Under the pieces are notes generated by a model, which searched no databases, was not told where the DNA came from, and saw nothing but the letters and a program-made list of their open reading frames with translations. DNA of 63,432 bases, the filler included, from Craspedostauros australis (Eukaryota), in assembly GCA_030167865.1 (NCBI GenBank). It is 13 parts of 13 records of this genome, joined end to end, with 100 filler letters (N's around TTAATTAATTAA, not from the genome) between each part and the next. Parts side by side here need not be neighbours in the genome. Positions count along the whole stretch, not along the records: positions 9,573 to 37,465 come from JALAGF010000370.1; 12 more parts are not named here. The stretch is one strand, 5' to 3'. Positions 1-63,432 of the stretch are shown here, one piece after another. The position numbers and the translations under genes are program-made. Position 1 is the stretch's first letter; each line of letters opens with the position of its first letter.

Positions 1-1
1 C

Positions 2-562
2 AATGTGGACATGGACATGGATGGTGAGGATCCAGCTTCCACCAAAGACCCAACGTCAACCTACATCTCCACATCCGCCAACCGCCTCATGAGCGGCAGT
101 TCCGCTTCAGCTGGAGTGGTCTTGGACAAAAGCCAATCCACTCATTCCGCCATCCTCCTCAACGAGACCAACGACACCAACGAGGACATGCCCACCCAGC
201 TCGTCTCGCGCACCAACTCCATCGAAATATCCATCACTCCCATGATTCCCACAACTGATCCGGAGCAAACCATCAATCAAGATCCACCGGTCAAGCAGCT
301 CACGCGAAAAGAATCCATCGGACCCTCCAAGGGATCCAGCCAGCATCTCGATCCGAAGAACGTGGTCGAGCAGGACACCGGCAACACCACAAGCATGCAT
401 TCTGTCGACATTGAGGCACAGACGGCCACCAACACCACCACAAAGCCGACGATGCAGCAGGAACCAGCATCGAACAAAAGCAACATCATGGTCCCCATCG
501 TCATCGTGGCTGTCCTCATCATCGGCGGTGGCATCGCAGCAGGCGTCGTGCTGGCGGGCTGA
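2..562 (+). CDS. 3' part of a low-complexity Thr/Ser/Pro-rich protein with a C-terminal transmembrane anchor (5' partial)
   Basis: Frame is open from the window start; ends in hydrophobic IMVPIVIVAVLIIGGGIAAGVVLAG followed by TGA. Confidence 0.55.
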   Translation, partial: NVDMDMDGEDPASTKDPTSTYISTSANRLMSGSSASAGVVLDKSQSTHSAILLNETNDTNEDMPTQLVSRTNSIEISITPMIPTTDPEQTINQDPPVKQLTRKESIGPSKGSSQHLDPKNVVEQDTGNTTSMHSVDIEAQTATNTTTKPTMQQEPASNKSNIMVPIVIVAVLIIGGGIAAGVVLAG

Positions 563-1062
563 AACATCAGTTTTGTTTTGCGACTCTCGCTGCCGACGCC
601 TCTGACTTTCGTTGACCGCAAGTCAAGCATGCCGATCGCCGGAGATAGAGTATCCCAAATAGTAGTATCGTATTATAGTATCATCGTGACTCTCGTTGCT
701 TTGTTTGGTGTTGACGTTGCGTGGTTTCTCGTCATCGCAGATGCATCACTGTTGCGATCTTGGCAGCAACGCGTACGGGCATGGGCATGGGTGCTGCATA
801 CACACACTCGACTCGCTTACAGTCAGTGGAGTTGGATGAGAGCAGTTGTCCTACAGTTGTTTAAGGTGATACAGTATCGCATCAATCATCGATACACCTT
901 TCTTTGCTTTGTGGACACCGAGCGCCAATCAGAAGCCCCGTCGCTTTCACGAGTGTGGCCAGTTGGCTGCCAATTTCATTGAAGACCCATGATCTTATCG
1001 CTGCAGCGCTATTTCTTCTGTCGTTTCTGATCATGAAGCTCGGCACGACGATCGTCCCATGT

Positions 1063-2355
1063 CTATTTCAACATCTCACTGCACTGCAGCAGGATGTGAA
1101 AAGTCTTGTTCGTGGAACCCATTGGACCCATTGTACCCCCACGTTTGTTTGTTCTCATCAGCATCTCCCCAAACAGGGCCAGTGGCTGCGACCATGACGG
1201 GAGGGAACACAACACTTCTCTCACCTTGTTGCGATGATTTCGCCGCAAGATACGTTCAACAAGTGCATTGTACGAATGGGCATGTTTGCCAGGCGGGCTT
1301 GGACAAATGAAGAGATAGGTGAGTTGGGTAGTCTCCTCCAAGGCTTGCTCAAGTGCTTCCATTCGTGCCGAGAGAACCTCAGGCGCACCTTTAAACATGC
1401 TGGGAGAACCAAAGGCCAACCATCTGAGAGATGACAAGCTCTTGTTTCCCAGGAGTGATATCCAAGTGTCGAAGTTCACCATCTGCTGTTGTCGCGATGA
1501 CCAAACCCAAAGACTGGAAACCCTGAGCTTCTTCAGATGTGATGCATCTGAAAGGAGCTTGATGACCTGGTCGATTTCTTGTCGTAAGTAGGATTGTTGG
1601 TCGTGAGAGAACCAAGTCCACTCGATGTTGAGCTTGTTGATGCGCTTGTTTGACTGGAATAGCTTGGCCATGCCATCGCAAGTGATACAGGTTCTGTAAA
1701 AGGATACTTCGGTGACGCTGCAACTGTTTGGAGACAGCCATCTGCACAAATCAGCGCCCCCATTGGCGAGCTTACATAAACGAAACTCAACGTATTTTGA
1801 GTTGTGGGAGATGTTGAACATGAGCTTGTCGCAATCAACAAGATCACAAAAATCCAACTCCACACGACGTGACACAAGAGGGATATCGTGGAGCTGCTTC
1901 ATCTCCACGAAGCGTTGAGGCAAGCGGATGCAGTCGTCGAATGGAGACTTGGGTGAATGTTCGGCAGCCAATCGGAGTACGAAGCGAATCGCTTGCTTGT
2001 CTTCTTCTCCCAATTGGTCGATGGTGCCGAATTCCAGGTTCAGGGATCGAATCTGCATCTGCCCGAGGCCCTGGAGATACAAATCGCTCAGTAGAACCTG
2101 AGGTGACAAAGCAAAATACTTGTGCCGCTCCACCATCGATTCCAAGTCAGCAAAAGTGAATCCTGCTTCGATGGCCATGTCCCAGTGTTCCATCCGCTTG
2201 GGTGTGACACTGTAGCAGTTGATCTGCTGTCTTGGACGACTCTGCACATTGAACACGGTCTTCGATGACAGTTTTTTTCGATGGAGTTGTTTCCAGAAAG
2301 TGTTGAAGTCCGGATCATGGTTGGTGTTGGCGACGGCATCCGTGTTGCAGCTCAT
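1063..2355 (-). CDS. RNI-like leucine-rich-repeat protein (paralog 1)
   Basis: Repeated LxxLxL-type strands (INKLNI, LKKLRV, LRWLAF, LTYLFI) and C-terminal LRRN motif; colinear paralog at 7945-9422. ATG 2355 chosen because it aligns with the paralog start (D.VANTNHDP). Confidence 0.7.
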   Translation of the reverse strand: MSCNTDAVANTNHDPDFNTFWKQLHRKKLSSKTVFNVQSRPRQQINCYSVTPKRMEHWDMAIEAGFTFADLESMVERHKYFALSPQVLLSDLYLQGLGQMQIRSLNLEFGTIDQLGEEDKQAIRFVLRLAAEHSPKSPFDDCIRLPQRFVEMKQLHDIPLVSRRVELDFCDLVDCDKLMFNISHNSKYVEFRLCKLANGGADLCRWLSPNSCSVTEVSFYRTCITCDGMAKLFQSNKRINKLNIEWTWFSHDQQSYLRQEIDQVIKLLSDASHLKKLRVSSLWVWSSRQQQMVNFDTWISLLGNKSLSSLRWLAFGSPSMFKGAPEVLSARMEALEQALEETTQLTYLFICPSPPGKHAHSYNALVERILRRNHRNKVREVLCSLPSWSQPLALFGEMLMRTNKRGGTMGPMGSTNKTFHILLQCSEMLK

Positions 2356-3357
2356 CCTGTTGTATGTTGTTGAGAATGGCTGTGGTGTGGGAGCCGTCAA
2401 TGGTGTTGGGAGTACTGCGACAGAACAAGTAGCGTGGTCTTCAAGGCTCTTGCGATTGGACGTTGTAGAAGTATCGATTCTGAGATTGTGTGTTTGTGTG
2501 ATCACGCGAGCTTGTGCATGGAATCCTCCGCTTCGCCATCCTGTGTGTCGATCATGGAGCCGTATTGTGTTGATGAGCACACTCACAGCCTTGATCGTTT
2601 GCGCACCCTGTGGGATCTCCGCCAATTGCGCTCACGGCCAAGATGAGATATCGTGGATAGCCACATCACAACTCCCATTGTGCTGTCCAAGATACTTGGG
2701 GCACTGCAGACTGCAATACGAGGAGGAGGTAAACGCAAAAGTGCATCGTGTGCAATCGTACATGGTTGCAGGCCACACGATGCTTTCCCACTCGTTGCGC
2801 AGACGGGCGGATCGTGTCACGTTGCTTCCACCACGTTGCGCGCAACAGTGGACTCTCCGCGAACAAGCGAACGACTCCGTCTTTGGAGATGTTGCGCCGT
2901 GGGAAATCACACTGCGACAACATCAAAGTCTCATTCGCTCTTCCACGCAAGTGCTGTGTCCATCGTGTTTCCACGATGTGACCATCAAGCGTGTCCATTG
3001 GAAACGATTGTGCTTGCGATTGCTCTTATACGTACGTTGGTCATGTGGATCATACAATAGGTCGTATCGAGTCGATGAGCCAACTCCACCTGCCCTCACT
3101 CTATCAATTATCTACACTCGATGTCATAGCCATGCGTGGTTGGCATCAGTTTTGTCGGCATCAATTTTTGGATTGTGTCGCAAAACAAGAATCCACACAA
3201 ACAACACACACCCTCCCCTCCTCTTCTTCCTCACAAAATCACAACAAGATCAACCAAAACACGAATCCAACTACAGCAAAAGCAAAAGCAACAGGAACCA
3301 ACACACCCACACCACACTACTCCGCGTGAAATCTCCTCTGCAGTTATCCAAGCAACC

Positions 3358-3888
3358 ATGACATCCACCAACCATCACTTCAACAGTCTTTTTGCTGACA
3401 TCCAAAACGCCAAGCTCGCCGCCAACGCCATCCAAGCGCACGCCCATTCCATGAACACGACGAACGACGATCTTCGTAACAAGATTCTGTCATTGAAGAG
3501 CCAATACAACAGCCTCAACGCTGAAATCGAGGCGCTGGAGATCGAGAAGAAAGCGAAGACGATGACTCAGCAGCTGCAACGCAAGCACCATCAACAAATC
3601 GCAGTGCCAATTGCTGTCGCGGACATCAACAGCAGACTTCAAACGTTCTGCGTTGACGATTGTGCGCAGCCAATCAGCGATGATGAATCCATCATCACAC
3701 ATTCAAGTACCGCTTCATCTCACTCAAATCAACTTCCCCGTGCTGCAAAAGGAACGCCACGCAAACAGAAGAAGGAGAAGAAGTCAGGAAAACAATCCTT
3801 CTCCAAGCGCAGACACTCATCATCGCCTCCCAAGAAGTGGCGACGCATGATCCGATCCAAGCGATTGCAATCCATTCTGCTGGCGTAA
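3358..3888 (+). CDS. Small coiled-coil protein with basic C-terminus (hypothetical, 176 aa)
   Basis: ATG after an A/C-rich leader; heptad region LRNKILSLKSQYNSLNAEIEALEIE; K/R-rich tail. Confidence 0.55.
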   Translation: MTSTNHHFNSLFADIQNAKLAANAIQAHAHSMNTTNDDLRNKILSLKSQYNSLNAEIEALEIEKKAKTMTQQLQRKHHQQIAVPIAVADINSRLQTFCVDDCAQPISDDESIITHSSTASSHSNQLPRAAKGTPRKQKKEKKSGKQSFSKRRHSSSPPKKWRRMIRSKRLQSILLA

Positions 3889-6122
3889 TCACAGCAATCA
3901 CTTCAACATTCAGCCGCAGATAAATGAGTAGCAACGATGGTGCGCAGCACTCTGGGAACCATGAAACCTTCTATTATATAATACTTCCACTCGACAGATA
4001 ACATGAAATAAATTGACGAAATTGTGATAGTCCCATGAGTTCCGTCTTCGTTCGAGTCCTCCCTCTCTCCGGAAAGAGAGAGAGAGAGAGGGAATAGTCC
4101 ATCATGCTCTTGAGACTCACAAGCTACGCGACTGGCTGTCTGTATCGTTGTTGTGAAATCGTCATGGCTGAAAGAGCAGCTGGAAACGCTGGAACGATGC
4201 GCAGCACCGTACCAGTACCACTGCAAAGGTCACGGAGAATCCGCAACGAAGCAATGGGGGTTGGTTAGCTGTGTGGTGTCCTGTCGTGGCTTACTCGTAT
4301 CAGTAACGTTTGACGCAACTCGCGCCAGTAAGGATGAACAACCTGGAGCGTTGCGATTGTATTCTCATCGTATCCTCGAAAGTGTTTCCCAACGCCGACA
4401 CACGCCTCATCGATGCTTTCTCGCCGAATGATCTTTTTCGGATACGGGTGCGATTCATAGTCGTAGAGCACGCGCACCAATGCGAGGGAGAAACGAGGGT
4501 TGCTGGCATGGGTCAAGCCAGCGCCAACACAGCGTTGCAAGGAGGGAGAGAAGTCGACGTTGGCACACATGAACTCCTCACCCTTTCCTCACCCTTTCCT
4601 CACTTTGAAGTGCTCCCCTCCTTCTGCGTACCATATGTCTCCCTGTATCAACCGATCTGCTCTCGCCATGGCCGAGAAGCGGCACCGAACTCATCGTCAT
4701 CAGCATCTTTGGAGCCAGCAAAGCAACCAGATGCCGATGACGAGCGCTACACTCCATCAACAGGGGGGCAGTGATTGGAACACCCGGACCTCTTGGAGAA
4801 GCAGGTCCATGGACCGTCGCGGCGCCACATCCCTTCGCGCCTGCTATGCTGGAGCCTCACAAAGACCATTTGGCGCAGGCCCGACGGCAACCACTGCCGC
4901 CCTTCGAACCATACACGCTTACAGAAATGGACCACAAGGCTCAAGCGCAGAGAGATGTTTTGCAGGAATTATGTCCAATTCAATCAACCACGGCATCTCG
5001 TGGCGGATCTTCGGCGACAACCGACGCACTCGAAACGATTGCAAATGATTCCACGGCAGACCAACCCCGCATGCCAGGCCATTAATCCATAAGCTGCGGC
5101 AATCACCGCGCAGCTCGTCCATGTGCCATTTAGGAAGGCATGCACATTTGCAGCAGTGATAGCGAAAGTGACACCATCGTGCATGACAGCATCGTGATTG
5201 CCACCGCTGCGACCAATCCGGCACCTGTGCTCACAATCCCAGCTGCATCCAAGGATCCCCTCGTGTGCCGATTTCTTGAAGTCTGGGTCGGGTCCCGTGC
5301 TTTGCGGCTGACGGTGGTGACAACGAAGAAGTTGCATCACCAGTAGCGCGCTCCTGTTGCTTCAGTTGCTGCACCATTGCAGAGGATCGCACGGCGTCTG
5401 CTTTTTCTTCAGATACGATCCGTGCGATTTCGGAGAATGCGTCTGGCGCGCCGACTTGAGATACGCACCTTCGTGCGACAAGTGCCAGGAGACGGTTGAT
5501 TGGGATGGTCTCGTAGATGTGACTCTGACCCGAAGCTCTTCCGGACAGCTTGCGCATTGGATGGCGAGACGTATTGCAGATGTGCGAATCCCGCGTGGTT
5601 TCTAAACTCATCAGCGGCCACATGCGTGTGCATGCATGCGTGGATATATAGGTGTATCTATGCTTGCGCGATGACAGCACGAGAAGAGCGGGCAAACGAC
5701 ATAATGCTCCAACGAGCTATGAGAATCAAATAGCATGGTGTGGCATGATGCTCTACGAATGGATTGCTTTCTTTGGGGATGGTTAGTGCAAGCAGTTTCT
5801 GTATTTGAGACGGCGCGGCAGATCTATGAGTATGCATGTGCAAGGTATCTCACAATCTCTCACAGCAGACGTCTCGCTTCGACGACCACGCTCATGCTCA
5901 TTCTTTCGCTCTGATGTTCAGTGTGTTGGTCGGCAGCTCTGCCCTTTCTACCAGGACCACGATGCTCACGACGCACCCGAGTGCAGCACAACGCAGCGCA
6001 ATGACAACCAATTGCGTTCTCAAATCAAACGGATGGAGAGAAGGAGAGAGAGAGAGAGAGATGTCCATATCTGTCTGCCCCAGTATAATAGCAGAGCGGC
6101 CATCAATCATCGGACATCAAAA

Positions 6123-6902
6123 TCACTTGTCAACAACGTTGTACTTCGCGAAGAGGTTCTCGAGCTTCGTCATGGCCTTGAACTCCAGGTTGTTTCCCGA
6201 TGGATCCTTGAAGAACATCGTCCACTGCTCACCCGGCATCCCTTGGAAGCGCAGGTGCGGCTCGATGATGAATTCGATGCCGGCCTGCTTCAGTCGATCC
6301 GCCAGATCGTGGAACTGTTCCACGGTCAGCGCCAATCCGGTATGAGGCACGGGGACCTCGTCACCATCGACCGGGTTGTAGTAGTCCTTGCACCTGTAGT
6401 CGCTGCCGACCCAGTGCGCCACAATCTGATGCCCGTGCAGGCTGTAATCCTGCCACTTCTCCGAGCTGCGGCCCTCGACGCATCCCAGAACGTTGCCGTA
6501 GAAGTCCTTGGCGAGGTCCAGATCGTGGACGGGAAATGCGTAGTGGAATGGCGATCCGGGGGCAGGCGATGCCAAGGTTTCGTACTGCTGCTGTCCTTCT
6601 GCCGTTGCGGGTTCATCGCCTCCACCTCGTGTGGAAAGGAGGGCCTTCTGAAGCGACCACGCTGAGGAAGACGACGTCGACCTGCTAGCTGTCGCTGTTT
6701 GTTTCGCTAGCAGAAGTTGGGCGTGCGTGAAAAGACCGCGTGTGAAGGATGCGGCCGCTGCTGAGGATGCCAATGATGATGACTGCGTTGAGTCATTGAT
6801 GGCAGCAGCAAGCCCAGGAATCGAACCGGCAGTGGATCCAACCGTCGCGGACACGACAGTGAATGGAGCCAGAGTGGCAAACACTGGTGCGATGCGCATC
6901 AT
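6123..6902 (-). CDS. Glyoxalase/VOC (extradiol dioxygenase-like, COG3565-type) protein with N-terminal signal/targeting extension
   Basis: Motifs PFHYAFPVHDL, FYGNVLGC.EGRS, HQIVAH, VPVPHTG, EQWTMFFKDPSGNNLEFK; hydrophobic N-terminus followed by an S/A-rich linker. Confidence 0.85.
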   Translation of the reverse strand: MMRIAPVFATLAPFTVVSATVGSTAGSIPGLAAAINDSTQSSSLASSAAAASFTRGLFTHAQLLLAKQTATASRSTSSSSAWSLQKALLSTRGGGDEPATAEGQQQYETLASPAPGSPFHYAFPVHDLDLAKDFYGNVLGCVEGRSSEKWQDYSLHGHQIVAHWVGSDYRCKDYYNPVDGDEVPVPHTGLALTVEQFHDLADRLKQAGIEFIIEPHLRFQGMPGEQWTMFFKDPSGNNLEFKAMTKLENLFAKYNVVDK

Positions 6903-7844
6903 GTTGTTGGTCGATGACAAGAGAGAGAGAGAGAGAGGAATCAGGATAAATCGAGATGAATCTGCGTGATACAGTTGATGAACCAGAGGTGATCCACACA
7001 AGAGCGAGGTTGCATGGTGCTGTTGGATGGATGATACCCAGTGATGGTACCAGTGATGGCCCCAAAGTGGCTGATCGCCTTGTCGGCGTTCGCGTTGTAC
7101 AGAATGACGTCATCTTGAACATGGTGATTGGCATTGGATGGTGGACAACCTTTTCTGGTCATTGCCGATCTCCTCGACTCCACGAGACTCATCTTTTCGC
7201 AGAGCATTCACTTCAGATCAATCCATTTGTTGTCGTTGTTGTTGTCGGCCAACAGAAGACAACACACGAGGATGAGCGAAGGAGAGAACTCACAAGCATC
7301 TCGTACTTGTGCTCGTGTCATACGCACAGTCTTGCGTATGGAGAAATCCACAGCTCTTCATTGCGACGCTCTGCCATTACTTGGACTCTCCACCGTCTGA
7401 AGCATACGTACAATTACCATACCACAATGCAAGCTACCCGCAGTACGAATCACGATCGAACAACAGCCACCGGAGTCACCGGAGTCGCCTTCCAGGATCG
7501 GCACAGGCGATGAGCGCCAAGATGCCACCAGTACTACGAGACTGATGACGGTGCCAGTGGCGACTCTGATCGGAATCGGAGTTGCTGCGGACACAGTCTC
7601 GCAGTCCCCGGTGCCTGGCGGCGACGGCGATGGTGCTGGGCCATCCATCGTCGCGTCATTTGCTGCCACCGCATCACTCCACCGACCATCAACCAGATGC
7701 TTCTGATGTGAACCGCCAGCAAAGTTGGTGTATCATGAATCCATCGAAACCCATCAGCCCAAGGAAAGAGCAATGCTGGATGAAGACATTCTCTGGACCA
7801 TGGCTCCGGAAGACTCTTCGCAGGCCACCCACGAACTGGAAGAT

Positions 7845-7944
7845 NNNNNNNNNNNNNNNNNNNNNNNNNNNNNNNNNNNNNNNNNNNNTTAATTAATTAA
7901 NNNNNNNNNNNNNNNNNNNNNNNNNNNNNNNNNNNNNNNNNNNN
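7845..7944. other. Artificial contig-join linker (N-run with TTAATTAATTAA). Also at 9473-9572, 37466-37565, 38634-38733, 43999-44098, 45552-45651, 47760-47859, 51067-51166, 52290-52389, 54934-55033, 58741-58840, 59924-60023
   Basis: Same 100-nt spacer with stops in all six frames, present 12 times. Confidence 0.98.
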
Positions 7945-9422
7945 GCCTTTCTTTGCAAACTGTCAAGTGGAACCTTCGTCGCTTTGGCGAGTATGGCCAG
8001 TCCGTTATCACTTCCGATGCTCTGGCAGAAGCGCTTTGATCTATTCCAGGCGACGTCTTGTCTTTGCTGGTTCTTCTCTTGGGCAGTGGGATCCTTCTCA
8101 ACTTGGACGAGCTGACCTGCTCTCTTGTCATGCCTTGCCCGCTTCAACATCTCACTGCCCTGCAACAGAAGATGGAAAGTCTCGTTCGTGGAACCCATTG
8201 GACCCCAACGTCGGATTCTTGTCATCAGCATCTTCCCAAACAGGGCCAGCGGCCGCGACCATGTTGGAAGGGAACACAGCACTGCTCTCACCTTGTTGCG
8301 ATGATTTCGCCGCAAGNTANGTTCAACAAGCGCATTGTATGAATGGGCATGTTCGTCAGGCGGGCGTGGTCGAATGTCGAGGTAGGTGAGTTGGGTAGTC
8401 TCCCCCAAGGCATGCTGAAGTGCTTCCATTTGTGCCGAGAGGGTCTCAGGGGGAACCTCAGATATGTCGGGATTCCAGAACTCCAAGTATGTGAGAGATG
8501 ACAAGCCCTTGTTTCCCAGGAGTGATATCAAAGTGTCGAACCATGTATCTTGTTCTTGTCGCGATAACCCGTTCCAAATACCAGAAATCATGAGCTTCTT
8601 CAGGTGTGATGCATCTGAAAGGAAATTGATGATCTGGTCGATTTCTTGTCGTGAGCACATTTGTCGGGCGCTGTAGTCCCCACAGAAATTGATGCCGAGC
8701 TTGTTGATGCGCTTGTTTGACTGGAATAGCTTTGCCAAGCTATCGCAAGTGATACGGGTGGATAAAAATGTTGCTGTGGTGACTCTGCAATTGTTTGGAG
8801 ACAGCCATCTGCACAAATCAGCGCCCCCATCGGCGAGCTTGCAGTCACTGAATACAACGTGTTTCGAGTTTTGGGAGATGTTGAGCATGAGCTTGTCGCA
8901 ATCAACAAGATCACATGAATCCAAATACACACAATGTGTCACAAGAGGAATATCGTGGAGCTGCTTCATCTCCACGAAGGACTTATTCAATTGGATTCCT
9001 CTGTCGAATGGAACTTTGAGTGGATGTTCGGCAACCAATCGAAGTACGAATCGAATCGCTTGCTTGTCTTCCTCTCCAAATTGGTCAATGGTGCCGAATT
9101 CCAGTTTCAGGGATCCAATGCGCATCCGCCCGCAGCTCTGGAGCCACGAATCGCTCAGTAGAACATCAGGTGATATAATAACGATCTTGTGCCGCTCCAC
9201 CATCGATTTCAAGTCAGCGAAGGTGAATCCTGCTTCGATGGCCATGTCCCAGTGTTCCATCCGTTTGGGTGTGATGTCGCAGCAGTTGACTTGCATGTCG
9301 TAGTTGCCATCCGTAACGACGATGGTCGTCTGTGGCAATTGTTGTCCATAAAGCTGTTTCCAGAATGCCTCGAAGTGAGGGTCATGGTTGGTGTTGGCGA
9401 CATCATCCATGGTGCAGTTCAT
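7945..9422 (-). CDS. RNI-like leucine-rich-repeat protein (paralog 2, 3' end runs into gap)
   Basis: Aligns along its length with 1063-2355 (e.g. TPKRMEHWDMAIEAGFTFADL, FGTIDQ.GEEDKQAIRFVLRL, ADLCRWLSPN). Confidence 0.7.
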
Positions 9423-10767
9423 CCGTTTCTTGTTGTCACTGTCGTCGCAGTTGTTACGGCTGATGCCGATTGNNNNNNNNNNNNNNNNNNNNNNNNNNNN
9501 NNNNNNNNNNNNNNNNTTAATTAATTAANNNNNNNNNNNNNNNNNNNNNNNNNNNNNNNNNNNNNNNNNNNNGGCTTCTTCCAGCCTTTCCAAGTCAGTT
9601 ACTAGAGAGACAGACTAAGCAAGTAGAGCAGAGCAGAGTAATTGGTTGTACACGCAGGAACAATGCATCGCGCAGGAGGCCCATTTTGCCTGTCGTTGTT
9701 GTCATTTTTTGTTTGTGTGGTTGCCAATTCGAATGAATCCCGTTGGGTCTTTGTTTTTAGACCTGAGGGAAATTATATATATTACCATGGCTCCCAGACG
9801 TACAACGCGTGTGGGTGTGCAGGTACGGGTATGTAGGGGAGCTTTGCTCTCGTCGCGCATGTTGTGTGAGTTCTCACGGCTGGTGCGAGCGCGGCAGAAT
9901 ACAATCCCGAAGCGCGGGTGGGCAACAAAAACTCGTCCGCACTGCCCCAAGAGGAGCAGAGCGTTAGTACCACAGAGCGCACACGTTGCAATGCTACGAG
10001 TAGTCAGTAGTAGGACAGTCGTCAACACCAAACAGAAGCAAACATTTCGAGCAGCAGCGCCACCCTGGTTTCCGAAACCGCTTGGGGCAAGAACGGGACA
10101 ACAGCACCGCGGAGCAACAAAACCCACAATCGCACACCCAAAGCCACAACCACAGCTGCGCCAAACATCACAACCACAATTACATTCACACAACCGAACC
10201 ATCCCCGAGAGCAAGCAAACACCCTGGCTTGCGTCTCCTTGATCATCGAGGCATCCACCATTGTCCATTGAGCTGCTCCGCCTGCGCCGCATTGCCTGAT
10301 CGTCATCGTCGGCCAAGAACGAGGAGAAACCGCGACACGGTGAAAACGCTTGATCGGAAAGCGGGAGAGGCAAAGAGCAACTACGACCAGACACTGCGAC
10401 TGCGCTTCAGATCGCACGACCAAGGACCCACGACCACCACAACCCCCGTCCAGAACGCCTTCATGCCACCAGCATCGGTCGTACCATCGTCACTGTGAGC
10501 ATCAACACACAGCATCATAACATTGCAGCTGAGCAATTAGACACGTTAACAAACGCACACGAAGACCAGCAGCAAAGCAAGCAGCCACACTGATTGGTAA
10601 ACTTGGCCGAAGCTAGACCAACCCCGTTTCTCACCAACCAAGAACGGACTCAGAAGCATCGCTTCGCAACACTCTTGACGTTCTCGAATCCACGAATAGC
10701 AGCAGCGGCAACGGCAACAGCAACGGCTCATAAGTCCAAGGCAAGAGGAAAGGCAAGAGAGGCACCC

Positions 10768-11673
10768 ATGGCACCGACAACGGCCCCAAACGCTAACGAT
10801 AGCAGCAGCTGCAGCAGCGAAAGCCAATTGACCATGTCGCAACCGCAACACATCGAGCTCCAGCCGCGATGCAAGAGCGCCCAGCTGCCCAGGCCAGACC
10901 GCAGCATCCTGAAGAAGAGATCCAGCATCACCAGAGCAGGAACCAAGGCCGCGGCCGCTGATGTTGCCGCTGCCGCCTCCAAGCCAGTGGGCAAGGCGAA
11001 GAAGTCGGTGTCGTTCGGAAGCGGCTTTGGACAAGCCGGAGACGAGACTGCCGAGCTCGGAGCGGACGTCCAGGCCGACATCCACGAGATCGAGCGATGG
11101 CAGGACATGAGCGAGGACGAACGCGCCTGCGTCTGGTTCTCGCGCGACGAGTTCGCGGAGATCAAGCGCTCGTACAGGGACATCATCGCCCGGATGCGGA
11201 ACAAGGAGCTGCTGCGCGACACGGACGAAGTCTCCACGCGCGGCCTCGAATGCAGGAGCGGAGCGGGATCGCAACGACGCCGCGACACGCAGGTCAACAG
11301 CATGATGGCCGTGCTGGGAGAGCAGGCGAGGCAGCGGAACATGCGCCTCCACGAGGTCGAGACTCTGGCCGTCCTCTACAGGCAGTACTCCTACCACGCC
11401 CAGCAGGCCGCCACCAACATGGGCCGTCGAGACGAGTTCGCCGTCGCGGACTACATCCAGAACCTCCCCAAGGACCTCCAGGTGGGCATGTCCGAGACGC
11501 TGCTGATACGCATCTCCCTGCCATCAGCTCCATCATCCGGCCGCCGCAACCTCGGCTTCGGAGGATCTCCCTTGTTCGCGGCCCGCAACGGTCGCATCAA
11601 GATGGTCTCCTCACGAGGCGGCGCCGCTCGCTCCAGCGCGGCCACAGGTCGCAGACGAGCCGCTGCAGCTTGA
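10768..11673 (+). CDS. Diatom-typical hypothetical family protein (xVxF...W.S..E...RGLE...AVL.EQ...Y...DE)
   Basis: Strong GC3 codon bias; motifs SILKK, KKSVSF, WFSRDEF, TRGLE, AVLGEQARQ; start codon uncertain. Confidence 0.75.
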   Translation: MAPTTAPNANDSSSCSSESQLTMSQPQHIELQPRCKSAQLPRPDRSILKKRSSITRAGTKAAAADVAAAASKPVGKAKKSVSFGSGFGQAGDETAELGADVQADIHEIERWQDMSEDERACVWFSRDEFAEIKRSYRDIIARMRNKELLRDTDEVSTRGLECRSGAGSQRRRDTQVNSMMAVLGEQARQRNMRLHEVETLAVLYRQYSYHAQQAATNMGRRDEFAVADYIQNLPKDLQVGMSETLLIRISLPSAPSSGRRNLGFGGSPLFAARNGRIKMVSSRGGAARSSAATGRRRAAAA

Positions 11674-13481
11674 ACAAGGACCTCCTCGGCATCACCGATG
11701 CCCATCCATCCCCACAGCGGAAGCAGCGAAGGCTCGCACAACCACAAACACTGACGATGACGCCGACCACCAGCTTGGGTGGTCCTTGAGCTGCTTTGCC
11801 CGGTCACGGGCACCATGCAGTTCCGTTGTCAGCCATTTGGTCCCATGCGCGGTTGGGAACAACAAGCCGCAGCAGCAGCCATCCCCAACACGCTGCTCGT
11901 GAGAGTGACCCTTCCCCAACCAGGCGGTGGTGTACGGCACATACCAATACGCTCATCCATACAAGCCGCACCGTCACCAACGAGACGATCAAGCGCGAGC
12001 GATGGGATGTGGTGCACCCTACCACACTCTGCCATGGGACAGGAGTACGATACTCCACACCCATCCTTTCAGAGGAGGTAGACAAGGGGACACCAACGAG
12101 TTGCTGCCCCCGAAGCTGTCGCATGCCTTGCACAGGCACCAGACGCTTTCCGAAACCGTGTCGGATGAAACAGCACAACACCGTCAGCCACCCAACCGGT
12201 CAATCGATCGGTTGATTGACCAGCGTTGGATGCCCTCCCCATCGCCTCACCAAACCACAGCTTCCGCCGGTGTTACCAGCCGCTCTCTCTCAACAGCGAC
12301 GCAACCAACCAATCCATCAACCACACACACACACACACACACACGCAACCACAACAACCAACACAATCTTGAATCAATAGACTATCTCGGGTAACCACCA
12401 TCCGAGCCAGTTTTCCTCTAGACCAAAAGAAGAGCAGATTTCAGCAAACACCCCACATCTGACCCATTAAACCAAACCAAACCATACAAGCAAAGCACCA
12501 ATACCATAACACTCTAATAGAGAACCATACAATCGATGCAACAACACCTGGACCGCTCTCCTTGGTTCCACCGCGCATGCAAATGCAGCATGGCTGTCGT
12601 TGTTGGAGTTCGCGGGGAAGCCATGGGAGCTGATTGACGCTGCGAACAACCTCTTGCAGCATCGCGCATCCACGGTACCGGTACGCCGTACACATCACAG
12701 CATCGAACAACTCCGAACATCGTGGCCACTCCTTGTGTCGCCAGAAACAGGAAACGCTCCGTTCTCGAAAAACCAGCAAAGTCGATTCCGAAATGCGCGA
12801 CGCGAACAGAACACAAGCCCAACAATCAGTGATACTCTTCCTCCAGGCCCAATCGCGCTTGCTACCACGCCATACGAGCTACGAGAATCCGTATCACAAC
12901 CACCCTTTGTCCCCATGAGCTGGTCGGGATGACTCCAAACATTTAGCCGCCGACTGCAGCGACCGCCAGACACGCAGTCGCGCATTCCACAGCACTTCGC
13001 GTCACGTAGTGACCGTTGACATGCGATGACCCCTCGGTGCACAAAAGTGTTGTTGTTGTGGGAGCACGTCGACTCGTTGGATCAAGTCCGTCGGCGATGA
13101 TGTCGGTGAAGTGACATGAGGCCATTCGGACAACACGACTACGACGAGCGGTTTTAGACAAAATAGTAGTCGGATGGGTCAACTCTATATGCAATCGTGT
13201 TTGGAGCGTGATTGAATGGAGTGAAACAAAAATGACGAACAGACGAATGACCCATCAACCACCACAACTTTCAACCACCAACAACCACCAACAACCGGCA
13301 ACGACGAATGGCAACAACCACCGACGACCACCAACTTGTTCCACACCCTTATGCCATCGACAACTCTATTGGCCGTCCAAGAAGATCACTACGAAACGAA
13401 GACGACGGGAACAGCTCCACCACCCTCAGCGACTGGAGCAACAAAGAAGGCATCATCGCAGCAGGTCCAGATTGAGCAAAA

Positions 13482-15341
13482 ATGAACGTCCCTTCTCCTC
13501 ATGATGATGACACCGTGCCAAACATCAGAACCAAGCGCAAGTTGCGCCCCCTCGTCATCACGATGGGAGGCGAACGGCAGGATCAGATACTGCAGATGTT
13601 CACGACGGATCCGCAGCTCTCCCAGGCATTCGAAACGCCGCAATTCTCGCAAGGGGTCTCATCTCGAAGCTTGCGCAATCGATCGATGTTCTATGCGCAT
13701 GCCAACGATGCAGGATTGCTGCCCAAAGCGGAATGGGAGGCGCTGCGGCAAGCATCTCAGGAGTGGCTGGATGAGCAGGAGCGTCATCGCAAGCAACTGT
13801 TGCTGAGAGATATGGCGAACGAAGAGCAACAGCAGAGGGATGTCGAAGATAGAAAGAAGGTCAAGGAATGTTCTGAAGGAAAAGATTCAGGTGGGCACCA
13901 GCCGGCAGCAACCGCATCATCTTCATCCACCGAAGCAAATAACAAGCAGCAACAGCAGCAGCAACTGCAACAGCAACAACAGTCGCAGGCATTTGTCAAG
14001 ATCAACCCATCGGAAGCGTACTTCGAATGTTTGAACGCTGTGCCAGTCGAGATTGGCGGGTACGAATATGAATGCGTCAGACGACAAGATGCATCGCAAG
14101 CACAAGCTCAGGCTCCACCATCCTACCCAAGACGTGGCAGCGCCGAGGACCGAAAGTTACATTACTCGATTGAACTCTGGCGCAAGGCCAAGACCGTGAA
14201 TCGCGGCCGCGCCGTGCTGGCATGTACATTGGCGCATCTGATTGCAATGAAACGGTTGGTCAAGGAAGGGTTCGATATCATCCTGGAAGACAACGTGCGC
14301 GCTGTACGGTCGGATGGTCGTGCAAAGGAAACAACAGCGTCATTAGCAGCACCAACGGAAGATGTCGCGCAGACAAGGCGATGGTTGGATGCAGCGGAAC
14401 GGATCCATCTGACGATCGATGCGAGTCGACAATGGGAAGAGAATGAGCAGCTGCCATCGGAACAGCAACAACACCAGGAACGAGCTGAGAGGCAGCTGCC
14501 AACCCCACAAGCACTATCACCAGAACAGCCGGAGCAAGCAGAACAAACGAAACACTCGCAGCACTGCCACATGAGGATATACGGATGGTTGGGACCAATT
14601 GCCAACCTCCAATGGATCATGGACCGTCACTCTCCCAAGCGAAAGTTCAAGCCATGCGACGGCAATGGATCGACCAAAGCTGCTTATGGTACTAATACAC
14701 AAGTCCCCACTATCTTTCCGTACCCAACCATCGACAATCTGGAAGAGGACCTGGCAGAGATGGATCTTGAGGATGCCGTCGGAGATTGCAGTTTGGCAGA
14801 GGTTGCAGCACCTGTACACACCAGCAATGATCAAAACGATCCTCCATCGCAAGGTCAAGCAAAGTCAGCAGATGCAGCAGATGCAACAGGCGATGGACCG
14901 GCGAGCAAACAGCCCAGACCCGGCGGCATGCCAATCTGGGGTGCCTACTGCTACTGGATCTCCAAGCAAGGTTACGAAGCCTTGCTGGACACGCTGAGAA
15001 GCGACGTCGGCGCCATGTTATGGAAGAGCAAACGGCAACGATACTACGCAGTGAAACCGATCGACAAGATCATGCCGCGCACCGTGCGTTCCGTCTGCGG
15101 CGAGGGCAGCGTGCACGTCGCCACGCATCCATCCTTCTTCCGCGCGCCCATGCTGACGAGCAAGATTCATGCGCAGTGGGATCCGGAATTCTGCAAGAGC
15201 ACCGAGTATCAGCTCTCCAAATGCGGTGGTTTGGATTGGTCCGATCTGTGGTTGACGTCGGATGAGGAACGAATCGTGCAACATCGAAAGGACGCTGGGC
15301 TATGGATCACTTTGTCCAAACTGAGGGAGCGTGATCAATGA
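13482..15341 (+). CDS. Glycosyltransferase family 25-like protein with low-complexity/polyQ insertions
   Basis: GT25-like motifs in order: LVITM, ACTLAH, IILEDN, WGAYCYWISKQG, PIDKI; 619-aa ORF. Confidence 0.6.
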   Translation: MNVPSPHDDDTVPNIRTKRKLRPLVITMGGERQDQILQMFTTDPQLSQAFETPQFSQGVSSRSLRNRSMFYAHANDAGLLPKAEWEALRQASQEWLDEQERHRKQLLLRDMANEEQQQRDVEDRKKVKECSEGKDSGGHQPAATASSSSTEANNKQQQQQQLQQQQQSQAFVKINPSEAYFECLNAVPVEIGGYEYECVRRQDASQAQAQAPPSYPRRGSAEDRKLHYSIELWRKAKTVNRGRAVLACTLAHLIAMKRLVKEGFDIILEDNVRAVRSDGRAKETTASLAAPTEDVAQTRRWLDAAERIHLTIDASRQWEENEQLPSEQQQHQERAERQLPTPQALSPEQPEQAEQTKHSQHCHMRIYGWLGPIANLQWIMDRHSPKRKFKPCDGNGSTKAAYGTNTQVPTIFPYPTIDNLEEDLAEMDLEDAVGDCSLAEVAAPVHTSNDQNDPPSQGQAKSADAADATGDGPASKQPRPGGMPIWGAYCYWISKQGYEALLDTLRSDVGAMLWKSKRQRYYAVKPIDKIMPRTVRSVCGEGSVHVATHPSFFRAPMLTSKIHAQWDPEFCKSTEYQLSKCGGLDWSDLWLTSDEERIVQHRKDAGLWITLSKLRERDQ

Positions 15342-15989
15342 AGTCTCCGCGGGAGATGAATCAGTTGTAGTTGCAGATTACAGTAGAGTATGGCATTATT
15401 GTTGCTATTGGGATCGATTGCGTATGCATGTGTGGTGTGCGAGTATCCGTATGTACCATACGACTACTATACGAGGGTGCATTAGTAGTTATCATACTAT
15501 TGGTAACATGACCACACCCTCGTCAATTGAGCCACCCCAAGCTCTCCGTTTGCTTCAACACGATTGGAGGAAAGCACACCAGTCGTACGAGTCGAAAGCG
15601 CGCGCAGTTTTCGTCGGAACCACGCACCAACCAAGGAAGAAGAAGACTGTTGACGACCAATGACCAACGCAACGCATCAACATCAATGACACCAACGATG
15701 GCAACGTGGCACGATAGTCAAGAAGACTGTGTTGATGTGATAATAGACACAACGATGACGAAGGGCGACGAGGACACATTCTCTGACTATACTACATAAC
15801 GAAGGTGACTTGCAATTCAAGCAAAAGCACAGGCCCAAGTGAGAGCAGATAGAACAGACCAAAGCTGGCTGCCACTACCACAACCGCTACAAGTGCCACA
15901 TTCCCAATACGACTCTCTCTCTCTCTCTCTCTCTCTGAGTAGAGTGCCACAAGGAAGAACCGATGCGATCCGCACCGATCCGTTTCACC

Positions 15990-17003
15990 ATGATGTCATG
16001 GTGGCTGCAGCTTCTGCTCCTGGCGATCCTGATCATGGAGGCGGGTGCGTTTGCCACCACATCTTCGACAAGACCAACTGCGATGCGATCCCACGTGTCA
16101 CGACGACAACATCAACATGCGTTGCAATCAATGAGCTCGAGACAGCAGCGATCTGCGAGTGACAGAAAACTATCGTTGAGAATGTCCATGTCACCATCCG
16201 AATCGGAGATCCCAACACCAAAGCCGTCAACGTTCCATCTGCCAATCTTCCCGCTGCGCAAGACCGTGCGATTCCCCACGGACAGCCTCCGGTTGAATCT
16301 CTACGAACCCCGGTATTTGGCATTATGCGAGCACGTCTTGGCGCAGCCCGATGATCGCAAACTGTTCGGTGCTGCCTTCGCCTCGCACAAGGCACAGCTC
16401 ATCCGCGGCGGCGTCGAACCGATCGTGCCCGTCTTTGAACGTGGCGATGTCGGCGTCGTCTGCTACGTCCACGATTCCCTCGAAGGACCCACGCGGGATG
16501 GGACTTGCGAACGTCGTCGGATTCGATTCAATGCCATCGCGATTGCGCGATTTCGGATCGAATCGATTCTGCAGAATGGCGGCGGCGGTATGGATGATTC
16601 GCCCTTTGTGATGGCAGAAGTGTCGTGGTTGTTCGACAGCGATGATGATGATGGTGGCGATGACCATGCAATTGAGGAACGTCTATCGAAACTCAAGAAG
16701 CGGCTTGGCATGGAATCTGCAGACAGCACCAACGGTGACGACTTTGGCAGGATTCAAAGCATTCTGGACCGAACGTCATTGGCCACCGTTGATCATGCCG
16801 CATTTCGCAACGAGCTGCAGAGCTTTGCCGTCGCCAGCCAGATCGCACAGCGCGTGCAGTCCTCGCGGATGGACCTGTCGGTTCTGCAGGCCAGTTCCAT
16901 GAGGCAACGGTTGGAATGGCTTGAAGAGAGAGCCCAGCGAGCGGGAAAGGCTGCAGCTGAAGAGAAGGGGTTCTTTCCGTTTTCTCTTTTCGGACGATGG
17001 TGA
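15990..17003 (+). CDS. Lon protease N-terminal (substrate-binding/PUA-like) domain protein, predicted plastid-targeted
   Basis: LPIFPL...FPTDSLRLNLYEPRYLAL motif; signal peptide ending AGA-F followed by an S/T/R-rich transit-like region. Confidence 0.8.
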   Translation: MMSWWLQLLLLAILIMEAGAFATTSSTRPTAMRSHVSRRQHQHALQSMSSRQQRSASDRKLSLRMSMSPSESEIPTPKPSTFHLPIFPLRKTVRFPTDSLRLNLYEPRYLALCEHVLAQPDDRKLFGAAFASHKAQLIRGGVEPIVPVFERGDVGVVCYVHDSLEGPTRDGTCERRRIRFNAIAIARFRIESILQNGGGGMDDSPFVMAEVSWLFDSDDDDGGDDHAIEERLSKLKKRLGMESADSTNGDDFGRIQSILDRTSLATVDHAAFRNELQSFAVASQIAQRVQSSRMDLSVLQASSMRQRLEWLEERAQRAGKAAAEEKGFFPFSLFGRW

Positions 17004-20000
17004 CAAGCCTGTGTGCATCGAATGCTCATGCGGAGTGGCCCACACCTCTTTGGAGAGGCAGTATGGCAATAGCTCGTACCAGCGCCAGTATCGGTACGTG
17101 CGCGCTCTGTACTTGTATCCAGTAGAGCAGAGCAGAATCAACTTCCATCTGGCGATGTGGACGGAAAGTGTGGTTCTGCACCATCGTGATCCCGCTTTTG
17201 TCGTGTTGAGTGATGTGGACAGAGGGGAGTTGCCGTTCCGTCAACTCAGAACCGCATTCAATTTCACGATCAAGACCAAGATGGTGAATTCTCAAGAACC
17301 GAAGCAAAAAAAAAACAATCAAGAACACACAGAGGTCAGCACCATGGCATGTGTTGGTACCATCGCCATCACCCAATCCCGAGAACAAACTGCATGAGCC
17401 GAGGAGTTGCAATGAACACAACCCCTTTCCATCTCCGATCACCCACAATCCAACCTCTCTCAAATCCAAACGCAATGCTCTCCCATACAACCAGCCAGCT
17501 AGCCAAGCAGTGCATGAACAATGCAAGACCAATGATGTGTTCGACTCACACTACTCGTAACGTACCATGATCACACCTTACCTAGGTAGTACATCATCGA
17601 ACAAGGAGTCCGCAGAACTTATGGTGAGCATCGTAAGCACGATCAAGACATCAAGCACAGCAAGACTAACTGTCTTGGCTTCTGGTCAAGGCTGATTGCA
17701 CAGTCCCAACTGGCATAGGCATGCTGCGGAGTCGTCGGCTCATTATTCGATGGACCAAAGAGAGTTGAAGCAAGACCTTGGGTTGCAGTCTGCCAGGGAT
17801 CTGTGTGTCGACTACCTGCGCGCAATCAGATTTCTTTGACTGAATGAATGAATGCGCACGGACGTGATGGATGGCAAACGCACGACACAAGATGGGCAGA
17901 ACACGACCAGAGAGTGCCTTTCGTGGGGTTGAGCATTCCGTATGTTGCAACTCTACGCAACGCGACTCATCGAAGTCGCTTGCTTTGCCGTGACGTACAG
18001 TCAAGCTCATGCAAGACCAAAATGAGACTTCTTCCGCCTTGACGGTGGATCGTGTTGCTCTTGCCTGGTCGGTACCAACTGTACTCCACAGTCATGGCTT
18101 GGATCGGTTGGCGACGTGTCGATCAATGTCAGAACCTCGTGAACACAACGATATCAAACCATGGTTTGGTCTTGGACGGAACGGCGATGTTCGGGTGAAG
18201 GAAAAAGACACTTGCTTTCATCGAAGCGCTGTGCTGGGTGATGCTTTGCTGTGGCAAGACCAACCAACCATACGTACGTACATCATCTTGCGCAACGGCA
18301 CGATTCAATGGCGGTGCCACCAGCCGATGCTTTTCGCGAATCATTGAAGGTCGCATCGCACATGGGAAGCACCGCCTGAAGCAAGATTGCAAGCAAGACC
18401 CCATTGGACTTGCATGGATGCGCTCCCTCGCCGGTTCGAGATTGGGCATGGTCGCGCCCATGGTCAGCACAACACGAAATCACAAAAGTCGCATCCCGTT
18501 GTTGTTCGAGTCGCAACCATTGTCACCGCACGGGCGTGCACAGCGCCAAAGCGCAAAGCGAGCGCCTTTGGTTGGGCATGGCACGGAACGAGTCCACTCC
18601 ACTTCGCGCACCCTCCCGATGCGGCAAGATTCCCTGTAGACTTGTTTCCCCTCGAATTTGTTGGAGTTGACTCCCGTCCAGTCCCCCAAGAGAAGCATAC
18701 GAACCAGACCAGCCAGTGCAGCCACCACCAACGCAACCACACGCCCTTATGTGTACACGATCACCATGGTGGTCCCTCGTACGTAGTTGGTACCTGTTGC
18801 GAGCATCGCTGAGCAGGACGATAAACAACCACGCACAAACAAAGTATCTTCGCCGTCGCCTTCAAATACGTGAACGCTCGGAGTCTTCAAGCTAAACTGT
18901 TCCGATCGATCACGCGAACAAGTCGGGTTGCCGTGCGCATGATGAATGGCACGATTGCTGCGGCCCTTTACACCTGTCCATGGCATCAAGTCAAACCAAT
19001 GCTCCACTAGTTTGGATCTCAATACAAGTCTTGGAGAGGATAGAGGTTGGTCGCTCTCGCTCTTGCATTCTATTGAATACAATGATGGACCCATCAATCT
19101 GCACTATACATTCCTGCACGCTGTGCAATACCAAGCCATGCCCTGCCATGCCATGTGATTCCAACCATTTGAGGCCAAATCGCAGCACTTAATCATCGAT
19201 CACCAGATCTTCTCGTGTTGGCGTTTGTCCTGCCAGGAGCATGGGTGCACGACGCTTGCCATCCTGCGATCTCCCGCCCTCTCCGTGCCTTGCCCGGAAC
19301 AGCATAAGCGAAGGTCGCGCAACCATAGCGTCTTGAAGGAACCGCTTGATGGGAAATTTGAGTCGCTGGCTGTTGGCTTCCTGCCACATCCTTTCCTGGG
19401 CACTGTTTCAGGCAGATTGATGGTCAGGGATGTACCGATGGTCGCAAAATCTTCAACGTCATCGTATATATTCTTATACTTGACAACCGTCACAAAAAAC
19501 AGGAGAACATCAGAGTGTCTGGACAAACGGTTACAAGTTGAGGGGGGCTTGTGTGATGGTGAGAGTTCAATGAATGACGGCCATGTGATCCAAGCAGCGC
19601 CTGCTGTGATGAATGTCATGATACGGCAGCATTCACTTCCCCTGGAACAAAATGAGGCCAAGATCCGAACAAATGAAGGTGATACGCAAGAATTACCGGC
19701 AACCCTCTATGTGTTGTGTGCATGGCTGACATCTGAGGATGCGGAGAACTGCGATGATAAAAATCGAGGGCTGCCAACGATCACGCACATCCACTAAGAT
19801 CCGCCCCTTCCGTCACATTTTGAAGGAAGGCAGAGGTTGGCCCACGAACCATAGAGTCAATTTCATCCCCAACACATCGCATCAAGAACTGTGTCCATGG
19901 AGCCATCACATTGTGGAGTATGGCATTGGTAATGTGGTGTGCTGCATCGCGTTGGCGTGGGTGCATCACGTCACATCGTCCAACAGCACATCACAGAGAA

Positions 20001-20356
20001 GGCAGCTTTGCACTGTCCGGGTACTCATCAGACGTGTCGCCCATCTTTGGTAACGCTTACAAGTACAAGCGAAGGGCGCGGAGTATACCACCCCGCGATC
20101 CAGGTGCAATTCCTGTGGGCTCCGTCATCACGCAAACGATCACACCCTCATCCCACCATGCTCGCGCCTGCGACCTCACTGCTTTGCTGGAACAAGGGAC
20201 CGTCCATTGCCCTGGAGGGGTTCATAAAACTCGAGCTCACAAATCTAACATCCCACCATGCACAAACGTAATATTGAGACCAGCTGCGCCCAAGGCCAAA
20301 CCAACGAGCAACCACGCTCCGTATTGCACAACACCCACCAACTCCAGCGCAACTCC

Positions 20357-21496
20357 ATGACACTGACTTCCACCATGCAAGCGATCACATCGCAACCACT
20401 CATAGCGCTGCACATGCCCACAAGCGATGCAACGAAACAGCGCCGGGTCCGATTCCGCAACGTCGTCCGCGTGCGACCGATCCCATTCGCACCAAGCATG
20501 CAGCTGTGGTGGACCGCGGAAGACTACGAGCATTTCCGCGTGCGCGATCAACGCACGGTCGAGCTGCACGAGATGCTGTTAGCGAGACGAGAAGCGCTCG
20601 CCGAGGGTAGCGGCCGAGATTGGAACGCGGTTGCGTCGCCAACAACGCTACGCGACGCCGACTTCGAAGGCGACACCGACAGTGAGACGGACGACTTCTG
20701 CATGCGCGGACTCGAAGGCCGCACATCGTCGACGCTGCTGCAACGCAAGCATCGTCGATGGGAAGCAGCCCACGCCGTGCTGACGGAGCAAGACTATCAG
20801 AGAGAGGAGGAGGAGCACGACGCCGACGTCCTGGCAGAGTGCTACGCCGACATGTGCGACTCCTGCGTCCAGGAGGCCTTGCACCGTGCCTACTGCGACG
20901 AGATGTACGTGCAGCAGTACGTGCGCAGAACGAAGTCCACGCGATCGGCCTTGGCATGTCCATCGTCCGATCACACTCGCAGCAGCGAACGCGAAGAGTC
21001 ATCGCACCATACCCTCGATGATGTCGACGAGACGCAGCATGATGGCAGCAGCGACAGCAGCTGGGACGGACACAACAACAACAATAACGACAACAACAAC
21101 AATGATGATGAGGATCGTGGCGGTAACGACATGGAGACGACGCAGCAGGATGATCATGATCCTGCTCGTGACAGTGAGCAGAACAACGCAACAGCGTCAT
21201 CGCGCATCTGCGTGCGCATGTCGTCCAGCGACTTGACGGACGCCACGTGGCTCTGCGCCCACAGCTTCAACTTCTGGAGCACGGCCGCCTCGTCGCACTG
21301 GCAGGACGCGTCGCACCAGCAGGCAACCACGACGTGCCGACAGTCCATGGCAACAGGCATGGATCAACGTCCATTCCATCCAAGGTCCGACCCGGCGGTC
21401 GCAAGGAAGAGCAAGTGGGCGGTGGCCATGCCTTGTTTGCAGTCATCGACCGGGTTGTTGGCAGATCCGCGGCCCGTTGTGGGGCCCGCTGCTTGA
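20357..21496 (+). CDS. Second member of the diatom-typical RGLE/AVL.EQ family
   Basis: RRVRFRNVVRV, WWTAEDY, CMRGLE, AVLTEQDYQ, LAECY, AYCDE; acidic low-complexity tail. Confidence 0.75.
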   Translation: MTLTSTMQAITSQPLIALHMPTSDATKQRRVRFRNVVRVRPIPFAPSMQLWWTAEDYEHFRVRDQRTVELHEMLLARREALAEGSGRDWNAVASPTTLRDADFEGDTDSETDDFCMRGLEGRTSSTLLQRKHRRWEAAHAVLTEQDYQREEEEHDADVLAECYADMCDSCVQEALHRAYCDEMYVQQYVRRTKSTRSALACPSSDHTRSSEREESSHHTLDDVDETQHDGSSDSSWDGHNNNNNDNNNNDDEDRGGNDMETTQQDDHDPARDSEQNNATASSRICVRMSSSDLTDATWLCAHSFNFWSTAASSHWQDASHQQATTTCRQSMATGMDQRPFHPRSDPAVARKSKWAVAMPCLQSSTGLLADPRPVVGPAA

Positions 21497-21822
21497 AGAG
21501 CAAAGCGACTGCAGTATGAGTCGAGTGGAGTCTTTGACAAACTCTCACGAACGCAGTTTACTCGCACAGTGCCATACACAGTTTATGCCCATGCATGTTT
21601 ACAACACACAACCCATCATCGCGCAGACATCTGCCATGCCTCTCTCCACCAATAAATCCATATCATAATGAAGTATAGTAGACTTGAATACTTTAGATTA
21701 CTCAGCAAGAGTGCTGCTGTAGAGCATGTACGAGTAATACCTTGATGTTAGAGTGCTGTTGGCTCTCGGTGGAGCAGACTCGGGCCTTGATGCTGCTATG
21801 GTAAAGTGGGAGGACACGCGCC

Positions 21823-23489
21823 TCAGATCCCGGTCAAGTCGGGGTACGCACCGAGCCAGGCGGCCCGCATCTCCGCGCTGAGTTGTGGATGGTTCTGCTC
21901 GAATTCGGCTGGCGACTCCGCGTAGCAGACGATGACGGTGTTGACGGCACTTGCGACGACGCCCATGAGGATGCTGGAGAACGCAAAACCGGCGATGAGT
22001 CCGATGCTGTGATACGAGTGCACGGGGAAGATTGTGATAGAGCAGCGTGGTTTGGAATGTGACGTAACGTGGCGTAACGTAGATACACGTAAAAAGGAAA
22101 GAGACGGTAATCGCAATTGAAGAAAGACGAATGATGAGCGGATCGAGGAGACGAGAATGACCTGAACATGATTGTCAAGGATCACAAACAATAGCATGCC
22201 AACTTTGCTTCCGCTCAGAACACAAGAGTGCATGGAACTTACAGGAACGCCGGCAAAAGCGGGTTGCCATCGTCGCCGACGACGGAATCCAGGAAACCAC
22301 TGTGCGTCATGGCGAAGACCATCGTGACGAGGCCCGTGAGAAGGCCGATGCCGATGCTGACCATCATGAGGACGTTGTCGGCCAGATCGTCCGTGATGAC
22401 GACGGTCCATCCCTTCTCCTGGAAGAGCTGCACGACGTTGCGGCCGGCGTCGAGGTATGAGAATCCGTAGAGTCCTACGTAGACGTAGGCCCACTTGTTG
22501 AAGTACTCGATGATGCTCTCGATGCAACCGAGGATGCAGTCGATGATGCAGGAGAGGATGTTGCAGTCATCGTTGTCGCGCACCATCTCGCGCGTCGTGC
22601 GCAGGGCCTGAATGAAGGCCAGGATGAAGGAGCCGAAGCAGATGGAGCCGAAGCTGGTGGTGGTGGCCCTGCGGAAGGAGTCCATGATGGCCGGGGAGCA
22701 GCATCCGGACGAGGCCTCGTCGGGCACGAACCACCAGGTGCCGATGGTGCCCGCGGTGGTGACGTGCACGGTGTTCTGCAGGACCTGGTGCGTCCAGTAG
22801 TAGGATAGCAGGAGCAGGAAGAGGATGACGACGCTCTTTTCGGAGAGGGCGTTGCCGGCGCCCACGAACCAGAGGACGGTCCAGACGAAGCCGAAGAAGG
22901 TGAAGAGGTAGGCCACGGCGCTGAGGCCCATGTTGGCCTTGACCGCGGTGAGCGCCGTGTTGAGGTTGGCGGCGGCGAAGGGGATGCGATGCCAGACGGC
23001 GCGCGCGTAGCAGATTCCGAGGCCGAACACGCCCAAGCCGACGATGGCCGCCACCATGCTGCCCGTCATGAGCAGCATGATGGCCGCCGCTCCGGACATG
23101 ACCACGGTGAAGACGAGCGCGGCCTTGACGAGGAGCGCGGCGTAGCGCATCATGAAGCCCAGCGACAGGGTGGCCAGCACGATGGAGATGACGGCCGAGA
23201 TGCCCGCCAGGATGATGACTCCGTTGTGCTCGGAGTCGAACTGCACGTCGATGTTGCCCATGTTGAGGACGATCAGGGAGCCGATGGCGACGAGGTGGGC
23301 CACGAAGGCCACGGCCCAGATGATGTCCTTGCAGCCGCCCTGCTGCTCATGCTGCTGCCCGCCGAAGGCCCGCGGCGCGTCGAACTGCTGCACGGCACCG
23401 TCGCTGGTCGACATGTACGGAGTGCGGCTGTCGGAGGGAACTCCATCGCCGTTCTTCACAGCGACGCCTTGCACGATCGGGACGTCCAT
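21823..23489 (-). CDS. Choline transporter-like protein (CTL/SLC44/Pns1 family); exons 23489-22243 and 22006-21823
   Basis: About 10 TM segments; motifs TTSFGSICFGS, IEYFNKWAYVYVGLYG, SAVNTVIVCYAE; GTAAGT...CAG intron 22242-22007 restores the frame (FL/IGLIAGF). Confidence 0.9.
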
Positions 23490-24133
23490 CTTCTTCTTCT
23501 TCTTCTTGGTATTATATTACACTATTATATTATAGAATGTTGTATTATTATATGCTAATGTAGTGTGTGGGGACAAGAAGGAGGCTGTGGTTGCTGCTGC
23601 TCTTTGACTTGTGATCTGTCGGATGCAATTCGGAGAGTTTCTCACTTTGCCGCTTCTCTGGTTGCGGCTGTCGTGGCTGCTGTCGACGTCGCGATTGTGC
23701 ACAAGATCCTTTGTGCACACAACCACGACCGCTGCCACTGCCCCACAATCAACAAGGCAAGGAGGAAAGATCTTTCCTTCACCCACTCACGAAGATTCGC
23801 GCTGTTCCCGTGTTCGTTGTTTGCGTTCCGAGCAGAATCGCTTTTTTGTGAAGCGTGTGACGTCTTCTTTGAGCGTTATTTTGACGTTACCCCAGTCACG
23901 AATCAGTCATCCTCGTCTTTCGAAATCTGTCCACAATGGAAGCTAGAGGAGAGGAGAGTAGAATAGAATAGAAGAGTTCGCTCCAAAGGATCTGCGGGTG
24001 TTGGCGATGATGCATTGCCCAGTCGTTGTTCTAGAGGGCACCCCCCCCCCCCAACAAAGACGAACCGACGAGCAGAATAACATGCAACGATGTGTGATAG
24101 TGCGTGAGTGTTTTTACTATTCATTTACTTCTT

Positions 24134-25222
24134 TCATTTGTGGCGGATGTACGCCAACGTTTCATTCGCCATTTGTTCGGCCCGGAATCTGGCGTGAAGC
24201 GGATATCCCGTAACAATCTTCTCGGCGTACTGCTCCATGATGATCTTCTGCAACGATGCCTGATCGCAGAATAAATATGGCGCCACGCTCATGAGTTGCG
24301 TCATCTCCCGAATGAGCGGCAGCACGACGGAGATGTGGCCACCCATGATGCCACAATTCAAGAACAACCAATGTGTGAAGTTCTGTTTGAAGCAGCTCTG
24401 CCAAATAGCATTCTGCCATTCGCGACCTTGCTGAGGTGGTTCAAACTCGCTGCCGACAAACAGTTGGTGGTTGCCCTGCATCATCTCGTCGGTCTTAATC
24501 ATGAACTCGAATGGATTGCGGAAAAATTCCACATCGCGGCTGTCCGTGAGGAGAACATACTCCAAAGGATCTGCGGACGTCAACGATGCATTCTTCAGCC
24601 GCTGCTCGAGATAGTCCTGGATGTGGAAGAAACGTTGATCATTCAGTGATTTGTGTTGCACTTTGTGATGTATTGGACCTTGCAACTTGACTTGGATGAA
24701 TTCGACTTGCTTTGTTGTGTGCTTCTCGACGAACCAAGGTTTGTACATGGTGTTGAAGACGACCCCACGAATGTGTGGATATTTGTGCACCGACTCGTAC
24801 CATGCTTTGATGAACAACAAGTTCGGACGTCTTATGCGATTTGCAAATAGTATATCCTTCCTGTGGTTGAAGGCCGTCGTGATCGCAAGACCGCCGTATT
24901 GCCTCTCCTCCCTGATGGGTTGTGTGGTAGCCACGGCGTTTGTGGCAGCGGTAGCGGCTGTAGTTGCGGTTGCGGCCGTGGCAGCAGTATCATTAGCCAG
25001 GCTCTGGAGCTGTGCAGCTCCAGGCAGCCATCTGTATAGCTGCGCCTGCTCCGTGCGTGATATCACGAACACGTTGATGATCGCAAGCACGATGATCAGC
25101 ACAGATTTGAGGTGTGGGCCGAAGGTGAACCTCGACGCCGCAAGGTGTCTGTTGTTGCGTGATCGTGGCTTGGAGCTCCCAGATTTGGCCGCGACAGATA
25201 GCTTTTGCTTTCGGCGGCCCAT
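24134..25222 (-). CDS. Type II membrane GT-A-fold glycosyltransferase-like protein (PLOD GT-domain-like motifs)
   Basis: Basic N-terminus, TM (VLIIVLAIINVFVI), A/T-rich stem, then LLTDSRDVEFFRNPF, FVGSE, FLNCGIMGG, CDQ; start uncertain. Confidence 0.65.
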   Translation of the reverse strand: MGRRKQKLSVAAKSGSSKPRSRNNRHLAASRFTFGPHLKSVLIIVLAIINVFVISRTEQAQLYRWLPGAAQLQSLANDTAATAATATTAATAATNAVATTQPIREERQYGGLAITTAFNHRKDILFANRIRRPNLLFIKAWYESVHKYPHIRGVVFNTMYKPWFVEKHTTKQVEFIQVKLQGPIHHKVQHKSLNDQRFFHIQDYLEQRLKNASLTSADPLEYVLLTDSRDVEFFRNPFEFMIKTDEMMQGNHQLFVGSEFEPPQQGREWQNAIWQSCFKQNFTHWLFLNCGIMGGHISVVLPLIREMTQLMSVAPYLFCDQASLQKIIMEQYAEKIVTGYPLHARFRAEQMANETLAYIRHK

Positions 25223-25738
25223 CTCCAACCGTCGGACGTCCTTCCTGAGCTGTCCTTCTTCGACGTGCACGGTATGGCTGCTTGATGTTGCGATGACTCC
25301 ACTGTATGTTCCGCTTCTGAATTGTGCGAGTGCTGTTGTCAACCTTGATTCCAGGGTACCGACGGTGTGGGGAACGGTCGGTGGATGGGCCAGCGAGTCA
25401 TTGTGCAAGTGGTGAGAGTCTGCGCCAGATGAAGAAACAGAGGATTCACGAGGTCGTCCTGTTGACGTGGAGAAGGTCCCCACACATGTGCCAAACCACG
25501 ACTGCACTCAGCAATAATTTACACCACAGAAACGCTGAGACACTCGTGGTGGGTGAAGAACATGCGTTCGTGACATTGGCGAAACATCTGCAAGGAGTTT
25601 TTCTGGACTGGTTCATCCACTTGGCCGGAAGTGGACTCGCGAGTTCACTTAATTTCTATTTCGTGCACGGGGGCTGTAAGTGGACTCACCGGTCCATTTA
25701 TGGCAAAGCGGACTCACCAGTCCCGCCAAGACACCCGA

Positions 25739-27050
25739 CATTGGAGGGGTTCGAGTGGCCCCAGAAGTTGGGTACTAAGACACACCAGGATGACTCAATG
25801 CCAGGGGGAGCCCCGCCATAGAGACTGGCCTCGGCACAATGGAGACAGTCACTTTCGTGAGGATTAGGGTCTTTCCAATGCCCATGTGACGCCACGATTC
25901 GCTTTCTTCCTTTCCTGTCTTCCGCGCTGTTTCGTCAAACTGTTTGTTTCCTCATGGTACCAACATTGGTTTTCACGTTTTTGCCCAATCTGAACAAAAC
26001 ATTATTGATTGACTGTCCAGATCTCTCTCTTTTTGTATCTTGTGTGTGCCAATCAATGCATGATTCTTGTCTCTTCGTGTTGCTTTCTGTCCAAACAGCA
26101 GCCACTGTTCAAAAATAAGGACGATAATGCCAAAAATTGAGTACTTTGATACGTGATCTACTCGCGTTGGTTTCTTGTGTGTGGCAATCCACGCTCTACT
26201 CTGAACACAACCATTCAGATACTCGTTGACAAGACCACCAATCGACACTGCCTCCTCCCTCCCTCCCTTCCAACTCATCTTCATCCGTGGAGCAATTGTG
26301 TAGCTCATGCAGCAGTGGGATCGAGAGTGAAAGAAGAAGCATGCCACGCCAAGAACTCAAGCCATGCCAACAAACAATCCCCAACAACAAATAGACTTCA
26401 ACAAAACAGTCCCCCACCCTCTCATACTCAGCTGTGCATACTTGGAATTCAACAAACACCCATCCATCCGTCCATCCATCCCTGTCACACCAATGTGCCT
26501 GTAGAGATATCATTGACACCTGTGTTGAGATGTACATTCGTGTATGTGCATCGTTCGCCCGTTATTCTCTTATACTCATGTACGGACGGTACAACTACAT
26601 TCGTGTCAATAGTGAGCTGTGATTTGCCAAAATCACATCACAAAATGGAACACATGAAAACAAACAGAATTTCTGGAGGAAATCTGTAAACAAGGATTTC
26701 TGAGATTATCAGGAACATCGTCTGTCCATCCATCAACAAAACATGTGATATCGAGTCTGGCTTGATATACTTCCCAACTAAACCTCAAATGACGATACCC
26801 TCCCTGACCCATCGCATCATCGATGGAATGTGGAATGACAAGGACCGTGGAATCTGACAGCTGATGTCAACAACATGCCATCGTGTCACCACATTGACAT
26901 CTGTCTCCATATCAGATCAAGAAGGCAAAGATTTGATGACCAAGGGACATCAAGATCGTAAGCATGCCAGGAGGAATACAGTGTGGGTGTATTGGCGATT
27001 ACTCATGGAGTAGTGAGCCAGTAGATAACCAAATGCAGAGTACACATTGA
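25739..27050 (+). repeat. Dispersed repeat nested in the mariner element; inverted copy at 47860-49188
   Basis: Colinear high identity from CATTGGAGGGGTTCGAGTGG through CAAGGGACATCAAGATC...TACTCATGGAGTAG. Confidence 0.9.
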
Positions 27051-27326
27051 ACATGGAGCATCGTGTAGTATGAACATGCAACATGCCATACCGAGAGAGA
27101 GAGAGAGAGAGAGAGAGAATACGAATAACAGCAAGAGAGCATCTCATGTACTGCCTCATAGTCAGAGACCCAATCTATGAAACAGACAAACGTGCCAAGA
27201 GCATCAGGCAAGAGAACAGACACTGAGAGGATTGGAGTGTCAACGTAATGAAATAGCAAACAGAACAACTATCAACCAACACAGTCTTCCACGATTGTAG
27301 GGTTCCAATCACGGAACTTGCCAACA
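26500..27326 (+). repeat. Putative LTR-like segment ending GGAACTTGCCAACA
   Basis: 5' part similar to 43891-43998 (which starts TGTTGG); 3' part similar to 52390-52472, with similarity stopping at CCAACA; no clean TSD; left boundary approximate. Confidence 0.5.
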
Positions 27327-27327
27327 T

Positions 27328-28518
27328 TCCTCCACAGCCAACCACAACTGGGCTATAGAGCTCTGGGTGTTCTGGGAGTCTACAAAGAAATTCCACAAGG
27401 TCCAGGTCATTTTGGTCCACATGGACAAGAAGTGGGTTTGGTCTATCGTGGTTCAGCAGAACCTCCAACTGATTCCTGCCTTGGGAATTGAACCTGTGCA
27501 ACATGGGGTGCACCACAAATGCCAGTTGGACAAGCTGATGGTATTTGCATCCACAGCATTTGTGCCCAAGAATATTTGTATTGTGGAAGGAGGTGATGCA
27601 TATCTGGTCAGCTTTGAGCGTGTTGGTTGTTTCATGCCAGCGCAAAAGGGATATTACCGCCATGTCTATCAATATGATGGTACATATCACTACCCACCAA
27701 TCCCTGAGAACATTCTCCATGCGAAAGGTGAGATGTACTTCCACAATCTTGAGATCACTGGAAACAAGGAGATGGTGGGGAAGGCGAAGTACAGCCTGAA
27801 GAAGTACTTTGGGGAGAAGGAGATCCCGTCATTGGATAGGATAGCTCTGCAAATCGCAGACTCAACCGCGAGAAAGGCGGGAGTACACTATCAAATGGAC
27901 GGAACAGGTCCACATCAAGATGGAGAATTGCAAGAGTTGCTTGGAACCGAATTCGGGCGCCGAGGATGGCATTTTTGGAGACAGCCACCCAACTCACCCA
28001 TCACGAATGTGAAGGACGACTGCGTCTTTCCAGCTATGTCTTGGCACATCTTGGGTCAGCAAGGTATATCGAAAGGGAGTCAAGTTCTGGCTCCAGACGA
28101 GATCTGAGATGCAGCATTACTCTGATGGAAACAATTCCCTCTCACCAAAGTTTCCCAGCCGTACGTGCGCCATTCCCAAGTGGCTTGCGCACTTGTAAAA
28201 TACAAGGGAGGTGATCAATTTGTTCGTGAGCATGGGGGCAAAGATATGAATGTTCGGAAATGTTGCATGCCAATAGCCAACAAACAGGGCAAGCCAGCTG
28301 GGGTAGAGGTTGTGTCTGCCATCATGGTCCTTGATGAAGATGATGAAGAAGAGATGGGAACACCATTGACATCACCGAAAGAAAAGACTGAATGCGCGCT
28401 CAAATATCCAAAACCGAACGTGCAACACTTTCACTCTGACATGGTGGGAAACATGGATCTATCCGAAATCAAGTTCATGGTGGACAACCTTGAAGGCGAA
28501 CAAGAGAAGAAGAAATGA
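27328..28518 (+). pseudogene. Mariner-like DDD transposase pseudogene (5'-truncated, internal stops)
   Basis: VHMDKKW, YQMDGTGPH, QPPNSPITNVKD resemble plant-type mariner motifs (VHIDEKWF, QQDNARPH, QPPNSPDLNVLD); in-frame TGA at 28105-28107 and a second stop shortly after. Confidence 0.8.
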
Positions 28519-29013
28519 CTTGCCAAACTCTATGATACCCAATACGAAGCAACGCAGAAAGCCAAACGAGAAATGATGAACTTGAAACCCAACCGCAAAC
28601 GAGCAAAGAAGCAAACTGAACCCAGACGCACTCCTATGCAGGTACCTGAGATCTGCAAAAACGAAGGCAGATGCACTATGAAGCTGTAACTACACAATTT
28701 AGAAGCATTAATTTCATAATGGTAGGGTTGGTCAAGTCAAGGAGTCAATCGATTGTATTGGGCAAAGTGATGATGGCAGCCGACTTGTGTTTCGTGAGGG
28801 CGAGCGTGGAAATGACATTTGCTGAGTCGGGGATGTTCATATCTCAAAACAAATGGAAAAGTTGAATTACCGGAGGCCCAAAAGAACTGGTTGTGGCAAC
28901 AAAAAACTCTCATTCGGCAACAAACAGCGTTACTGTGTTGTAAATTATTGCTGGGCGCAGTAGTACAATACCATACTCGTAAATAACATATTATACTTTA
29001 CCAACCCCATCCT

Positions 29014-30603
29014 TCAGCACACTCTGGTCAGCGGACAGCCAAAGAAAACTTCCTCGACGCGATGCCATGACCTATGCCGGCCCATGGCAATTTGCCATCC
29101 CGCCTGCGCGATTCGGGCACGCTCTGTGTCATGCTCCAGGTAGTGCAAGATCAGACGCTCCAATTCCTGCACATCATGGAAGAAGACGATCGAGGTTTCA
29201 TTCTCCAAACCCCTCGGAAGCGTGAGCATCGTATCGTGCAACACCATCGCCCCACCGCTCAGTGCCTCCATCAATCGATAATGATCTTCCCACGCGTCGC
29301 GCTGCGAGACGACGACGATCTTGGACGACAGCAAAGCCTGGATGTAGTTGGACTGCGCGGTGTTGCGGCCCGTTCCATATCGTGCACCTTGCGTGCCGAT
29401 CATGATGCGGGCGTCCGACAGCGTTGTGTTGCTCATGGTCTGAAGGGCGCGCGACACATGCTGCCGGAACCTTCCGAAGTTGCGCGCGTCGTCGACTTCC
29501 CAGAAGTGGGCGACGTCGATGGGGCGCTGAACGACAGGCAGCGATGGACAGGAATGCGTTGCGTTGCTCATCACCATCTTGACGACAGGGTCAATCTGCA
29601 GATCCCTTTGCCCAGATCCTCGTGCACGAGACGCATCCAACTGTCCCAATTCGACTTCCATCTGCTCCACGACGTCGCTGCGCACGGCGTAAGTCATGGG
29701 AATGACGCGGCCCGGCGTCGCGGCGACCAATCGCTGCACGGGCGTTGCATCCACCTTGCCGCGCGTCAAGAGGCTGGTTGTACGATCAAAGTACCGACCC
29801 GTCACAATGGCCCGCACCGCCACGCGCACGCGGCGCAGCTTCGATCGGTTGCTGACATTGCCCAACTGGAAGGTCTGCGGGAACTGCGGCTTGAGATGGT
29901 CGGAATAATCAAAGAATAGCACATGCCAAGCGCGCTCGACACTGAGGTCGATCACCTTTTGGATCTTGCGGATGTGATGGTCCTTGTAGGATTCGGACAG
30001 CGGGATGGCCCAGACCTGTACCGTGGTGGCATTGAGGATGTGGTTCATCGAACAGGTCGTGGTGTTGGAGAGCTGGCACAGGAACTCGAGTTTGAGGTAC
30101 TGCGATTGCCGTATGCCGTCATAGAAGAAGTGGAACGTCTCACCCTCCAACCGCTTGGCATACATGAGACCAACGCGGACCGGTGCGGATGTCTCCGGCA
30201 CGACGTCGAGTAGCGAATCATGCTGCGCGGGGGAACAAGCGAAGCTTGATGACGGTCCCAATCCTTGCTTTGCAGTCGATGCGATCATATCGTGTCGCTG
30301 TGTCTCTGCTCCCAAAGAGTGTGCGTCGTTGGACTTCAGATCGTCCGTCTTCTTCCGATCCCCAAGACCGCCGTGAGCACCGCCGTGAGCACCGTCGTGA
30401 GAACCGTCGTGAGCACCGTTGGATTTGACAACGACATCGTCATGAACGGAGGGAGGTTGGAAGGTCAGATGCTCTTGTGCGATCTGCTGTTCCGCGCTGT
30501 GCTGAAATCGGCCGTGATACTGCAGCGTGTAAACAACCACGATGACAAGGACGGTGACAATGAGGATCTCCCTGCGTGCGTTCCTCTGCTTCGCCAATAC
30601 CAT
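29014..30603 (-). CDS. Type II membrane glycosyltransferase-like protein with C-terminal Glyco_trans_1_2/CgeB-type domain
   Basis: N-terminal TM; C-terminal YRLMEALSGGAMVLHD...ELERLILHYLEHDTERARIAQAG. Confidence 0.75.
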   Translation of the reverse strand: MVLAKQRNARREILIVTVLVIVVVYTLQYHGRFQHSAEQQIAQEHLTFQPPSVHDDVVVKSNGAHDGSHDGAHGGAHGGLGDRKKTDDLKSNDAHSLGAETQRHDMIASTAKQGLGPSSSFACSPAQHDSLLDVVPETSAPVRVGLMYAKRLEGETFHFFYDGIRQSQYLKLEFLCQLSNTTTCSMNHILNATTVQVWAIPLSESYKDHHIRKIQKVIDLSVERAWHVLFFDYSDHLKPQFPQTFQLGNVSNRSKLRRVRVAVRAIVTGRYFDRTTSLLTRGKVDATPVQRLVAATPGRVIPMTYAVRSDVVEQMEVELGQLDASRARGSGQRDLQIDPVVKMVMSNATHSCPSLPVVQRPIDVAHFWEVDDARNFGRFRQHVSRALQTMSNTTLSDARIMIGTQGARYGTGRNTAQSNYIQALLSSKIVVVSQRDAWEDHYRLMEALSGGAMVLHDTMLTLPRGLENETSIVFFHDVQELERLILHYLEHDTERARIAQAGWQIAMGRHRSWHRVEEVFFGCPLTRVC

Positions 30604-31040
30604 CAATGCCAGGAATGCCAGTAATGCATGCGGAGAAGAGAGCCAAGGCCATGCTATTGGTGCGAGCTATTGCGTATCGTGGAGCACTGATGGTACCCCT
30701 TGGGCAGTTTTGTGTTGTTGTGGCAGAGTTTCTGCTTCCTCTTCTTTGTGATTGTTTTTGCGCCTGTTTTCGTGGCTACTCATCGTCGCGTTTTGCTGTT
30801 GCGAACCCAAAAGTTGATTCCAACATGTCGCAGCCATCCTTCTCCGCCTCAATTGATCCACCCAGGCCCAACCTAGCCCAACCCAATCCAACCCAACTCA
30901 TAGACAGAGCACGTATGTATTATACTCCATGTTCTCCACTCTAATCCAAGTGCGTGAGGATAGTATTATATCATACAATTTAAGCAATTCTCTCTACTGC
31001 ATTGCTCCTCACTCTTATCGCATCTTCCGCAGAGTGCTTT

Positions 31041-34000
31041 TTAGTTGTCATCCTCATCGTCATCATCGTCATCATCGTTGTCGTTATCGAGAATGATGGG
31101 TGCGTCGACGTGATCGATGTCGGCTTGGAAGTTGACGACCCGACCGATACCGCGCGGTTGGTCGTCGCGCAACGTCAGCATCAGGTTGCCGGAGGATGCC
31201 TCCAGGAAGGCGTTGACGAAGTTGGTCGACTTCTCTTCGTCCTGATCGTACGAGAAGACGCTGAGATCGACGTGCTTGCGGCCGTCCCACACGACGACGA
31301 CGCTGCCGGATTCGTACAGGGATGCCACGATGCATCCCTCCATGTTGTCGTCGGTTTGCGGAAGCGCGTCACGGATCTCGGTGCCGGCCTTGGATACGGC
31401 GGAATTCAAAGCGCCGGCAAGCATGACTGCCGACACGACCACATCGTCACTCTTTGCTTCGAGCTGGAACACCGAGTGTCGGCCCAGCGGCTTTTGCTCC
31501 TCGTACTGCTGCAGTGCTTCGCTTGGGTCGTAATCGCCCGGCAGGTACTCACGTGGATTGTACTTGTCCTGCCACTGCCACTTGCCTCCCTGCAGCTTAT
31601 CAGCCTCGGCATCCAGGCCGACCGTCTCCTTCATGGTGGCGATCAGATCACCCAGGTGCAAGGTGGATTCCTTGTCTCCGATGGAGAGGATGCCGAGCTC
31701 GACGGAGCTGTCGCCGTCGAAGAGCTTGACCTGCGCGCGGCTGCTTGGATCGTTGTGATCGTCACGACGCATCTTCTCCAGCAGGCCTCTGCGCCATATC
31801 TCCGCTTTGTCGTCCATGAAGGAAATGCCGATGTAGTGTCGGCTCAGCAGGGCGTTTCGGTTCTTGGGGCTGCTCATGATAGAGAAGATGATCTTCGCGG
31901 TCTCACCCGTTGCGTTATCATCAATGATCAACGCAGTGATGGCAGATTCATCAACCTCCGCCAGGAGGTGCTTCGTCATGCTCTTCTCGCAAGCATACAT
32001 GCTGGCCGATCTCACTTCCACCGGTCCCGTGGTGTCAAGTCCGTCGCAAGAGTACAGCGTGACGACCTCGTTGATCTCTTCTCGCTGCATCATCACTTCG
32101 CGACTTGTGCATGGCTCGTCCTTGGATCCGCACAGGACAAGAGCCACGCCATCTTCCGCCCACAGCATCTTCTCGATCGTGTGGCTCAGGGCCTTGTCGA
32201 TAGTATCCTTGTCGATGGACTTGATCTCCTTCGCTTCTTCAGCGGCGATGTCGCAGTTGCGGCTCATGGCGTTCATCTGCGGACCCATGGTGCTCTGGTC
32301 TTGCTTCCATTCGGGGTATCCGAACATTCCGCCAACCACGATGCGGTAATTGGGGTGCGATCCCTTGGGACTGCCGGACAGGGCGATCAAGGCAGCGCGC
32401 AATGCCTCGAACTTGTTGAATGCGCCCCACAGGTGAGCATCGAACGCGACGTAGTTGTCTTCCTTCCAGAGTCGTGCCATGACGTATCCCTCCTTGAGCG
32501 GGATGATGAAGGCGTTGTCTGTTGTAGCCTTCGCAGCACCATCGACGGGCGTGAGTCCGACCTCTTCGACCGCCTTGATGACAGCATCCTGGACTGTGGC
32601 AGTGGAGGAAAGATCGATGGTGACCTGTTCGGCATCGATCACCATGAGCTGTCCTGCGGCCTTGGTCTGGTCGACGAGTTCTGGTTGCGGGCGGAGCTTG
32701 CACTTGCCTTGTTCGGTGGCATTGTTTCTGCGGTAGTCGTGAACGAGCTTGAGGCGGTCCAGGTCCTCGACGATTGGATCCAGCAGCTTCATCTCGATTC
32801 CGTGGTCCTTCGGCGGGAGGTGGAAAAAGTCCTTCTTGTTGCTGCCCAAAATCATGGACTGCGCACAGATGAGCGGCACGTCGTTGACGTGGATCTCCGC
32901 GGTGTAGTCGAAGATCTCGGACATCTTGTTGTGGTAGAATTCGTTCTTGACCATCACACCATCTGGCTTGAGGTAGAGAGACAGAGCCTCCAGGACATCG
33001 AGCTCGTCCGTCACGGTGAGAGAAGTGACGGTTTCGGAAAGATCGACAAGGACCATGTCGAAGGAGGCGGCATAGTCCTCCGGCAACAAAAGCAAACTCT
33101 TGGTGGCATCGCCGAACCACCATTCGACGCGATCATCGTCAAAGTGTGGCTGCGTGTGCATGCGCTTGAAGACATGACGCGTGACCTGCTGATCGATCTC
33201 CAGACCGACGACCAGCTCAAGCTCTGGGTATTTGAGGACTTCGTCCAGGATCATGGAGTCTCCGCCACCGATGAAGATGACGCGCTTGACGTTATCGACG
33301 TACTTGGCAGGGTAGTCGACGATGTACTCGTGGTAGTGCGGGCGGTAGTTGGAGCAGATCTGGATAGTGTCATCCAAATCCATGCAGACGTTCTGGTCCG
33401 AGCGACGGACCTGGTAATTCATGAGCTGGTAATGCGTCTGTCTGACGAAGGTGAGATCGTATCCCTCGAATTGCATGAAGGTGTGGATGTCGCAAGAGTT
33501 GGTGCTGTAATTCGTCGTATCCTTGTCATCTTCGAGGTCCTCGTAGGTGTCACCGACGACGCAGACACCATCGACAACATTTCCATCGAGGCATGCCTTT
33601 TCGTAGTCGCCATCGAAGTGTGAAATGAGTGCTGTCTTTATCGCGTCGAGGAATGCGGCATGCAACGCCCAGGTGAGCTTGAGCTCCTTCTCGGGGATGG
33701 CGTTTTCTCTTTCGTCGCTCCATTGCAGATTTCCAACGCGTTCGAGGCGCTGAACTTGCTTGCGAAGGAACTTCACTTGATGGACGTCGAGCTTGGGAAA
33801 GAAATAGTTCTTGTTGAGATCGTAGAAGGAGACTTTCACTGTGCCCGTCTCCTCCTCCTTGCTGATATCGATTCTGAACTTGCGATCGTGGAATGCCCAG
33901 CGTTGTGGGAAGTCCTCGATGAAACCATAGTCGCGGAAGAGTTCTGCGGGAAGGAACGATCGAGTAGATGATTTTCATTGGCGTTTGTGGTGTTTGCAAT

Positions 34001-34949
34001 GTTTGCGGAGGTCAAGATTGAGGCGGATGAGAATGCGGTGTGCGCGTGATGGTAGAAACGAAAAAGACATGGTCAGACTCATGGCAAATGCAAAAGATAG
34101 ATATGGGATGTATGCATGTATGAAAAGAGCAACAGAGTGCTCTTTGCATATCCGAGATCATTGCATCCACTCACCCGGAGTTCCGTAGACAGTATCACGC
34201 CCGCCGCATCCAGCGCAGAGGTTGTAGCTGGTGTGAATCGGTTGGCCGGCCTCGATCGGCTTGGTGGCGATGAGATCGTACTTGACCCCGCGCACGGACT
34301 CGCCGTCCGCATTATGCCATGGCGCGTTGCGATGGTTGTACATGTCAAAGAGTGGAATCATGAGGTCGTCGTCGGCATTCTGCACGACCATGAGAGCGAT
34401 TCGTTCTTCGAAAGGCGAGTGACCACCGCCGCAGGAGTTGTACCAATCATCCTCCAGCCAGCTGAAGAGATCGGTTGGTGGCAGATCTCCCACCACCTCC
34501 GTCAAAAACTCCACTCCGCCATCCGACCATGAGGACGGAAGATCGCCTTCTGGCAAATCCATGAGGTACTGGACGTATTCGTAATAGGTGGATTCCTTGC
34601 CCTTTTGGATTTCCGAAATGAGGTTGCGCACCAGGTCGCAGTTCAGTGGCACGGGCTCCGGATCCGCAGACGGCTCGCCGCCTTCACCAAAGGCCGTGAT
34701 GATGATGGACCATGGCAACGAGAACAGAACTTCGCCTTTCTCGATGCGTTCCGTCGCGAAGACACCTTCGTGTTCACCATCGTCGCCGCGGCGGATCTCC
34801 TGCTTGTTGGAGAAGAAGGCGCCCTTCTGACCGTCCACCCACTTCAGGAGGTTGTCCACGTGGACCTGCGATTCCGAGGAAGCGCTGGCGAACGATTGCG
34901 CGAGAATCACCGACAATCCCACCGACGAAACGATCGGTGAGAGCTTCAT
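31041..34949 (-). CDS. Signal peptide-SET domain-aminopropyltransferase (spermidine synthase-like)-AdoMetDC-like multidomain fusion, ~1225 aa; exons 34949-34175 and 33943-31041
   Basis: SET: GVFATERIEKGEVL, MIPLFDMYNHRN, PIEAGQPIHTSY, LFRDYGF. APT: YHE, RVIFIGGGD, GLEID, RVEWWFGDA, FDMVLVD. Two AdoMetDC-like segments (GQLMVID...LKEGYVMARLW...AFD; LGRHSVF...YESGSVVVVWD). GTGAGT...CAG intron gives TPELFRDYGF. Confidence 0.88.
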
Positions 34950-35910
34950 CTTGCGTTGCTTTCTCTCTCTCTCTCCGAAGACTATTGCTTTCGATCCCTT
35001 TCTATTGCTTCTGTTGTGCTCTACTGCGTTGCTCTGCTTGGATCTGGATTGCAGATACTACTGTGCTCTGCAACGACCAAGGGCAATGTTGCAATCCGTC
35101 CGAACTTGTGCTGTTGGAAGGACGAGATGGAGCGGAGTATGATTGATTTCGGTTTGTGTTGCTTGGTGGAGGGAGTTTCATGCTGTGCTGCGCTGCCATG
35201 TGTTGCGCAGAGCATGGTGTTGCATTGGTGTTGCATTGGGTTGCGTTACTTTTCCGAACAGTTTCCTTTGGTGGTGTGTTGTGTTTCTCAAAGACGAATG
35301 ATCGGGAACGCGAGATCTTAATTATCCCTATCGTCTACTTCCAAAAACCATGAATCTTGAAAGCTTCTTTCACTTGGAACGCTCGAGATAATCAGTTCAA
35401 CGGCCACAAATCTCAACGGATACATCTGCCTTGCTCTTTGGCGCGCGCCATGTGTATCGTGAGAGCGTGGCGATGTGCGCAACAAAACAACACGCATCAT
35501 CATACTCTCCTCTCCACTCATCTCATCAGCTCATGCTATGTTTGCACACTCCATGCTCGTAGAGTACCAACCATCCTGCCCCTGCGGACTATTATACTTC
35601 TGTGCAGGTGTGAGCAAGCACCTGCTGAAAGGCAAATCTCTCTTCCACTTCAGGGCCCCTGGCTCACTGGCGTAACAACGGATCATTGGAATGGTGCTCA
35701 ATTGAGGAACCCTCCGTTTTGTGAATGTAATGTATGCTCTACTGATATGTATTCGTATAGATCTGACTCACGCTCTCCATGTTCGTATTGACGAGCAGCC
35801 AACGCTCTCTTCGTATTCGATGGGGAGGAGTTATGCAATGGATTCCGCCGCTTCTTGCAGACGCGCTTGCACCTTATCAGGTATCGTGTCCGAATGATGC
35901 GCTTGCTTGT

Positions 35911-36585
35911 CTACGCATAGTTGTTGCAGTCAAGGACCGGGGCGTCGACGCCGGGGCACGAACCGGAATGGATCTGGTAGTACCCATGCCACATGCTGGA
36001 CTGCAGACCATGCGCAGCGTCCTCGTTCGCATGAAGGTGCTCGTGGATGACGAAGTCGAGGCATAGCGGCGTCAGCGGCCCGTATCCGTGATCTTCGCCT
36101 ATGTCAAGGCAGACTGTTTGCTGGCCGGTGATGGAGACCTGAGAGAAATCGCTGTACGGATGCGCTGCAGGGTGGATCTTCAGATCGCCGTGGATGACAT
36201 GCTTTGCTCCGATGGTTTCCATGCATGCCTCCAGGATGGAATCCGTGGTCGTCAAGCATTCTGGGCGAGCATCGCAGTACTCAAGTGAAATGGGCGGGCT
36301 TCCTTCCGATGTCTGGATGGTATTCTTGGCCGCAGGGTCCGATGGTACGAGGCTGTCCACGAAGGCTTGGCAATCGGTGAAGAAGTGCTTGAACTGGGCA
36401 TCCACAAACTCCTGCACGTTATCCGGAGTCAGGGGATACTCGTACGCTGGATGCAGAATCTCGCGAATGGTGCCTTCAGTCATCTCCCGGCGGACAGGTG
36501 AATGGTGCGAGGCAGAAATCTGTTTCCAACAGGCGATGCACACAATGGTGATGGCAATAGCGGTGGGTTTGATAGTGTCAAGCAT
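35911..36585 (-). CDS. Hypothetical secreted or signal-anchored Cys-containing protein
   Basis: Hydrophobic N-terminus (TAIAITIVCIACW); protein-like composition, ~224 aa. Confidence 0.55.
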   Translation of the reverse strand: MLDTIKPTAIAITIVCIACWKQISASHHSPVRREMTEGTIREILHPAYEYPLTPDNVQEFVDAQFKHFFTDCQAFVDSLVPSDPAAKNTIQTSEGSPPISLEYCDARPECLTTTDSILEACMETIGAKHVIHGDLKIHPAAHPYSDFSQVSITGQQTVCLDIGEDHGYGPLTPLCLDFVIHEHLHANEDAAHGLQSSMWHGYYQIHSGSCPGVDAPVLDCNNYA

Positions 36586-36610
36586 GATGCTGTGATTGTT
36601 GGTCGGTTGC

Positions 36611-36674
36611 AATGTAATGTAGTGTGATGTGATGTGATGTGATGTGATGTGATGTGATGTGATGTGATGTGATG
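36611..36674. repeat. (GATGT)n pentanucleotide microsatellite
   Basis: 9 perfect GATGT units plus degenerate flanking units, just upstream of the 36585 ATG. Confidence 0.95.
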
Positions 36675-37566
36675 AGTGTGCTTATTTGTTTGTTATCTTG
36701 TGTTCTTGACTTTTGACTTTGTTTTATGGGAGGATGGATGGATGGAAGAACATTTTTGAGAAGTTTGACGGCGGTGATCTAGTGATGTCTGCGGTAACGC
36801 AGTGATGGAGGTACCGAGTGATGTAGCGGTCCAGTGGTGGAGCAACGGGTTGCGGAAAATGTTGCAAACGGCGGAGCTGAAGGAAAAGTTGGGGCGAAAG
36901 AGTTACTTGTAACTGAGAGTGTCACTGGAACGAAATCCATCACTCACAGATGAAGTCGCTCGATTGCACATTGACGGACAACCGTAGTCACGAGACGCAA
37001 TGGTACGAGTAGAGAGGCAACATATGCTCCTCCACCAACGCATCCCAGCTAATTGCTCCGCTCAAGTCATCTTGAAGGAGGCCAAGTGACCGGTTGGTGA
37101 TTCAGACTGCTCTCTGATTCTCGAAGAAAAGTGTGATGCTCAACAATTAGGCTTCCCTCGCACATTTCAGCCTTGCATACGACCTCCAGGTCGCAGTTGA
37201 TGCACTCACGATAACACTAGTTGTGGAGTGTTTTTTGAGTTTTACTCGTGATGAGTCGTGATAAAGTAGACTAAANTAGAGCACACCNAAAACCATCCAA
37301 ACAACTGCTTATGATGTTATATCTCAACAACGCACCATTTAAAATTAAAACTAGACAGTTCATTCGGACGCTTGGCTATCTTTTATTCTGAATATCTTAG
37401 TTAAATTTGTATGAACTTTATTTTTAATGTCGTTTTGGCTTGCTGTCTGTCAGGTGGTGGGTGCANNNNNNNNNNNNNNNNNNNNNNNNNNNNNNNNNNN
37501 NNNNNNNNNTTAATTAATTAANNNNNNNNNNNNNNNNNNNNNNNNNNNNNNNNNNNNNNNNNNNNA

Positions 37567-38633
37567 GAAATCATCCTGCAGTCAGACAACGCGGGCTGCT
37601 TCGCCAGCCACGAGCACATCGCGCTCGTCTCATCGCGGATCAACAAGAACGCGTCACGCAACGGACTTCCCCAATTTGTCATCTGGATCTACACAGAAGC
37701 CCAAACGGGCAAAGGGCGAATCGACACTCATTTCGCTTACATCACTATCGTACTACGATCTTACGTGCAAAGTGGTGGCAAGATTCAAACCGAACACGAA
37801 ATTTTCGACGCGATGCGAATGGGAAATATCAGAGGTACTACCACCGTCTTGGTTGACGCATCGGGTTTGAAAGGTCGCTGTGTGACGCACAAGACAAATC
37901 CACGCATCAGGTTCCGCGCGAAGGGCATGAATGTACGATCAACGCACGAGGTGCAACACAGAAACGGCTATGCAGACTTGCTTGCGGCTTCAAATGTCAC
38001 TGATCCAGTGCGTGTGGAGGAAGCTGAATGGGAAGACTATGATGTCATGAATTCCGAGGTTCCCATCATCAACGAACACCAATCGATGCAACAACCACTC
38101 ACAGCAATATCACCGCGGAAGCAGAAAAAGACTCTCAGGTTTGCGAAGAGTGCCACCGAAAGCAAGGCGCTGACATACCTTGAAGCAATCAACATGGCAG
38201 CCTTGGAGACACCTGACGTAAGTACTGTGCTGCAGGACACCACAGCAGCAACAGAACACCCGCGATTGGCTGAACCTGGTTGGGCTGCGAAAGCCCTACG
38301 ACGCAACGAGCCCATTCGTCCATACCTGGTGGAAGTNTTGGAGGAGGTGTGCAGAGTGGCACGCGCGGACCCGAAGAACAGACCAACCGAGTACGAGGCA
38401 TACAGGCGGTGCATGGAGACGACCAAAATGAAGACTGACTGGTATGCACGGGTACATGTGAACCCAATGCGAGTGAAGCAGTTCATGTCAGCTTCGTACC
38501 AGCGCACGAAACCGAAGACCGCGAACGCTAGTACCCCGGAAACCACAATCAACAAAAACGCAACGAACACAACAATCACCCAACCACCGACGAACACAAA
38601 CAGCACCCACACAGAGATCGTGCCTGCACAACA
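37567..38633 (+). mobile_element. Partial DDD transposase, Sola-like (whole small contig, open at both ends)
   Basis: In-frame extension of the listed ORF gives IILQSDNAGCF...YTEAQTGKGRIDTHFA, resembling SDNAGCY / GKG.CD motifs of Sola-type transposases. Confidence 0.6.
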
Positions 38634-39053
38634 NNNNNNNNNNNNNNNNNNNNNNNNNNNNNNNNNNNNNNNNNNNNTTAATTAATTAANNNNNNNNNNN
38701 NNNNNNNNNNNNNNNNNNNNNNNNNNNNNNNNNTACTGGAGAAAGAGAGGAAGAGAGGACCCGTCCGCCCTCAGCACTGAACCTCTGAAGGTCAGTGCAG
38801 AGCCGCACCATTCAGACCGACTATTGTTTCTTCATCCTACATCTCAAATTGATCAACTCACAATGCAGACTATTCAAATAACTAATAGCACAACTCAAGA
38901 TCAACACTATAACACTTATCTACTTCATTGTCACTAACTACTAATCTCCAGACGGTCGCCACACGTTGACTTCATCATCAGATTCCCTGAATCTGGCAGT
39001 CAACTAGGCCATCCCTTCCGGATCGTGTCACAATAGCACACGAAAATCCAACT

Positions 39054-39080
39054 GTGCAGGTCGACTCACTGATCGGGCTC
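39054..39080 (-). repeat. 27-bp putative transposon terminus GAGCCCGATCAGTGAGTCGACCTGCAC
   Basis: Exact reverse complement of 54576-54602. Confidence 0.75.
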
Positions 39081-39321
39081 ATAAGACCCACTTGAGTGAA
39101 CGAAGGTGCAGTCGTGTCTGATACTGACTTAAACTTTAACAAAATAAGTACATATTCGGAATCTACGTAAAATTCTGTCGAGGGGTATTTAATTTAAAAA
39201 TCGGGAGAGTTGTGGATCAAAAGTTATAGACCTTGCAATAGTTTTGGTCTTCGGCCGTTGTAGACCTTCCTTAGACTTCGCAGGGTATCGCCAAAACTCG
39301 CTGATGATGTCACACCTGTTC

Positions 39322-39942
39322 CTATTTTGAATTACTTGTCGCTTGCAATCTGGTTCTGACACGATTCACAATTTCCCACGTCACATTTTCCTCCAATGTT
39401 TCCGCACTTTCGACTGCTTGTTTTGCCGCATGTGGATGCAAATCATCGTGGGTTTGCTCCAAATTCTCGTCTTCCTTGGCTTTGCACCGTCCAAATTCTT
39501 CTTCGTCACAACCAGAATCNNNCAGCGTTGGTTGCGCACTGGCGCTCGCAGTCATACTTACCATTGTGCACTCCATCGTTTCAGCGGTTTTTGACTTCTT
39601 TTCTTGTTCTTTTTTGAACTTGAGATATTCCATGGTGAGGTATGCTTTTGCTCTCAGTGGTGATACTTGTAGTTGAGCGTGCCAGTCTGTTTTCACCCGT
39701 TCCATCGTCATCAGTTGTTGGCGTGCGTCGTAGTCCGACATTCTGTTCCTTGAGTCATGGCAAGCAAGTACGCAGATTTTGATCAGCTCTGCCAACACAT
39801 AGTCAGGATAGGCTCAAACGATCGAGTCTTCTTTGCGGCGCAACTCGGTGTTGCAACAGGAGGAAGATCCATAGCAGCAGTTGTATCCTTCCACATCGCG
39901 TCGTGATCAGCAGTTTCCATGAGGTTGTTGCAGAGGGCTGTT
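39322..39942 (-). pseudogene. C-terminal remnant of a related Sola-like transposase
   Basis: NRMSDYDARQQLMTMERVKTDWHAQLQVSPLRAKAYL aligns with NRPTEYEAYRRCMETTKMKTDWYARVHVNPMRVKQFM of 37567-38633; DTTAA motif shared; frameshifted upstream. Confidence 0.6.
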
Positions 39943-42434
39943 TTAAGAGCCCATTCAGTCACAAACCAACGAGTCGCGGGGGGAGCAGTCTACATGCGTT
40001 TTCGGGTTATTGCAGAATATTATGCAGCGTATTGTGAAGTATATATTAAAAAATGTCCGAGGTGGATCATCATTATATTAGATAAGTTATGGGCTGCTGT
40101 GGGTTTCAGGTAGACTCCGTGTAGGCACGCACGAAGTGAAGACGAAAGGATCGTGTCAGAACACGATTTCGTTGATGGGGCTTCGGATCGACAAGAAATA
40201 CAGCATCACAGTTGCCAACAGGTGGTTTCTGGTGGTCTCCAGAAAGGACGTGGAACCCTGGAGGGATTCCAAAGAGAGACGCTAGCGCTAAGTAACGAGA
40301 AGCCTTGAACCCTGTTTGTTCGTCTTCGAAGATGTCAAACAAGACAAGATTGATCTTGTTCGGGAAATGAGAGAACATCAACGTTAAACATAAATCATCC
40401 TTTGCATGTGCTTCTTTCGTGCGTTCTCTGTTTGACTCGTGCTGGAAAATATTTGAATTATTTTGATCCAATCGTTGTGTTTTCTACAGATCGACAGCTT
40501 GGGGGTCATGCGTACAGACGGATGTTCTGCCATGTACATAGCACCAGAATGAATTGACGATCGTGTGGTTCCGTTTCTGTTCCCGTTCCTGTCCCACCAA
40601 AAGACGCGTCGAATTGGTTGCATCTGGCAGGCGTGCTTCATGACTGTCGCAACGAAACGTCAGGAGAGCGGGACGAAATGATTGGACAGAGAATCATATG
40701 ATGACGTTTGATAGTGTCAACGACGAAATCAAGTGAACAATCATCTCATTTTGAATGTGAACCTGCATCATACACGTATCACGCATGTAGAAATCATGTA
40801 GACAAGTTCTTTTGAGGACGAACTCTATTGTAGGACATGACACAAGCCGATATGGAAGATGAACACCCTTGCTCAAAAGTGACTGTCGAAATGTGTGACA
40901 TCAGTAATTCCCGATTGTACGGGACTAAACCAGAATAGAGTACAGAAACAACAATTACCCCCCTACCGTTAACATGGCAAGCGCATGATCGATCACTCCT
41001 GAGCGTTACAGGAGCACGTTACTTTTGGGACTACGGGGAATTTCGACAGTGACAACGAGCGGGAGGGTTCCACCATTTCCCTCCCCCAGCATACTCACTA
41101 CCACCCAGAAGACTACAGTCACTTCAATGCTTCATCAATGCTCTACTTCTGAGGTTTGAGATGATGGTGTTATAATATACCTCACTGATTATAACTGTTA
41201 AGTCATGCGCTGGGGGCACTTTGATTCCACCTCGTTTATTCTCCGTGTCTGCATGCAGCGGGAACGGATGTGTCGGCATTCTGATCGTGTTGGGAGAGAG
41301 GGCTGTGTCCATTAGGCAGGTCTGTTCGCTGGCAATGTTGTGGCGGTGGGGGAATCGTCTCAGGGTGCGATCCGCCTATAGTTCCGCATCCAGTTCACAA
41401 GCACCACCGTGGCTGGTGGCATGTTGCCTCCAATGCCTTGGCACATGGCCTGGACCCACGGAATGAGCTGGGCGGTCTGCTCAGTGTGCAGATGATGCTC
41501 CCAAAGTGGGTGTAGGACTGCAGGAATGGTAGTTGGCGGGCATGTTCGCAGCACCTGAAAATATTGGAGCAGCATGGGCATTATGTCATCGGAAGCCTGG
41601 GACACCTTGACCTCGGTCTGGCCCTGCCATTGCGCCAGTGTCATGTTTCACATGAGGTTGGTGACACTGGCCTGCCAATCGTGAAGCAGTCGGGGGCGCG
41701 TCTGTGATGGTGAGGTGCCATGGGAGGTGCTTGCGCATTCCGCTCCACTGCATCGCCCATCCGCCCCAAATCATGGCTGTCCAGCCTACTTTGCTTTGCT
41801 GCAGCTGTATGGATTTGGTGGGGGAGTCACAAATGCCGGAGAGACAATGGTGTCAACATGGCTTGGATCCAACACCTGATGTCGAACAGTGTGGACAGGA
41901 CTATCCACAAATGTCCAACGCAACCATCAGCCATGTTGTTGAACACAACATCACTCTCCATCATTGTCTCAGTCTGAGGACGCATTGAACTGGAACACCT
42001 GTCATGTACGTCCATGACACAGTTTGCTTCTACAGAAGGTCAAAACCTCAGAATCCTGGATGGAACCCATCACTCTCCAATCTTCGCGACAGTGGAAAGC
42101 TGGAATGCAACTGCTGGCCAATGGAGTGCCAATGAAGTACACAAACAAAGCATCACCGCACAAACAAAAAACATATGTAAAATGTGCATGGGTGCTCCTC
42201 CAACAAAAGCAAGCTCATGTGTGGTACAAAGTAGCTATTCTGCATCCATTGTGATGAGTGCATGGTGTGAGAGCCTGTACAAAGCAGAGAACACAAGAAT
42301 TATGATTTCGGTGTGAGGTGGAGTAAAAACGTGAAGTCTCTGTCCACACAGATGGACAATATCCAGACTGTGACACCTGCTACAATTGATGGACTGGGAC
42401 AACCAAACGATCCAAAAGTATGTAACTACTCTAA

Positions 42435-43890
42435 TCAGTTGCAGCCGCCGCTCGCTTCATGTTGCTGGCCACACAGGGACATCACTCCGGAGACATGGTC
42501 CCAGTGCCTTGTGAAGAGGGGCGGAGAGATCTGCTTGGTAGACATGTCGGCAGCGATCAAAGCAGACAAGTTTCTGCGAACGCAATGTGGTCGTTTTCCA
42601 CCCACTGTTGAACAGCAAAATGTCGAATGGCGCCGTGCGCTGGCCATCATGAGCGCAATTCAGTTGTTCTCGTACAGCACCGTACCACACCGCTGAAGTA
42701 CACCAAGCTTGCCAAGGATGCAACGAATGCATAATGCCATGCGACCAGCATCGGAAGCACAGAGAGGTTCAGCCTCTGTGCTGGACATGGCGACCGTGAT
42801 TTGCACTCTCAGTTTCCATGCGATGGCAGCAGCAGCAAGATGGAAAACGATGGACAACACTGACTGTTGTTGCTGAGTGTCCATGGCCCAATCACTGTCA
42901 GCATACCTTTAGAGGACATTGGGTTGTTCTGCTGGATGGCCAAATACATTATCATGCGCTGGCATTTGCTTGGCTGGAACAGGCATGGGCGGTAGTGCAG
43001 GGACAGCGTCGGTGCAATGCATCGCGATGCCTTGAGCAGGAGTGCGGAAGAGGTATCGAGAAACCTGCTCGGCGACAGCGAAATGATCTATGGCCAGCCT
43101 CGCCGAGACTTGCAAGAGTTTCACAATGGGAAAAGCGATGGCTGGCCTACAGGTGATCATGGGACAGATGAGTTTGCCAATAGCCTCACAATAGCATTCA
43201 ATGTCTGCCTGTGCCTGCTTGAGGCCGCATGCATCCAAGGCTTCAGAATCGTCCAGCTTGCGTACGTGCGCATTGCCATCATCCATTGGAGTGAGCACAC
43301 CATTCATCTTCTTCTGCTCATTCCATTGAAAACCTTGTTGAGATGTGTACTATTGTGGATGGAGACATGTGTGGCAGTTTGGATCAGATCTGCACCAATG
43401 AAGTGTTGGAGAACGCTGAATCATTTTATGGGAATGAACAGGAACGAATCCAAGCTCATTGAAGATCGTGGAGCAAGCCGCTACATCACTGCATGCAATG
43501 GCAAAGTCATCAACCTGACATAGAAAGAGCATGTTGTGTCCTTTGTAAGCAGCGAGGTATAGGCATGGAGCATGTGTGGTGGGCCTGAAACCCATGCGCT
43601 GCAGCTATGCATTGATGTGCACTGCCCACTGCCATAGTGCTCAGGAATGACCCTGAAGATTCTTGCTGATGAGAGTCATGCAACCAAACGGAATGGGTGC
43701 ACGTCCCTACAACTGCCACCAGTCAGCAAAGGAACTGTCAACATGCATGAAGCACTTCTGTGCACCACAAGAAGCCTCTGCAAATGCATTGTAAATGCCA
43801 GTGCCATAGATGGTCTTGTTCTCCATGGTTGTGACAGCAATGAACAGCCAGAGTTGCTGTGAATGTGTGCCCTGTGATTGCTGCCTTGCC
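42435..43890 (-). pseudogene. Degenerate Ty1/Copia reverse transcriptase-RNase H
   Basis: Frameshifted remnants: NAFAEA, PCLY...FLCQVDDFAIA, IGKL..MITCRP.IAF, IAWK...TVAMSSTEAE, LYENN, ADMSTK. Confidence 0.85.
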
Positions 43891-43998
43891 TGTTGGAATG
43901 TACATATGTGTATGTGTGTCGAGATGTACATGTGAGTATACGTCAAGATGTACGTGTATATGTGCATCGTTCACCCGCTATTCTCTCATACGCACTTG
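43891..43998 (+). repeat. LTR-like left end (TGTTGG...) abutting the Copia RT remnant
   Basis: Shares GAGATGTAC...TGTGCATCGTTC.CCCG.TATTCTCT with 26520-26575. Confidence 0.5.
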
Positions 43999-44636
43999 NN
44001 NNNNNNNNNNNNNNNNNNNNNNNNNNNNNNNNNNNNNNNNNNTTAATTAATTAANNNNNNNNNNNNNNNNNNNNNNNNNNNNNNNNNNNNNNNNNNNNCG
44101 TCCCGTCTCATCGTCCCTTCCGGATTCATCGTCGTCGTCATCGTACGATTCATTGTCCCCTTGGGTAGGGAGCAAGTCATCTCGCCCGCGAGCAGCGTCT
44201 TCTGTATCTATATCTTCTCCGGCTCTTCTGCTCTGATCAGCGTCGTCGGTCTCCATGCTTCGGATGGTATCCGATCGTCGCTCCCAAGTCACTCTTCTAT
44301 CTGGGGAANCNNNCCCNNATGTNGAGTCGTCATNTCCCAGGTCTATCAGTACTGACCTGTNGGCNTTCTTAATACTCTCGAATCGCCCATNTGACTNATC
44401 CNNCCATGTCATGTCTCTCATGATTAGGATTCTGGTCGTTGCCAGATTCATCATGCGGTGCATACCGCTTGCGTGCGACCCATGTATCCAATCAGCATCT
44501 GTTAGATCGGGGCGACGTTATTGTTTTCCAGCATGTCGTTGATTGCGTATGCGTTGCGAGCCACATCGAGTGTGCTCCGCACACCAATCTCATGCATCAT
44601 CTAGTGCACCGCGCGTGAGTCCACGCACCTGCACGG

Positions 44637-45302
44637 TCAACTTTCGAAGTCATCGATCGCATCATAGTAGATCGTCGAAGATTCAAAGTACACATCATTG
44701 GCAAACATCATGTTGCTCAANGGNTATCGAACAGAGAGGCAGATCGGATCTGCATCCATGAGCAGTCCTCTGCACTCCTCCCTTTCCGCTTCGGTCCGTG
44801 GGATTGCTCCTCTTGGCCCGTTCGGAATCTGAATGGAGAATATGTTTTCTGGGCAGTCCATGTACCATGCATTCAATGGTCCGCGCTTAAAGCGCAACGG
44901 ACATCGTGCGCTGTTCATGTCCCAGCGCGACGCCTCATCGATCTTCCTGTCGAGGAAGCTCCGAATTGAGGTGAGACTATGCACCGGCACTTGGATGGCG
45001 CGGTCAATCTCCTCGTCCACGTTCACTCCATTTATTTCTATTTCAATCTCGTCTGCGCCCACTTCACTTGATACGCCTTCGTAGTACTTGGCATCCTCCT
45101 CGTTGTCGTGAGTGCGGCCGCCTTTCTCTTTATTCTTGGATGGAGAGAGTTCTCGGTTGATCAACTCTTCGTGGTCGATCGTAGATCCGTTGTAGCCATG
45201 CACTCCCGAAGTGTACTCGGCTGTCTCCTCCCTGGTCCACTCGTAGTCGTTGAATGGTGTTCCGCTGTCAAAGTCGGAGACATCATCATTGTCAGTTGTC
45301 AC
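44637..45302 (-). pseudogene. Acidic hypothetical ORF, probably a degenerate TE-derived gene
   Basis: 221-codon ORF with non-ATG start, followed by stop-interrupted protein-like sequence; no family recognised. Confidence 0.25.
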
Positions 45303-45651
45303 GAGTATCCATCGTGTAGTTTTCCCGTGGTCACATTATTGTTTTGTTGTTCGCGATTTCGGTGATGACCACGAATTTCGCGTTGGTCATCGCGCATCAT
45401 CGCGTGGTTTTTGATGGCCACATTTTTGATGTCGACCGCGTTTTTGCCGTTCGCGATTTCGGTGGTGACCAGTTAGGATTCGTGCGTAGGCGTCGCGAAT
45501 CGGTGGAGAATGCCTCGTGAATCTGCCGGCTTCGGGATAGCCGTGTGATGCNNNNNNNNNNNNNNNNNNNNNNNNNNNNNNNNNNNNNNNNNNNNTTAAT
45601 TAATTAANNNNNNNNNNNNNNNNNNNNNNNNNNNNNNNNNNNNNNNNNNNN

Positions 45652-47759
45652 CACTTCCTCCACGACAAACGCACCACCATCGCAAAATTCGACGCTCCAC
45701 GTGCGAACCACCGAAACAAAACCCGACGGGTTCGCCGATGCAGAGGTACAAGCCAAAACTCCTGTCGCGCGAAGCATACGCCCAGTCCCGCTCGTCCACC
45801 CAACCAACGCAACGAAGCACGACCAAGTGAACACGCAAGCGCCAACGTACTTGCCAACGCCTATTACACCCTCACGGCCATCCTCGGTTGTAAATATGCC
45901 TTCGCCGCGCCTCACAAGGTAGAAGAGGTCATCCCAAGCGGTGGCTCCTTCGATGTAGTGTGGGACACCGGTGCCTCCATCTGTGTTGCCAACGACATGA
46001 ACGATTTTGTGGGCCCCACCTCTGCACCAACAACACCGACCTTCCTCAATGGGTTCCTGCGTCGCACTAAGGTCAAGACGAAGGGCACAGTGGAGTGGTC
46101 GATCCTCGACACCCTCGGCAAGCCACGATCCTTGCGTCTCCCGGCCTTCTACGTACCAGGATCATCCGTCAAACTCATCAGCGCTACAAGCCTCCTCCAT
46201 GAATATAAGGGCGAGAACATCATCGTGGAAGCTACCAACATCAAGCTGAGTGGTATCCCAGGAAACAAAGAACGAGGATCTATCATCGCCCACAACTGGA
46301 AAGCAAACCGTCTTCCCACATCACGTGCCTACCGCACAGGCGACCTCTCCGACGTGCCAGCCGCGCTCACAACAACCATCACTTCCGTGGCACAACACAA
46401 CCAAAATCTGAGCCAACCACAAAAGGAACTCCTCAAGTGGCACTACCGACTCGGGCACCTCTCCTTCCGACGCGTGCAATTCCTACTTCGATCAGGTGCA
46501 CTCGTCAACACCGAAGCATCACGAAAAATGCAAACAGCAGCCGCCCGTGTGCAGGAGTGCCCGCTATGTGCGGCATGCCAATTCGGCAAACAACACCGCA
46601 GACCTACGCCAGGCACAACACAGCACGCAATACAGGACTGACAGGGTGTGATTAAAACTGATCATCTCTTCCCTGGCCAACAGGTTTCCGTGGACCACTT
46701 CGTGGGACACACGCTGGGTCATCTATTCACTGGAAGGGGAAAATCCGACTCCTCGGAGATGTACAAGGGCGGAGCGATGTTTGTGGATCATGCATCAGGG
46801 TACATTCACGTGGAACCTGTTGCATCCCTCACAACCCACGCAACACTTGAAGCCAAGACGCGATTCGAATCCATGTGTCGTGATGTGGGGGTACCGGTGC
46901 GCTCCTACCTGTCGGACAATGCCACCACCTTCACATCTCCAGACTACACCAAACACCTCGAGCGCTTCCACCAAGTGCATCGCTTCGCCGGAGTCGGTGC
47001 CCATCATCACAACGGAGTGGCCGAGCGGAGCATCCGTACCATCATCTCCATGGCACGCACAATGATGATGCATCAGAGCATTCACTGGCCGACGATGTTT
47101 GACGCACAGCATTGGCCCATGGCGGTCGTGCATGCAGCGTACATTCACAATCGGGTCCCCAACGCAGCCACCGGATTGACACCAATGGACATCCTGTCGC
47201 GTACGCGCATTCCGCTGAAGCAACTCCACAACCTTCATGTGTGGGGCAGCCCAGTGTACGTGTTGAACAAAGCTCTTGGCGATGGCCGCAAGATCCCACG
47301 GTGGGAACCACGCGGAGAACGGTACGTCAACATGGGCCTCTCCACCCGTCACGCATCAACAGTCCCCCTGGTCTTGTCACCACGGACAGGATCGATCACC
47401 CCGCAATTTCACGTCGTTTTTGATGATTGGTTCGCAACCATCGCAACCAACCCAAGCGACCTTCCCGACTACAACACCAGCGAGTGGACCCACATGTTCG
47501 GCGATACAACCTACCAGATTCCTTTCGACGACGAAGACATCATCGCCATGGAAGAAAGAGATATCGAACGTGAAGACGCAAACGATCACCGGCGATTTCA
47601 TTCCATCAATGACAACGATGTGCCGATGTCGCCGCCATCATCAGGCGCGCAACAAGCACCTACGCGAACTCTGACCAACACAGATTCACCAGCTCACATT
47701 TTGGAGCAGCCGTCGGAACCGGAAATGAACAACGACACAACACCGGTCGATCAAGTGCA
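45652..47759 (+). mobile_element. Copia (CoDi-type) pol fragment: protease, HHCC zinc finger, integrase; one premature stop
   Basis: VWDTGAS; WHYRLGH...CAAC; VSVDH, LSDNA, HHNGVAER, SITPQFHVVFDD; TGA at 46639-46641. Confidence 0.92.
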
Positions 47760-47859
47760 NNNNNNNNNNNNNNNNNNNNNNNNNNNNNNNNNNNNNNNNN
47801 NNNTTAATTAATTAANNNNNNNNNNNNNNNNNNNNNNNNNNNNNNNNNNNNNNNNNNNN

Positions 47860-49188
47860 TGTATTCGATGCATACTCCGCATTTCGTTATCTACAAGCTC
47901 ACTACTCCATGAGTAATTGTCAATGCACCCACACTGTATTCCTCCTTGCATACTTATGATCTTGATGTCCCTTGGTCATTGAATCTTTGCCTTCTTGATC
48001 TGATGTGGAGACAGATGCCAATGTGGTGACACAATGACATCTTGTTGATGTCAGCTGTCAGATTCCAAGGTCCTTGTCATTCCACATTCCATTGATGATG
48101 CAATGGGTCAGCAAGGGTATCGTCATTTGAGGTTTAGTTGGGAAGTATATCAAGCCTGACTTGATATCACATGTTTTGTTGATGGATGGACAGACGATGT
48201 TCCTCATAATCTCAGAAATCCGTGCTTACAGATTTCCTCCAGAAATTCAGTTCGTTTTCGTGTGTTCCATTTCATGATGTGATGTTGGCAAATCACAGTT
48301 CACTATTGACACGAATGTAGTTGTACCATCTGTACATGAGTAAAAAGAAAACGGGTGAACGATGCACATACACGAATGTACATCTCGACACAGGTGTCAA
48401 TGATATCTCTACAGGCACATTGGTGTGACAGGGATGGATGGATGGGTGTTTGTTGAATGCCAAGTATGGCACAGCTGAGTATGAGAGGGTGGGGGACTGT
48501 TGCGTTGAAGTATATTTGTTGTTGAGGATTGTTTGTTGGCATGGCTTGGGTTCTTGGCATGGCATGCTTCTTCTTTCACTCTCGATCCCACTGCTGCATG
48601 AGCTACACAATTGCTCCACGGATGAAGTTGAGTTGGAAGGGTGGGAGGGAGGAGGCAGTGTCGATTGGTGGTCTTGTCAACGAGTTTCTGAATGGTTGTG
48701 TTCAGAGTAGAGCGTGGATTGCCACACACAAGAAACCAACGCTCCTCCTCGTTGCCAACAACGCTAGTAGATCACGTATCAAAGTACTCAATTTTTGGCA
48801 TTATCGTCCGTATTTTTGAACAGTGGCTGCTGTTTGGACAGAAAGCAACACGAAGAGACAAGAATCATGCGTTGATTGGCACACACAAGTTACAAAAAGA
48901 GAGAGATCCGGACAGTCAATCAATAATGTTTGTTCAGATTGGGAAAAAACGCGAAAACCAATGTTGGTACCATGAGGAAACAAACAGTTTGACGAAACAG
49001 TGTGGGAGACAGGAAAGGAAGAAAGCGAATCGTGACGTCACATGGGCATTGGAAAGACCCTAATCCTCACGAAAGCGACTGTTTCCATTGTGCCCAGACG
49101 AGTCTCTATTGCGGGGCTCCCCCTGGCATTGAGTCATCCTGGTGTGTCTCAGTACCCAAGTTCTGGGGCCACTCGAACCCCTCCAATG
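47860..49188 (-). repeat. Second copy of the 25739-27050 dispersed repeat
   Basis: Reverse-complement match; similarity ends sharply at CTCCAATG (49188). Confidence 0.9.
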
Positions 49189-49722
49189 CCTGCAAGATGC
49201 CATCCCTTTCGCCCAGCGCAGACGATAGAGAACATTCCCACCAAGGTCTCACCCTCGGCATCTCTAGTTTGGCGCAACCCACCTCAGTCACAGACAATGG
49301 CGTCACAACCATGGACACAATCATCGCTGCAGTCGCGTGTCGAGTGAACGAACAACGCTCGTATTCCGACTTTCCAGCTTTTCTTTCCTTCGATACATGC
49401 ACAACACAAACCATCGCAACACTTCCAAGTTCGCGGCGCAGGCGCGATTTGGGACCAACGAAGCGACAAAGTGGACGAGCGAGTGGCAACATCATACCGA
49501 CAATAGCCGTACGAGTAGACATCCAGATACCGTCCCTGCCTTTCTTGTTGTGTGCCGTCGATTTATCGATCCACCAGCACCATTCCTTTCCCACAACTCC
49601 AACCGAGATCTCAACTGCGAGTTCAACCTCACACCAGCTCCACTCGGCCACGCACGAGTATAGTACGAGGACGCTCACAACGGGCATCATCAGCAGCAAT
49701 ATCATCATCAGCATCATCATCA

Positions 49723-50938
49723 ATGCCAACATCTAGCATGTGGAAACAGCGCGGATCGGATGCGTCTGTAGTTCTGCCATCGTTGACGCCGTTGGACAGA
49801 CGGTCTTCGCACTTGAGGTCATCGACGCATTCAAGGTCGTCACCGCGCCAACGCTTGAGACGCAAGTCATCACTCGTCGGCGGCACCTCCACCAAAGACT
49901 TCGAGGATGACAACACAGTCACCACAGCCGAGAACATCAGCAGCACCGTTGACGAATCGAAACATGAAATATATAACGTCAACGATGATGATGATGATGA
50001 CGACGACGACGACGATGGCCAGGGTAGCGGCAACTGCGACCACAACAACATCGAGAACGATTGCTTGGCAGAGACTAGTGGCGATGCAACTGCTCAGGGA
50101 AATGCTGGAGTCACACCGGCAGGTGCTTTCCACCACAACAAGATCCATTTCGGCACCTTCGTTGGACGTGAGGACGAGCTAGAACGATTGAACTCCATCT
50201 ACGGCCGCATCTGCCGCAAACCATTGAAGACATCCAGCAGAAATGGCCACAACAAGGACATCCAGATCGTCCTGATTCATGGATACTCCGGATCTGGCAA
50301 GTCGGCGTTGGTGGACCGCTTCCTCGCACGGCTCAACACAGATGGATGCACCCCATCGAGTCCTGCTGTCAAAAACGAAGAGGAAGGTGCGGATACTGGC
50401 GAAGGAGGCATGGGTGCGGCAAAGAAGAAGCGACGAGCGGACTCTCATCCGTGCCACTACGGGAAGGGAAAGTACGATCAGTACAATACAGGGGGCAATC
50501 TCTCCGCCATTGCGGATGCCCTGTCGCACTTCTTCCGCAACCTTGCGGCATCTGGCGATGATGCAGAGTGCCAACGAATCCGAATGAAGATGAGTCGGAG
50601 GATGGACAAGAGACGGCAGGACCTCGTCCGAAGAGTCATCCCGGGACTCTCGGCTGTGATGGGAGACGCTCCGGAGGATGGGACAGCGGACGGTACCCGA
50701 CAGAGCTTGGGAAGCATGAGTATCGGGAGCATGATCCGGAGCAACACGAACGCAAAGATGCAGGGCGACGAAGCATCGCTGGCTATTGGATCAATGTGTA
50801 CAGCGAGCATCTTTGAGGCTGACGGGGTTGCAAACACGAACTCCAGAAGCAAGGAGTGGGCTCAGCTCGTTTACACATTCAAGGTGATCCTCAAGGCCAT
50901 CTGCACGGATGGTCGTCCACTCGTGCTGTATCTGGATG
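49723..50938 (+). CDS. STAND/AAA_16-type (COG3899-like) P-loop ATPase, first exon, 3' partial
   Basis: FVGREDELERL, Walker A GYSGSGKS, GKYDQY, Walker B PLVLYLD split by GTGAGT donor at 50939. Confidence 0.8.
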
Positions 50939-51167
50939 GTGAGTGAACGGGGAGTGAGAGGAATGTATGCTGCACCAATTCCGCATCCGGTTGTTCGCGC
51001 CCAGTTCGCATCCGTGCCGTATCTGTTGAAGCGTATTGGTATCTGTGATCTTCTTGACCTGCATGTNNNNNNNNNNNNNNNNNNNNNNNNNNNNNNNNNN
51101 NNNNNNNNNNTTAATTAATTAANNNNNNNNNNNNNNNNNNNNNNNNNNNNNNNNNNNNNNNNNNNNA

Positions 51168-52289
51168 GCCGACAATGCAGCCGTATGGCAGGTCATCCGC
51201 CATGTGACTCACGGTGGTCCAGCATGGAACTGGGTGCAAGGCAATGAGCGATCCCGAGATGGACGTACTGCATACCTGACACTCCAAGAGCATTACCGCG
51301 GTGACTCCTATCAAGTCCGAACCAAGGCAACCGCGACCGGCATCATCAACAACACCTTCTACGATGGCAAGTCACGCAACTTCACATTCGAAACATACAC
51401 CCAACGCCTGAACTCTGCCTTCGAAGATATGGCTGCTTGTGGTGAACCGCTCGTCGAAGATGCCAAAGTCCGACACCTGATGCATGGCATTCGTGTGCCA
51501 CACCTGACCACCGCGTGTGATGCCATCATGCTCAACGAAAGCATCCGTACCAGCTTCCCCGCCACCGTGAATGCACTCAGCGAAGTGATCGGCCGCAAAC
51601 AGGCAACGACCCCCACGCGTCAGATCTCGTCCATGGGACGTAACAACAACAGTGGCGGCCGAGGCGGCCATTATCGCGCCAACAAACCAGGACGTGGAGG
51701 CCAAGGGCGAACCAAACAGTACAACCCCAACATGGTCATCACTGACCGTCACTATCTCCCTGAGGAGTGGGCAGTCATGTCATCCGCCCAAAAGGGACGC
51801 GCATTGGAATTGCGCGGCGCACGTGACAAACGCCGCGGTGTGATGTCTGTTGGCCGAGGCAGTCCGGCGAAACGCACTCGTGAGGACACGGACGGCCATT
51901 ATGGACCTCCAACTCCACCAAACCAGACCAACAACACTGGTACCAACCAAACCGCTGGGATTGGTTCCATGATGTCTCGCCGCAACCAAAACAATCGTTC
52001 CTGATCGCAGCATGAAGGGAACCGACAGGTCACGTCTGTCCATCTCTCATTGTCGTCTAACACACCGCGAGCGGAACTTGACTCACACGCTGACACATGT
52101 TGCTTCGGCGACACAGCATACATTGTGCACACCACGAATCAGACGGTGACTGCAACTCCCTTTCTTGACTCACTCGGGAACATCGACAACGTGTCAATCG
52201 TCACGGCAGCGATAGCATATGATGATCCCGTAACATACCAAACATTTGTTCTTTTCTTCCCACAATCGATCTACTTTCCTCGTCTTGAG
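51168..52289 (+). mobile_element. Copia (CoDi-type) gag 3' part plus start of pol (protease)
   Basis: DNAAVW...AWNWV...RDGRTAYLTLQEHYRG gag motifs; ELDSHADTCC protease motif in the same frame after TGA 52002-52004. Confidence 0.85.
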
Positions 52290-52389
52290 NNNNNNNNNNN
52301 NNNNNNNNNNNNNNNNNNNNNNNNNNNNNNNNNTTAATTAATTAANNNNNNNNNNNNNNNNNNNNNNNNNNNNNNNNNNNNNNNNNNNN

Positions 52390-52472
52390 AACTAATGAAA
52401 TAGCAAACAGACGACTATCAACCACCACCATCTTCCACGATCGTAGGTTACCGTGAGCGGAACTTGCCAACA
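52390..52472 (+). repeat. LTR-like right end (...GGAACTTGCCAACA)
   Basis: Matches 27245-27326. Confidence 0.6.
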
Positions 52473-54575
52473 AGGGCAGAAACATTCTGCCCATTTGCAA
52501 CAGTTCCGGAATGAAGACTTTGCAGACTCATTCCGTTCGGAAATGTTTGTGCCCATGCCATTTCTGTGGCTCACCATGCCGAAAATTGGGAGGAGTGGTC
52601 TGGTGACATCATGCTGTGAAGGACAATGATGGTGCAACCCACAACATGCTTACAATAATGGTACGTTTGAAGGAAGCAACCAATGTTGGCGTGACCTGGC
52701 ACTTTTCTGTATGCCATGGTCTGGGCTTTGCAGATGGTGATGGAAGCCATCCCGATGGCCATGACGAAGCCACTAACACACAAAGCTGCGCCACTGACGT
52801 TGTCACCCACAACATCAACAACACTATGACGAGCACAAGGAACATGACGGTCGGCACTGCAGCTGCCATGGCTGGCAACAGCATGACACCATCAACACAC
52901 CAACCCACAATCAACCTAGGAGGCCGCTGCCCCACGCCGGCAGGGGACAGTCTGCGCAACAACAACGGACACCTACCATCAGCAACGCAGCCAAGGCTGC
53001 ATGGCCAACAGGCCACGCCCACAGTTCCTGCAATCAGTCATCAGACAGCAACCCTGACTGCCACTGACAACATCATTTCAGTTTTTATGGACAGTACCGA
53101 AATAACGCAAGATCGAATTGAAATCAAGCGGGCAACCCTTGAGATGATGGAGGCTGAGATGGCTCTCAAGGTGGAGGAAAAGCGTGCAAAGCAGGCACAG
53201 GAGGACACCTTGCAACAGAGGCCCAGATTGTTTGCCGATGTCAATGAAGAAAGCTGAGCAACAAAGAAGCCCCGCGTTCTCAGAGAAATGCCCCTGGCAG
53301 GTGGCCCCAAAGTCAATGCGAACGTCTCCCCAAATGGCAACAGATGGTGGGAGCACAAGGATATCTCCCTCAATGCGGCATTGGTTGATACTTCTGGCCA
53401 GTTGGCAAGCAGATCAGGTGGTGAAGATCCAGCAGCAGCAGCAGCAGGTGTGAGAGCCAGTACAGATCAGTACACGCACCGTCGCACTGCTATGGATGAA
53501 AGAAGCCAGAACAGTCGCATTCACCCATCACTCCAACGGATTCTACCAGCCCAGGCAAGCGATGCACATCGCAGAACACAAACAGAGACATGAACAGAGA
53601 CACAGACAATGCCACCACCACGATCACTGGCGTCAACAATGGGAGCCGAAACTACCAGAATCGGGATGCCATCGCCAACAACAATGCTGGAATCAACTGT
53701 GGCGGTCCCTGAAGATGATGCAAGAACAGGAGAGACAGTGGAAGGAAGCGCGGAACAAGCACTGCAGCCTGCAGCACCACCGACAACATCAGCGGAAGGA
53801 CGGATGGAAGAACAACAGCCACAGCACCAGCATAATGACCAAGAGAAAGAACAAGGGAAGGCTGCTACTACTGGGATGAGGATCTGGGGGAGGGCTGCAC
53901 GACAGAGCCACGGTGATGCAAGTTAACATGCTCTTTCAAGGCAAACAAGAATACCATAAGTAGTGGAGTAAGAATGTGCAACTCTTGCTTGTCGTAACTA
54001 GACGAATCCTGCTGATGGAACGCAACAAGCCAACTGGCAAGAGAGTTGGAACAACATCTGTAACCCCCTTTGGAGAGAGCAGAACAGGCTGGCTCTGTGG
54101 CTGTCGAATGTGTGGAATCGCATCAAGAGGCGAAGGATCCGTGGACCAGAATGAAAAAAGCCAAAAAACAACAAGATGCAGTCCGTGCGCAACACGATAA
54201 TGAGCAAAAAAGCCACAAGTTGTTTTCGAAAATACGCAAGAATGTTTCGCCATTTGGTGGCCCGCATCCCTTTTCGACTTTCGTATTCCTTCGTCGCAAT
54301 TTGAAAAAAACGCCGTTTTCCCTTCCCCTCCCTGGCACACCACATGCTGCAGTGCTTGAACTGGCAGAATGTCATTGGGTGGAAAGGCGCGTTTCGTTTG
54401 TTCTGTGCCAACGCGGCGTGACGCTGTGTGGCATGGTGCGACCGCCACGAGGATGGCGGTAGTGTGTGCATCGCCAACCTCCAGCCCAACATCCCTCTGT
54501 GTTGGTGTTAGGCAAGTAGGAAATACACGTAGCTCGTACGGGCCAGAGCGTGTGCTCTGTGCCGATGGTACATAC

Positions 54576-54933
54576 GAGCCCGATCAGTGAGTCGACCTGC
54601 ACTTTGTCATGGGACTCAATAACTTTTATCTAGTAGATCCAAACCAAGCACATATTAGTAATCCTTATAATCTTCTTACAAATAATTAACCGATCGATTT
54701 TTGTTGTATATCCTTTTTTAAGTTTTATGTACAGTCAAAGATATGCTAAAGTCCTATGAGTCGACCCCATGAAACTCCTGCTTGTTTTTCAGAAGGTTCT
54801 ATGCTGTTCCGAAGTATTTATCGCCGGGTGATCAGTCACGGACCTGCCTCGGAAGGAGTCGTTCGTTTGGTACACGTTAAATACACGTTAGCATCTGCGA
54901 CATGATCTCACATTTTGCTCGTCACAAAACACA
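54576..54933 (+). mobile_element. Putative transposon end: 27-bp terminus plus AT-rich subterminal sequence
   Basis: Terminus identical to the reverse complement of 39054-39080; abrupt AT enrichment after it. Confidence 0.55.
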
Positions 54934-55789
54934 NNNNNNNNNNNNNNNNNNNNNNNNNNNNNNNNNNNNNNNNNNNNTTAATTAATTAANNNNNNNNNNN
55001 NNNNNNNNNNNNNNNNNNNNNNNNNNNNNNNNNGCTTCAAATCAAAAGGGATGATCCTTCATTTGTCCTCACACTTGTGCTTACCAGATTTGGACTTCCA
55101 ACACTCAGCGCATCCCCGCCGCAAAACAGGATCTCACCCAAGAGTTTGCACCAACAAAGACATGGATGTTCTTCCTTTGCGGAGTTCAGTTCCAAGACCA
55201 CATGAGGCATACATACAAGAGAAGCATATCATGTTTGCCGGTATGTGCATCCGCACCATTGTCAAGTGATCTCCCTTTTGTCAACAGAAACTGATGCGTG
55301 GGAAGGCATCTGCATTCGCAGTGGTCATGCGTGTGGCCAGAATCTGGGTGAATCCGATTGCCATCCTGCTGTCACACATGTACATCTTTTTATTCACATT
55401 AATAAGAACAATAATAACTCACTGAATGTCCTCCGTGTACAAAGTTGCCTTGGAGGCTTTAGTGTCGGCCGCCTACAATGAGCCTAAGGCCAATTGCGCT
55501 GAAATGACTTCCCTGTGTCTCTCACTACCTATCCTACCACAGTTTGTCAGCACCATGGGCCATCAAACATATCACACTGGGCATCCGGCTTGCGCCTGCT
55601 ATGCTCTTTCACTAATATCATGCACTGATCCGTGCTCCACGCCGTTTGTTTGTTCGCCCTTCCTCCAACGCCCCATATAACCGTCGTTTGCACAGACCCG
55701 TTTCTCATCGCTGCCCTCTAACCTTGTGTGTCAGCCCTTGGCTTACTCCTCTTCTCTCCTGCATCGTTGCATGTTGTTGCTGCCCGACC

Positions 55790-56560
55790 GCCTGGGCAGG
55801 TATCCATACTGCTTGCATATGCTTCACCCACCGGCTCTGAGCATCCACTGGCCACCTCACCACCTCCACTCTCACTACATTCGTCATGAGAGCTTGGTCT
55901 GTGGCCAGGATACCTCCACCTCCGATCGCCCATTGCTTGTTCACCCTGGCTCATACTTCTTTTTTCTGGGCTGCCGCGCGCTTGCGTTCGTCCTGGTCAT
56001 GCAGCACACAGTTGCGCGCTTCATATGCCTTCCATCGAACCTCCTACAGCCCTCAAACGGATATGCCCCTCCAGTTTGTCGGTTTCGTTGAGAGCTCTTC
56101 CTCCATCATCACGGACTCCTGTATCGCCCTCCACTGCCTCGTCCAGCACCCACATACCATCATACCCCATCCGATCGCCTGTTGGGCATTGACTGCTTCT
56201 TGGATTTGCGCTGGTGCTCTTGGCTCCATGTCATCTATGTTGCTCCAACTTCTCAGCTGGCAGAGCAGCTCTTGGGCCATCTCTGGATCTCCTCCTGCCT
56301 GCAGCATGTCATCTCCCCACTCTGCATTCGCCTTCTCCCTCACTGCGACTGCTGCTGGATGGCGACACTGCATGACTTGCTCAGTTGTTATCTTATTCAC
56401 ATGAGTACTAACACATTCATGTTTCTCAATGAAGCAAGCAACCTTTGCTTGAAAGATAAGCACATGGATGGCGATCTTGATTCGATGGGAACATCTCATG
56501 AGGTTGGGACCCAATGGAAGGAGGAAGCAACACAGATGCAGACACAAACCAAGACATACA
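55790..56560 (-). pseudogene. Non-LTR retrotransposon (LINE) C-terminal remnant
   Basis: AQQAIGWGMMVCGCWTRQW resembles the QxxIGW...G...W motif downstream of RT in diatom LINEs; frameshifted. Confidence 0.5.
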
Positions 56561-57475
56561 TCTCACCTCGCAAGGAATGAATGAGACACTGATGTCATGT
56601 GAAGCTGAATGGAGCTGTATCATACGGCGTGGAGTATGAACAGAAAGAACTGTAGGTCCTATCGACACGCGAAGAAATACAAGTAATCGAGTAGATATAA
56701 GACACCGGACAGCCAAAGAAAACACCATGTTTATGCTGTCATAGTAGTGCTACTACTAGTTGGTACCAACAAACTATAGTTGGCATCCTCATGATCACTG
56801 CAAACAACAGCATCCTCTGGAGTATGTGCTTGATGTAGAGAACACACTGAACACCTCGCGAAAATAACACGAGACGGAAGCCAAGAAAATAACACGAAGG
56901 AAGTCCGCACAAGAAGGAGGGAGTTTTGTGGCTGTGAGTCCAACAAGTCGGGACCATTTTCTCGTCGTGTTAAATCTCCACACAAAATCAGAATTTGCGT
57001 CAGGACGCAACAATTCCAGAAAAGGGCCAAAATTTGCGTCCTGACGCAAATTGTTCCCATTATCGCGACAAAAATTCTCCATGGATATCGTGACAAAGCC
57101 ATACCCACGATTTTCGACATCCATTTCAAAGCGCAGATCGTCTTGTTCCATGGGCTCTCACATTCATTGTCCCACTCGTNCAATTTCTCTTCACCTGGTG
57201 TGCTACTGACATGCTGCTGATCTTCATGGGGTGTGTCNCTGGCTTGTTGTTGTTCTTCATGCAGTTTGAGAGCACCTGTGATTCTCGACAGACACATACA
57301 CACTCTACTCGTGCAACTACGATGATGATTGGGAAGCCTTGGTACCATACATGCTCATGGCAGATACGGATTCATGGTGCATCTTTCATTGATGTCATAA
57401 TTTCGTCTTCTTCCACACATCAATCAACGACTGCCGACCAACTCGCAACTTGAAACTCACAACAGCGTTCACACC

Positions 57476-58740
57476 ATGAAATTCCCCATCGTCAACCNAG
57501 CTTCTCCGNTGCTCCTGGCNACCATCATTGGTATCGTCAACGTGAGGCATGTGGCATCCGCCAAGTGCGGCGATCCTTGGCGCGAACCGTGTCTCGGCGA
57601 CACCGACGCCAGATACAAAACGGACCTCAATTATGATATCGAAGCGCAGAGCGATCTTGCGGTACGTCAATCATTGCCCAGTCACTCTGAGGATTCAGTT
57701 GGGTTGATCATGCATGCATGGATACCAGCTCGCCGTTGCACAATGTGCGATGAGTACCAAACGCTCTCAATCATTGATGGTCTGTTTGTCTTGGAGCGGC
57801 CCCTCTGCTCTGCTCCGCCCTGCACGATCCCACGAGCATTCTAACATATGGTACATATGCATTCATCCGTCCATCATCTGTCTGACTCCATTGCATTATT
57901 TACTCTTTGATCACACAGCAAGCGTATCAGGGATACTACGTGTGCGACAAGTACACGTACGGACCGGATGGTCAGCCGTCGCAGAGTCGTCAAGTGGACG
58001 TTCCCGGTGTTGGACTGTTGGCATTCGGCACATTTCCGTACAAGAGCTTCACCAATTACACGGTGGCTGGAACCAGAAGCTACACTCATCGATACAATAT
58101 TCTCCCTCCTTTTCCTGGTTCTGGAGGTGCTCCTTTTGGGATCTCGGGAAGTGTCGATGTGTATGCAACATCGACCTTCGAGCTGGATGGGAGGCTCGTC
58201 ACTTTGCCGTACCTGGAGAATCGCGATGCCACGGATGGCCTGTTCACGGATGATGGAGTGACGGTGACGTACCAAGTTGGAAACGACACGCTCTTCGCCA
58301 AGACGATCCGCGACGTCGCGCCTGGCACCTTTTTCACGACGAGTCTAACCTGCCTCAAGAAAGATTGCGACACCGTTCGCGAGTTAGCATCGATCTATCA
58401 AAACTTCCAGCACGCATTCTCGGAGGGGTGCACCAATCAACGCATCAGCGAACAAGAGTTCGTCGAAGGCATCGCGGCCACATACCAGCAATTCATGGTA
58501 CCAGAATCAGCCCGTGTTAGCGTGCCGATGGCGGATTCATCTTTGTCCGGCTCTTTTCCTGGCGAGGAGGAATGGTGCAAGGTACGAGCACGAGCACGAA
58601 TAGGCATGGATTGATTGGTGTCAAATGCATGGATCTGTGGTGGTTGCGAGGCAATGGTGTTGCATTTTTTTGTGGTTCGTTACATTCCTTTTCTTGCTGG
58701 CTCACTCATCCAATGATCTTCACTTCTTCGCCAATGCAGT
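57476..58740 (+). CDS. Secreted Cys-containing hypothetical protein; exons 57476-57661, 57919-58581, 58740-(gap)
   Basis: Signal peptide ending VASA; phase-0 GTACGT...CAG intron joins two ORFs in frame; second GT...CAG intron just before the gap. Confidence 0.7.
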
Positions 58741-58840
58741 NNNNNNNNNNNNNNNNNNNNNNNNNNNNNNNNNNNNNNNNNNNNTTAATTAATTAANNNN
58801 NNNNNNNNNNNNNNNNNNNNNNNNNNNNNNNNNNNNNNNN

Positions 58841-59923
58841 AATGTACCCTGATGCATGATCCACAAACATCGCTCCGCCCTTGTACATCTCCGAGGAGTC
58901 GGATTTGCCCCTTCCAGTGAATAGACGACCCAGCGTGCGTCCCACGAAGTGGTCCACGGAAACCTGTTGGCCAGGGAAGAGATGATCAGTTTTGATCACA
59001 CCCTGTCGGTCCTGTATTGCGTGCTGTGTTGTGCCTGGCGTAGGTCTGCGGTGTTGTTTGCCGAATTGGCATGCCGCACATAGCGGGCACTCCTGCACAC
59101 GGGCGGCTGCTGTTTGCATTTTTCGTGATGCTTCGGTGTTGACGAGTGCACCTGATCGAAGTAGGAATTGCACGCGTCGGAAGGAGAGGTGCCCGAGTCG
59201 GTAGTGCCACTTGAGGAGTTCCTTTTGTGGTTGGCTCAGATTTTGGTTGTGTTGTGCCACGGAAGTGATGGTTGTTGTGAGCGCGGCTGGCACGTCGGAG
59301 AGGTCGCCTGTGCGGTAGGCACGTGATGTGGGAAGGCGGTTTGCTTTCCGGTTGTGGGCGATGATAGATCCTCGTTCTTTGTTTCCTGGGATACCACTCA
59401 GCTTGATGTTGGTAGCTTCCACGATGATGTTTTCGCCCTTATACTCATGGAGGAGGCTTGTTGTGCTGATGAGTTTGACGGATGATCCTGGTACGTAGAA
59501 GGCCGGGAGACGCAAGGATCGTGGCTTGCCGTTGGTGTCGAGGATCGACCACTCCACCGTACCCTTCGTCTTGACCTTGGTGCGACGCAAGAACCCGTTA
59601 AGGAAGGTCGGTGTTGTTGGTGCAGAGGTGGGGCCCACAAAATCGTTCATGTCGTTGGTAACACACATGGAGGCACCGGTGTCCCACACTACATCGAAGG
59701 AGCCACCGCTTGGGATGACCTCTTCTACCTTGTGAGGCGCGGCGAAGGCATGTTTACAACCGAGGATGGCCGTGAGGGTGTAATAGGCGTTGGCAAGTAC
59801 GTTGGCGCTTGCGTGTTCACTTGGTCGTGCTTCGTTGCGTTGGTTGGGTGGACGAGCGGGACTGGGCGTATGCTTCGCGCGACAGGAGTTTTGGCTTGTA
59901 CCTCTGCATCGGCGAACCCGTCG
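58841..59923 (-). mobile_element. Second, uninterrupted copy of the Copia protease-zinc finger-integrase fragment
   Basis: Near-identical to ~45725-46807, with CGA where the other copy has TGA. Confidence 0.92.
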
Positions 59924-60023
59924 NNNNNNNNNNNNNNNNNNNNNNNNNNNNNNNNNNNNNNNNNNNNTTAATTAATTAANNNNNNNNNNNNNNNNNNNNN
60001 NNNNNNNNNNNNNNNNNNNNNNN

Positions 60024-61145
60024 CCAGAGATTGGCATGTTCACGTTCGCGGTCCAGTCTCCGTCGTTCCACTCAACATCCAAACTGTCATTCGGCTTCAA
60101 GGTGGCCGTCAGCTTGCTCTCATCCTCCAAGGTGCGCTCCCACTCAACAGAAAGATCGCCGTTGCTCGTCAGTGTTGGAGACACACGATCGCGATCGTTG
60201 ATCTGCTGGGACACGGTGACCTCCTGGTTGTCAGCGGATGCTGTGAGCTTGATGCCAGTGTTGTCGATCTGGTGATCGATCTCGACCTCCTGGCTCTCGG
60301 CAGAAGCGGTGAGCTTGATGCCGGTGCTCTCCAGCTTGTGGGACACGACGACCTCCTGGCTGTCAGCAGATGCTGTGAGCTTGACATCGGTGGCATCGTT
60401 GTTGTATCCGAGCACGACGTCGGCTTGTTCATCGGCCACGTTGTATCGTGGGTTGATGGTGACACGAGCTCCATCCAGGTCGAGGCCCTTGGTGGCTTCG
60501 ATGGTCTTGACGGCGTTTCCGCTGCCTCCAGCGGATGCTGTGAGGCGGATGGCGAGATCGGCCTCTGAGTTGTCGGCATCGACCTCGAAGTCAGCCGAGT
60601 TCATGTCCTGTGCATCGACATCGGCTCTGGCGGAGACGCCCCATCCAGAGACATCGGTCTTGACCTTTCCCCAGACGGATCGTGGGAGGGATGCGATGTC
60701 GCTGGTTGGTCTGACATCGGACTCGAGTCCGTAGCTGATGTCGAGGTCACCCGAGTTGGCCGCACCTTCCCAGGTGAGGGTTGGGTTGAGTCCGTCGACG
60801 CCGTCGAAGTTTCCGTCTTGGACGGAGATCTGGTGTTGCGATGTGGTCAATTGATCATGAATTTATTTCGAGAAGCAACGACAATGCAAATGCAAATGCG
60901 TTCGAGTTCGAGGGTTGGCGCTTCGTGATGAGAATTGTTGCGGTAGCAATCTAACAGCAAGCAAGGCAGCAATCATTCCAAGTGTCAACATTGTGCGTTC
61001 CCAACATGGCCGTCCTCACTTCATGCGACCACAAGTGATGTGCGCAAATGCGGGCGGCGTCGAACACTTGACTTACTGTGAGCTTTGGGCGGTTTGCGGA
61101 AACGCAGGCGCTGAAAAGGGCGATGTAGGCAATGGCGAGCTTCAT
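60024..61145 (-). CDS. Signal-peptide, beta-strand-rich (beta-barrel-like) protein, copy A; exons 61145-61077 and 60829-(60024, gap)
   Basis: MKLAIAYIALFSACVSANRPKLT, GTAAGT...CAG intron, then ISVQDGNF; alternating hydrophobic pattern throughout. Confidence 0.8.
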
Positions 61146-62421
61146 GATGATGGTGGTGGTTTGAAGGTTGAGTGTGGGTGTTGTTGAGTGAGATGTGGAT
61201 ATCTTTTCGAGTTTGACCGACGCTGGATTTTATGGCAGAAATGAGCGGCCGCCGTTTGTTTGTTTGATTGCCTACACGATTCACCGTGTGATGCGATGCC
61301 GGGCGATGTGCTGCGGTGCGGCGTTGTATTGTTGGCGGAAGCGAAGCGAGTTGAAGTGAAGTGAAGTGCGTTGTGTTGTGCAATTGGTTGTGGGCGTGCT
61401 GTGATGTGATGTGCTGAATGCTCGTACTTACCATGTGCTCTCCGTCAGGTTCTTACTTGGTGTTGCACGCAAGTTTCGCGTGCAAACGATCACGATGGTG
61501 AGCCGTTGTTGAAGATCGTGAGTTGCTTTCGCGAAACATGAAAAATGATGAGCTAAGTTTCTCGCATGGTGTCAGCAAAAGATCCCTTCACTTTGTGCCA
61601 GCTGATACCAAAGACATCACCAAAACTAAACGCAGCCCGCAACCTCAACACACGCGGACGCTGATCGACAATCACCTCGCAGTCTCCACCAAACCAACTG
61701 ATGCCCATGCCTTGATGCTTTGCGATTCTTCTATCGGCTAGTGCATCTTGTGCTTATCTGATTGAATGAGAAAAACAACCACCTATCTCTGCCGATCGTA
61801 GCCTGTGCTGCAACTCGGTTGTCAGCTGACGTCATGAAACGTTAAGTAAAAGATACCTTTTGATAAATCATGAACTTGCGTGCCAAAGCGACACGTTGTG
61901 CCAGGTGTCAAAACCTTGACACCACCGGGCCATTCCCAGCTGTCCTGGCTTGTGGTGGACTTGTGCTGGTCTTGCCTCGCAAGTTCACCGATTGCCAAAC
62001 TTCCGACACATGTGCAACTTGATGACACAGGATCAGGTATCGGTGGCCACAAGTCGGGAAGATCACCGATGAATCTCCTCCTTGTCGCACCTCAAGAATC
62101 CAGGTGTCAAAGCTTGACACCTTCCCTTCCCGACTCTCTCTCCCTCCCTGCTCTTTCCTTCTCGATTCATCGCCCATCTTGAATTTGGATCCAACCTTGC
62201 TGGTGGGATCTTCTGACGTTGACCTCAAGGAGCAATGACATCAAACCGAACGCAAGCGCAATGGAACTCGGGCGATCGCGAATGAGGACGAAATGCCAAT
62301 GATCGGCATCGACAGTTGACTGATCGTCATAAAATCATCTGCCTGTCAAAGAACAACACAAGCCTCCCACCAGCCAACCTTACCCAGCATCCCCCATACG
62401 ACATCAATTCAACCTGAAACA

Positions 62422-63432
62422 ATGAAGTTCTCCGTCCTTGCCCTCGCTACCCTCATCGGAACCGCCGCCGCCAGCGCACCAAAGCTCTCTGTAAGTTGCC
62501 GTCGCTGTTGGTGTTGCTGTTGGTGTTGCTGCATGGTCCTGCATTCGTTCGCCCATTCAAGTCTTGCCGATGTGAGCCGCATGACGTTGTAAGACATTGC
62601 ACTCACCGCTCTTCTTCTTTCTGCAGATTTCCTTGACCGACGGAAACTTCAACGGCGTCGACGGACTCAACCCGACCCTCACCTGGGAAGGTGCGGCCAA
62701 CTCGGGTGATCTCGATATCAGCTACGGACTCGAGTCCGATGTCAGACCAACCAGCGACATCGCATCCCTCCCACGATCCGTCTGGGGAAAGGTCAAGACC
62801 GATGTCTCTGGATGGGGCGTCTCCGCCAGAGCCGATGTCGATGCACAGGACATGAACTCGGCTGACTTCGAGGTCGATGCCGACAACTCAGAGGCCGATC
62901 TCGCCATCCGCCTCACAGCATCCGCTGGAGGCAGCGGAAACGCCGTCAAGACCATCGAAGCCACCAAGGGCCTCGACCTGGATGGAGCTCGTGTCACCAT
63001 CAACCCACGATACAACGTGGCCGATGAACAAGCCGACGTCGTGCTCGGATACAACAACGATGCCACCGATGTCAAGCTCACAGCATCTGCTGACAGCCAG
63101 GAGGTCGTCGTGTCCCACAAGCTGGAGAGCACCGGCATCAAGCTCACCGCTTCTGCCGAGAGCCAGGAGGTCGAGATCGATCACCAGATCGACAACACTG
63201 GCATCAAGCTCACAGCATCCGCTGACAACCAGGAGGTCACCGTGTCCCAGCAGATCAACGATCGCGATCGTGTGTCTCCAACACTGACGAGCAACGGCGA
63301 TCTTTCTGTTGAGTGGGAGCGCACCTTGGAGGATGAGAGCAAGCTGACGGCCACCTTGAAGCCGAATGACAGTTTGGATGTTGAGTGGAACGACGGAGAC
63401 TGGACCGCGAACGTGAACATGCCAATCTCTGG
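62422..63432 (+). CDS. Beta-barrel-like protein, copy B (not in the ORF track); exons 62422-62490 and 62627-(window end)
   Basis: MKFSVLALATLIGTAAASAPKLS, GTAAGT...CAG intron, then ISLTDGNF; exon 2 is an inverted near-identical copy of 60024-60815. Confidence 0.82.

Follow-up and report, generated by a model that had tools for sequence, protein, structure and literature searches.

A predicted two-exon gene of Craspedostauros australis encodes a probably lumenal member of the diatom SET-aminopropyltransferase-AdoMetDC-like fusion family

The gene was analyzed in a 63,432-nt stretch of Craspedostauros australis DNA (GCA_030167865.1; the window, along which all coordinates are given), where it lies inside part JALAGF010000370.1 (9,573 to 37,465). 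A mechanical open reading frame (ORF) scan lists two ORFs on the minus strand, at 34158..35057 and 31041..33974, and 34949 is the first in-frame ATG of the upstream one. The initial annotation had united these ORFs through a 231-nt intron into a protein of about 1225 amino acids (aa) with a signal peptide, a SET domain, an aminopropyltransferase (APT)-like domain, AdoMetDC-like segments, and an acidic tail, and all of these domains were found, as listed below.

34175..34949, minus strand: exon 1 (start codon 34949-34947; 258 whole codons plus the G of the junction codon)
33944..34174, minus strand: intron (231 nt, phase 1, GTGAGT donor, pyrimidine tract, CAG acceptor)
31041..33943, minus strand: exon 2 (last 2 bases of the junction Glu codon, 966 codons, stop 31043-31041)
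34881..34949, minus strand: predicted signal peptide, residues 1-23 (small-x-small motif ahead of Ser24)
34221..34766, minus strand: SET domain (PF00856), exon 1 residues 62-243 (Pfam E 1.8e-6; His-Arg-Asn motif and Tyr242)
33921..33935, minus strand: post-SET motif, Arg-Asp-Tyr-Gly-Phe, near-invariant across the family and located at the exon 2 start
32742..33449, minus strand: APT domain, exon 2 residues about 165-400 (Pfam Spermine_synth E 8e-18)
32322..32660, minus strand: AdoMetDC-like half 1, exon 2 residues 428-540 (PF02675; Glu484-Gly485, Arg490, and Trp505 at processing/catalytic positions)
31587..32213, minus strand: class I methyltransferase/aminopropyltransferase-fold domain in predicted models, exon 2 residues about 577-785, between the AdoMetDC-like halves
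31104..31493, minus strand: AdoMetDC-like half 2, exon 2 residues about 817-946 (Pfam E 0.017; family-invariant motifs; no conserved processing Ser)
31044..31088, minus strand: acidic C-terminal tail (last 15 residues all Asp, Asn, or Glu)

The donor reads G/GTGAGT, with 34175 as the final exon 1 base, and at the acceptor a tract rich in pyrimidines leads into CAG/AA, with 33943 as the opening exon 2 base. Exon 1 ends in phase 1, the junction codon (G+AA) encodes Glu, and the frames are joined (258 + 1 + 966 = 1225 aa); without splicing, the exon 1 frame meets a stop 5 codons past the donor. Between two flanking conserved motifs, the predicted junction residue was a single Glu in 42/52 aligned homologues and Asp in 4/52, that is, Glu or Asp exactly at the junction in 46/52. 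Among 80 related metagenome loci, the junction was uninterrupted in one ORF in 53 and interrupted exactly at this point in 11, 10 of which had a G/GT donor 86 to 196 nt upstream and an AG acceptor in the same phase. If the ORFs belonged to two genes, one for a short SET protein that stops within the intron and one for an APT protein whose start lies in exon 2, their separate listing in the scan would fit, but exon 2 is without any Met before residue 155, the frame across the junction matches the family consensus, the fusion is uninterrupted on 53 related contigs with an intron at the same position on 11, and the homologues P0030 and P0093 (source label, MMETSP transcriptome) carry SET and APT in a single protein; we give this arrangement next to no credence. 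The splice signals, the junction residues, and the intron-bearing and uninterrupted loci confirmed, at the level of sequence, the annotated intron and one two-exon gene with a predicted GT-AG intron and a predicted 1225-aa product.

A total of 212 homologues were found at an E value of ≤1e-3 among 8000 scored candidates, the best of them with 97 to 100% query coverage and 34 to 43% identity. Those with an organism name, a minority of the matches, were all diatom proteins (from Phaeodactylum, Nitzschia, Cylindrotheca, and Pseudo-nitzschia) with the same Pfam architecture. The C. australis protein sits on a long branch of the tree without a close orthologue (best identity, 43%). One relative, P0088, has an Agenet/Tudor-like insert (E 0.0068), and domains of this kind typically read methylated protein residues. 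The abstract of the 2011 description by Michael reportedly also refers to fusions of a different layout in which the AdoMetDC is catalytically dead, one of which includes a Tudor domain. The diatom multidomain polyamine fusions of that description (Michael 2011, FEBS Lett 585:2627, as paraphrased in excerpts of PMC3820600, PMC12029483, PMC6356823, and PMC12803844) likewise unite SET, bacterial-type AdoMetDC-like, and aminopropyltransferase domains in one diatom polypeptide and recall the Agenet/Tudor-like relative; compared via these paraphrases, the C. australis copy differs in that its identity to the proteins found does not exceed 43%. With SET, Spermine_synth, and AdoMet_dc in one polypeptide and full-length diatom homologues, its sequence places the protein in the diatom SET-APT-AdoMetDC-like fusion family, already described in 2011, as had been proposed. 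This class is mentioned in excerpts of PMC3820600, PMC12029483, and PMC12803844, and diatom APT fusions were still named as needing study in 2025 (excerpt of PMC12803844). The C. australis protein also has a diatom SET domain, as does the diatom-restricted SET set of 2020 (Mar Biotechnol 22:551), which, according to the paraphrases in excerpts of PMC11554505, PMC11151724, and bioRxiv 10.1101/2020.11.23.393678, was proposed to methylate cell-wall proteins and long-chain polyamines (LCPAs). No functional assay of any fusion-family member was found in the literature searched.

The SET domain scored 28.8 bits (Pfam cut-off, 22.4), and the family profile matched SETD3 (E 1e-4), LSMT (2.4e-4), and SETD6 (1.1e-3). 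SETD3, Rubisco LSMT, and SETD6 are the best solved relatives, and their His-Arg-Asn and Tyr motifs are present in the C. australis protein. The His-Arg-Asn motif was conserved across the homologues (H 52/52, R 51/52, N 52/52), as were Asn205 (42/52), His206 (52/52), Tyr242 (47/52), and the post-SET Tyr (exon 2 Tyr5; 50/52); the roles of the Asn-His motif and the active-site tyrosines are known for SET methyltransferases. The post-SET motif (R 51, D 51, Y 50, G 51, and F 49 of 52) becomes attached to the SET domain because splicing joins exon 2 to exon 1, and when the family profile is matched to LSMT, the alignment extends to profile position 300-301, beyond the junction at about 271-286. The LSMT substrate-binding lobe gave no match, and no Pfam domain was found in exon 2 residues 1-154. 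We classify the domain as a SETD3/LSMT/SETD6-class methyltransferase domain that looks catalytically intact; it differs from these relatives in having a signal peptide and in being fused to polyamine-pathway domains.

The APT domain scored 65.1 bits against PF01564 (gathering score, 22.9). Against the equivalog-level models, it reached 75.3 bits for NCBIfam PRK00811 (E 4.7e-21; cut-off, 260) and 57.2 bits for TIGR00417 (cut-off, 249.55), both far under the cut-off; with similarity to SpeE failing at this level, the domain is classed as a divergent member and not as an orthodox spermidine synthase. Its motifs were located by alignment to solved plant and Plasmodium spermidine synthases, and spermidine synthase structures give the roles of the Gly-Gly-Gly-Asp loop (cofactor), Glu-x-Asp, Gly-Asp, and the catalytic-loop Asp. 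These four elements, the last being the first Asp of Asp-x-Ser-Glu, were present in 52/52 homologues (the second Gly of the triplet in 51/52). Such invariance of the cofactor and catalytic motifs argues for retained catalysis, and the APT domain looks catalytically intact. Glu takes the place of the spermidine synthase Asp at the second acidic position of the catalytic loop in the C. australis domain, and the amine substrate is therefore not readable from the sequence.

In the C-terminal half, Pfam AdoMet_dc (PF02675) matched two stretches (E 2.1e-6), the second of which alone (the last 172 aa) gave an E value of 0.017 over profile positions 6-101 of 107 and carries the family-invariant motifs Trp-Asp-Gly-Arg-x-His and Leu-Arg-Asp-Asp-x-Pro-Arg-Gly. 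The half 1 profile matched PDB entries 2iii (E 0.0035) and 1tlu and 1tmi (E 0.004), and half 1 aligned with 1vr7_B at Z 13.8 (VIA-align; rmsd 2.5, 107 residues aligned). When the C-terminal half was modeled (pLDDT 89, pTM 0.75), human AdoMetDC 1msv_B spanned both halves (model residues 10..528; Z 14.2, 223 aligned by VIA-align), as did chain F of the T. brucei AdoMetDC/prozyme entries (Z 12.3-12.5 over model residues 10..527). An AdoMetDC fold in this half, which had been set beforehand as a test, was thus found in the matches to 1vr7_B and 1msv_B, and the two halves are predicted to pack into a single eukaryote-like AdoMetDC sandwich. The two AdoMetDC-like domains of the initial annotation accordingly stand as Pfam segments but not as two enzymes, forming one AdoMetDC-like fold in the model.

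Ser63 of T. maritima AdoMetDC (1tlu; Ala63 in the S63A entry 1tmi) aligned to the family-invariant Gly485 of half 1, and its His and Cys, residues that act in processing and decarboxylation, aligned to the invariant Arg490 and Trp505. Glu-Gly at the processing site was invariant in a 13-row family alignment and nearly invariant in another. At the aligned processing position of half 2, a conserved Ser was absent, the column being Gly or variable, and the NCBIfam AdoMetDC model gave 22.5 bits versus a cut-off of 75.65. Formation of a pyruvoyl enzyme requires this serine. The AdoMetDC-like halves are to all appearance catalytically dead; since the pyruvoyl-forming Ser is missing in both, the protein would be unable to make its own dcSAM and would therefore not be a self-contained LCPA synthase.

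Between the halves, the model places a further domain, which the initial annotation had missed. It aligned with 3gjy at Z 9.7-9.9 (171-175 residues; VIA-align) and with 4dzr at Z 9.4-9.5 (146 residues), and the 24 chains with a Z of at least 8 were methyltransferases or aminopropyltransferases except for the rabies virus L protein and a designed COMT-domain fusion; aminopropyltransferases and other methyltransferases were tied as best matches. No Pfam match was found for this domain, and comparison of its profile with that of the APT domain found nothing (P 0.22). With strand positions taken from predicted secondary structure, it showed no conserved glycine-rich cofactor loop, a conserved Val-x-Cys-Gly-x5-Cys after the first strand, and no conserved acid after the second. 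In the model, it looks like a degenerate methyltransferase/aminopropyltransferase fold.

Eukaryotic AdoMetDC (1msv) and the T. brucei AdoMetDC/prozyme (5tvm) share with the C. australis module the four-layer sandwich made of two bacterial-like halves (223 and about 193 residues aligned, respectively), but the module is without the processing serine and has ~280 residues, including the whole extra domain, between its halves; no sequence-level match of the module to the eukaryotic AdoMetDC family was seen. The T. brucei prozyme, a paralogue without activity, has a regulatory function. Half 1 resembles bacterial class 1 AdoMetDC (PF02675; 1tlu, 1vr7, and 2iii) in fold and sequence family (Z 13.8; profile E 0.0035-0.005) but has Gly, Arg, and Trp in place of Ser, His, and Cys, and in contrast to the bacterial AdoMetDC-spermidine synthase fusions, the APT domain comes first in the C. 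australis protein. Foldseek ranked animal spermine synthase 3c6k first for the C-terminal half (E 6.7e-6); in this protein, a dead bacterial-type AdoMetDC-like domain is likewise fused to an aminopropyltransferase-fold domain. In that enzyme, the dead domain is single and N-terminal and is followed by the active APT domain, whereas in C. australis the active-looking APT domain precedes the module, there are two dead halves, and the Rossmann-fold domain within looks degenerate. According to an excerpt of PMC12803844, the AdoMetDC-derived domain of animal spermine synthase has lost its activity yet is essential for dimer formation and activity, and in the human enzyme it is structurally indispensable.

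The N terminus begins with charged residues and continues with a hydrophobic core of 15 residues and a small-x-small cleavage motif, and its Kyte-Doolittle maximum is 2.40 within the first 40 residues; the signal peptide call is one of hydropathy and cleavage motif only. A comparable hydrophobic N terminus was present in 48/58 full-length homologues that begin with Met. The gap from the signal peptide to the conserved domain is only about 10-14 residues, and 15 of the 17 cysteines were kept in at least 49/52 homologues. Alternative cleavage 3 residues earlier would leave Phe at +1, a feature that resembles diatom plastid presequences and that was absent from the homologues of the C. australis protein. 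Similar but nonhomologous acidic tails occur in several homologues. We regard the protein as probably a soluble, lumenal protein of the secretory pathway; the lumenal location given in the initial annotation fits both the predicted signal peptide and the 15 family-conserved cysteines.

The explanation that we favor, with somewhat better than even confidence, is a lumenal fusion enzyme that aminopropylates and methylates silaffin-like lysines or polyamine chains with imported cofactors and includes a dead scaffold module. In the lumen of the ER, the Golgi, or the silica deposition pathway, the APT domain would move aminopropyl groups from dcSAM made elsewhere to lysine epsilon-amines of silaffin-like proteins or to growing polyamine chains, and the SET domain would N-methylate neighboring lysines or the new amines with SAM. 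The dead AdoMetDC/methyltransferase-fold module may be a structural or ligand-holding scaffold, by analogy to the dead N-terminal domain of animal spermine synthase. It speaks against this explanation that lumenal APT and SET domains would require dcSAM and SAM inside the secretory pathway; we know of no transporter of either into it. Excerpts of PMC3820600 describe silaffin lysines as paired or as bounding a short tetrapeptide motif, with one lysine aminopropylated and its neighbor dimethylated, and report ER signal peptides on silaffin-like proteins. In Seminavis, expression of 24 diatom-specific SET genes and of 8 AdoMetDC-APT genes is highest at cytokinesis, together with that of cell-wall genes (excerpt of bioRxiv 10.1101/2020.11.23.393678). 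A role of the C. australis protein in LCPA or silica formation is what we infer.

The module could instead be a functional unit, with one AdoMetDC-like pocket, rebuilt from the two dead halves, as a ligand site for dcSAM, MTA, a polyamine chain, or a phosphorylated silaffin segment and the protein as a processive, chain-length-setting lysine-polyamine machine. The polar motifs of the C-terminal unit (the two of half 2 and Glu-Gly...Arg...Asp...Trp) are family invariant and would make up this site; we hold this reading to be doubtful, and if true it would mean a processive modification machine and not a simple bifunctional transferase. An enzyme that elongates and N-methylates free LCPAs only, with imported dcSAM and SAM and with protein lysines untouched, is possible, if on balance unlikely: the APT domain is nearest to small-molecule polyamine aminopropyltransferases, and many diatoms are rich in free LCPAs (excerpt of PMC3820600), but the SET domain belongs with SETD3, LSMT, and SETD6, and the solved enzymes of this class have protein side chains as substrates according to PDB entry titles, and P0088 carries its Agenet/Tudor-like insert.

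All three domain types are present for a self-contained LCPA synthase and methylase, in which the AdoMetDC-like domains would make dcSAM, the APT domain would elongate free polyamines, and the SET domain would methylate them, and excerpts of PMC3820600 and PMC12029483 cite the family as potentially synthesizing and N-methylating LCPAs. Set against this are the family-invariant Gly, Arg, and Trp at the Ser, His, and Cys positions of half 1, the missing Ser of half 2, and the NCBIfam score under its cut-off; the one-polypeptide synthase with its own decarboxylase, as first annotated, has to be given up on the processing Ser, and we consider it highly improbable. A methyltransferase or pseudoenzyme of the secretory pathway with no connection to silica, modifying, for example, other cell-surface proteins with the APT domain as a binding module only, seems to us improbable. 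The family is not tied to silica by experiment, and the C. australis protein is on a long branch, but the APT motifs are invariant in 52/52 homologues, all homologues with an organism name (the named minority) are diatom proteins, and related SET and AdoMetDC-APT genes share the cell-wall gene peak in the Seminavis preprint excerpt.

LCPAs and modified silaffins control diatom silica patterning, and no demonstration of the enzymes that build LCPAs or that modify silaffin lysines with aminopropyl and methyl groups was found in the literature searched. The favored fusion enzyme, with SET and APT domains in one protein, would be a simple explanation for paired silaffin lysines of which one is aminopropylated and the neighbor dimethylated. 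The gene is a divergent, cleanly delimited addition to the main candidate family, and it sets limits on what such proteins may do: this one would make no dcSAM, it is probably lumenal, and its methyltransferase and aminopropyltransferase domains look catalytically intact. The predicted AdoMetDC-like sandwich with its inserted methyltransferase-fold domain would offer a concrete expression construct and a pocket to probe.

A stop-to-stop scan returned the coding sequence as two minus-strand open reading frames, and Pfam recognized three families within their joined product (exon 1, 34949-34175; exon 2, 33943-31041), as follows.

34158..35057, minus strand: upstream ORF (stop-to-stop scan)
31041..33974, minus strand: downstream ORF (stop-to-stop scan)
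Exon-1 residues 62-243, minus strand: SET domain (Pfam E 1.8e-6; 28.8 bits, cut-off 22.4)
Exon-2 residues 202-334, minus strand: Spermine_synth, the aminopropyltransferase (APT) domain (Pfam E 8e-18)
Two stretches of exon 2, minus strand: AdoMet_dc, the bacterial-type SAM decarboxylase (AdoMetDC) family PF02675 (Pfam E 2.1e-6)

The initial annotation had joined the two ORFs through one 231-nt intron into a 1225-aa protein with SET, spermidine-synthase-like and AdoMetDC-like domains; the intron was borne out by the reading frames, by the junctions of homologues and by metagenome loci, and Pfam recovered all three kinds of domain. The predicted start codon, the earliest in-frame ATG in the upstream ORF, is at 34949, and the inter-ORF sequence reads, on the minus strand, CCG G/GTGAGT, a pyrimidine tract and CGCAG/AAC TC (slashes marking splice sites), with the donor after base 34175 and the acceptor before base 33943. 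Since base 34175 opens a codon in the upstream frame, and base 33943 is the middle base of one in the downstream frame, splicing creates a Glu codon (G + AA) and keeps both frames, giving a product of 258 + 1 + 966 = 1225 residues. When left unspliced, exon 1 meets a stop five codons past the donor, and exon 2 lacks any Met upstream of residue 155.

A search with the exon-2 protein yielded 212 proteins at E <= 1e-3 among 8000 candidates scored, the closest being 43% identical. All matches with a named organism were from diatoms (Nitzschia inconspicua, Phaeodactylum tricornutum, Cylindrotheca, Pseudo-nitzschia and Bacillariaceae MAGs), and many carried the precomputed Pfam set SET + Spermine_synth + AdoMet_dc; domain set and diatom homologues together uphold the proposed membership of the diatom SET/APT/AdoMetDC fusion family. 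When the products of both exons were aligned to 52 full-length homologues, the junction was occupied by a single Glu in 42 and by Asp in 4, flanked by Tyr-Gly-Thr-x at the end of exon 1 and x-Phe/Leu-Arg-Asp-Tyr-Gly-Phe at the start of exon 2. In 80 loci obtained by scanning metagenomes with the family alignment, the junction lay uninterrupted within one ORF in 53 and was interrupted exactly at this point in 11 (among them L064, with two tandem copies); 2 loci started at the junction and 14 had no motif match. Ten of the 11 with an interruption had an upstream exon that ended in Tyr/Phe-Gly-Thr-x and was followed by G/GTA, with an AG acceptor 86-196 nt downstream, ahead of the second base of the Glu/Asp codon; these relatives thus hold the same phase-1 intron, with a G/GTA donor versus G/GTG in the window. 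The upstream exon of the eleventh, L032, was not found with the pattern used. Contigs with an uninterrupted junction encode the spliced form, and we regard the gene model as established on this comparative evidence.

Two public gene models (homologues P0024 and P0100) have 25-29 odd extra residues, starting with Gly, exactly at the SET/APT junction, probably because the conserved intron was left unspliced in these annotations. On a 10.3-kb metagenome contig, the post-SET motif occurs twice, ~5.3 kb apart (L064:4093 and L064:9361), each time preceded by intron-like sequence, and the contig thus bears tandem paralogues from this gene family. A tblastn search of the window revealed no second copy of the gene.

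For the SET domain, the family profile matched the solved structures of SETD3 (E 1e-4), Rubisco LSMT (E 2.4e-4) and SETD6 (E 1.1e-3), SET enzymes that act on side chains of non-histone proteins. The motifs of this domain look intact: His206-Arg-Asn208 is kept in 52, 51 and 52 of the 52 homologues, respectively, Tyr242 in 47, and the Arg-Asp-Tyr-Gly-Phe stretch, right at the beginning of exon 2, in 49-51. The match to LSMT reaches profile position ~300, beyond the junction at ~271-286, so that SET-type homology crosses the splice site, which is a further reason for a single gene.

The N-terminus consists of Met-Lys, a hydrophobic core of 15 residues and a small-x-small motif ahead of Ser24, and 48 of the 58 Met-initiated homologues that reach 1150 aa or more have a similar hydrophobic N-terminus. 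Cleavage three residues earlier would leave Phe at +1, a mark of diatom plastid presequences; this Phe is absent in the homologues, and the sequence leaves no space for a transit peptide, the conserved mature domain starting within a few residues of the hydrophobic N-terminus. Fifteen of the 17 cysteines are kept in at least 49 of 52 homologues, a conservation that would fit disulfides in an oxidising lumen.

The APT domain scored 75.3 bits against PRK00811, an NCBIfam polyamine APT model (equivalog cut-off, 260), and scores so far under equivalog cut-offs indicate a divergent APT and not an orthodox SpeE. It aligned with solved plant and Plasmodium spermidine synthases over the Gly-Gly-Gly-Asp loop, Glu-x-Asp, Gly-Asp and the catalytic loop, positions that are identical in all 52 homologues (51 for the second Gly of the triplet). 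The catalytic loop reads Asp-Ser-Ser-Asp-Pro in the solved enzymes, versus Asp-Leu-Ser-Glu-Thr here. Its first Asp, the catalytic base in spermidine synthase structures, is kept, as is the Asp of the glycine loop, which excludes the carboxylate of SAM, so that the enzyme uses decarboxylated SAM (dcSAM); only the second acid of the loop is changed, from Asp to Glu. From these motifs we infer a working dcSAM-dependent transferase, the amine substrate of which is not readable from sequence.

The two AdoMetDC-like segments (half 1, exon-2 residues 428-540; half 2, residues ~817-946) were both present, and their fold was matched in the predicted structure; they are predicted to form one sandwich, however, and the AdoMetDC catalytic residues are missing. 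Scanned separately, exon-2 residues 415-524 (most of half 1) matched Pfam at E 4.6e-4 and the last 172 residues (with half 2) at E 0.017 (profile positions 6-101 of 107), and there was no Pfam match in the 270 residues between these two stretches or in the 154 residues past the junction. Structure prediction of the C-terminal module (exon-2 residues 415-966) from a 103-row alignment gave a mean pLDDT of 89 and a pTM of 0.75. In Foldseek, the best match of this model was human spermine synthase (3c6k, E 6.7e-6), followed by the bacterial AdoMetDCs 1tlu, 1vr7 and 2iii (E ~5e-5). In VIA-align, the best match was the human AdoMetDC proenzyme (1msv_B; Z 14.2, rmsd 3.8, 223 aligned, model 10..528), and Trypanosoma brucei AdoMetDC/prozyme (chain F in three entries) reached Z 12.3-12.5 (192-194 aligned, model 10..527), whereas Thermotoga maritima 1vr7_B covered model 13..126 only (Z 13.8, rmsd 2.5, 107 aligned). 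Since a bacterial protomer covers one segment and the two-lobed eukaryotic enzyme both, the segments are predicted to pack as the two halves of a single AdoMetDC-like sandwich.

A 13-row profile of half 1 matched the Aquifex and Thermotoga AdoMetDCs (E 0.0035-0.005). In this alignment, Glu-Ser of wild-type 1tlu fell on the invariant Glu484-Gly485 of half 1 (the same Ser being Ala in 1tmi, entitled an S63A non-processing mutant), the His five positions further along on the invariant Arg490, and the Cys of the Thr-Cys-Gly stretch on the invariant Trp505. Half 2 has Glu-Ser-Gly-Ser at the processing site, in columns that are variable across the family save a nearly invariant Gly, which a weak profile-profile alignment (probability 11%) put at the Ser63 position. 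Without the serine there is no pyruvoyl group, and the protein therefore cannot decarboxylate SAM; the self-sufficient synthase implied earlier does not hold, and dcSAM would have to be supplied from elsewhere. Strong conservation and new polar motifs in both halves (in half 2, Trp-Asp-Gly-Arg-x-His-x-Asp and Leu-Arg-Asp-Asp-x-Pro-Arg-Gly) argue for a retained, different role. Single-sequence phmmer of either half against the PDB gave chance matches only (an ankyrin design, E 0.54; sarcosine oxidase, E 0.014), and the half-2 family profile matched no AdoMetDC chain there. When compared as profiles, the two halves matched weakly though in register (probability 23% and 11%; P 9e-4 and 0.003), and the assignment of half 2 hence draws on the Pfam match at E 0.017 and the predicted structure.

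Model residues 163-370, between the halves, matched spermidine synthases and other class-I methyltransferases (Z 8.5-9.9). Folded alone (pLDDT 87), this inserted domain matched the probable spermidine synthase 3gjy (Z 9.7, 171 aligned) and the PrmC methyltransferase 4dzr (Z 9.5, 146 aligned); the 24 chains at Z >= 8 were methyltransferases or APTs, except for the rabies virus L protein and a designed COMT-domain fusion, and Foldseek agreed. As APTs and other methyltransferases tied structurally, we named it a methyltransferase/APT-fold domain. That it is a copy of the APT domain found no sequence support (profile comparison P 0.22), and structure cannot discriminate. By predicted secondary structure, a conserved Val-x-Cys-Gly-x5-Cys, not a glycine-rich loop, follows its first strand, and no conserved acid follows the second; we infer that cofactor binding may have been lost.

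The 552-residue module matched 579, 457 and 269 representative clusters at E <= 1e-3, 1e-10 and 1e-30, respectively. Among the 150 matches listed, the module match ended near the C-terminus and no stand-alone module was seen; all 50 listed proteins of < 700 aa began within the APT domain or the module and thus look like fragments. In seven long relatives, Pfam found SET and Spermine_synth in all and AdoMet_dc (E <= 0.01) in five. One relative, P0088, has an Agenet (Tudor-like) match instead (E 0.0068, below cut-off; residues 1107-1155), in an insert just before half 2, which hints that the module adjoins a reader of methylated residues. Another, P0078 (1643 aa), has an N-terminal extension of 400-450 residues and a SET match in two stretches (Pfam E 1.8e-14); this relative may hold an additional domain or another SET-like segment. 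In a midpoint-rooted quick tree, the window protein sat on a long branch without a close orthologue, sister to a clade including the Phaeodactylum protein and P0088.

The neighbouring frames were as follows; apart from the downstream neighbour, the four neighbouring ORFs scanned matched no Pfam family.

29017-30666, minus strand: downstream neighbour, 550-codon ORF (Glyco_trans_1_2, E 5.6e-16; N-terminal hydrophobic segment)
35914-36681, minus strand: upstream neighbour, 256 codons (hydrophobic N-terminal segment, many Cys and His, no Pfam family)
30984-33623, plus strand: 879-codon open frame antisense to exon 2 (no Pfam family; repetitive, hydrophobic-looking translation)

The downstream neighbour begins 375 bp past the stop codon of the fusion gene on the same strand, and its product may be a Golgi-type glycosyltransferase. 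The antisense frame most likely arises as a side effect of codon bias in the fusion gene.

According to PMC3820600, silaffin-like proteins carry ER signal peptides, and silaffin lysines lie in pairs or bound a short tetrapeptide motif; one of them bears aminopropyl or N-methyl-propylamine units, and its neighbour is epsilon-N,N-dimethylated. In the mechanism we propose, the fusion protein would enter the secretory pathway, where silaffin-like proteins are modified, and its adjacent APT and lysine-type SET domains would be a natural candidate for writing the paired lysine pattern; the same enzyme might in addition elongate polyamine chains and methylate them. The dead AdoMetDC sandwich and the inserted domain would serve as a scaffold or ligand holder. 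Animal spermine synthase offers a precedent for a dead AdoMetDC domain with a structural role: according to PMC12803844, it derives from a bacterial AdoMetDC-APT fusion, and its AdoMetDC-derived domain has lost activity yet is essential for dimer formation and activity.

Passages in PMC3820600, PMC12029483, PMC6356823 and PMC12803844 credit Michael (2011, FEBS Lett 585:2627) with describing the diatom fusion class, and those in PMC12803844 (December 2025) state that diatom APT fusion proteins, 32 of them in Nitzschia inconspicua, still need study. Diatom-specific SET methyltransferases are termed BacSETs (Nemoto 2020, as quoted in citing passages), and in Seminavis, expression of 24 diatom-specific SET genes and of 8 AdoMetDC-APT genes peaks together with that of cell-wall genes (bioRxiv 10.1101/2020.11.23.393678). 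A literature search that covered only a minority of subscription journals found no functional test of any family member. The 2011 abstract reportedly describes further fusions of a different configuration, in which the AdoMetDC is catalytically dead and one of which includes a Tudor domain; it is said to propose that such fusions methylate lysines and add aminopropyl units to silaffins. The family studied here, including the insert of P0088, fits that dead-AdoMetDC description. We place the window gene in a known but uncharacterised family, as a new and divergent member; two predicted details, the single AdoMetDC-like sandwich of two dead halves and the inserted methyltransferase-fold domain, may add to the published description.
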